64,000 nt of DNA from positions 46,252,001 to 46,316,000 of the forward strand of contig OZ024744.1 of assembly GCA_964016885.1 (NCBI GenBank), in the 5' to 3' direction. The stretch comes from Eledone cirrhosa (lineage: Eukaryota). The position numbers and the translations under genes are program-made. Positions 1-64,000 of the stretch are shown piece by piece (the stretch's first letter is position 1; every line of letters begins with the position of its first letter). The notes beneath the pieces were generated by a model. The model searched no databases. It was not told the origin of the DNA and was given only the letters and a program-made list of their open reading frames with translations.

Positions 1-92
1 ATGTGTGTGTGTGTGTGTGTATGTATGTGTGTATGTATATATATATGTGTATGTATATAATTGTGTGTGTGGGTGTGCGTGTGCATGTGTGT
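1..92. repeat. (TG)n/(TA)n microsatellite
   Basis: Direct dinucleotide runs at the window start. Confidence 0.9.
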
Positions 93-454
93 TTATTTTT
101 CCTTTCCTTCTTCCTTTTCCAGCTCCACTTTCATATAGATTATATTTTTGTTTTTAAAATCCAACGCCAATAAATACAGCAGGATTTTTTCATTCTGATG
201 TTTGAAAGCAAAATTTGTTTGCTTTTAAGAAACCACTGGTAAATGGAATAATTGCCTTATGTTGTTTATTACATAATTATATATATATATATTCAGACTT
301 CAACGAAATTCTACGGATTATACCATAACCTGTATTGTACTGTACTGTATTGACTAAATTCGATACCCTATACTTCAGGTCATGTGTAACTCACACTGAA
401 TTCTCAGACTCGAACACACACTGATTCCATTTCCACATCTATATGCATTATCTG

Positions 455-917
455 ACTGCAACTTGAACTATATTGTATCTCTCCTGTGTTTTGATCTCTC
501 CATTTACTCCACCACCACTCGTTTGTTTATTTATATATTTATATCTTTCTACCTTTGCTGTATTAATGTTTTTTCCACGTATTCTACTTCTATACATCCA
601 TGTACTTTTTACTTCTTTTATTCGGACTTTTACTCGCGTGTACCCATTAGCACACGACACTAGAATGTCTCCCCCTGGGAACATAAATACTGCAACCTGA
701 ACTATATTGTATTTCTCCTATGTCTTGATTTCTCCATCTTACTCCACCACCACTCTTGTTGGTTTATTTATATATTTATACCTTTGCTTTATTAATGTGC
801 TTTTCCACGTATTCTACTTCTATGTGTCCATGTATTTCTACTCCTCTTATTGGGACTTTTACTCACTTGTACCCATTAGCACATGGCACTAGAATGTCTC
901 CCCCTGAGAACAAAAAT
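455..917. repeat. Two diverged tandem copies of a ~230-bp unit
   Basis: actgcaac(t/c)tgaactatattgtat... starts at ~455 and ~689; both copies end cccattagcaca..cactagaatgtctcccc. Confidence 0.85.
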
Positions 918-1837
918 AAATATTACCCGACTATATCCCTTACTCTACATCCCACTAGGATAACTTATAGAGGATCTATATAATACAATTAACGTTTCTT
1001 CATAAAAGACTCTCTTTAACTAAACCCCGCAACCCAAAACCTTAAAAAAGTTTGTTAAATGTTTAATTTTCAATTTTCTATTTGTTCAATTCTCAGTCTT
1101 CTTACTCTCTAATTTTATAATGTTATTCTGAATTCTTTCAACTTCATCCTATAAATCTAAACAATATTTTAACGTTCCAACTTTCTGTCGGACTGTTGGG
1201 TTGGTTTTCCTGGTGGCGGGACCGGCCCCCCTGGCGCATAGGCCTACCTTGAGTGCTTGGAAAAATAAATTCCCCCTTCTTTCGGTAAATGAAACTACTC
1301 GGAGTCGCTTGATTCGCCCCAGGGGCCCGGCGTGCAGCCGGTTTTTTGACCGCCATATAATACCTTTAAATTACAGATCAAATCAGAACTATTAGATGTA
1401 TCACGCCTCCCTCTACTTAAGCAAATCCCCCTCCTGGGTAAAGGAATAGTACTGGTTTTGTACAAGGATGGCCTAACAATGCGGGCTGACCTCCTGCTGG
1501 CGCACCTGAAGCCTGTTATACATTCCTAGAGTGCTCGGAAAAATCGATTTCCATATCTTTCGCTAGGCGATATCACTCGGAGTGATGGGCTGCCCAAGCT
1601 TGTAGTCGCCGCATGCTGTTTGACGGCTAAACAAAGACATAATCTTTACTCTATAATAAAATTTAAGTGTCTTCATAAAAGACTCTTTCTTTGCTTAAAT
1701 CTCGCAACCTTAATTTTATAATGTTAATATTAAATATTAATTGTTTAACTTCATCCTATAAGTCTAAACAAAAATGTAACGTTCCAATCTTCTGCTCACA
1801 CATTATAACATACTGACCCCACTATATTTACCTCTGC

Positions 1838-2282
1838 TAAGATACGGGTCCCTTTGAAAATATTTTTTTCGCGCCATTCCTTTCTTCCTCTTTCTTTCTA
1901 TCTTTCTTCTTGTAGCCATCAACCCTGACTTTTCTTCTTCCTTCTCTTCTCCCTTATTTCTGTCTTTCTCCTTGTGGCATAATATTAACGCTGACTTATC
2001 TTCCTCCCCCTTTTTGTTTGCCTATATTTGACCGGTAGTAGTTGTTAAGATACGGGTCCCTTAGAATAAATTTTTTTCGCGACATTCCTGGCCTGACTGT
2101 AATACCGACCTTTCCACCTCTTTCTTTCTGTCTTTCTTCTTATAGCTGACATTAACCCTGACTTCTCTTCTTCTCCCTTCCCCCTTCTTCTCTCTTCTTT
2201 CTTTCTTTTTTCTCGTGGCATGATATTAACGCTGACTTATGTTCCTATTCCTTTCTGTTTTCCTTTATTTGACCGGTAGTAG
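1838..2282. repeat. Two diverged tandem copies of a ~205-235-bp pyrimidine-rich unit
   Basis: taagatacgggtccctt at ~1838 and ~2046; both copies end tttgaccggtagtag. Confidence 0.85.
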
Positions 2283-2661
2283 CACACTGTAAGCTTTAGC
2301 CACGTCACTTGAGGGCGACTGGCAAAGGTGGAAGATGCAGGATGGCGGTCGCCCTCGGGTCTTTGATTTTCAGCCCCATGGATTTTATCTATTACATTCA
2401 CTTATTATATTTCGAATACCTGATATCACCGGATTCATACGGAACCCGGTCATTGAAATGATCAAAGTATAATAAACCTTTCAAGGATTTACACAAGTCC
2501 AGCCTCCTGTCATTTCATTATAATAGTTAACTCCGTAATAGCACCACCAACTACAAAAACAAAGACGGTTGAACTGCTTTACGTTGAGTACTCTCCATAT
2601 TATTACATTAAGATTGACCATACGGAATTGACCAGCTCTATCCAGTGGTGAACCTCAAACC

Positions 2662-2717
<56 letters not shown>

Positions 2718-2820
2718 GACATATATGTTGAGATAGGATCTCTCAACCTTCACATTTTATATTCTGCCTTCCAGAGTGTGTCTGTATATTTGTGTGTTTC
2801 ATATTTCACATTGATGGGGT

Positions 2821-3319
<499 letters not shown>

Positions 3320-4439
3320 ATTTCTAGTTATAGATCTTTACATAAAGGAGTCTCACCACTTCAACTGATACATTAAGATATGTAGATATGGTTAATATAT
3401 ACTATGTAGTCTAATATACAAAGGGTCCATAAAAGATTGCAGAACTTTGCTTTCTTCTTCTAAAAAGTTGTAATGTAGCATTCAGTTGGTACAAGTAATA
3501 AGATATATGACAGCGTAAGACTGATTCTTGGATGAAGAAAAGGCAAGTGCTTATATGTATATATATATATATGAATCTTGTGCAATATTCCACTATTATT
3601 TTTGTTAAGGTGAGAGAAGCTCTATTCACAATAAAATCCTCAGCTGATAAAACAGACGAATAAGACATCTATAGTTAAGGTTCTTGTTATTTAGGACAGT
3701 TCAGGTGACAAGAGAATTAATATCCATAATTTCAAAAGACGAAGGTTAATATATATATATACAGACATACAGTGTGTACGTATGAGAGAGAGAAATAAAT
3801 AGACGTGTATGTGTGTGTAGAAATATGTGTAGGTGTTGTAATAAATCAAGATATTTCACTTCAGATAGAAAAGTTCACAATGTTTGTGGTGGAAAACGAA
3901 ATAATACGTACTTTAGTTTTCAAGACCAAATATAAAGTCAAGAAAATTAGTAAAAACTAAAAGTTCACTGATTTCTGATTAAAATAATATTTTCCTGTCC
4001 TGTAAAATGTTGAACAACCACTTCAATATTTAATAATACAGGTGATAAAACAACAACTATAAGGTAAATAAGTCACCTTATGTTATTTACAAACATTAAC
4101 GTTTACCTTAATATGAAATAATCACCATAAAAGATAAAATTAGATGAGGTTTAAGTTGTAACAATGGAGCTGATATAAATGGTAATATTTCACTGTCTAG
4201 TTGACACCGGTGTCATCACTTAAAAGTCCCCTACATAATTTAATACATTCAGAAACAACTTCAGTTATATTACTTCACACGTTCAATCTATATGTTAGTT
4301 CTTTATTCAGATTTGTATAAATAACATTATTAATGTTACAAAACTGTTTATATTAAAACAAAACACATTATTAAAGGTAATAAACTAGAAATGTAAAGAA
4401 CGAACAATGAAAATGAATGAAGCTACTAAAATAATTGTT

Positions 4440-4560
4440 TCTATTTTTGGCACAAGGCCAGCAATTATTCCAGTGCATTACTGGTACTTTATTTTATCGA
4501 CCCCGTAAGGATGAAAGGCAAAGTTAACCTGGGCAGGATTTGAACTCAAACCATAAAGGG
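4440..4560 (-). mobile_element. SINE fragment with Nin/Deu-like core
   Basis: Reverse complement reads gagttcaaatcc...tttcatccttacggggtcgataaaataaagtaccag, the same core as 10911-11088 and 53055-53172. Confidence 0.7.
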
Positions 4561-4989
4561 GCGTGACTCTATGCTGCAAAGCAAGGCATCCGACCCTCAA
4601 CTCATACTTGTAATCCACCTAATGGGAGAGGGACAGACACTATACTCCTGTCTGAGCTGTGACTCAGCCCCTCCCTATCTTCCTCTTCTCTCTATTACAG
4701 GCAGTGAAGCCTGGGTTTGTGGCCGCAGTCAACAGGTTGGAAGCAGAGATCCAACCCATGCTAAACATCCAACTAATTCTGCTACTTGTCTTTTTCAGCT
4801 GTGGAGATTAGAGACATGTGGAATGATGTGTCTTGCTTAAGGACACAATGTACCTCCCTAGCTGAGAATTGAACACATAATAGGATGTATGACTTCACTA
4901 TATATATACATATATATATACATATATGTGTGTATAGACATTTATATATATGTGAGTGCGTATGTACATATGCATATGTGCTATATATA

Positions 4990-7674
4990 TGTTGGAACAT
5001 ACGGACAATGCTTGACAGGGATTCCTCCGAACATCCTGAACAAAGGACTGCTCTTGTTGCAAAGGAGCTTCGTTATTACGATCTTCACATCGTGGCTTTA
5101 TCCAAGACAAGGTTAGCTGGAGATGGACCTCTTACAGAATTTGTGGAAAATATACATTCTTCTCGAAAGGAAGAGATGAAGGAACCAGAAGAGAGGCTGT
5201 AAGACAGCTCTTGTGGATAAATTGGAAGAATTCCCATTCGGGATTAGTGAGTGTCTTATGTCCATGAGGATTCCGGGGGACAAAGGAAGATATGCGACCC
5301 TGGTGAGTGTGTATGCTCCAACTATAAATTCTGTTGATGAAGAAAAGGTGTCTTTCTACCATGAAAGGTTTTAAGAAATATCCCTCAGGCAGACAAGGTC
5401 ATCCTGCTTGGTGACTTTAATGCTAGAGTGGGTAGGGATTTTAACAGATGGAATGTAATCAGAAGGCATAGGGTGGGAAAGTGTAACACCAATGGTATGC
5501 TCCTGCTGCAGATATGTGAGGAGCTGGATCTGTGTTACCATCACCATGTTCCAAAAAGAACAAATTTAAGACCACATTGATGCATCCTGCATCTAAAGAA
5601 TGGCATCTTTTGGAAGATTTCCTCAATCTCATTCTTGAAAAACCTGTGAAAGTAGCTCTCGTAGAACCACTGATGCTTGTATAGGTTGCAGTAGCTATCT
5701 CGAGGCTGAACAGTGGAAGGTCTCCAGGTATAGATGGCATACATGCAGAGCTCTTACTATATGGTGGTGAGAGACTTCTGTGACTTCTTCACCCTTTGTT
5801 TGACAGAATATGGGCTAGTGAATCTGTACCTGAGGACTGGAGAGTTGCAGTAATGGTTGTCTTGTACAAGGGAAAGGCTAACAAGAATGATTGTGGAAAC
5901 TATGGGGGTATATCATTGCTTTCTGTTGTAGGAAAAATTTACTGTAGGGTGCTTCTGGACTGTCTGCTGACACACATTGTAGATTGTGTTGTTCCTGAAA
6001 GTCAATCTGGATTTTGTGCTGGACACAGCACTACTGATATGATCTTCTCAGCTAGACAGCTCCAGAAGTGCATGGAAAAAGGTTTGGATCTGTATCAGGT
6101 TTTTGTTGATCTGACAAAAATCTTTTGATACTGTTAACAGGAATGCATTGTGGAACGTTCTCCAGAAACTTGGTTGCCCTGATAAGTTCCTTGCCTTGGT
6201 CAGGTCTTTCCATGACAACATGAAGACTTGGGTTAATGTCAGAGGTAACATGTCAGAGCCTATCTCAGTAAAAAATGGAGTGAAACAAGGGGATATTCCA
6301 GCACCGACCCAGTTTGCCATATACTTTGCAATGGTTTTCTATATTGCATTCAAAAATTGTGAGCATGGTGTTTAGATCTACTATTGAACCTCTGGAAACA
6401 TATTTAGCATCAGGTGCTTTGCTGCAAAAACAAAAGTATTTTCATCAATCATAAGAGACCTCTTGTATGCAGATGATTGCGATCTTGTAGCCCGCACAGA
6501 GATTGAAATGCAGCACATTTTGAATGCATTTTCTGATGCTTGCACTGCCCTAGAATTGACTGTCAGTCTCAAGAAAACTGTCGTCATGTACCAACCTGCC
6601 CCTGGTAAGCAGTACAGTGAACCAAATATCTATGTGTATGGTAAACGACTTGGAGTGGTTGATCAGTTTGTCTACCTGGGAAGCACTGTCAATCAATACA
6701 GCAACCTTGATAATGAAATTCCACTCAGGATTAGGAAAGCAAGTGTTGCTTCCGGAAAGCTAGAAAGGCGACTCTGCGGTCGGCGAGACATATGCAAGAA
6801 GACAAAGGTAAAGGTGTACAAGACATGTGTGCTCTCTTCTCTTCTTTATGCCTGCAAGACCTGGGTCACATATCGACACCACCTTAAGCAATTGGAGCGT
6901 TTCCATCAGATGTGTCTCAGACGGATCCATGGCGTTCACTGGAGGGAACACATCAGTGATATCGAGATTTTTGAAAGCTCTATGTGTGACAGTATAGAAG
7001 CTCTTGTGCTTAAGCAACGACTCCGTTGGAGTGGTCACCTTGCCAGGATGAAGGATTCTAGAATACCAAAACAACTCTTTAATGGAGAGTTAGTTAAAGG
7101 AAAACGACCGCCACATAAACCAAAAAAGAAGTATAATGATTCGTTGAAACCATCGTTGAAAGATGCTAGCATCTTTGCTGATACATGGGAAAATATTGCT
7201 GCTGATTGTAATAAATGGAGAAAAACTGTATATGAGGGAAAAGTTGCCTTTGAGACATCTCGAATCGCATACGAGAAAGTAAAGTGGGATGTGAGGAAGA
7301 GCATTACTGTTGCACTTCCAGACGGCGAGGGTCCTCCTATGGCGCTGATATGCAGCGTCTGTGCGAGACTCTGTCTAAGCAAAGCTGGACTCGAAAGTCA
7401 TCTTCGCAGTCATAAAGTAAGACCAGTGGTTGACTACCAGGCTGCTGTTGGAGATGCTACTCATCATGCTTGCCAAGCATGTGGTAGAGAATGTAAATCA
7501 GCAGGAGGGCTCAAACGACATGCAAAAGTACATGAACTCCAACCACAGCCGGCTATTCCCAGTGAATGTTTTGGTTGCCGACTCTGTGCAAGACATTTTA
7601 GATCATTGGCTGGGCTAAAAAGCCACATTCGATCGCAGTGCTGTTAGTTGCTATCGTGTGTGTGTAGATATATC

Positions 7675-7760
<86 letters not shown>
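4990..7760 (+). mobile_element. Degraded RTE-clade LINE (APE endonuclease + RT + C-terminal C2H2 fingers) followed by (TG)n
   Basis: WNIRTMLDR..RTALVAKEL..IVALSKTRL endonuclease start; LYKGK..CGNYGGISLLS, PESQSGF, FVDL, GVKQGD, YADD, FVYLGS and RLRWSGH RT motifs across frameshifted ORFs; internal deletion near 5620. Confidence 0.9.
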
Positions 7761-7772
<12 letters not shown>

Positions 7773-7959
7773 GTTATGTAATAAACAACATAGGGCAATT
7801 ATTTCATCTACTGTAGGTTACAGTATTACTTCATTTATACAGCTCCAAGCACTCTTTTTTCCTGGACCTTTCCGACGGAATTACTTCATTTATATATATA
7901 TATATGTATATTATTAGTTGTTGTCGTTATTATTATTGTTATTATTATTATTATTGTTT

Positions 7960-8703
7960 TTTTCGTGCAATGGCCATACTCGAAAACGAGGGGGCAGCCA
8001 TCCTGTGTGTTTACACGTATGTATGGTGTGTATATGTGTACATAGGGTTTTGGTATATGTACGTTTGGTGAACATATGTGTATTTACCTGTAGGTATGTG
8101 TGAGTGTGCGTTCTATACGCATTTATGCGTGTATATTTATATATGTATATATATTATATGTATACACACAAACATATATTTATATGTGTATTTGGTGTAT
8201 ATGTCCGTATGAGTGCGGGTGTATGTGTCGCACCTTTTTACGTCCGTGTGCGCGTTTTTATGTGTACGTGCATGTACATGCATGCATGCCGCGTGCTTTC
8301 GCATATGCACGTGTATAATTGTGTGTATGTATATATTTAATTATTATTACTTTTATGATTATAATAACCTCTGTCATTTTCGTTCAACTAATTTATTTAC
8401 ATTATTCTGAACTCCGAAGCCGAGAATCATTCAGTTTCCTAAATAGTATATTAGTCTACGACTCCATTTATACCATAAACGTGGTTTTGTCTTTACGTGT
8501 AATTGTTGTCACCGCTCCACATAACAATGTATTATCTTCACTTTTTTCCGTTCATTGCCAGGGAACGTCTTCACGAACAGAAGTATCGTCTTCCTGTTTT
8601 CCTTCGGTTGCAACTTTTTTCGAAATATTTACTTCTGCGTTCTCAGATTGATTTTTTTTTAGTTTCAGAAGATCCCTTTAAGGGCGAAAGCAGCAATTCT
8701 TTG
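7960..8703 (+). mobile_element. Diverged 3'-UTR/pseudo-LTR fragment of the Penelope-like family
   Basis: 8451-8703 aligns by eye with 48021-48271 (ttagtctacgac..ataccataaacgtgg; agtttcagaagatccc..gaaagcagc). Confidence 0.75.
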
Positions 8704-9550
8704 TGTATGTGGGGTGTGGATTGGAGAGATAGGTCAGAGGGGTTACTTCGCTGGTGGAGTGTTAAAACGTGGGGAGGTGGAAAATTGGAGCATACTTCAA
8801 ACCACTAAATGTTACTTCATCCCGTGCACATGGTCTCCTGCAGTACTGTATAACGCCAGAGATTTCAATCCTGTGTCATCACCTTTGAGAAGTACAATGC
8901 TATCAGGTCAGTTTTCACCTCCTCATCCCAAGCATTCATAGGTCTTCCTCTTCCATCAATTTCAAGCGGTCAACCTTTTATACAACATCTCTTCCTTCAT
9001 ACACATCACATGTCCATAACACAGCAATCTACACTCCTGCATACTGTATCTTATCCCTCTCATGCCCAGGTTCTCTCTCAGTTTATTTACATTTTGCTCT
9101 TCATGTATATTAATATTACACATCCATCGGAGAATTGAAGCTTCATTTCTATCCAATCTTCGGAGGTCCTCTGCACACACCGCCCAGATCTCACTGCAAT
9201 GCAGCATTGCTGTTCATATGCAGACATCAATTTGATGAAACAACCTTTTGTAGCTAGCAGTAGTAGTAGCACCCTAAACCTTTGCCATCTTGTTCTTACT
9301 CTGGTTATTGTACTTTCAGAACACCTACCTCAATGCTAATTTGGTCACCCTGGTAACAGAAACTGTCAACTGCTTCTACAGAATCCTTTAAATATTTGAA
9401 AGAGCTTGTCTCCTAAAGCGATTGCTTCTTACTGCTCCAGTGCAATGACACCTTGTAAAACCTACGTTCTTAGCTAACTTACTTTGTATCCCACTCCTGT
9501 GTACCTATAGTCTATTTAGTGTAAATAAAGTTTCATACACATAACATGTT
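8700..9550 (-). mobile_element. RTE-clade LINE 3' fragment
   Basis: ORF 8962..9207 (MLHCSEIWAVCAEDLRRLDRNEASILRWMC) is homologous to 44464..44901; paralogue at 58440-59450. Confidence 0.85.
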
Positions 9551-9659
9551 CTTTCCTCCAACAATTTTCACCCTAAACAGAGGAGAGTTTCATAGTGTCA
9601 AAAAGGGAGGTAAATATTTAGTGCAGAAATTGTCAGGCTTAATTATATATGTAATTAGA

Positions 9660-10300
9660 CACACATAGAAGTGGTTGATAGCTTTTGCAATCCAGGTGAC
9701 TTAATTAGCAGTGGAGGAGGCTGCTCTGAAAGATGAATATCTAGAATAAGGATAGGATTGAAAAAGTTTAGAGAGCTACTGCAACAGTTGACCGCAAAAG
9801 GTTTCTCGCTCTGTACAAAAGGACAACTGTATGAGACATGTGGGTGATGTGCAATGATGCGTGGTAACGAAACCAGGGCTATGTCTGCAGAGGATAAGTA
9901 GACTGGAGAGAAATGCAACAACCATGTTTTGTAGGATATGTTATGTAAGTGTGAGAGAAAGGCAGAGTTTGGACAAGTTCAAGAAGAAGCTGGGTTTAAG
10001 AGTGATCTGAAGTGGTGTGTAAGAGAGAAGACTGTGTTTGTACGGACATGTGATGAACATGGATAATGACAACTGGGTGAAGGAGTGCCAGGAAATCCCA
10101 GTAGAAGGAAGCCATAGTAGAGGTAGACCAAGAAAGACCTGGACAGAGGCTGTGTGAACTGACTTCAAATCACTGACTCTCACAAAGGAGATGACAAAGG
10201 AACACGACGTGTTGAAAGATGCCATGTTGAGAAGGACCTGCCCAACGAAGCAAGCATGGAAAAACAGACATAAAAACAGTGATGATGATGAAGATGACGT
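9660..10300 (+). mobile_element. RTE-clade LINE 3' fragment ending in (GAT)n
   Basis: GHVM..GRPRKTW-coding remnants and a gatgatgat tail; paralogue at 61020-61660. Confidence 0.8.
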
Positions 10301-10549
10301 ACATATACACACATACATAATCAAATACTTATATACAAACACAGATATGCCCATACTTATAGACAAATATATACATGGACACACATTTCTACACACATAC
10401 ATTCACATATATATAGCATATGTAAATTCTGAATCATACAGTTTTGTCAGCACACGTCTTGGTTACAACTTCTACAAATAAAATGAAAGGAGAATAATTT
10501 CTTAGTAAAACAGTTTTATTCAAAATATTAACAACATTGGTGGCACTAT

Positions 10550-12770
<2,221 letters not shown>

Positions 12771-13559
12771 CTAAAAAATATACCTTCTATATTTCCCTCA
12801 ACTGTAATTTCAGTTAATATCTGAAGATAATGCAAACTTATGTTTCATCCAAGTTTAGTTAAAATACAAAACCATCTTATAGTGAAGAAAATAAACTCAG
12901 TTTTGAGGAAATATTTCAGTTATTCGACGAGAGATTTATATAAACAGTGTTATATAAGTTCTGTTTAAAAGATTTTAGTCTTAAAATGATGATAAATAGA
13001 GGTGATGTATCCAAGATTGAAAATAATAATTTATCCTAATGTCATCTGATATTCTGAAATAAGAAAGAAACAGTATGAGATAATAGAGAATACTTTAGAA
13101 GCAGAGATAGATTTAACAGTGGAAATTTTATATTTCTATATTGGTAAACTGTAGATATCATCTTTCCTGTCCAGAGCAATTCTCTCCAATGTAAGCAGTG
13201 GTATTCCAGCATTCTCTATAAATTATATCCTTCTATCTCTCCAGAGGTCTGCTCTATGGCAGTTTAGCAAAAAATTCATTCTTATAGGACTTATAAGAAA
13301 GAAACAGTATGAGATAATAGAAAATACTTAAAATACAGGGATAGATTTAACAGTGGAAATTTTACACTTTTACCAGTGTCAAAGACGTTACTTTTTCCCT
13401 AATGTAAGTCTCAAAAATCTACCATACGTCCTGGAGGCCGAAGGTTGTTTATTATTTTTTTTTTAAAATTTGGCTGTCTTCGGCACCGGTAAATATGGTA
13501 CATTGGTAAACTGTAGAAATATACCTGTGTGATGTTTATTTATATAAACCAAGGCTATA

Positions 13560-14295
13560 TATATGTCAAACTACAGCTGCACCATCACGATAGCGGTGTC
13601 ATCTAGTACAGGGCCCCAAAACTGTGGTAACCTTGTGAGATGGGTTTGGCACGGTCAACTGGCTACCCTCCCCATAGTGACACAGCCAACTGGCCAGCCC
13701 CTCTTGTAACTGTACCATCCAGTACCAGTCCCCATAACTATGGTAACCTCAAGAAAAGGCTATGGCCCATCTGGCTGGCCACCCCTCCTCATAATGGTGC
13801 CACCCAGTACCAGGCCCCAAAATTGTATTTGTACTGTGAGATGGGTTAAGTGCGGTCAACTGGCCTGTCCCTCCTCATAACAGAGCCATCCAGTCCCACA
13901 CTGTAAACATGGTTGGTGTTAGGAAGGGAATCAAGCTGTAAAACCCAACTCCTGGCGTGGATGACCCGTCTAACCCATGCCAAAATGGAAAAATGGACAT
14001 TAAATGGTGATGACACAGACATATATATATATATCCCACCCACACTGGACATGTAAAAGACACCACAAAAAGCACCCAGCCCACACTGTAAAGTGGGCAT
14101 GTAGGTGTATTGGGAAATGCACCCAGTCCACACTGTCAATGTGGTTGGCGTTAGGAAGGGCATCCAGCCATAGAAAGCTAGCCAGAAACACCCCTATATG
14201 AGTGAGGCACGGTCACCTGACCCAATTTGCTTCTAAATGGGACCCGTCTAACCCATGCTAGCGTGGAAGATGGACGTTAATTGATGATGATGATA
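13560..14295 (+). mobile_element. RTE-related 3'-end repeats (two tails ending in GAT repeats)
   Basis: cacactgtaaa..ggttgg(c/t)gttaggaaggg..acccatgc..gatgat matches the 3' UTR of the LINE at 45110-45280. Confidence 0.7.
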
Positions 14296-14500
14296 TATAA
14301 TAAAATGTTGTAGTTTCCTTGAAGCATTCTATATAATATATAATGTTGAAAGAGATAGAAGGCTAAACAATGCAAAATGGACTGTAAGATGAGGTAAGGA
14401 AAAGTAAAAGTTACCTGGTAATCTTTGTTTATTTTTGTTGTTGTTGTTCTTTCAGGTGTCCAATATTTTGGGACCTAAAAGTCCTTTCTTCAGGGTTTAA

Positions 14501-14903
14501 CCCTTTAGCATTTATATTACTCTATATATACTATTATATTTCCATGGTAAAGTCTTTACCTCACATAACATTTACATTACTCTATATATACTATTATATT
14601 TTCACAGTAAAGTCTTTACCTCACCTAATATCTCACATACCATTCACATTACTATATATATATGCTATTATATTTTCACAGTAAAGTCTTTACCTCACCT
14701 AATAACTCACATACCATTCACATTACCATATATATATACTATTATATTTTCACAGTAAAGTCTTTACCTCACATAATATCGAATCTATGAGATTTTGATA
14801 TTTATATTGAGAATAATACCTTAATATCAGTAAGAGTGTCCAGTTACGGCTGGTTTGAGCAGAAAAAGGGGACAGAATTCTGGCCGGTTTAAATGTTAAA
14901 GAG
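14501..14903. mobile_element. Putative piggyBac-like MITE carrying a ~58-72-bp tandem repeat
   Basis: TTAA|CCCTTTAGCATTT ... AAATGTTAAAGAG|TTAT imperfect TIRs; four internal units of cattactctatatatactattatattttcacagtaaagtctttacctcac. Confidence 0.55.
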
Positions 14904-15004
14904 TTATGCAACTTTCAGTGGATTACGTTCCAATTTCCTCTCTTCAGAATTAAATTCTGATTTTGATGAAAATCTTTTCTAAGTCGTTTTCAAGCATTTT
15001 ATAA

Positions 15005-15195
15005 AATTGATGGAAGCTGTGAAGTAGAGAGACCTGGGATGAGGTGATAAAAGCTGACCTCACACAATTGATGGAAGCTATGGAGTAGGAAGACCTAGGG
15101 TGAGGTGATAAAAGCTGACCTCACACAATTGATGGAAGCTATGGAGTAGGAAGACCTAGGATGAGGTGATAAAAGCTGACCTCACACAATTGAAC
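15005..15195 (+). repeat. Three tandem ~62-bp copies of an RTE 3' coding fragment
   Basis: aattgatggaagct..agacct..gaggtgataaaagctgacctcacac repeated three times. Confidence 0.85.
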
Positions 15196-16274
15196 TTCTC
15201 AAAGACAATGACACAGGATCGAGATATTTGGTGTTATGCAGTAATATAGAAGACCAGCCTTCCCTAGCATTAATATCAATGACTCCCACATGGACATCAA
15301 TACACATCTATATATACACACATTACTATATACACACCTAACATATCGAAGACCCCCGTTGATCATGAATGACCACGTAATTTGCAACTAGAAAGTACCC
15401 CTCCGAGGCACAAGTCTGGTTGTTTGAGGAAGACCAGCAGTCACCCATGTATACCAGTCTACCCTCTCCACGCCACTGATGATGTCCAAGGAAAAGGTAA
15501 TGGCTGATACAGCTTGGTACCAATGACAGCACAACATATATATACACTATATATATATATATTACATATACTCTATGTAGAGTATATATATACTATATAT
15601 ATATTATATATACTCTATGTACAGTATATATACACTATATATATATATTATATATACACTGTGTACAGTATATATTATACACTATATATGTTGTCCAAGG
15701 GAAAGGTAATGGCTGACACAGCTTGGCACCAGTGACATCACATCATATATATACACTATATATATATATATACACTGTGTACAATATATATTATACACCA
15801 TATATGTTGTCCAAGGGAAAGGCAATGGCTGACACAGCTTGACACCAGTGACATCACAACATATATATAACTTATATCCCAGAGATCCATAGATTATTTC
15901 TATTCTACAGCTATCTTTCTTCCCCAATTTCAAAATCTTCTGTTTACATTATTATTATTATGATTCACTTGTTTCCACATCGTATATACTTCGACCTTGT
16001 TTTTTATATAAGCCATGTTGGACATTGTCTCTTTCTCTACAAACTCATCCCTAACCCCCGCCATTACCTCCATTTTCTCTCACTCATTCATTTCGGTGTT
16101 TACGAAGCTAGGTGTCCATCTTCGAAGTTCTTGCATATTTGCCTTGTCTAATATGCCTACTTGTATCTGCTTATTTCCCCCGAATCTCCTGTGATGATAT
16201 ATGTCATCATGGCTACCTATCTCACAATTTCCCACCCCTCACCATAGGCTATTTGACCAATCAAACCTCAGCAA

Positions 16275-16630
16275 CATGTCCTTACCCATTACCAGCCCCA
16301 ACAAAATCTGCCAATACTACTACTGTCCTTCTAGCCCTTACCAGCCCCAACAACCTCTGTCAGTACTACTACTGTCCTTCTGGACCTTACCAGCTCCAAC
16401 AAACTCTGCCATTATTACTACTGTCCTTCTAGCCCTTACCAGCCCCCAAAACTCTTCCATTACTACTACTGTCCTTCTAACCCTTACCAGCTCCAACAAA
16501 CTCTGCCATTACTACTACTGTCCTTCTAGACCTTACTAGCCCCAACAAACTCTGCCATTACTACTACTGTCCTTCTAGACCTTGCTAGCCCCAACAAACT
16601 CTGCCATTACTACTACTGTTTTGCTAGCCC
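16275..16630. repeat. 49-bp minisatellite, about 7 units
   Basis: Unit cagccccaacaaactctgccattactactactgtccttctagcccttac. Confidence 0.92.
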
Positions 16631-18340
16631 TACACCAAAGAATTCTTGTTTACTGTTATGTATGAAGGAGCAAAAGATAAATGGAACAAACCCGAATAAA
16701 TAAATGAATATAAATCCGCGAGATACCAAGCACCCATGCAAAGATTTAATTCAGAGACAGGAAGCATACACACTCCCCTGCAAAATGTCACCCTCTCCCA
16801 CAAATTATGGCAAATGTCCAAAACTCTGAGTTGGCAGCATTAACATAAGCACAATGAAAGGAAGGGAAGGAGAAATTATAGATATGCTGAGTGAAAGGAT
16901 ATTGACGTATGCTGTGTGCAAGAGACTAGATGGAGAGGAGAGTCCACTAGAGTCTTTGTAGGCAAAAGTCAGTGCTATAAGTTTTTCTGGGTGGGAAATG
17001 ACAACGGGATGGGTGGTGTAGGTATACTATTAGCTGACAAATGGGTAGATAAGGTAATAACCACACATATTGTTAAGCAGGTAATACTATAGGGTGTCAT
17101 ACCAAAGGATTGGTGCAGCAGCATCATCGTCAACTGCTACAAGGGTAAAGGAGATGCACTAGATAGAAGAAACTATAGAGGTATAAAGCTGATGGACCAG
17201 GTCATGAAAGTAATGGAGTGATACCACAGTTGATCAGGGACTGGGTAAAACTAGATGTATGCAGTTTGATGCCCTCTTCCTTGTGAGGCAGTTACAGGTA
17301 AAGTTCCTAGCTAAAAGTAAGCCGCTCTACCTGGCTTTTATCGAAAAAGTCTTCAACAGACTGCCCCGTGCTATAATCTGGTGGGCTCTTAAAAAACTAT
17401 GAGTAGATTAGTGGCTTGTGAAAGCTGTACAAGCCATGTATAGGGGACATGTCAGTAAAGTTAGGCTTAACAATTACTATAGCGAGGAATTTAGCATACA
17501 GGTCGGTGTCTACCAGGGCTCTGTTCTTAGCCTTCTCCTGTTTATAATAGTATTGCAGGCTATAACAGAAGAGTTTAAGACCAGATGCCCATAGGAACTC
17601 CTATATGTGAATGATCTTACACTTATAGCTGAATCTATGGCAGAACTAAAGAAACAAGCACCACCAAACACCGGGAGAGCTCTGTAGAAACAATAGACAG
17701 CTTTTGCTACCTAGGTGACCGAATAAGCAGCGGAGATGGGTGTTCTGAAAGTACAGTAACCAGGGTAACAACGGGATTGAAGAAGTTTAGGGAGCTACTG
17801 CCACCGCTAGCTGCAAAAGGCTTTTCCCTCAAAATGAAAGGCAGACAGTATGATGCGTGCATACGAACAGCAATGTTACATGGTAGTGAGACCTGGGCAC
17901 TGTCTGTAGAAGACTTGCGTAGATTAGAAAGAAACAAAGCTTGCATGCTCCAATGGATGTGTAACAGTAATATACGCGAACGGCAAAGCATTAACAAATT
18001 GAAATAGAGACTGAGCATAAGAGGAATCAAATGCTGTGTGCAGCAGACGAGGTTGTGTTGTAGCCCCCGGGTACAAGCCGAAGCTGAAGCACATAGACAA
18101 TATGCCCCCACTCCCTCCCACTGTAAAGTGGCTATGGAGGTGTCACAACAAAAAAGCACCATCACTCACTGTGAGGTTGGTGTTAGGAAGGGCATCCAGC
18201 TGTAAAAATCAAGCCAAAATCGGTTCCCATCTGAGCAACACAAGGTCACCCTACCTGGCACTGCCTACAACAGGACAACCTGTCTAACCCATACTACCAT
18301 GGAAGAAGGGACATAAAACGGTGATAATGATGATGATATA
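16630..18340 (+). mobile_element. Internally deleted RTE-clade LINE derivative
   Basis: Endonuclease start (LRVGSINISTMKGR) jumps into RT (NCYKGKGDALDRRNYRGIKL) and thumb (MLHGSETWAL), then 3' UTR and (GAT)n; paralogue at 36010-38370. Confidence 0.85.
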
Positions 18341-19149
18341 CATATATATATATACACTGTATACAATATATATATACAGTATATATTATACACTAGAGAA
18401 AGGCAATGGCTGATACAGCTTGGCACCAGTGACGTCACAACGTATATATATACTATATATATGCACTATGTATATATTATATATACACTGTGTACAGTAT
18501 ATATACACTATATATATGTCCAAGGAAAAGGCTATGGCCGATACAGTTTGGCACTAGTAACATCACAACATATATATACACTATATATATTATACAGTAT
18601 ATATACACAATATATATGTCCAAGAAAAAGGCTATGGCCGATACATCTTGGCACTAGTGACATCACAACATATATATTATACAGCATATATACACTATAT
18701 ATATATGTCCAAGGGAATGGTTATGGCCGATACATCTTGGCACTAGTGACATCACAACTCATTTCTACAGCTGAGTAATCTGGAACAATGTGAAATAAAG
18801 TGTCTTGCTCAAGGACACAGCACATCACCCAGTCCGAGAATCCAACTCACAACCTTTTGATAGTAAGCCCAATCCTCTAACCACTAAGCTTTCAGAACCA
18901 ACTTTGATATAGGGAGACCATAAAGACAACCGTTGTTTTCATAGTTTAAGCCTTAACATACCTCTCATACATGCTTTAAGTACATATAAACTCATTAAAA
19001 CACACTTTTGTATTTAAACACCAAACTAACGGTCGTAAGATGGCCCTTCCTTACGATATACACTTTAATAACATTGAAACTTATTTAATAAGTTTAAATT
19101 TTAAACACTTTTTATTCAGACGTACCGTGATAATAAAATAGATATGTTC

Positions 19150-19270
19150 TAACGAAAAATCCGCGATGTGGCGAGGATTACCGCGATAGGAAATTAGATA
19201 CGTTCCAAAGAAATATCGGCGATGTAACGGGACCGCGAAAAGTGAACCGCGATATAGCGGGGGATTACTA
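19150..19270. mobile_element. pogo/Tigger-like terminal inverted repeat remnant
   Basis: gtgaaccgcgatatagcgggggattacta followed by TA, with subterminal ccgcgat repeats; the partner end was not found. Confidence 0.5.
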
Positions 19271-21942
19271 TATATATACACACACAGCATACATCTATCT
19301 ATATACACTCATAACATTTATTTCGATTTTTGACTTTAAAATGTTGACTGAGAGTGTGACAACTGTTTCTTGTTTGAGGTTGTTCCAGTGGTTGAAATAT
19401 AGACGGAGGTATTTTAAATAATAAAGACAGTCAAGTTAACAATATATTTTATATCACATGTAACAGTGGAATCTGCTGATTGAAAATTAACACATCAACA
19501 TTTCAGTTTGGAAGTGTTTATTTCTATATATATTACTTGATCGTTGTAATAATTATATTATTTACATTAATATAGACATTAAGTAAATCTTTGTCAACTT
19601 ATCTCCTTCAGATATAATCAATGTGTTGTGTTGTTAGTTTTTACTAACAAAAGAAATAATCTCTTTGTTATCAAATTAGAAGTTTCAAAGATGTTATCAG
19701 CTTTATTTTACGACATTAACGTTGGTGTATCTTCTTCATCTTTAGTCATAAATTGATATCTTGTCAGAATGAAGTAGTGAGGCTGACTTTATGTCTTTAG
19801 CTACAGATTTGATAGGAAATATATATATATTAGGTTGATATGTGGTCTAAAATATATATATTGTCTATAATTGACTGATAGCAGATGTTCTGGTGAAATA
19901 GTAGTTTTACTACTACAGATTGTAATGGAACTCTTAGTAGACACAATTGTAAAGTAAGAATAGATATGACAGTGTAAGACTGATGTCGGGGATAGAAAAT
20001 TGTGTCTATATATATATATATATACATATATATAATTGTTACACAAGATATAATTAGGTTAATTAAAGTTATAATGAAGACAGCAGGTATTCGGTGTCGT
20101 TGGTAATGTTTCAACCTTCGTACCGGTGTCATACGTTAGAAGTCCCTGATATAATTTATTACATTCAGACACAGTTCCAATCGTATTTAATTTATTGTAA
20201 ATCAGAAAGTTTCACTCAATAAAATATCAATTACATATCTACGTAGTCTCTCACCCTGCTATAAACAGCAGTGAAATTATCCATTACAGATTTTTTTTCT
20301 TTAAAGTCTTACGTTTAGTTAAACAATCAACAACAGCAGGTCTTTTGAACAGACTTCAGAATATCATCCTCCTTCTTGCTATATATATATATATATATAC
20401 ATATATACACGCACGCACACATAATATATATACAGTGAAATTCCGTTATAACGAAATTCACGAAGTATGAAAATAATTTGTTGTACCGAAAAGTTCTTTA
20501 TAACCGAATCAAATCGTTTGTTTGTTGTTCAATTGTATTCTAGTTATGGTGTTTCACATTGAACCTTATAGATATAACACAGAGAAGTATAGAGTCCAAG
20601 TGAAAATATAAAACAACATATAATCTAATGAGAAGGTTAAAGAAAAGAAGGAAAAACAAGTGAAATGAAAGAGAAAGTTGAAAGGAAAAGGTAGAAAAGA
20701 ATCATTGAAATAATTATTCTACAAAGTGTTCTGTCTCATTTAGAAAGTGTTTTCTATGTTGGCCAGCTAAAATCTTCTCTCACTCAATTATATCAAGTTC
20801 ATTAGTTAATCCTAACTTTCCTGTAAAAAATTATTGATTTCAACAACAACTTTTTGGCTAAAGCCACTAACAATAACAAATATGTTTGTTTCGAGAGAAG
20901 GAGTGAAAACCTCTATGTGGTTACTTGACCTGTTGAAAATAGCAGCCAAATTCTTTAAAGACAATAGAGTACTAAACGGGGGTTAGTTCCCTAATTAAAT
21001 ATATATCAGGATTGAGTTATCCAAGTTTCAGTTTGATATTTTATTCGTAATCATGTGTAACACGTGTTTCGTGAATGTATTATATTTATTTCTCCTCCAC
21101 TGTTTTTGATACATCTCAAAATTCTGTCTGGGCAGCTGGATTTTTGTAGGGCGCCACTTAAGTCAACATAAACAACATACACAACCACATGCGACTACCC
21201 ACCAAAAACAAGAAATCAATCAATGAAATATTGACTTAAATAGCCCTTACAAACCTAAGGTAACACAGCAAAAAGCCTACTTAGCCTTACCTGGACGAAA
21301 GCTAGGAAATTCCACAATTTATTATTCAGCTGAACGTTATCCCCATAATTATGTGGTTGGTGCCAGTACATCTCTCAACAAGATTTCTGCTGTTAACCTG
21401 GCTTCCACACACTGAAGCATTAACACTGCAGTAACTCAGCCACTCTTACAACACGTGGGTTGTATTTACAAGCAAAATAAAATAAAACACAGAAAAATTA
21501 ATTCAAAACAAACAAAATGAAAGTTCTATCGCCTTGCTTCTCCATATTTTTATTGAAGATTCTCATCCAACATCTGCTAACACAATAAGTTAGTTTCAGA
21601 AGCACCAAGTTCGAGCAGTGATTCGGTAATCTTGATAAAATTAAACCACCATAAGTAGATATAATTCAGACTAGTGGTCAGACCTGCTTTTATGAGGAGT
21701 AGTAAGAGACAATAATATATGGAAGGAGGAGGAGTGAGAGAGATAGAAAGACAAAACTGTGTTAATTCTCTCTCCCCCTCTCTTCTTTTACTCTATCTAC
21801 CTCTTATGTCTTCATTTCACTGTTTTATTGTCTTATTTCCTAATTCCACTTAATTCCATTAAATATTCAATCTTAGTCGAAATAAATATTTTCGTCTGTA
21901 CAACCAATAATAGTAGGAGTCACGTTACATGATATGTATATA

Positions 21943-22032
21943 TACAGAGTGTCCCTAAAATATGTATACACATTTACATAGACTAGTTGAAGTGTGTATA
22001 CATTTTTGGGGGGGGAGGCGGGATATCCTGTA
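21943..22032. mobile_element. Tiny Tc1/mariner-like MITE
   Basis: TA|CAGAGTGTCCCTAAAATATGTATACAC ... GTGTATACATTTTT..GGATATCCTG|TA imperfect TIRs. Confidence 0.5.
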
Positions 22033-23061
22033 TATATTTTATATATACATATGTATATTAAAGATGATTGATATATAAATATAAACATATATATGTATAC
22101 ACTCATATGTATGTTTATAAATTTATAAATATACATATAAAGATATATATACTTTTACGTGTATACATCTGAAAATGTATATATGTATGTAAACACATAC
22201 CTAAACATACATGTATATACATATAGATGGACAGTTATACATATACAATAATTTATTTCTATACACATATACCACAAGTAAGGCATGGTACTGCCAACTA
22301 ACTAGACCTCCCTCATAATGGACCAGCTAGATCCCAAAATACAGGCCTTCTAGCCACCACACAATCCCAATAAGTGTAAGTTACAGCGCAGCTATCTGGA
22401 CAGACTTGTCTTAAGACTACTCATTATCCCACTACATCTTTTGTGTACTATATATATATATATACACACATATAATTGTGTATTCAAACATTATCTTAGT
22501 AATGAAATTATTAACAATTTTAGTAAATTGTTCAAAATTCTTCATTAACCCTTTTGGTAGAAACCCAGCCAAAATTGGTTCTCGTTCTATGGAAATGGTT
22601 CCTATCTAAATTAAAGTCTTCCAACGAAATTCTATATAACAACCATATGTTAAGTTACTATGTTAGTAATTAACTAACAATTGTGATAAACAGCTCAAAA
22701 TTATTCATAATTAATTGAAATACAAGGTTCATAATTATAATAAAACCTTCGAATGGGCTACGAAGCCGGTAAACCGTAAAGGTACTCAACACACACATTG
22801 CTATAGCGTTTCACCAGCCCCTTCCTTCCTCAATCATTACATAGATGTGTGTGTATGTAATAATTATTTTGTATTGTGTGTCTGTTTATGAATATGTATG
22901 AGTAGATGTGTGTGTGTGTATGTAACACAGTAGATGTGTATGTAACTCAGTAGATGTGTGTATATAACACAGTAGATGTGTGTGTATGTAACTCAGTAGA
23001 TGTGTGTATGTAACACAGTAGATGTGTGTATGTAACGCAGTAGATATGTGTGTATGTAACA

Positions 23062-24446
23062 CAGTGGCGGATTTAAGGAATAGGGCCCAGTCGGCATTGG
23101 TCAGTAAGGAGGCTCCAGAGTGAAAATTAAAGTACCTTCTTTTCGAGCGAGTATTGAAAAAGTTTTTTTTTTAATTTCCTATTTAGCTACCAATAATCAT
23201 TAAGAAGACAATTAAATTACAAGTACACTTTATTTGAAACAAACAAACAGATGTGCTGTACTGTAAACAAATAATAAAGTAATAAAGTTGTATATATGTT
23301 AGTCTTTTACATAAATTGCTTTTACATGCGCAGACCTCTGCGAGCTTTAACAGTTGAAAAATGAGTTATAGCGTGGTCCAAGTTTACTGATTTAGTAATT
23401 TTGTTTTCAATTGCCAGCAGGGCAAAACTGGATAGCCTCTCCTGGCCCATCGTTGAACGAAGATAATTTTTAATTCTTCGTAGAACACTGAAAGAGCGTT
23501 CCGCACTTGCTATGCCAATTGGTAAAGTGAGAAATAGCCTTACCAGAATTTCAAACTCGGGAAAGACATCACACAAGTCATTGTTCAGTAAAAATTTCAG
23601 ATATGGCATAACCCCACTTTGTTTTAAAGCTGCGTTTGGCTGTGAAAAGTAGAGGCCAATGAAAGAAAAGAGTTCATTTCTGAGTTCCAGTGTGAATTCA
23701 TTTGGAAAGTTATCTACCAATGTTGCTACATGTGTTTTTAGTTCATCATCTGAGCATTTAGCCAGTCGATTTGGACTCAAAAATCCAAAGATTGAAGATA
23801 TTTTTGTTATTCCTTCAGTTCGGGCTCTCAACTCCCCAATCATACTATCCAGTGATTGAAAATAAATTGCAGTGCGATATCTATCTGAAGCAGTAGCTAG
23901 TCTTTCAACACCACAAACTTCACCATCCATAATCTTTCTTCTCCTTACTCGCGTTATTTTAAAATCAGCTTCAGATGCATCAAATCCCACGTCTTTCCAG
24001 GCTTTCTTTTCCTGATCCACAAATTGTTCAAATTTGTGATCGCATCTGAGTTCTTCCAATTTATCTGTTGAACGTTCAAAGCACTCAGTCACAAGGAATA
24101 AATCAAAAAGAAACTAAAAAAAAAAACAAGAAACTAACAAAAATATCGCCAAAAAAACAAAACAATGAAACTAACAAAACCGTTTCAAATAAATAAATAA
24201 ATCTATATTTCTTTTAACGGCTAAAAAAAGGGAATGTAAATTTGTTGGAATAGCCTCATTTCAGCAGCCAGCAGCAAAGTTATTTAGCCTCATATCAGCA
24301 ACGAACAGCGAAGTTATTTAGCCCTAGGCATGGGGGAGGTATTTTTGGATATCGCCCAAATTACATTTTTTTTTTTTTGCAAGCGCCCAGTCGGCAGGGG
24401 CCCAGTCGGCATTTACCACCTTCGCCACCTGTTAAATCCGCCACTG
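23062..24446 (-). mobile_element. hAT transposon deletion derivative
   Basis: 15-bp TIRs CAGTGGCGGATTTAA / TTAAATCCGCCACTG; 8-bp TSD ATGTAACA (23054-23061, 24447-24454); absent from the paralogous minisatellite. Confidence 0.93.
23322..24092 (-). CDS. C-terminal part of an hAT transposase (dimerisation domain), 5'-truncated
   Basis: LTLPIGIASAERSFSVLRRIKNYLRSTMGQERLSSFALLAIE hAT C-terminal signature. Confidence 0.85.
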   Translation of the reverse strand: MTECFERSTDKLEELRCDHKFEQFVDQEKKAWKDVGFDASEADFKITRVRRRKIMDGEVCGVERLATASDRYRTAIYFQSLDSMIGELRARTEGITKISSIFGFLSPNRLAKCSDDELKTHVATLVDNFPNEFTLELRNELFSFIGLYFSQPNAALKQSGVMPYLKFLLNNDLCDVFPEFEILVRLFLTLPIGIASAERSFSVLRRIKNYLRSTMGQERLSSFALLAIENKITKSVNLDHAITHFSTVKARRGLRM

Positions 24447-25104
24447 ATGTAACACAGTATTTGTGTGTGTCTGTGTAACCCAGTAGATATGTGTATGTGT
24501 GTGTATGTAACCCATTAGATGTGTGTATGTAATTTAGTAGATGTGTGTGTGTAACCCAGTAGATGTGTGTGTATGTAACTCAGTAGATGTGTGTGTATGT
24601 AACTCAGTAGATGTGTGTGTGTAACACAGTAGATGTATGTGTATGTAACACATTAGATGCGTGTGTATATATAACACAGTAGATGTGTGTGTATGTAACA
24701 TAGTAGATGTGTGTGTATGTAACACACTAGATGTGCGTGTATGTAGCACAGTAGATATGCGTGTATGTAACACAGTAGATGTATGTATGTAACATAGTAG
24801 ATGTATATGTAACTAAAGTGTAACGTATGTTATGAATGGACGACTAAATGATTTTAACTTGTATTTTAACAATTGATGGTGGAAAAGATTTTAAATTGTC
24901 TTAACTCAGACCATAAAGGGCCGCAACACGTGGTGTCTGACACTCTTACCAGCTACATAGCCTGGGAGTCTATTTTACCGGCACCGGCTACATAGCTTCT
25001 TCCTAAAATCTTCCAACTGTTAAGTTACTAATAAAATAATTAATAATTAAAAACTTTAGTAAATCCTTCCAATGATATCTCAGTAATGAAATAATTAATA
25101 ATTG

Positions 25105-26423
25105 GGCACTGTCATGGTATTAGCTGTCAGAAAGAAGGTGACGTCATTCGTCAACCTTCTCAATCGTTTATTTCCGTATCACCAAGCGTTTATTTACGTT
25201 TATGATTTTATTTATGGGTACCAAATAACCACGTAATTTTCGAGAGAAACGATTATATACAATCTTATTTAACATGTGCATTAAAAACTACACTAGCTGT
25301 TACAATTGTAATTAACGTGTAAGAACTTAAATGAAAATATAGGTGGCCCTTAAAAGGGCCGGTGTTGAACTTATATTTGGGCGATATCCAATTTTACCGC
25401 CCGAATTGCTGCTGATGCTGCTTACGTGCTGTAGTTGCTGCTTACTTGGTGACTTGCTGCTATTGTTGCTTAACTTGTGCTACTTACCTGCTTCACTGTA
25501 TGAGGCTATTCCAACAAATTTACATTCCCTTTTTTTTAGCCGTTAAAAGAAATATAGATTTATTTATTTGCTCGTTAAATGTTTGTACTTGATTTTTGTA
25601 AAAACTTCCCCCGCCTAATGCCCTAGTGGCAAATAAATCGCCCCCCCCCCCCCCCACAAAAAAAAAACATACAAAAACGCGGCAAATAAAGAAATCTATG
25701 CCCCAGTGGCAAATAAATCGCAAAAAAAAACAACCCAAAAAAACAAACAAACAAACAAAAACGTGGCAAATAAAGAAATCTATGCCCCAGTGGCAAATAA
25801 ATCGCAAAAAAAAACAACAAAAAACAAGAAACTAACAAAAACGTTGCAAATAAATAAATCTATATTTCTTTTAACGGCTAAAAAAAGGGAATGTAAATTT
25901 GTTGGAATAGCCTCATACAGTGAAGCAGGTAAGTAGCACAAGTTAAGCAACAATAGCAGCAAGTCAGCAGTAGCAGCAGCTAGCAACAAGCAGTAAGCCA
26001 CCAAGTAAACAGCACGTAAGCAGCACAGCAGCAAATCGGGCGGTAAAATTGGATATCGCCTAAATTTGTTTTCTAATTTGATAACTATGGCTTGTATCAA
26101 CACGGGCCCTTTTAAGGGCCACCTATATTTTCATTTAAGTTCTTACACGTTAATTACAATTGTAACAGCTAGTGTAGTTTTTAATGCACATGTTAAATAA
26201 GATTGTATATTATCGTTTCTCTCGAAAATTACGGGGTTATTTGGTACCCATATTTTTTTTTAATAAGTGTATCTCATCGTAAACGTATCTCTTAGAAAAT
26301 CATAAACATAAATAAACGGAAGAGTGATACGGATATAAACGATTGAGAAGGTTGACGAATGACGTCAGATAGACGTCACCTTCTTCTGCTTTCACTTCTG
26401 ACAGCTAATACCATGACAGTGCC
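25105..26423. mobile_element. Foldback/MITE with ~500-bp inverted arms, Merlin-like termini
   Basis: Ends GGCACTGTCATGGTATTAGCTGTCAGAA / TTCTGACAGCTAATACCATGACAGTGCC; 8-bp TSD AATAATTG (25097-25104, 26424-26431), single copy at the paralogous empty site ~39961; ~75-bp tandem units in the centre. Superfamily inferred from GG-N-R-M ends plus an 8-bp TSD. Confidence 0.85.
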
Positions 26424-26639
26424 AATAATTGCTATAAATACCTACAAATTCCTCATTAATTAAACCCAAGACAGGTAAAAACTCCAGAGTCTTTCAGTCG
26501 GACATGAAACAAATTAATTTCCAATGGAATAAAAGATGTTTAAGTCAGCCAAGGGAGATCACTCTCAGCGACTTATTGTAATTCTTGTTCGTGAATTAAT
26601 TTGGATTAATTTGAAGTCATTCCGATGTATTTTGTGTGG

Positions 26640-26805
26640 AGGAAACCGGGTTTAGGCGGTGATAGCATGCAGTACATGAACGTATGGTTCCTGAATTCGA
26701 ATCCCAGACCGGGCGGTCAGTACGTTGAGGCCTTGAACAAGACACTTTATTTCTCATTGTTTTATTTCAACCAGCTGGCAAAAATAATAAGTTGTACCAG
26801 TAATT
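26640..26805 (+). mobile_element. tRNA-derived SINE fragment
   Basis: ttcgaatcccagacc..ccttgaacaagacactttatttc; paralogue at 40190-40345; related pieces at 4790-4880, 30765-30840, 34980-35100 and 57618-57700. Confidence 0.65.
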
Positions 26806-27119
26806 ATAGAGGAAACGTGGTCTAAAATATATATATTGTCTATAATTGACTGATAGTAGACACAATTGTAAAGTAAGAATAGATATGATAGTGTAAGACT
26901 GATGTTGGGTAGAGAAAATTGTGTATATATATATAATTGTTACACAAGATATAATTAGATTAATTAAAGTTATAATGAAGACAGCAGGTACTCGGTGTCG
27001 TTGACAATGTTTCACCCCTCTTACCAGTATCATACGTTCTTATATTTGGACGCTTTTACTGTATCTTCTGCGATATTTCTTGCCTGCTTTTACTGCAAGT
27101 GCAAGAAGGAGAACAAAAC

Positions 27120-27472
27120 GTGCTCAGTCCACACTGTAAAGGTGTTATTTTGGCAACATGATAAATAGTACCCAGTTCACACTGTAAAGTAGTCATTTTG
27201 GTGCCATGATAGTGCCCAGTCCACACTGTAAAGTAGTCATGTTGGTGCCACAACAAACAGTGCCCAGTTCACACTGTAAAGTTGTCATTTTGGTGCCATG
27301 ATAGTGCCCAGTACACACTGTAAAGTAGTTGGCGTTATGAAGGGCATCCAGCCATGGAAACCAAGACACGGTCATCTGATCTGAATTGTCTCACAATAGG
27401 ACAACTCATCTAACCCATGCTAGCATGGAAAAATCGATGTTAAACAGTGATGATGATGATAATGATGATGAT
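27120..27472 (+). mobile_element. RTE-type 3' tail with a tandemly repeated ~52-56-bp segment
   Basis: About five copies of cagt(c/t)cacactgtaaag.. followed by tggcgttatgaagggcatccagcc and (GAT)n. Confidence 0.7.
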
Positions 27473-28199
27473 TAAAGTCTACGGTGCTGAGACCACAAAT
27501 CAAGGGAGTACTCTATTGATGTGAAGAAGTAGAGTGGGTATAGAGGAAGGTAAAAACATACCTGATACATGAGTGTGTAACCTAGTAGTTAGTGACTTTA
27601 TAGTTATGACTAGAGGAACTCAGAGACAGAGGGCAACCTGGAGAAGAAGAATATGGAAGATAAAGGAGCCCTCAGCCAGTAACAAATTTAGAGATATTTT
27701 GTTTTTGACACTTTTCACAGTAAAGAAGATATAGAGACTCAGAACATAGAGGAGGTGTTGGTGTTATATATATGTATGCTCTGATCGATGAGCAGCATTA
27801 GGAAACTGAGGGAATAAGTTGGTATAAGAGAAAGTAGATGTAGTGTGCTAGAGAGAAGACTACGTTGGTATGGACATGTGATGTGTATGAATGATAGCAG
27901 CTGCATAAAGAAATGGAGAAAAATTGATGTGGTTAGGACCATTGGAAGAGATGGGATGAGTGTGTGAAGACCTTAAAAAACCTCACAACAGAAATGACAA
28001 AGGACCACAAGGCCTGGCACTGTTATGATAGTGAAGACCTGGTCAACCGCATACAGTGTGGCCTGACCTATCCCCTTATCTTCCCTCTCCCTAACAGGTA
28101 TTTCTCACTACACCACACCCACTCCTTATCTGCTGCCCCCTTCAAAACCTCTAGAATCCCTCACAGTTCACAATCTAGTAGATACTCCCCTCACTGTTA

Positions 28200-28420
28200 T
28201 GTACTCCATCCATGCCCCCTCCACTAGTACTCCCTAGCAGCTCTCCCCATCTCCACAACATACCCCCACTCCATCCATGCCCCCCTCCACTAGTACTCCC
28301 TAGCAGCTCTCATCACCACTAAATACCTCCACTCCATCCATGCCTCCCTCCACTAGTACTCCCTAGCAGCTCTCATCTCCACAAAATACCCCCACTCCAT
28401 CCATGTCCCCTCCCTCTAGT
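28200..28420. repeat. ~62-bp C-rich minisatellite, about 3.5 units
   Basis: actccatccatgccccctccactagtactccctagcagctctc repeated. Confidence 0.88.
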
Positions 28421-31186
28421 ATTATCCCTTAGCTTCTGTCTCCCCCACTATAAACCCTTAGAACCCTTCACTATCACACCTTAGTAGCTACCATGTCCCC
28501 TTCCCTATCACTCTGCTATTCTCTCCATCACTACACCTCCTCGTTTCTGACATTGGTGAGTGCCACCCCCACTACTTTTGTGTTCTCATTTTCATGGAAA
28601 AAGACAGGAGACAGGTGAAGAGGACCCTTCAGTGGTGTCAAAGACAGGACAATTTTCCTAGTGTTGGTGATCTACACGATAAACACACCCACTACATGCT
28701 ATAAAGTTGGTGCTAGGAAGGGTATCCAGCCATAGAAAGCTTGCCATACAAAGTGCTGGGAGGACCCTTCACTTGTGTTAAAGACATGAAAACCTCTCCT
28801 GTGCACTTGATAGTATGTGAGATCATACATAAGAGAGATAACAGACTACTAACCATCCTGGAAGGTCAGCAGCCATGTATCAGTACTGACTTAGTCTATC
28901 TATACTCATCTATCCCTTACTAGCAAGGTAAGCAGACATTAAAACGATGATGATGATGATAATATATATGTTTTTGTAGTGAAAGAAATATTTTCCCACA
29001 GTGTTCTCTTATGGACATGGCCACCAAGAAGTGACCTGCGACCTCACAGAGAAGACAACAGATATATTTTCTGGGGGCTAGGTTTACAGCACCATTCCTA
29101 CAAAGGAGAACATATTCTGGGGCCATCTGTTATTTATCAAAAATAACTAGCTGTCATTATAAATAGGCTGTCCTGTGGTCCTAACTCAGTCATATGCCTC
29201 TTCATATAAACAACACAGCTCCCTTGCCACTGCTTACTACTACTTCTGCTGGTACATACTGTCTGACTACAACATGTCAATTTTTAATCAAACATAGCAT
29301 ATTAAACAAAGATTCTCCAGCACAACACAGAAGCCTTATTATACAACACTATATTCATTTGTAAATATTACAATCAAATATTATATTTATGATTTTGAAG
29401 TAATCAGATTTTTTTACCTTTTTGCTGAAGTGAAGTAAACCTATATATCTAACCAGAATTATTGGTATTTGTCTTGTTTATCATCTTTCATAACAACCAC
29501 TAACTTCCCTTCATGTCTACACACACACAGCCAGATGTGTACTTCTGTTAATTTAAAGCGTTTAAAATTGAGTTGGCTGCTATTTCTAGCACATCGAGTA
29601 ACAAAGTAAGAGACTGCTTCGTTGATATGTAATAATTATTTTATTGGGTGATGTTTGTTTTACCAGGTGTTGGACAGTAGACACACTGGAGAGAAACCAT
29701 GGGAAATATGTGGGAAATCTTTTGGTATGGACATGTGATGCACATGAAGGATGACATCTGTATAAAAAGGTACAGGGAACTCGAGGCTGTAGGGTGCCTC
29801 GAAAGAGGAAGACCTAGGCAGAAGTAGGATGTAATGACAAAAGGCCAACCTGGCTCAGCTGAACCTCTCAATGGAGATGACACAGGACTGAGATCTCTAG
29901 TACTACAACATACAACAAAGGACTAGAGTGAACCTCACGAGGTGCAAGGCATGGTGCAACCAATTGGCCTGACATCCCTCATAATGGGACCTCTCAGCTC
30001 CCAAATCACGGTCCCCCTGTGAGCAGGGTACAGCAAGGCCAGCTGGCCAGACATTCCCCATAACAGTGCCACCCAGTTCCACACTGTAAAAGTGGTGGGT
30101 ACTAGGAAGGGCATCCAGCCACTACATAGTCAAAGCATGAGAGGACTGAGAGAGAAACTAGGCATAAGACAGATCAGATGCAGTGTGCAAGAGAGGAGAT
30201 TGTAGTGTTATAGGGTGTGTATGGAGGGTGACAGCTGTATAAATATATTTAGGGCTCTCAAAGTTGATGGTAGCTCTGGAAGAGGAAGACCTAGGAAAAC
30301 TTGGAAGGAAGTGATAAAAGCTGACCCCACAAAAACTCTCAAAGGAGACGACACAGTATTGAGATCTCTGGATCATGCTGTACTGCAGAAGACCTGCCCC
30401 ACCTCCCATGTGCACAAAATGATATGAAACAAACATGTAGAGTACACACTAAGCTGCACCAATCCTCTCCCTACACCTCACCATTCACCCAGTCCACACT
30501 GTAATGTGGTTGGCATTAGGAAGGGCATCCAGCTGTAGAAACCAAACCAAAATACAGATCCATGTGAGCAAGACATGTTCACATGACCTGACATGTTTCA
30601 TAACATGACACCATGTCTAACATATCAAGTGTAAAATAACAGACGTTAAATGATGATTATGATGATGATGATATACACATACATATATATTTGTATGTAT
30701 ATATTTGTGTCTGTGTATACAGAAATAATATATACACTACTTAATTATATATATATTCTCAGACCAGGTGATGTGTTGTTTCCTTGAGCAAGACACTTTA
30801 TTTCACATTGCTCCAGTTTACTCAGCTGTAGAAATGAGATGATAGGACTGAGGTCCCTATCATTCCACTGCAAAGTGGTCGTGGAGGTGCCACGGCAAAC
30901 AAAGCACCCAGCACTCACTGTAAATGAGGTTGGTGTTAGGAAGGGCATCCAGCTGTAGAAATAAAGCCAGAATCAGTTCCCATCCCACCCTTGCAAGCAG
31001 GGAAAAAGCGGACGTAAAATGATGATGATGATATATACAACATATCGAAATAAATCAAATAAATTTAACAAACGACTGAATCTACCAAAATAGAATATTT
31101 TATTTATTTATAATTTGGTGATAAACAATATTTTTGGTAAAAGTAATTCTTCTCTTTTTTACACTTTCTTTCTTTCCATCCTTTTT

Positions 31187-31267
<81 letters not shown>

Positions 31268-31501
31268 CACGCAAGGGTATAAAGTGGTAGTATAAAGTGA
31301 GAGTTGCTGCCACAATAAATTACATCTTGTTCACTCTGCAAAGTAGTCATGAGGGTTCCACTATAAAATGCACCCAGTCTACTCTGTAAAGTGGTTGTCA
31401 TTGAAAACGTCACCCAACAATGTCTGGTCTCGTTCCATGACAACAGAACCCATCCAGCTAATGTTAGAATGGAACACAGATGATGATGATGATGATAGAG
31501 A

Positions 31502-31704
31502 CTAGTTTTCCTTTAGATATTGACAATGAAGAACCTCAAAACATTCTGTCATCTTTAGAGCTTCTTTCAGAGTGGCTATGGTGCATTTTTCTGGTTTACA
31601 AATTTCACACCATTTGAGTATCATTTGAAAAGCCTGTTTGTCAATATCACTATAGTTATGTTCAATTTTGTTCAGTATATAAGCTGGAACTTCTAATTCA
31701 ACAC
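31502..31704 (-). CDS. Terminal coding exon of a Death-domain-like protein
   Basis: Acceptor tattttacAG; phase-1 exon translates (G)VELEVPAYILNKIEHNYSDIDKQAFQMILKWCEICKPEKCTIATLKEALKMTECFEVLHCQYLKEN* with no internal stop. Confidence 0.75.
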
Positions 31705-32189
31705 CTGTAAAATATAAAACAATTAGAAACCAATACTATAACAACAATAACAACATTAATTAGATTAGTTATATAAAATTTGTATACCGCAGGTTGTTGT
31801 AAATAACAAAGTAACTAGCTGTAGAGTAATAGAAATAATTAACATAAAAATTCTAAAACATTGTTGTTTGTTTTCAAGGATACCGACAAAAATAAAGAAG
31901 TTGAAGTGAGGAGAAGAAAGAACAAGATTAAAGAAAATAGACTTGAGAAAATTATGGCAAAGAAATGGCAGAAGTTTTTGTATTGTCAGAACCGGTTCAG
32001 AATTTAAATATCCAACATTGATAACCAACATTCACAACTTGTCATCCATAGTAATGGTTTAAAGGATGAGATTGAAGACCCCTCAATAACATCACAAGAT
32101 CAGTGTTTGAAATAGTCATGTTTCTGCCTAAAATGTACCAAGACATCAATGACAAGTGACAAACATTTCCTCATCCTCGCTACTAAATT

Positions 32190-32430
32190 TAATGGACATG
32201 TTGAGTAGCACCAAGGTGGCTCTTTTGGAATACATGATGGCTAGAGGTATGGCTTGAGGGATCAAGACTCCTACAGTTCTGTAATGTAAATGACTTAGCC
32301 ATTTGCAACACTAACTTCAAGAAATCAGCCACTCATTTGATCAAGTAGACATACAAGCTAGATTAACTTTATTCTCATCAGAAAACAAATAGACAGATGG
32401 TTGTGAATATTAAATCTTTTTCCAGAGAAG
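32190..32430 (+). mobile_element. RTE endonuclease remnant
   Basis: FNGHV, NDLAICNTNFKK and DFILIRK-like coding remnants homologous to 42310-42530. Confidence 0.6.
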
Positions 32431-32444
32431 GAAGCCTTTGATAG

Positions 32445-32908
32445 AGAGTGTGGACGAAAGAAGACCAAAACCTTAACAATAAGACTACACCATCTCATAA
32501 GACCAAGATGACTGAAGAACGAAAGAGTAACAATCTCTATGATCACACCAGCCTAAACATATGGCCTCTTAGCTCTCCAGACCTGAATCTGTTAGACTAC
32601 TACATATGGAGGGTAGTCAAGAGGGAAGTCAATCAACACCTCCATAACATTATAAAACCTCTGAAGTCTGCTATAACTAGCACAATGTACAACATAAATA
32701 AAAATCAACTGATTCAGGCATGTTAACATTTCAGACCTTGTATTGAAGGAGTCATCGATACTAATGGCTGATTCATTGAGAAGATTTGTCAAGAAGACTC
32801 TCAACATTATTCATGGCAAGATATTTTAAAATAAAGCTCTTCTTTCATGACTCATGTAATTTTTACTAAATTCATGTAAATGTTCTCAAAGATCAAAGCA
32901 GCCCTGTA
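32445..32908 (+). mobile_element. Tc1/mariner transposase C-terminal remnant with right end
   Basis: IWPLSSPDLNLLDYYIW (WPxxSPDLNP motif); ends ..cagccctg|ta. Confidence 0.8.
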
Positions 32909-33609
32909 AATATACACATTTATAACTCTCTAGAAGACAACAGGGGTTAGCCTTGCAGGGGAGGGAAATGACAAGCTTCTCTACTTTTCCCTATCATCAG
33001 CATCTCTTCCTCACCCCTGGCCTTCATTTCCTCATCCATCATTTTTAGCTATGTCTTTCTTGGTTTTCCTCTTCCTCTATTTCCTTCCACATTCATTTTC
33101 ATCACTCCTCTCATCCAGTCCCTTTTGTCCTTCCTCAACAGATGACCCAACCATCTCATTCCATTTGTACATTTACTCTATACAAAGTCTTCTTTTTCTG
33201 TTATCCTGCTTATGGTTCTACTAAACCTCTTGTGTACTCTTGTGTTTACATTGAGTACCCTAACACCTTAAAAGGACATGTTGGATAATGTGATTGTGGG
33301 TTCTCTGAACATAAGAATAATGTAGGGTGGTCACACCTGGAACACCCTTCATTATAAATCTGCAGATCATGGCAGGCCCGATACTAAATAACAATAACAA
33401 CCTATCTGTAAATTGAATATGTTTCAATAAAAACAAACAAAAACATTCCCATTAACTCACTTGTTTACCCCAATACACCAACAGATTTTTATTCCCTGTT
33501 TTAGAAGACAATATTAGTTATATTGTGTCTTCTAATTTATCCATTTTTACCAATTCAGTTAAAAGTAAACTTTATAGAAATCAACAAGATACTGTAATCT
33601 TATACTCAC

Positions 33610-33681
33610 CAACTTCAAACCATTTTCTTCCTAATTGTTTTGCTACCTTCCATAGGACTTTCTCATTAAGATTTTGAGACC
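33610..33681 (-). CDS. Penultimate 72-nt coding exon of a Death-domain-like protein
   Basis: ttttttcAG acceptor and GTGAGT donor; translates SQNLNEKVLWKVAKQLGRKWFEV(G), in phase with exon 31502-31704. Confidence 0.75.
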
Positions 33682-34659
33682 CTGAAAAAATATTTCCAAG
33701 TTTTTTCATTTTAATGTAAAGATTTTCTATTCCTGTTTATAATCTATATTTTATATTTTCAGACATTCCTATCATCAGAAGTCAACTAGTGATCACAATG
33801 GCTTTAGTCAATATTTTCTCTTCTTGTTATATCATGTCATATCTGAGTATTTAGGCCCACAACAAAATATGTTAAACTTTATAAATATTTTCTATCTATA
33901 AAAACATCTTATATATTCTAGCAATGCTGTAATCATCTCATTCCACTATCTGCTGATTATACATTTGTTTTTCTCATAGCTTTGTCTTTCACTTATGCCA
34001 AATCTACAATATAGCAACATTGTCCTCTCATCTCTGTATTTCACTAATAAATATTCTGTTTATTTTCTTCAAGTTAGTTATCAAAGGCCTAGCCACAAAT
34101 TCATGATAGCCGACATGAAATAGGAGTAGATACACCTGTTTTCCTTGAGAAAGGTTGATGTTGGCAATCTTTAGTTTAAACTGACCACATCTGTGTTCAC
34201 CAGAATGTCATCTGATTCATGTAATATTTACAAATATTTACATGTCACGTGTCCTCCATAATGATACAGGATCTTATTGGTGAGCACTGATTATTCTATA
34301 CAGATGAGAAAGAAAGTGATAACAGGTGTCTTAAAACACTGTAAACTTACACAAATCCTCATTAGTTACCTTTAACAAGTCATCTTTACATTAATGCTGT
34401 GAAAATATCTGAAAGGGATCCATGAAATGACTCCAACATTATGAATTATCTCCTACAGACCCCTTATATAAATAAATCATAGTTTCTCAAATCTTTGCTG
34501 ACCTCTCCATCAATACAGTGGACATCAGTAGCGGGAGAAACCAGCTACCTGAAAATTTGAGGAAGTAGAAGTTACACCTGTCTTTTAGACATCTGTCAGT
34601 TCTAATAATGAGTGTTCCAATTGTTTGAATAACAGAACAGTTTACTCATGTAATTAAGG

Positions 34660-34980
34660 TGTACATGGCTGAGTATTCCATAGACATGTACACCCGTAGC
34701 GTAATTCTCAGGGAGATTCAGTATGGCACAGTGTGTGACAAAGCTGATCCTTTTAATTACAGGTACAGTCCATCTTGTATTACAGTGAGAGTGGCTGAGT
34801 ATTCCACAGACATATGTTCTCTTAACCTGATTCTTAGGGAGATTCAGTGATATAGTGTATGTGATATAGCTGGACCCTTGAATTACAGCAACAATAACGG
34901 TCACCATTATTATAATTCTCAGGGAGATTCAGCATAACAAAGTATGAAACAAAGCTGGCCTTTTGAATTACAAATACAAC
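34660..34980. repeat. Diverged ~125-bp tandem repeat
   Basis: tggctgagtattcca.agacat and ttctcagggagattcag recur two to three times. Confidence 0.65.
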
Positions 34981-35204
34981 TCATTTTCCCATCTAAGTAA
35001 ACTGAAGTAACATAAAATAAAGTGTCTTTCTCAAAGATACAATATGTTCCTGGGAATTGAACTCAGAACCTTATGATCCTGAGACAAACACTAACCACTA
35101 AATCAAGAATGGAAATATACAGACAGATTATCAAATAATTACTTACTAAATCCATCCATCGTTATTATAATCATTCCACATTGGGCACATTTTTCTAATG
35201 AATT

Positions 35205-36010
35205 ACAACAGCCCCAACAGACTCTGCCATTACTACTCTGCCATTACTACTACTGTCCTTCTAGCCCTTACTAGCCCCAACAAACTCTGCCATTGCTACT
35301 ACTGTCCTTCTAGCCCTTACCAGCCCCAACAAACTCTGCCATTACTACTACTGTCCTTCTTGCCCTTACTAGCCCCAACAAACTCTGCCATTACTACTAC
35401 TGTCCTTCTAGACCTTACCAGCCCCAACAAACTTTGCCATTACTACTACTGTCCTTCTAGACCTTACCAGCCCCCAAAAACTCTGCCATTACTACTACTG
35501 TACTTCTAGACCGTTCCCGTCCCAACAAACTCTGCCATTGCTACTACTGTCCTTCTATCCCTTACCAGCCCCAACAAACTCTGCCATTACTACTACTACC
35601 CTTCTAGCCCTTACCAGGCCCAACAAACTCTGCCATTATTACTACTGTCCTTCTAGCCCTCTCTAGCCCTCTCCAGCCCCAACAAACTCTGCCATTACTA
35701 CTACTGTCCTTCTAGCCCTTACCAGCCCCAACAAACTGTCATTACTACTACTGTCCTTCTAGACCTTACCAGCCCCAACAACCTCTGCCATTACTACTAC
35801 TGTCCTTCTAGCCCTTACCAGCCCCAACAAACTCTGTGATTACTACTATTGTCCTTCTAGAGCTTACCAGCCCCAACAAATTCTGCCATTGCTACTACTG
35901 TCCTTCTAGCCCTTACCAGCCCCAACAAACTCTGCCATTACTAATACTGTACTTCTACACTGTTCCCGCCCCAACAAACTCTGCCATTACTACTACTGTC
36001 CTTCTAGCCC
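35205..36010. repeat. 49-bp minisatellite, about 16 units
   Basis: Same unit as 16275-16630, with more copies. Confidence 0.92.
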
Positions 36011-38370
36011 TGCACCAAAGATTTCTTGTTTACCGTTATCTATGGAGGAGCGAAGGATAAATGGAACAACCCCGAATAAATAATGAATATTAATCCGCGA
36101 GTTACCAAGCACCCATGCGAAGCTTTAATTCAGAGACAGGAAGCATACACACTCCCCTGCAAAATGTCACCCTCTCCCACAAATGATGGCAAATGTCCAA
36201 AACTCTGAGTTGGCAGCATCAACATAAGCACAATGAAAGGAAGGAGAAATTATATACATGCTAGAGTGAAAGGATATTGACGTATGCTGTGTGCAAGAGA
36301 CTAGATGGAGAGAAGAGTCCACTAGAGTCCTTGTAGGCAAAAGTTAGTGCTATACATTTTTCTGGGTGGGAAATGACAACGGGATGGGTGGTGTAGGTAT
36401 ACTATTAGCTGACAAATGGGTAGATAAGGTAATAACCACACATAATGTTTAGCAGGTAATACTAGAGGGTGTCATACCAAAGGATTGGTTATCAGTATCA
36501 TCGTCAACTGCTACAAGGGTAAAAGAGATGCACTAGATAGAAGAAACTATAGAGGTATAAAGCTGATGGACCAGGTCATGAAAGTAACGGAAAGAGTCAT
36601 AGCACATTTGATCAGGGACTGGGTAAAACTAGATGTATGCAGTTTGGGCTTGCGCCAGGAAAAAGCACCACTGATGCCCTCTTCCTTGTGAGGCAGTTAC
36701 AGGTAAAGTTCCTAGCTAAAAGCAAGCCGCTCTACCTGGCTTTTGTCGATTTGGAAAAGGCCTTCTTAGAAAACTAGGAGTAGATTAGTGGTTTGGCTGA
36801 GAGTGTATTATCCAATTTAGCGGAGAAGTGTTTAGAGAGTGTTGTAATGTCGCCAGGAGGAACCAGGTTTGGTAGAAAGATATGATAGGAATATCGACAA
36901 CGACTTTAGCTTGGTTTTACATTATTTATTAACAGAGGTTGAGCTGGCATGCCACGAGAAATAAAACAAATCAATTAAGATTACAAGAGAAAATACGGTC
37001 GACTGGCTGAGGCGTTTAGCCAATTCCGTAGTAAAATTGTTGTGTCGTTACATATTGTTTGTGCTGGCGGAGCAAAAGAACAAGTGGTGTTTACGTTAGC
37101 ACGGTCTAGCTGGAAGTGATAGCGTCCTCAAATCTTTGCGGGCTATTTCTCCCTCAGAACGCGTAGGGATACATCCTCTTCTACTGGCGCTGATTGGCTG
37201 AGCTGAGCCAAATCACGCACAGAGAATGTATGTGAGCCCGCGGAATGTAGGTCACTACAGTGGCTTGTGAAAGCCGTACAAGCCATGTATAGGGGACATG
37301 TCAGTAAAGTTAGGCTTAACAATTACTATAGCGAGGAATTTAGCATACAGGTCGGTGTCTACCAGGGCTCTGTTCTTAGCCCTCTCCTGGCTATAACAGA
37401 GGAGTTTAAGACCAGATGCCCATAGGAACTCCTATATGTGGATGATCTTACATTTATAGCTGAATCTATGGCAGAACTAAAGAAACAGGCCCCACCAAAC
37501 TCTGGGAGAACTCTGTAGAAACAATAGACAGCTTTTGCTACCTAGGTGACCGAATAAGCAGCGGATATGGGTGTTCTGAAAGTACAGTGACCAGAGTAAC
37601 AATGGGATTGAAGAAGTTTAGGGAGCTACTGCCACTGCTAATTGCAAAAGGCTTTCCCCTCAAAATGAAAGGCAGACAGTATGATGTGTGCACACGAACA
37701 GCAATGTTACATGGTAGTGAGACATGGGCACTGTCTGTAGAAGACTTGCGTAGATTAGAAAGAAATGAAGCTTGCATGCTCCGATGGATGTGTAATAGTA
37801 ATATACGCGAATAGCAAAGCATTGACGAATTGAGAGAGAGACTGAGCATAAGAGGAATCAAATGCTGTGTGCAGGAGAGGAGGTTGTGTTGGTATGGACA
37901 TGTGATATGAATGAAGGATGAAAGCTACATAAACAGATGCAGAGCACTAGAAGTCGATGGAAGCCATGGAGTGGAGAGACCTAAGAAGACCTTGTATGAG
38001 ATGATGAAAGCTGACCTTACCCAATTGCACCTCCCGAAGGCGATGACACCGGACCGTGACCTCCGGCTTCACACAGTAATATAGAAGACCCGACTCCCCA
38101 CGGGTACAAGCCGACGCTGAAGCATATAGACAATATGGCCCCACTCCCTCCCACTGTAAAGTGGCTATGGAGGTGTCACAACAAAAAAGCAACCACCACT
38201 CACTGTGAGGTTGGTGTTAGGAAGGGCATCCAGCTGTAGAAATGAGCCAGAATCAGTTCCCATCTGAGCAAGGCAAGATCACCCTACCTGGCACTGCCCA
38301 AAACAGGACAACCTGTCTAACCCATACTACCGTGGAAGAATGGACATCAAACAGTGATGATGATGATGAT
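36010..38370 (+). mobile_element. Internally deleted RTE derivative, paralogue of 16630-18340
   Basis: Same endonuclease-to-RT deletion junction (gataaggtaataaccacacata) and the same 3' tail. Confidence 0.85.
36792..37259. mobile_element. Insertion resembling a solo LTR
   Basis: Absent from the paralogue (gattagtggcttgtg at ~17405); flanked by GTGG duplication; TGTAATG (36843) ... CACTACA (37259) inverted termini. Confidence 0.55.
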
Positions 38371-39194
38371 ATACATATATATATACACTATATACAGTAT
38401 ATATTATACACTATATAAATATATATATATACACTTATATGTATGTTTATATATTTATAAATATACATATATATGTATATAAAGATATATATACTCCTAC
38501 GTGTATACATCTGAAAATGTATGTATACAAACATTTATGTAAACAACATGTATACATATAGATGGACCATATATACAATCATTTATTTCTATACATACAT
38601 ATACCACAAGTAAGGCATGGTGCTGCCAACTAACCAGACTTCCCTCATAATGGATCAGCTAGATCCCAAAATACAGGCCTGCTAGCCAACATACAGTCCC
38701 AATAAGTGTAAGCTACAGCACAACTAACTGAACGGACTTGTCTTAAGACTACTCATTATCCCACTACATCTTTTGTATACTATATATATATATATATGTA
38801 TATATACTGTTTATATATATATATATACACACACATATAATTGTGTATTCACACATTATCTTAGTAATGAAATAATTAATAATTTTAGTAAATTGTTCAA
38901 AATTCTTCATTAACCCTTTTGGTAGAAACCCAGCCAAAATTGGTTCTCGTTCTATGGAAATGGTTCCTATCTAAATTAAAGTCTTCCAACGAAATTCTAT
39001 ATAACAACCATATGTTAAGTTACTATGTTAGTAATTAACTAACAATTGTGAGCGATAGCTCAAAATTAGTCATAATTAATTGAAATACAAGTTCATAATG
39101 ATAATAAAGTCTTCGAATAGGCTACGAGGCCGGTAAACCCTAAAGGTACGCAACTAACACATCGCTATAGCGTTTCACCAGACCCTTTCTTTCT

Positions 39195-39660
39195 CAATCA
39201 TTACACAGATGTGTGTGTATGTAATAATTATTTTGTATTGTGTGTCTATTTATGAATATGTAGATGTGTGTGTATGTAACACAGTAGATGTGTGTATGTA
39301 ACACAGTAGATGTGTATGTATGTAACTCAGTAGATGTGTGTGTATGTAACTCAGTAGATGTGTGTGTGTGTATGTAACTCATAAGATGCATGTATGTAAC
39401 ACAGTAGATGTGTATGTAACACAGTAGATGTGTGTGTATGTAACACAGTAGATGTGTGTGTGTGTGAGTGTGTAACACAGTAGATGTGTGTATGTAACAC
39501 AGTAGATGTGTATGTAACACAGTAGATGTGTGTGTGTATGTAACACATATGTGAGTATGTAACACAGTAGATGTGCGTGTATGTATCACACTAGATGTGT
39601 GTGTATGTAACACAGTAGATGTGTGTATATGTAACATAGTAGATGTATATGTAACTAAAG
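39195..39660. repeat. (gtgt)atgtaacacagtagat minisatellite
   Basis: Direct tandem repeats. Confidence 0.9.
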
Positions 39661-40509
39661 TGTAACGTACGTTACGAATGGACGACTAAATGATTTTAAC
39701 TTGTTTTTTAACAATTGATGGTGGAAAAGATTTTAAATTGTCTTAACTCAGACTATAAAGGGCCGCAACACATGGAGTCTGACACTCTTACCGGCTACAT
39801 AGCCTGAGCGTATATTTTACCGGCACCGGCTACATAGCTTCTTCCTAAAATCTTCCAACATAATTTTATACAAGAACCACATGTTAATTTACTAATAAAA
39901 TAATTAATAATTAAAAACTTTAGTAAATCCTTCAAATTATATCTCAGTAATGAAATAATTAATAATTGTTATAAATACCTCAAAATTCCTCATCAATTAA
40001 ACCCAAGACAGGTAATAATACTACCAGAGTCTTTCAGTCGGACATGAAACAAATTAATTTCTAATGGAAGAATAAAAGATTTTAAAGACTGCCAAGGGAG
40101 ATCACTCTCAGCGACTTATTGAAAATCTTGTTCGTGAATTAATCCGGATTTAATTATTCTGGTGTAATTTGTGTGGAGGAAACCGTGTTTACGCGGTGAC
40201 AGCGCGTAATTCACGAACGTATGGTTCGTGATTTCGAATCCCAGACCAGGCGGTCTGTACGTTGGGGCCTTGAACAAGACACTTTATTTCTCATTGTTTT
40301 ATTTCACCCAACTAGCAAAAATAATAAAGTTGTACCAGTAATTGTAGGGGAAAGTTGTTACACTGAATCTCCCTGAGAACAATGTCAACGGTACACAAGC
40401 CAATGAAATACCCATACACATTATAATATAAAATGGGTTCTAAATGTATTTTAAAAGGAGGCCATGTCACACCTTTTGTCTCGCTGAATCTCCCTGAGAA
40501 CTACGTATA

Positions 40510-40995
40510 TACTAGTGACTATCAGACATAGTGTATCTAGGACTACATTATATAATGTACAGTACAGTAGTTAGTATTAATGGCTACCAGACATACTTTA
40601 TCTAGGACTACCTTATCTAATGTACAGTACAGTAGTTAGTATTAGTAGCTATCAGACATAGTGTATCAAGGACTAGATTATCTAATGTACAGTAGTTAAT
40701 ATTAGTGGCCATCAGACATAGTATATCTAAGACTACATTGTCTAATGTACAGTACAGTAGTTAGTATTAGTAGCTATCAGACATAGTGTATCAAGGACTA
40801 CATTATCTAATGTACAGTATAGTATTTAGTATTAGTAGCTATCAGACATAGTGTATCTAGGACTACATTATCTAATGTACAGTATAGTAGTTAGTATTTG
40901 TGGCTATCAGACATAGTATATCTAGGACTACATTATCTAATGTACAGTATAGTAGTTAGTATTAGTGGCTATCAGACATAGTGTATCAAGGACTT
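40510..40995. repeat. ~60-65-bp minisatellite, about 7.5 units
   Basis: tatcagacatagtgtatctaggactacattatctaatgtacagtacagtagttagtattagtagc units. Confidence 0.92.
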
Positions 40996-41599
40996 TTTAT
41001 TAGTAGGAGTCAATTCTTTCTCAATATCTTTTTCTCACTTCTCTCTCCTTCTCCGGGAGGAATTAGTTGTGTTTAGACCAGGAGTCTAATGAATCTATAT
41101 GAATCCATACAATATCTGATTTCACTTGAAGTTTTATTCAGATCTCAATTGTGTTCAGACCTGGAGAGAGGAGATGGGATCCATCAGGTTTTAAAATATG
41201 TGCAACAAAGACTGAAATCCACTAGAGTACCCCTACGACTACCCCATGATTTACAGGTCCATGCAATATATATATATATATCTCCAAATAAATCCTTTGC
41301 AAGTACGAAACCTCAGAAAACGCCAACCCTATTCAGGCTAGGCTGTTAACACGGTGTAATGTAACGTACAAATATTTCTTCACTCTTCTCACCATTTTAA
41401 TTCCCTAGTCCATTCATCAATCTGTATCATTGCTCCCAGAATCCAATCTTTGCTTTTCTATTTGATAATTCTAGCGTGTTTTTCAAAACAAATCTTGTAT
41501 TATTTTTTTATGCTTGTTAAATTATGCCCAAAATACGGGGATCTTATTTAAACCTTATCCTTCTCGCTAACTACCCAATATCCCTCCCAGCCGCCCCCA

Positions 41600-44500
41600 C
41601 GCACCACCATTATTACGTGGGCCAATCATAAGTCAGGGGCCTATGCTATCACTTACATGGTTGCCTTTCGATATGATGGATGGACTACGGAATTCTGGAG
41701 AGTTTAAAAAGAAAAAATCTGGACACTCAGTGACAATGGCAAAGACAAAGACAAATTCACCTCATGCTGCCGGACGAGAATGCAAGGACTCCTCCTCTTT
41801 GTTTCGGCCGCGGATGGCTAACATAACCCCACCCCCACCCCCTCCCCTGCGCCCCATCGCTCCCACCCTCCTAACGCAATCCAAAACTTCAGAGTTGGTA
41901 CCATGAATATAGGCACCTTAAAGGGTCGCTCTAACGAGGTTGTAGAAATGCTTGAACGTAAGGAGGTCGATGTTTGTTGTATTCACGAGACCAGGTGGAG
42001 GGGTGGGTCTGCTAGATTCATTGTGGGTAAAGAACGATGCTATAAGCTTTTCTGGGTGGGAAATGACAATGGGCTGGGTGGGTAGGAATCATGGTAGCAG
42101 AAAAATGGGCAGATAAGATAATAGACGTAAATAGAGTGAACGACAGAATAATTAAAATAAGACTTGTCCTCAATAGAACTACTGTGCCAATACTATCTGC
42201 ATATGCACCACAATCCGGACTGCCTGGCGTTATAAAAGACAGGTTCTATGAGACGTTAATGCTAACTACCTCCCAAATAACCGACAGTGACTACATAGTT
42301 ATCGCTGGCGACCTAAATGGTCACGTTGGATAACATTGTGACGGCTATAACGGAATCCATGGAGGCTATGGGTTTGGTACTAGAAATGAGGAAGGCTCCA
42401 GAATCCTGGAATTCTGTGACGCAAATAACCTAACTATCTGTAAAACTAACTTCAAAAAACGAGACAATCACTTGATCACCTATAGATCGGGAGAACACAC
42501 AAGCCAGGTAGATTATATCCTTACCAGGAAACGTGACAGAGTATCTGTTGTAAACACTAAATCCCTTCCCATGAAGAATGCACCTCCCAACATAGACTCA
42601 TAATTAGCGACCTCATAGTCAGGACGAGACGTATTCGACAACAGAAGAGGACTATCCTCAGGAGAAAAATATGGAAGTTAAAAGACCCCACAGCCAGTAA
42701 TAAATTTAACAGGTGATTACTTGATGCTTTCGATAGTAAGGAAGAGCAATTAGAGTCGTACAATATAGAGGAACAGTGGAAATTCCTGAAAGCTAACATG
42801 CTGAAGAGGACAGATGAAACCTGTGGCTGGAGCAGACCTATAGGCAGGAGCAGAGTAACTTGCTGGTGGAACAGTAAGGTGGAGGGGTCAATCAAGGCCA
42901 AAAAGCAGGCTTGGAAAGCATGGTGGGATGGGGGAAGTAGAGAAGACTATCAAGTGGCCAGGAGGGAAGCTAGGAAACAAGTGTACTTCGCAAAAAGGGA
43001 AGCAGAGGAAAGAAAGTTCAAGCATGTTCTACAACGCGAGGACCGAGAACGTGAGGTGTTCAGGATTGCTTGTCAATGTGTCAAGGAAAACAGTGATATT
43101 GTCGGGGAGAAGTGTGTCCTTAATGATGATGGTGTACTTGCCATCACTGACGCTGATAAGAAGGTAGCTTGGGAGTTTCACTACGAAAGGCTACTAAATG
43201 AGGAGAATAATTGGGAGAAAGACAGTCTCCCCCATATCGACCCAATAGAGGGACCAGCAGTGAAAGTTGAAGGTAGTATAATAAGTAAGGCGATCAAAGA
43301 CATGAAGACGGGCAAGGCGACCGGGCCTTCGGAAATAGTTGCTGAAATGCTGAATGCATCTGGAACGGTGGGACACACTATGGTCACCCGGATAGTAAAC
43401 CAAGTCATACAGAATGGGGTCGTTCCGAAGGACTGGCGCAGCAGCATCATCATTAACTGCTACAAGGGTAAAGGTGATGCCCTAGATAGGGGAAACTCTA
43501 GAGGCATTAAATTAATTGACCAGGTCATGAAGGTCACAGAAAAAATAATAGCGTAAATAATCAGATAGCGAATTGATCTAGACGAAATGCAGTTCGGGTT
43601 TGTGTCATGTAAAAGTACAATAGACGCTGTTTTCATTGTACGACAACAGGAGAAGTACCTAGCTAAATGTAAACCCCTATACTTAGCTTTTTTTGACTTG
43701 GAGAAAGCCTTTGACAGAGTACCCCGCTCGATTATCTGGTGGGCCCTTAGAAAACTAGGTGTTGATGAATGGCTTGTGAGAGCTATACAAGCCATGTATA
43801 AAGAAACAGTCAGCAAGATTAGAATTAACAACGAATATAATGCAGAGTTTAGCGTAAAAGTTGGTGTTCATCAGGGCTCTGTCCTTAGACCCCTACTATT
43901 TATTATTGCCCTTCAGGCTATAAAAGAGGATTTCACGGCCGGCTGCCCATGGGAACTTCTATATGCAGATGATCTATCGCTCATAGCTGAATCAATGGCT
44001 GAACTAGAGAAGAAATTCCTTAAGAATCAAAAGGCCTTAAAATTAACCTCTCTAAGACTAAAGTTCTAGTTTGTAGGAAGGAAAATAGGGCACTGGTCCC
44101 ATCTGGAAAATGGCCGTGCTCAGTGTGTAGGAAAGTAGTAGGCAGAAACTCCATTTTATGTCCCAAATGCAAAGTATGGGTGCATAAAAGATGTAGTGGG
44201 ATCACAGGTAAGCTAACTAAGAATATAGATTTTATATGTGGCCGGTACTCTGGTGCAATAAGTAGCAGCAAGTGCCCACAGAATACTAGCTCATTCCATT
44301 GCACAGATGGTTCTATGGAAATAGTGACAGCTTCCGTTACCTGGGTGACTAAATCAGCAGTGGGGGAGGGTGCTCTGAAAGTACAATAGCTAGAGTCAGA
44401 ACGGGATGGAAAAAGTTCAGAGAGCTTATACCACTATAGGCCGCTAAAAGGTTCTCTCTAAAAATGAAAGGCAGGCTGTATGATGCCTGCATACGAACAG

Positions 44501-45280
44501 CAATTTTACATGGCAGTGAGACCTGGGCATTGTGTGCAGAGGATATACGCAGACTGAAGAAAAACGAAGCTTGCATGCTCCGCTGGATGTGTAATAGTAA
44601 TATACGTGAACGGCAAAGCATAAACGAACTAAGGGAGAAATTAGGAATAAGAGGGATCAGTTGTTTTTTACTCGAGAGAAGACTACGTTGGTACAGTCAC
44701 GTGATGTGCATGAAAGATGACAGCTGTATAAAAAAGTGCAGGGCGATAAAAATAGACGGTAGCCACGGAGTAGGCAGACCCAGAATAACCTGGGACGACT
44801 TGATAAATTCCGACCTTACACACTTACACCTCTCCAAGTCAATGTCATTGGACCGAGATCTTTGGCGCTACACAGTTATACAGAAGACCCGCCTTGCCTA
44901 AGTACAAAGCGAAACCTACAGTCAGTAGGCACCTCTAACAAAATACACCCCCTCCCACTACCCCCACCCCATTCACACCACCCCCTTAAATGTGAAGTTA
45001 TGTTGGTACAACAACATCCAGTCCGAAACAAATGAGGTCGTGTAGGTGTCACGACAAAAAAACACACGGTCCACGGTGTAATGTGTCCGTGTAGGTAACA
45101 CGGTAAAAACCTCCCAGTACTCACTGTAAACGTGGTTGGTGTTGGGAAGGGCATCCAGCCGTAGAAAACCCGCCAGACAGTCCTATACGAGCAGGACAAC
45201 CAATTTTGCCTCAAGTGGGAAAACTCCCGTCCAAACCCATGCAAGCGTGGGAGATGGACGTTAAACGATGGTGATGATGA
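41600..45280 (+). mobile_element. Near full-length degraded RTE-clade LINE (APE + RT with PHD-like insert)
   Basis: MNIGTLKGR, CCIHETRW, SAYAPQ and GDLNGHVG endonuclease motifs; FFDLEKAFDRVPR, GVHQGSVL, LLYADDL and RLRWYSHV RT motifs; multiple stops and frameshifts; (GAT)n tail. The 5' boundary is approximate. Confidence 0.92.
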
Positions 45281-45282
45281 TA

Positions 45283-45702
45283 TATATATATATGAATGTA
45301 TATATAGTGTATTTTGCAATACACTGTATGCTTAATTAATAACATTTCGAAGACCTTACGCTATTGTTTTAGAGTAGTGACAGGTTCACTTACTTTAAAT
45401 TTTCAGCGAACAGTGGAGATAAAGCTGACAGAGCTCTGTTTCGTACTTTTTGGTACTTATCAAAGCTAAGTACTCCACCTGTTTGCTGAAAATCATGAAT
45501 GTTTGATTCTTATAGAATTCTAGTAATAATCAGGAACTGATTATACAGAGCGGTTGCCGGTCAAGCAGTTGCCTGTTTGCAGAAAATTTAAAGTAAGTGA
45601 GACTGTCACTATTCTAAAACAATAGCGTAAGGTCTTCGAAATGCTTTTAATTAAGCATACAGTGTATTGCAAAATAGACTATATATACATTCATATATAT
45701 AT
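45283..45702. mobile_element. ~420-bp foldback/MITE with ~130-bp inverted arms in (TA)n
   Basis: tgaatgtatatatagt.tattttgcaatacactgtatgcttaatta... is the reverse complement of 45573-45702. Confidence 0.8.
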
Positions 45703-45843
45703 CGCTATTTCAGAGCACCAATTTTAATATATATATATATATAGTAATAATAATAAAATTGAAGACTAAAATCCAAAGAGGGCTCGATAAGGAAAATATA
45801 TATCAAATATATAAGAACCGTAGAGCAAATATTTATTAAAATA

Positions 45844-45919
45844 ACAGATTAAAGTTTAAGCAAAGAATCGCTGCTTTCACCCTTAACGGGATCTTCTGAA
45901 ACTAACAAAGTCAATCTGT
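45844..45919 (-). ncRNA. Hammerhead-like fold, variant core (inverted pseudo-LTR copy)
   Basis: Reverse complement of 48213-48288. Confidence 0.6.
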
Positions 45920-46476
45920 AAACGCAGAAGTGGATATTTCAAAAAAACGTTGCAACCGGAGGAAGACAGGAAGACGATACTTTGGTTCGTGGTAACGTTC
46001 GCTGGCAAAGAACGGGAAAAAACGAATAATACGTCATTAATAGGTGCGGTGAAAAACAATTACGCGCAAAGACAAAACCACGTTTATGGTATAAAAGAAG
46101 TCGTAGACTAATGTTCTCTTAGGTGGTACATAGAGACGTTCTCTGGCAATGAACGAAAAAACGAAGATAATAAGTCATATGTGGAGCGTGGAGAACAATA
46201 GCACGCAAAGACAAAAACACGTAAATGGTATAGCAGAAATCGTAGACTAAAATTCGAACTAGGAGACCAAATGAATCTCCGCTACACAGTTAAGAACAAA
46301 GTAAATAAATACAATACAGAAGTAATAGAAACAAATAAATACATACACGCAAACAGATACGTACATACACAAGCATATATTACCCGTATAGAAAGCCGAA
46401 TGATACGCTTAATTACATAAGTAAGCATTCCAACCATCCTGCCAGCATAGCCAAGAACCTGGTAAGAAACGTTTCG

Positions 46477-47301
46477 TTGAGGCTTTCCCGTCTTTCCACC
46501 AACGAGCGCATTTTCAACGACCATTCCACTTATTACAATGAAGCTCTTGCTCGAAGTGGATTTGTCGATAAGGTAGCATATACAGAGTACGAAAATAGAC
46601 CTAGAAGAAATAGATCCCGTCGCATTTGTTGGTTTAACCCACCATATAATATGGAGTTGGCCACGCCATTAGCTAAGATCTTTCTTTCCCTTATTACGAA
46701 GCATTTTCCCCCTACACATAAATATAGTAAAATTTTTAATAGAAATACTATTAAAATTTCTTACTCTACGACTCCTAACCTTGCACATAACATCACACCT
46801 TCAAATTTAGCTAAACTACCTAGCCGTAGGAACACGTGCAACCCTGTAGTTAGTACTAACTGTAATTGTAGGAATCGGGTTGATTGCCCCCTATCCGGGA
46901 AATGCCTCTCTAATAACATTGTCTACAAATGTAAGGTTGTAACACCCACGTCCCGTAGGGCCTACATAGGGTTAACCGCCAGTAGTTTCAAGCAGCGTCT
47001 TTACATGCATACCCATTCTTTTCGTTACCCTCTAAGAAGGAATATGACGTCACTTTCAGCTTATATCTGGAGTCTAAAAGACAACCACACCCAATATAAG
47101 TTACACTGGGAGATCCTAGCTAGGGCTAGATCGAATAACGGAAATAAAAGACCATGTGACTTCTGCGCCGCTGAGGCCCTGGAAATACTCTACGCTACAG
47201 ACCACATCTTAAACAAAAAATCTGAGGCAATTTCGGCTTGTAAACATAAATTGCACAAAACTTTCCTGTATTACAGCCCCACGTTATACCCTAACGGATA
47301 G
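46477..47301 (+). CDS. Penelope-like polyprotein C-terminus (thumb, CxC-x5-C linker, GIY-YIG endonuclease), 5'-truncated
   Basis: WFNPPY, CNCRNRVDCPLSGKC and NIVYKC..AYIGLT..FKQRLYMH motifs. Confidence 0.85.
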   Translation: MRLSRLSTNERIFNDHSTYYNEALARSGFVDKVAYTEYENRPRRNRSRRICWFNPPYNMELATPLAKIFLSLITKHFPPTHKYSKIFNRNTIKISYSTTPNLAHNITPSNLAKLPSRRNTCNPVVSTNCNCRNRVDCPLSGKCLSNNIVYKCKVVTPTSRRAYIGLTASSFKQRLYMHTHSFRYPLRRNMTSLSAYIWSLKDNHTQYKLHWEILARARSNNGNKRPCDFCAAEALEILYATDHILNKKSEAISACKHKLHKTFLYYSPTLYPNG

Positions 47302-48212
47302 CACGATCTATACGTGGATATTTTACGTCTTGATGTGGGAGCTAAGTATATGTTTTGTTTATTCCTTTACATATTTGCATAGGTAAGTATATATTACCCG
47401 TATGTTTTATGAATGTATGTATACCTTCTCGTACGTATATTTGACTGTTATAGCGTATAATTTTTACATATTCTGGTGTTTAGGGTTTGGCATTGTGTAT
47501 ACGGGATTTTTGCGTCCGCGTGAGTGTGCAGGTTCGTACGTATGGTGGGTGTGTGTATATGTGTACTTCTTGTTTTAGTTGACTTACGTCTCCGAACATT
47601 CGTGTATTTATATGTAGGTATGCGTGTGCGCTTGTTATATACGTATTTATTTACTTATATACGTTTATATAATTATTTATTTATTTGTACACAAGCATAC
47701 ACACACACACATATTTATATGCGCGTGGTTTTGTATACCCATGGTAAGGTTTTGCGTATGCTTGTGTATGTACGTATCTGTTTGCGTGTAGTATTTATTT
47801 GTTTCTATTACTTCTGTATTGTATTTATTTACTTTGTTCTTAACTCTGTAGCGGAGATTCATTTGGTCTCCTAGTTAGAATTTTAGTCTACGATTTCTGC
47901 TATACCATTTACGTGGTTTTGTCTTTGCGTGCTATTTTTCTCCACGCTCCACATATGACTTATTATCTTCGTTTTTTCGTTCATTGCTAGAGAACGTCTC
48001 TATGCACCACCTAAGAGAACATTAGTCTACGACCTCTTTTATACCATAAACGTGGTTCTGTCTTTGCGCGTAATTGTTTTTCACCGCACCTATTAATGAC
48101 GTATTATTCGTTTTTTCCCGTTCTTTGCCAGTGAACGTTACCACGAACCAAAGTATCGTCTTCCTGTCTTCCTCTGGTTGCAACGTTTTTTGAAATATCC
48201 AGTTCTGCGTTT

Positions 48213-48288
48213 ACAGATTGACTTTGTTAGTTTCAGAAGATCCCGTTAAGGGTGAAAGCAGCGATTCTTTGCTTAAACTTTAATCTGT
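48213..48288 (+). ncRNA. Hammerhead-like ribozyme fold with variant core in the Penelope pseudo-LTR
   Basis: Stem I ACAGATTGA/bulge/AGTTT pairs with AAACT-TTAATCTGT; core CAGAAGA; stem II CCC/GGG; GAAA; stem III GCA/TGC; AATAAA follows. Confidence 0.6.
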
Positions 48289-48295
48289 TATTTTA

Positions 48296-48355
<60 letters not shown>

Positions 48356-49207
48356 GTATCCCTTTCTCGGGAAGAAATCAAGTGTATTCAGATCTGGAAG
48401 AAGGGTGTGGTCTCCACCAGGTCTAAAATACCCAATAAATGTTATATGTCACTAAGGTACCCCTATGATTCCACAAGGATTTCCTTTCTTTAGGACTATG
48501 TCTGGGTTAACCTGTAAAATAGGGATTGAGTAACTGTGTTTCAGGGAGCTGTTTAGATATTGAAGGGACATCTGTTGGTGTAGGGTTTCGTTGATAACAT
48601 AATTAGGTTGTAATACTGTAAAGAGCTACCTGAAACACTGTCTGGTACATGTTTTGGAGAGATGATTATAAAGCCATGTATAGAGAAGCAGTCAGCAAAG
48701 TTAGGATTAACATTGACTATATTGAAGAAATATATCTTTCCAACGTTGTTATATTTTCACTTGTATATAATTACTGTATCGTTGAAGGGTTCACATAATT
48801 CTATTATTCACACATTAATATAGACATTAAGTAAATCTTTGTCAACTTACCTCCTTCAGATGTAATTAATATGTTGTGTTAATATTTACTAAACAACAAA
48901 AGAAATATTCTCTTGTTTTTATGAGTTCACAAAAACTAGATGGTGTCGGACAGAACACAGGACAGATACTAAATAACAGCCTTGTCACTGGGGAGATTAT
49001 AGAATGTGTGACAAAAGATCTTTTTCAATAAACAAATAAACTAACCAACTGGATGTTTATAATAAATTGAAGAGTAAACCAACAATTGCATGAGTTTTTA
49101 TTGGCAGCATGACTCTCTTAAAGTATAACAATATCTGTTTCAACGCAAGTTTTCATGTAAGAAACCTTGCTTGACAAATACAAGAACGGAGTGGGTGTGT
49201 GTGTATG

Positions 49208-49254
<47 letters not shown>

Positions 49255-49269
49255 GGATGTACACTCATG

Positions 49270-49328
<59 letters not shown>

Positions 49329-49528
49329 GGACGTACACTCACACACATATATACATACACACATATATATGTGTAAAACGTAAACAGAAATAACAACACA
49401 ATCGGTACAGTACATGGAAAGAATATATTAGGTTAACACTTGAAATAGCAGGTGCTATTTCAAGTGTTACCCTAATATCTTCCTTCCATGTACTGTACCG
49501 ATTGTGTTGTAATTTCAGTTTACCTTTT

Positions 49529-49572
<44 letters not shown>

Positions 49573-49609
49573 GAATATATATATATATGTATATATATAT
49601 ACATATATA

Positions 49610-52600
49610 TAGTAATAATAATAAATTTGAAGACTAAAATCCAAAGAGGGCTCGATACGGATAAATATATATCAAATATATAAGAACCGTTGAGCAAATA
49701 TTTATTAAAATAACAGATTAAAGTTTAGGCAAAGAATCGCTGCTTTCACCCTTAACGGGATCTTCTGAAACTAACAAAGTCAATCTGTAAACGCAGAAGT
49801 GGATATTTCAAAAAACGTTGCAACCGGAGGAAGACAGGAAGACGATACTTTGGTTCGTGGAAACGTTCGCTGGCTAAGAACGGGAAAAAACGAATATAAT
49901 ACGTCATTAATAGGAGCGGTGAAAAACAATTACGCGCATAGACAGAACCACGTTTATGGGATAAAAGAGGTCATAGACTAATGTTCTCTTAGGTGGTGCA
50001 TAGAGACGTTCTCTGGCAATGAACGAAAAAAACGAAGATAATACGTCATATGTGGAGCGTGGAGAACAATAGCACGCAAAGACAAAACCACGTAAATGGT
50101 ATAGCAAAAGTTGTAGACTAAATTCTAACTAGGAGACCGAATGAATCTCCGCTACAGAGTTAAGAACAAAGTAAATAAATACAATACAGAAGTAATAGAA
50201 ATAAATAAATACATACACGCAAACAAATACGTACATACACAAGCATACGCAAAAACTTACCATAGATAAACAAAACCACGCACATATAAATATGTGTGTG
50301 TGTGTAAGCGTGTATATAAATAAATAAATAATTATATAAACGTATATAAATAAATAAATACGTACATAACAAGCGCACACACATACCTACATGTAAATAC
50401 ACGAATGTTCGGAGACGTAAGTCAAACAAAACATGAAGTACACATATACACACGCCCTACATACGTACGAACCTGCATACTCACACAGACGGAAAACTCC
50501 CGTATACACATAGCCGAACCATATGTACCAGAATATATAAAAAAATTATACGCCATAACAATCAAATATACGTACGATAAGGTATACGTACCTTCACAAA
50601 ACATACGGATAATATATATACACATATGCAAATAAGTAAAGGTATAAACAAAACATATACTTAGCTCCCACATCGAGACGTAAAATGTCCACGTATAGAT
50701 CGTACTATCCGTTAGGGTATAACGTGGGGCTGTAATACAGGAAAGTTTTGTGCAATTTATGTTTACAAGCCGAAATTGCCTCAGATTTTTTGTTTAAGAT
50801 GTGGTCTGTAGCGTAGAGTATTTCCAGGGCCTCAGCGGCGCAGAGGTCACATGGTCTTTTATTTCCGTTATACGATCTAGCCCTAGCTAGGATCTCCCAG
50901 TGTAACTTATATTGGGTGTGGTTGTCTTTTAGACTCCAGATATAAGCTGAAAGTGACGTCATATTCCTTCTTAGAGGGTAACGAAAAGAATGGGTATGCA
51001 TGTAAAGACGCTGCTTGAATCTATTGGCAGTTAACCCTATGTAGGCCCTACGGGACGTGGGTGTTACAACCTTACATTTGTAGACAATGTTACTAGAGAG
51101 GCATTTCCCGGATAGGGGGCAATCAACCCGATTCCTACAATTACAGTTAGTACTAACTACAGGGTTGAACGTGTACCTACGGCTAGGTAGTTTTGCTAAA
51201 TCTGAAGCTGTGATGTTATGTGCAAAGTTAGGAGTCGTAGAGTAAGAAATTTTAATAGTATTTCTATTAAAAATTTTACTATATTTATGTGTAGGGGGAA
51301 AATGCTTCGTAATAAGGGAAAGAAAGATCTTAGCTAATGGTGTGGCCACCTCCATATTATATGGTGGGTTATACCAACAAATGCGACGGGATCTATTTAT
51401 TCTAGGTCTATTTTCGTACTCTGTATATGCTACCTTATCGATAAATCCACTTCGAGCAAGAGCTTCATTGTAATATGTGGAATGGTCGTTGAAAGTACGC
51501 TCGTTGGTGGAAAGACGGGAAAGCCGCAACGAAACGTTTCTTGCCAGGTTCTTGGTTATGCTGGCAGGATGGTTGGAATGCTTACTTATGTAATTAAGCG
51601 TATCATTCGGCTTTCTATACGGGTAATACAACCCATTCGATAAGTTGAGGATAACGTCGAGGTAATTAACGACCGAGAGATTGGCCTCAACCTGTATAGA
51701 GAGGTTGAAGCCTTTAAAGAAGGCTGTGAGTTCTTTTCTGAACCTGTCGCAAGCACGAGGTCCGCACTTAGTCATGGTCACAAGACCATCGTCACGGTAC
51801 AAACCACCGCCCGCGTTGGGGAATTCGTCCTTGATAGAGAAAAGAAGGAAAAGGCCGATAAGCTCAGTAACCTCCGCTCAGTAACCTCCGCAGAATCACT
51901 GGCGCCCATACTCACGTCGAATGGGGTACGATTGGATTTTTTAATCCAAATAGAGTCGTCGAAATTAATCACCGACTTTCGGGAATTGAGGATGACATGA
52001 ACTTCGAAATCCTTAACCACTCTGAGTGTTTTAGCGAAATTGATAGCTCTAAGGAGAAGTGGTAAAGTGATGGAGGAGTAGTAATTGTTGATGTCGAATT
52101 GGATAAAACGGCAATGTTCCTTGTTACATATGCCGTTGAACCAATCAATCACCGCGATGGAATTGTTCCACAGTGCAAGAGGGGCCAAACTTCTAATTTC
52201 AGGAATAATTCTATCAAGAATCGTCTTACTAAGTCTACCTAAATCGGACTTCGCAGGGTTAATAAGCCGAATAGAGAGGTTGTTCGGAAAATTGGATTTG
52301 TGATCCTTCAGGGTAAAGTGGGGAGAAATAGGATCCAGAGGTTCGGTCCGGTCCAGGATGTTGAGATCAGATGTGATTTTAAACCCAGCATCGTTGATTT
52401 CATTGATGACGCACCGATTAGTTTTACGGTAATCCTTAGTTACAGCATTATGTAGTAGTTGATGGTAAGTACTGTGCTCTACTTGATATAGGTTGCCAGT
52501 TTTTTCGGAATGGACGTGCACGGCATTAGAATCCTTAATAGAACGAATTCTATTCTTCAGGTCTTGCTGGAAGGAATTGCTCCTATTCCGAAATTTGATA

Positions 52601-52892
52601 CTCGAAGGGTAGCAATGCAGGGTTACACGGGGGGTTATTATAGGTTTTAAATCCAAATTTATCCTGTTTGTTGTCTGCTTTTCGCGGATTATCGAAGTAA
52701 AAGGCCCGCCAACGCAACCTTTTAATGAACGCGTCTGTTTTCTGTATGAGGAGTTTTAGGTATGTTTTCCTGCTTGGTACGGGTATGTTCTTTGTAGAAA
52801 TATTCAGATGTTGTTTCTGCATGATGAATATAAGTCAGTAGAGTGCTCAACCGAGGGAGCCAAATAGTAATAATAATAAATTTGAAGACTAA
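49610..52892 (-). mobile_element. Near full-length Penelope-like retroelement (RT + C-terminal GIY-YIG) with two frameshifts
   Basis: ORFs 52583..52822, 51778..52656 and 50705..51802 with FIQFDINNYYSSI, MGASDSAEV, YRDDG, NYLDV and GIY-YIG motifs; 28-bp direct terminal repeat (49610-49637, 52865-52892); (TA)n on both sides. Confidence 0.93.
49713..49788 (-). ncRNA. Hammerhead-like fold, variant core (long element copy)
   Basis: Same 76-nt fold with one change next to the predicted cleavage site (GCCT vs GCTT). Confidence 0.55.
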
Positions 52893-53054
52893 TATATATA
52901 TATATATCAATTCTTACGTGGACATCTTTCGCTGGATTTTCACTCTGAAACTGGATACCAACCCGGAGTTTACCTGAACTTCCACCAGGAAATATTTTCA
53001 TAACACTGATATTTTCTTTGCTCTTCGCATTATATAGAGTTACCTCCCTTTATG

Positions 53055-53172
53055 ATCTGAGTTCAAATCCCGCTGAAGTTAAGTTTGCCTTTCATCGTTA
53101 TGGGGTCGATAAAATAAAGTACCAGTAATGCACTAGGATAATTGCTGGCCTTGTGCCAAAAGTAAAAACCAT
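53055..53172 (+). mobile_element. SINE fragment with Nin/Deu-like core
   Basis: ctgagttcaaatcccg..tttcatcgttatggggtcgataaaataaagtaccag. Confidence 0.7.
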
Positions 53173-53229
53173 TATATATATATATCCAATAGCTGAACTA
53201 AGGGTCTGGTGCGTGGAGGGTTTGGTGAA

Positions 53230-53727
53230 GCCAAGTGGCTTGTTCCTCTTCATAGTGGTATCACTGGTCCCTTTGTATGGTGGTACCATCCATCACCAGA
53301 CTCCCAAACTGTGGTACCACATCTGTCCCTCCTCATAGTGGTGTCATCCAGTACCGGGCCCCCAAAACTGTGGTAATGTTGTGTTGTGTTAGGCCACCCC
53401 TCATCATGGTGCCACATAGTACCGGGCCCCCAAACTGTGGCTACACGGTGAGATAGGTTAGGCTCTGAAAACATAGTTACGTTGTGAAACAGGTTCGGCG
53501 CAGTCAACTCGCCTGTCCCTCCTCATAACGGAGCCATCCAGTACCACACTGTAAACGTGGTTGGTGTTAGGAAGGGTATCCAGTTGTAAAATACCTAGCC
53601 AAATGTACTGTCCTCACTGGAGTAAGATACGACACAAGTCCAACCCTGTCCAGACTTGCCTCTCGGCATGGATGACCCGTCTAACCCATGCAAGCGTGGA
53701 AAAATTGACATTAAATGAAAATGATGA

Positions 53728-53732
<5 letters not shown>
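53230..53732 (+). mobile_element. RTE-type 3' tail element
   Basis: Homologous to 13560-13995; ends with (GAT)n then (TA)n. Confidence 0.7.
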
Positions 53733-53804
<72 letters not shown>

Positions 53805-53808
<4 letters not shown>

Positions 53809-54664
53809 TAAAAGGAAAAGAAAATGCTGACAAATTGTTCCCAGTGAAAAATAGTTTAATTAGGAATAAGTAAAAATTAGTAATAGTATTGGTTAGTATT
53901 CAGTTTTGGTTTTAAGTTTTACCGGTTGCGCATTTCTAATGCTTTTCAAAAATAATTTTGAGATAGAGCGCCTGTGATGTTTGCTCTAATCTGATTAGTT
54001 TTCGAAATTCTACCTGCTTTATCTAAAAAAAGTGGCTCCAGATACGGGAATACAGGAAAATACCACTGAGTTAACACATTGATACCTGTGCCGCCCAAAA
54101 TCATCCCAACTTCAGAATCTTTCCTCTCTACAAATTTAAAGATAATGCCACCCACACCCAGCGCATCAGCAAGGAATCTCACTTTATTAACAAATACGGA
54201 CCCCGTCTAAACACTTCTCCCTAAGACGAACCCACAACATACACACGGCAGCATACATACCTACATCAGCATACATCTCTATCCACATATAAACACAATT
54301 ACATACGTAAACACACATGTTCTATGGTGCAACACAAATATACACAAATTTGCATACCTTTTGGTGTCTATAGATATAAAAGTGCCGACACACACACATA
54401 CATATACGCACACATGCATTGCACATACATATTTGTACACAAGTATTCCAATACGGCAAGGCCTAATGGATTCCCCTTGCAGTACGCACAATCTGGACAC
54501 TCACACACACCTTGGTATTATGCTAATACTATATAACATTTCACACCTTTTATTATTAAGGTTTTTGATGTTCTATTGAGAGAATCGTTTTTACTGAAAA
54601 TATCGAATAATGTACACCAATTTTACCAGTATCACAAAAATACTGGTCCACCCACACACACATT

Positions 54665-54700
<36 letters not shown>

Positions 54701-54874
54701 CACACACACACACATACACACGCGTACATTAACATACAAAGAGACGTATACACACACACACACTTCTCCGTATAAAACAAGAGCTGAAAAATATCTTTTA
54801 ACATGTTAAAATATCCCCCATACACGTACAGACACATTCATACTGACCATCCCTCTACCACGAATTACTCTGCT

Positions 54875-54905
<31 letters not shown>

Positions 54906-55407
54906 TCTTAATAGGCATTTGAACTGTCAACAGGCTGTGGTTCGCACACACATCCCTGCTGACCATTATCACAACAACGAACCTCTTTACAACTACTACT
55001 ACTACTACACACACACACACACACACATTTGTCTTGAAAGACTTATTTTTCAGTGACTTCTCAATCAGCCGAGACAAACCTACATTTGGCGCAAAATCAA
55101 TTTTTAACATTCACATGACCTCTACCGACCAATCAAAATTGTTTTGACCACAAGAATTTTTTCATACATCTGGAGCCACTTTTTATTACATAAAGCAGGT
55201 AGAATTTCCAAAACTAATCAGATTAAAGCAAACATCACGGGCGCTCTATCTCAAAATTATTTTTGAAAAGCATTAGAAATGCGCAACCGGTAATACTTAA
55301 AACCAAAACTGAATACTAACCAATACTATTACTAATTTTTACTTATTCCTAATTAAACTATTTTTCACTGGGAACAATATGTCAGCATTTTCTTTTCCTT
55401 TTACCAA
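53805..55407. mobile_element. 1.6-kb non-autonomous element with ~240-bp TIRs, TA-flanked
   Basis: 53805-54043 (TTGGTAAAAGGAAAAG...GTGGCTCCAGAT) is the reverse complement of 55168-55407. Confidence 0.85.
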
Positions 55408-55437
55408 TATATCATAACTCGTGTGTTACACCTCTAT

Positions 55438-55474
<37 letters not shown>

Positions 55475-55746
55475 CAAATAACGAAACGAAATTAAATTTC
55501 GTCTCGCTTCTAACTCACTTTTGTATGACTGACGCTTAAACAATTAAGTTAAAGTGTACATCTACATATGTATACGGAAGTACTAGTATGCATATAAATA
55601 CACACATGTATACATATGTACATGTACTGAGTTTTTCACTAGACACTTTACAGTGAGTGTCCAGCTAGTCTGTATGTAACCACTCCGGAGTAGTGTAAAA
55701 TAAAGTTAAATAAAAGTCAAATGATTAAAATTTAGCTTCGTTTATT

Positions 55747-55801
55747 ACTGCTATATATATTTCAGTGACAGCCATCTTTGGCTGTGACCTCTTCAGGCAG
55801 T
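55747..55801 (-). ncRNA. Minimal type I hammerhead ribozyme
   Basis: rc: ACTGC-CTGAAGA-GGTCACAGCCA(AAGA)TGGCTGTCACT-GAAA-TATATA-TA-GCAGT; canonical CUGANGA/GAAA/UH core with stems I and II and a palindromic short stem III. Confidence 0.8.
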
Positions 55802-56039
55802 TTGAATTAGTATGGTATAGACAAGTACATATGTTGTTGAGGTGTATAATATTGTCAATACTCTGATATGCCCAGTTCCTTGTTGGGTTGTTATTTCACT
55901 CAGGAACTGGAATCATGATATGATATGATTCCAGTTCCTGAGTGAAATAACAACCCAACAAGGAACTGGGCATATCAGAGTATTGACAATATTATACACC
56001 TCAACAACATATGTACTTGTCTATACCATACTAATTCAA

Positions 56040-56094
56040 ACTGCCTGAAGAGGTCACAGCCAAAGATGGCTGTCACTGAAATATATATAGCAAT
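56040..56094 (+). ncRNA. Minimal type I hammerhead ribozyme (second palindrome arm)
   Basis: Same motif; stem I 3' strand is GCAAT (one mismatch); followed by AATAAA. Confidence 0.75.
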
Positions 56095-56136
56095 AATAAA
56101 CGAAGCTAAATTTTAATCATTTGACTTTTATTTAAC

Positions 56137-56270
<134 letters not shown>

Positions 56271-57280
56271 CACACTAAACAATTATACATACACAAACCT
56301 ATTTAGATAGATGAATCCACATATATTCCTATACCTAGGTGTGTGTGTGTTTGTGTATATAAAATATGTAAATACATAAATATATATATATATCTATACA
56401 TTTATATATTACGAGTGTGTACATTAGATGTGGAGGTATAAGTTAATGTATTGTCTATTATGGATAATGTATAGATAAATATATATATTTTTTTTTTCTA
56501 TACATTATCCATGTATATATATATTTTTTTTTTTACATGTGTATATAATGTCATTTTTATATTTAATTTATATTTCCTGGTCTGGTATGAATAACAATTT
56601 CTAGACGGTTTATAACACAAAATATAGCAAAGTTAGTCAAAAATATTTTAAAAATAAAACATAATACATTAGTGAATAAAACGTAATAATGATAAAAATT
56701 GTTGAATTACGTTGAAAATATTTATTTATTACCTTGAAGATATTTATTTAGCCAGAGATTTGATGGGAAATATTAGTTTTACTACTACAAATTGTAATGG
56801 AACTCTTAGTAGACACAATTGTAAAGTAAGAATAGATATGACAGTGTAAGACTGATGTCGGGGAATTAAAATCGTGTATATATATATATATAATTGTTAC
56901 ACAAGATAAAATTAGATTAATTAAAGTTATAATGAAGACAGCAGGTACCCGGTGTCGTTGGGAATGATTAAACCCTCATGCCGGTGTCATACGTTAAAAG
57001 TCCCTTATATAATTTAATACCTTCAGACACAGTTCCAACCGTATTTAATTTATTGTAAATCAGAAAGTATGACTCAGTAAAATATCAATTATATATCAAT
57101 AAGAGAACCTCTACGTAGTCTCTCTGACTGCTAAGAATAGCAGCCATATTATCCATTGAAACTTATATTTTTTGTTTAAAATCTCCAAAGTTTAGTTATA
57201 CAATCAACAGCAAGGCTTTTGTACAGACTTCGGAATAAACTGGAAGACCGCCAAAATATCATTCTCCTTCTCTCTCTCTT

Positions 57281-57415
57281 TAAGCGAAGAATCGATGCTT
57301 TCACCCTTAACGGGATCTTCTGCAACTCATTATTTTAATAAATAGATGCTCTACGGCTTATATATACATATACATATGTTATCCTTATCGAGCCCCCTCC
57401 CGATTTTAGACTTCA
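57281..57415. mobile_element. Tiny rearranged Penelope pseudo-LTR fragment
   Basis: 57281-57327 is the hammerhead-like segment on the minus strand, joined to the downstream tail (ttattttaataaat..ccttatcgagccc..ttttagacttca) on the plus strand. Confidence 0.7.
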
Positions 57416-57518
57416 CACAGACACACACACACATACATATATATATATACACACACACATATATATATATATACACATATATATATATATATATACACAC
57501 ACATATTTATATATATAT

Positions 57519-57603
<85 letters not shown>

Positions 57604-57809
57604 TATATATATATATAAAGGCGCATGGCTTAGTGGTTAGAGCATTGGGCTTGCAATCGAAATGTGAGTTCAATTCTCGGACCGTATGAGCAAGACAGGG
57701 TCAGCTGACTGGACACTGCCCACAACGTCTAACCCATGCTAGCGTGGAAGAACGGACGTAAAACGGTGATGATGATGATGATATATATATATGTATAATC
57801 ATATATTAT

Positions 57810-59450
57810 ACATCATCACAGTTTAAGTTCCATTTCACAAACTAGCATGGGTCGGACGAGTTGTCCTGTTGTGTGAAAAGTTAGATCAAATGACCGTGTC
57901 TGGCTCATGCAAGAAACATTTCTGGCTTAATTTCTACGGCTGGATGCCCTTCCTAACTCCAACCACATTTACAGGGAGAACTTGGCATTTATTGTTGTGT
58001 TGCTAACATGACCAACCTACAGGGTGGACTGGGTGCTTTTAGTTGTCTCACCATCAAGACCACCACCTAACAGAGCAGGCATGGTGCTGTTTGTCATGTC
58101 ACCATTTGACCACTTTGAAGGTTGCTTTGGGTCCCTTCAGTCTTGCCACTAGCATGACCACTTTACAGTGTGGGCTAAGGGTCTCCTGTCATATCTAAGT
58201 CACAGGGTGAACTGGGTGCTTAGTTGTCATGTCACCAGCATGACTACCTTGCAGGGAGGGTTAGGTGCTCTTTTGTCATATTACCTAACAGAGAGGACTT
58301 GGTGCTCTTTTGTCATGACACCTGCACGACCACCTTACAGGGTTGCCTGAGGGCTTTTAGCCATTTCAGCAGCATTGGAGGAGAGCATGTTAAGCTTTCC
58401 ATACTTGTATACATGGGTTGGTCAAGAGAGGTGTATCAGATGTGAAAGTGGGGGTGGGGTTGTGTGTATGTAGGGTGGGGATTGGAGAGGTGGGTCAGGG
58501 TGGTGTACTTAGCTGGTAAGGGGGTGAAGTGTTAAGATGTGGGGTGGAAGAAAATTGGAGCATACTTCAAACCACTAAATGTTGCTTCATCCCGTGCACA
58601 TGGGAATGCAGGTCTCCTGCAGTACTGTACAACGCCAGAGATTTCAATCTTGTCTCATCACCGTTGAGAGGTACAATGGTGTCAAGTCAGTTTTTATCAC
58701 CTCATCCCAAGCTTTCTTAGGTCTTCCTCTTCCATCAATTTCAAGCAGTCAATCTTTTATACAGCATCTCTACCTTCATACACATCACATGTCCATACCA
58801 CAGCAATCTCCTCTCCTGCATAATGTATCTTATCCCTCTCATGCCCAGGTTCTCTCTCAGATTATTTACACTTTGCTCTTCATGTATATTAATATTACAC
58901 ATCCATTGGAGAATTCAAGCTTCATTTCTGTCCAATCTTCGGAGGTCCTCTGCACACACCGCCCACATCTCATTGCAATGCAGCACTGTTGTTCATATGC
59001 ACACATCAATTTGATGAAACAACCTTTTGTAGCTAACAGCAGTAGTAGCACCCTAAACCTTTGCCATCTTGTTCTTACTCTAGTTACTGTACTTTCAGAA
59101 CACCTACCTCCACTGTTAATTTGGTCACCCAGGTAACAGAAACTGTCAACTGCTTCTACGGAACCCATTAAATGTTTGATAGAGCTTGTCTCCTAAAAGC
59201 GATTGCTTCCACTGCTCCAGTGCAATGACCCCATGTAAAACCTACGGTCTTAGCTAACTCACCTTGTATCCCACTAAATCTCTTGTGGACCCATAGTCTA
59301 TTTAGAGTAAATAATGTTTCATACACATAACATGTATGTGTGACCATTGGTTTCCGAGTACACTTATGGCCACCACTGTTTAATGGCGGGAGGGACTTCC
59401 AAACAGACCCTTCATTGGGCATGCTGAAAAATATATTAAAAGGAAGTTCT
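57810..59450 (-). mobile_element. RTE-clade LINE 3' portion with tail
   Basis: ORF 58866..59168 (VDSFCYLGDQINSGGRCSESTVTRVRTRW); rc 3' UTR ggctggatgcccttcctaac at ~57940. Confidence 0.85.
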
Positions 59451-59552
59451 TTCCTCCAACAATTTTCACCTCAAACAGAGCAGAGTTTCATATTGTTAAA
59501 AAGGGAGGTAAATCTTTAGTGGTGGAATTGTCAGTCTTAATTATATATGTAA

Positions 59553-61018
59553 CTAGCAGAGGTACCTGGCGTATCTCAGGCATTAAATAGCTGTCATGTG
59601 TAGTATTCATGTCAATAACTCAGTGCTGCTTCGAAAACTATACTTGTACACAATCGTCTTTTTCAAAAAGGGGGTTCCAGCCCCCAGGGGTCCCCTACTC
59701 AATATGCCCAATTCATCTGTAACACATACGTAGCCCATGTGTCAAGTTTGGTAAAAATCAGTTGCAAACTCTAGAAGTTATGACGTTTTGTTGCAATGCA
59801 CTACAGTGCTTCAGTCGACTCCAAGGAAGCTGTAAAGGGGGTTATCTGCCCCGGGGGCTCTATAATCAATATCTGGAAAAATGAAAGTGCCAATGACCAT
59901 CCGAAATACATAAGTAACCTATGTCTTAAATACAACACTGCTCGTAGTTTTCTAACACTCTTGCAGTAGCTTTACATTCAGCATCTTGCGATCGTTTAAT
60001 TGCAGCCTCCACTAACAATTCCTTTGCTTTTCTTCTTTTCCCTCTCTCAGCTTTCGCTGTTTTTCGACCAATGGCGGATCTCTTCCTTGGAGGCCTTATC
60101 TAAGGAAAGAGGACGTAGCACACTAAGATGAGTAAAATGTTAACCAACAATTATTTAATTTTGCACATGTGACGTGATTGTCACGGTGATCCAGAGACAG
60201 CCTTCGTCCACCTAGGGGCCACATTAGAGAAAAAATGGAAAGCTTTATGAGTCCACAACACTTCTGGGAACATAACCCATGTTTGTTCCAAATTTGAAGA
60301 AAATCGGTTGCAAACTGTAGAAGTAATGTAGGTACGGACATACACACACACATCCTCAGTTTTATGTGTATATATATAGAGAGAGATGCATGTTTGTGTG
60401 TGTGTATGTGGACATTGTAACTTCCCCAGACACACAACACAACACACACAGTCACAGTACGACTTGTGTGAAAGAGAGAGAGAAAGAGACGTAAAGTTGA
60501 GGAAGGGGGAGAGTTAAACAGTGTGTACAGAATAAATAAATAAAAGTTAAAGTTATCGAACGCTATCATTTTCTCCCCTCCCCAATCCCCCACACTCTCT
60601 TTCTCTCTCAACCCCTCTCTCTCTTTCTCTACAGAATGGAGAATAATCAAGGACACACAATGTCGTCTACTTTGGTTGAAATTTTTTTATGTATATTTTT
60701 AGTAACTTGTTGCCTCGTTTTGGAGGACTGAGTTGTGGGAGGAGGAAGGGGAGTAGTGGGAGAGAGGGTTTAACATACAGTAGTAGTATCTCCTCTTCCC
60801 CCTCTCTCACTGAAATGTCTTCTCTTTCCTCCTCCATTGTAAAGATGTCCCCAGGGGTTCCATTATTGATTTTTATTGAAATATAATTAGCCAGTCCTGT
60901 TTCTGAATATTAACTTAACATGTGTGTAAAGTTTCATCAGGATCTGATCGCTGGTGTAGGCACCATCTAGTTATACATAGATACACAGACAGACAGAAAT
61001 TGCCATTTATATACTAGA
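59553..61018 (-). mobile_element. Non-autonomous Helitron
   Basis: Minus strand starts 5'-TC and ends CTAG-3'; subterminal hairpin CCTG..CAGG (59565-59580); inserted between A and T with no TSD; empty site atatgtaa|ttagacac at ~9654. Confidence 0.88.
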
Positions 61019-61899
61019 TTATACACACATAGAAGGGGTTGATAGCTTTTGCAATCTAGGTGACTTAATTAGCAGTGGAGGGGGCTGCTCTGAAAGATGA
61101 ATAGCTAGAATAAGGATAAGATGGAAAAAGTTTAGAGAGCTACTGCAACAGTTGACCACAAAAGGTTTCTCTCTCTGTACAAAAGGACAACAGTATGACA
61201 CATGTGGGTGATGTGCAATGATGCATGGTAACGAAACAAGGGTTGTGACTGCAGAGGATATGTAGACTGGAGAGGAATGAAAAAACCATGCTTTGTAGGA
61301 TATGTTGTGTAAGTGTGAGAGAAAGGCAGAGTTTGGACAAGTTCAAGAAGAAGCTGGGTTTAAGAGTGAGCTGAAGTGGTGTGTAAGAGAGAAGACTGTG
61401 TACGGACATGGGATGAACATGGATAATGACCACTGGGTAATGAAGTGCCAGGAAATCCCTGTAAAAGGAAGCCATAGTAGAGGTAGACCAAGAAAGACCT
61501 GGACAGAGGCTGTGTGAACTGACTTCAAATAACTGACTCTGACAGAGGAGATGACAAAGGAACACGACGTGTTGAAAGATGCCATGTTGAGAAGGACCTG
61601 TCCAACCAAAGGAAGAATGGAAAAACGGACATAAAAACAGTGATGATGTTGATGAAGATAACGTACATATACACACATATATAATCAAATACTTATATAC
61701 AAACACAGATAAACATATACATGGACAACAATTTCTACACACATACATTCACATATATATAAAGTATGTAAATTCTGAACGCTACAGTTTTGTCAGCACA
61801 AGTCTTCGTTACAACTTCTACAAATAAAATGAAAGAAGAATAATTTCTTAGTAAAACAGTTTTATTCAAAATATTAACAACATTGGCGGCACTATTTTA

Positions 61900-63307
<1,408 letters not shown>

Positions 63308-64000
63308 AATGATTTCTTCTTCAACAGAATATACAAATGTTTTTCTTGTAATATTTTTTATATTATATTCCTAAAAAATATATCTTCTATATTTCCCTCA
63401 ACTGTAATTTGATTTAATATCTGAAGATAATACAAACTTCTTTTTCATCCAAGTTTAGTAAAAATACAAAATCATCTCTTAGTGAAGAAAATAAACTCAG
63501 CTTTGAGGAAATATTTCACAGTAATACGACTACAGATTTATATAAACAGTGTTATATGAGTTCTGTTTGAAAAGTTTTAGTCTTCAAATGATGATAAATA
63601 TAGGTGATGTATCCAAGATTGAAAATAATAATTTATCCCAATGTCATCTGATATTCTGAAATAAGAAAGAAAGAGTATGATATAATAGAGAATACTTAAG
63701 AAACAGAGATAGATTTAACAGTGGAAATTTTATATCTCTATATTACTAAACTGTAGATATCAACTTTCCTGTCCAGAGTAATTCTCTCCAATGTAAACTG
63801 GTATTCCAGCATGCTCTATAAATGTTATCCTTCTATCTCTAGAGAGGTGTGCTCTATGGCAGTTTAGTGAAAAATTCATTCTGATAGGACTTTCTAACAG
63901 AGCAATCATCTCCTCTCCTGGTGACATGTCAACACCAGTTTAACTTCCATCTTTTTATTAGTAGGAGTCAATTGTTCCTCTATATCTTTTTCTTACTTCT

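Follow-up and report, generated by a model that had tools for sequence, protein, structure and literature searches.

A family of Penelope-like element (PLE) retrotransposons carries in its terminal repeats (pLTRs) a hammerhead fold with adenine in place of uridine at core position 4 (A4), and CAGA is the state of the family. The motif is probably, though far from certainly, an attenuated and possibly protein-assisted self-cleaving ribozyme, slow but still working, as judged from its pattern of conservation.

Anatomy and copies of the motif

The window analyzed here is the whole 64-kb stretch of DNA, and its features are listed in Table 1. The sequence at 48213-48288(+) can be read as the three-way junction that the initial annotation had described. 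Fold parsing and the covariance model placed three helices around the core with stem I (14 bp in total) open, which is the type I topology, and the type I features C3, G5, A6, G8, A9, G12, A13, A14, A15.1-U16.1 and H17 are present in all three subfamilies of the element. The U4 of the uridine turn is replaced by A, and a U-U mismatch occupies the place of the Watson-Crick pair 10.1-11.1. In anatomy and descent the motif belongs with the type I hammerheads, but it lacks U4 and is therefore classed as a variant, not as a canonical member. The stem I bulge is a candidate partner of loop II; the distance between them fits a tertiary contact, and both vary among the subfamilies with no clear covariation.

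The core pattern matched five times in the window, at the positions given in the initial annotation, and not once in 100 shuffles. These had been presented as five conserved copies; all five do carry the core pattern, but only two (48213+ and 45844-45919-) are complete and unmutated, and these are both ends of one insertion (inverted repeats I2/I21). Because the five are copies of one repeat and not independent, the state of the family was settled by genome-wide counts. The expectation that standard motif searches would miss such cores was borne out, as an Rfam search of the window reported none of the five copies even at E<=5.

Table 1. Features of the A4 motif, its copies and its carrier element in the window
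Feature	Position	Strand	Remarks
Complete type I hammerhead-like fold with A4 core	48213-48288	+	Insertion is inverted and truncated; fold in its 3' terminal repeat
Distal stem I	48213-48221/48280-48288	+	
Stem I bulge, 7 nt	48222-48228	+	5' side, 5 bp from core; sequence differs among subfamilies
Proximal stem I	48229-48233/48275-48279	+	
Core CAGAAGA (C3 A4 G5 A6 A7 G8 A9)	48234-48240	+	A4 at 48235
Core position N7	48238	+	A/U between subfamilies
U-U mismatch closing stem II	48241, 48253	+	U10.1 at 48241, U11.1 at 48253
Stem II CCC/GGG, 3 bp, 5-nt loop II	inside 48241-48257	+	
GAAA (G12 A13 A14 A15.1)	48254-48257	+	
Stem III GCA/TGC, 9-nt non-palindromic loop III	48258-48275	+	Region with U16.1 and U17
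U16.1, U17	48273, 48274	+	
Predicted cut after CUU	between 48274 and 48275	+	Inferred from hammerhead numbering
AATAAA	48295-48300	+	Runs into (TA)n to 48303; insertions of the family prefer this end and one other
Terminal repeat (pLTR) with hammerhead	47791-48303	+	Inverted-repeat analysis, genome matches
3' part of element ORF	46339-47301	+	Late RT, linker CxCx5C, GIY-YIG-type endonuclease
Second complete copy	45844-45919	-	In inverted pLTR (~45740-46342), 5' end of same insertion as 48213+
Third copy	49713-49788	-	U16.1C, breaks A15.1-U16.1 pair
Broken near full-length element	~49610-52892		49713- copy at its 3' end; ORF pieces 50705-51877 and 51778-52834
Middle-subfamily copy	8643-8703	+	U-C closing; stops after stem III, lacks stem I 3' strand
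Short remnant, core to stem III only	57281-57327	-	No distal stem I; stem III mismatch

The carrier element

The carrier is a protein-coding retrotransposon of a 3.0-Gb animal genome. Intact copies exist. In one, a 709-aa ORF has an A4 fold on either side, at a spacing of 3,243 nt; the fold lies 199 nt before the ORF and the predicted cut 158 nt upstream of its ATG. We looked for the features given for the Hydra clade of PLEs (Craig et al. 2021, 10.1101/2021.04.23.441226): 1) a single ORF with reverse transcriptase (RT) followed by a C-terminal GIY-YIG-type endonuclease, 2) the change of DKG to DKT, 3) a CxCx5C linker and 4) insertion at (TA)n targets with tandem or inverted pLTRs that bear a tail and a hammerhead. 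The ORF is single and shows, by eye, FDI and YRDD motifs of RT and a C-terminal YIG motif. DKT was found in 24 of the 28 genomic copies examined and in 109 of the 120 listed homologs. The linker starts at residue 564 of the L066 ORF, and C.C.{5,6}C occurs in 112 of the same 120 homologs, one of which is annotated with PF01541; a Pfam search with the four ORF pieces of the window returned nothing relevant. Of 90 young copies, 70 have their end in (TA)n, 38 at the AATAAA and 32 at a tail ~90 nt further, and 12 continue into the next ORF. Tandem and inverted pLTRs with a tail were also seen. By these features the element appears to be Hydra-clade-like, although its unit of ~3.24 kb exceeds the size of generally <3 kb given in that description of the clade. 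The motif had been assigned to Penelope terminal repeats, and both this identity and the model built from relatives (see below) agree with that assignment.

A non-LTR retrozyme, made of short non-coding tandem units, was considered and rejected, the fold being located in the pLTRs of a 3.24-kb coding element. Neither the element protein nor the motif was found in viral contigs. When the nearest outside protein (P0001, 57%) was used as a query, all matches in the genome belonged to the motif-bearing family. The same sequence as in the element appears at low depth in one contig each from organisms B and C, which we did not count as evidence across species.

Position 4 across the genome

Exact genome-wide matches to a 26-nt pattern running from the core to GAAAGC numbered 23,807 with A4 and 770 with U4. 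With a native stem I as a further requirement, 195 matches had U, G or C at position 4, which is the level of random mutation; the pattern used for this count has five more fixed bases than the one behind the 23,807. By eye, the first 100 non-A copies listed comprised 35 U, 39 G and 26 C. The contrast between 23,807 A4 and 195 non-A matches, together with the presence of A4 in three subfamilies, upholds the view that the changed core is a family trait and not copy decay. A canonical consensus would have spoken against this view, and the family consensus has A4, not CUGA.

The 770 CUGA matches were considered as a canonical subfamily, which was rejected because they are mostly fold-back junctions: among the first 30 of these loci, 26 were fold-back junctions by threshold and two more by eye, leaving two in native context. 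The cDNA can fold back on itself at a short palindrome around A4; CTGA is then written on one strand and false canonical cores arise. This palindrome (equivalent to 48232-48238; loci L031-L060) is the exact turning point of hundreds of head-to-head fold-back insertions.

Canonical relatives

An alignment of the element ORF with 47 of the 120 listed homologs was used to retrieve 77 metagenome loci of 35-43% protein identity. With position 4 left free, a hammerhead descriptor gave 61 sense matches starting with CU and none starting with CA in these loci, and 14 matches of any kind in five shuffles. The relatives carry their CUGANGA hammerheads in the same place, ~180-220 nt before the ORF, and a related family in the genome of the element (L215) has a canonical CUGAUGA core. 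Two of the metagenome loci (L104 and L116) hold second hammerheads on the opposite strand, one of them with a G3-C8 swapped core, GUGAUCA.

For covariation we used 22 relatives of equal stem III length, taken from 32 listed, of which 29 were first aligned. Two-sided changes were observed at 10 of 11 pairs, a strong covariation that is partly circular because the set was picked by a pairing descriptor. A covariance model built from these 22 relatives only found 48227-48283 and 45849-45905 (20.3 bits, E 0.002) and 49718-49774 (E 0.04); it gave five matches with E<0.05 in the window, the three A4 copies and two canonical hammerheads of another repeat. By eye, the relatives have U-U at 10.1-11.1 in 15 of 22 cases and U17 in 6 of 22, and the pair C15.2-G16.2, swapped to G-C in the A4 family, is present in 21 of 22. 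From these states in the relatives, U-U is a trait of the clade, and A4, G15.2-C16.2 and the long stems are derived. The mismatch closing stem II, pointed out in the initial annotation, is therefore present but not special to the family.

Conservation among subfamilies

Between the middle subfamily (30 copies) and the young one, about 29 of the 207 positions in 48020-48226 differ, against 0 of the 72 in 48227-48298. The oldest subfamily (30 copies) is 80-84% alike to the query copy, and its ORF pieces are ~54-84% identical to the young ones. A4 is found in 30/30 of its copies and N7 is U in 17, A in 12 and G in one; loop II, loop III and the bulge are altered. Comparing majority bases of the young and oldest subfamilies, none of the 54 core and paired positions had changed, against 9 of the 22 free ones, N7 included; outside the fold, changes were seen at 19 of 63 positions upstream and at 4 of 11 downstream. 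Fisher tests on these counts gave p values of 3.5e-6 and 3.6e-6, figures behind which there are few independent lineages because the subfamilies are few and related. The A4 family retains the catalytic residues G8 and G12, as well as the C3-G8 pair. As core and paired positions stayed unchanged while free ones changed, the comparison indicates that selection acts on the fold in its A4 form and that copy decay has not shaped it. A protein-binding or folding role could be an alternative cause of this invariance.

No two-sided compensatory change was detected among the three subfamilies, where the only stem change was G-U to A-U at 48220, in 8 of the 30 oldest copies. The initial annotation had proposed compensatory changes as a test, and within the family none were found; support for the stems comes instead from their invariance and from the two-sided swaps relative to the relatives.

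Folding energy and insertion junctions

The minimum-energy structure given by RNAfold is a different one, 2.8 kcal/mol below the hammerhead (z -0.87), and pair probabilities in the proximal stem I are 0.05-0.08. The thermodynamic case is thus weak by itself, and the identity of the motif as a hammerhead derives from homology.

As a proxy for cleavage we examined the 5' junctions of copies truncated in 48259-48281 (3,827 in number). Of the first 100, 96 were parsed and 89 kept after removal of seven internal deletions. Among these 89 no clear junction peak was seen at the predicted cut, with four junctions at 48275. Positions 48273-75 received 16 of 71 junctions against 10.7 expected (p 0.06), a comparison confounded by T/A microhomology to (TA)n. 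This analysis replaced an uncontrolled count of 302 genome matches starting at 48273-75. Most insertions were copied through an intact predicted cut site. This read-through does not separate the readings of the motif discussed below, because an Anolis element also inserts from uncut RNA. A tandem array of ~150-nt units, six of which were listed, was noticed at C2:61196700-61197524; each unit starts on or beside the predicted cut and extends into the 5' UTR.

Possible activity of the A4 core

A was fixed at position 4 of this lineage long ago, and all core and paired positions were held from then on. We propose that a transcript through tandem copies would fold the hammerhead junction, probably aided by the 14-bp stem I, by contact between the bulge and loop II or by the element's own protein, and would be cut after CUU, slowly or late, into unit-length RNA of ~3.24 kb. 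Most insertions would come from uncut RNA copied by internal priming downstream of the fold, and a slow core would be tolerated because reverse transcription primes internally on such RNA. In the literature, a viroid variant with U4C is described as slow in vitro and sufficient in vivo, and U-U as the best-tolerated mismatch at 10.1-11.1 (PMC3088659). In another hammerhead that was scanned by pairwise mutation, every single change in the CUGA turn is reported to have left low activity, and among double mutants only the C3-G8 swap was rescued (PMC9901934). One PLE hammerhead is reported to need its protein to cleave and to be dispensable for insertion in vitro (PMC11167929).

It is also possible, although we consider it rather unlikely, that the ribozyme is catalytically dead and the fold is kept for a structural role, as a protein-binding site or to place the internal start of reverse transcription just downstream. 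U4 in 61/61 canonical sense matches of the relatives and the slowness of CUGA mutants (PMC9901934) would agree with a dead core, as would insertions that read through the uncut site and junctions with no clear peak there. PLEs are moreover described that spread with no hammerhead at all (Naiad elements, 10.1101/2021.04.23.441226), and hammerhead mutants reportedly did not impair insertion in vitro (PMC11167929). However, all 14 core positions are held (G12, G8, U16.1 and a non-G at 17 among them) while N7 and the loops turn over, which is a catalysis-like pattern, and a mere scaffold would likely drift at some core bases over ~30% flank divergence.

At the other extreme the A4 core could be fully active, its loss of U4 compensated by G15.2-C16.2, the longer stems I and III and the bulge-loop contact. 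A4 is indeed accompanied by a stable, monomer-type stem III and by the 14-bp stem I, the swapped 15.2-16.2 pair is absent from the 22 relatives, and U4 back-mutants have never spread, their 35 among the first 100 non-A copies listed being not above G or C. Full compensation is nevertheless improbable, for no CUGA double mutant other than the C3-G8 swap was rescued in the published scan (PMC9901934), and fast cutting would part the priming site from its template, yet most copies read through. Neutral decay in one recently amplified master copy with an unselected fold is hardly credible and largely refuted: a single-master burst would give thousands of identical copies whatever the core, but A4 occurs in three subfamilies whose oldest members are as divergent in repeat and ORF as described above, with constrained positions unchanged and free ones changed.

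The attenuated ribozyme that we favor should be distinguished from a bolder claim, which we regard as doubtful, that a hammerhead cleaves at a physiologically useful rate in the absence of U4, its turn rebuilt by the periphery or the element's protein, that the lineage relied on this activity and that CUGA-based searches missed such cores. Were this true, cores might have been missed in PLE families reported as hammerhead-free.

Comparison with known hammerheads

Hammerhead descriptors take U4 to be invariant. An A4 lineage that kept the rest of the core and pairs would either widen the natural catalytic core or indicate a PLE fold with a non-cutting role, and either outcome bears on the question of PLE hammerhead function. 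The motif is directly testable as a 76-nt RNA with built-in controls, namely three natural subfamily forms and canonical relatives in the same genome.

The description of the Hydra clade (10.1101/2021.04.23.441226) mentions, in the parts that concern the hammerhead, no core variant, whereas A4, G15.2-C16.2 and a 9-nt non-palindromic loop III are found here. Cervera and De la Pena (2014, PMC4209133) described minimal type I hammerheads in metazoan PLEs, which share with our motif the type I topology, the location in pLTRs, a dispersal as thousands of truncated copies, pairs on opposite strands and a low expected activity. Our motif differs in its real, monomer-type stem III and in its long stem I with a bulge, and it lacks G10.1-C11.1. 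The core covariant U3-A8 is known in those metazoan elements, which are not known to include a change of U4. Natural core variants (Perreault et al. 2011, PMC3088659; Naghdi et al. 2020, PMC7151607) likewise have one invariant base changed and the rest kept, and share the U10.1-U11.1 closing; the U4C viroid variant is among them, and an A6C variant prefers Mn2+. These are rare single cases, U4A going unnamed in the text of those sources, whereas here the change is fixed in >20,000 copies and across three subfamilies. The Poseidon PLE of Anolis (Frangieh et al. 2024, PMC11167929) resembles our element in two internal priming sites that give the tail and in insertion from uncut RNA. According to the same report it differs in its canonical core, its clade, the overlap of the hammerhead with the ORF start and a cleavage shown with protein. 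We found no report of a natural U4A hammerhead in the text of the papers searched, which does not establish absence from print.

Other repeats and hammerheads

The window also holds, at 55743-55803(-) and 56038-56098(+), two type I hammerheads whose core is the canonical CUGAAGA and whose loop III is short and palindromic; AATAAA and (TA)n come after them. Both hammerheads sit in a perfect fold-back with arms 55698-55916/55925-56143; Rfam was silent on them, and the region gave the top match of the clade model. This fold-back (55698-56143) is likely a remnant of another PLE family. A weak Rfam match to HH9 (27.6 bits, E 0.01) with a mutated core, at 45405-45480(-) between the inverted-repeat arms 45284-45413/45573-45702, belongs to a different repeat.

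Other families of the same genome have canonical hammerheads as well, at L215:1874-1928(+) and at L213:4293-4339(-) and 4705-4751(+). Three canonical hammerheads ~500 nt apart, a retrozyme-like spacing, occur at L217:1766-1812, 2289-2335 and 2762-2808(+).

In run X6, shares of A>G/T>C within 48190-48303 of the window reached 1.1% at 48235, 3.5% at 48257 and 1.2% at 48264, against <0.15% in X1 and X2. These figures, which are contig depths, are only a hint and would fit A-to-I editing if X6 is RNA.

Rfam returned two matches to the histone 3' stem-loop that exceed the gathering score, at 25321-25365(-) and 26100-26144(+), in the arms of an inverted repeat (25213-25368/26097-26252). Just upstream of the insertion, at 42717-44901(+), are broken LINE reverse transcriptase ORFs, which we take to be RTE-like.
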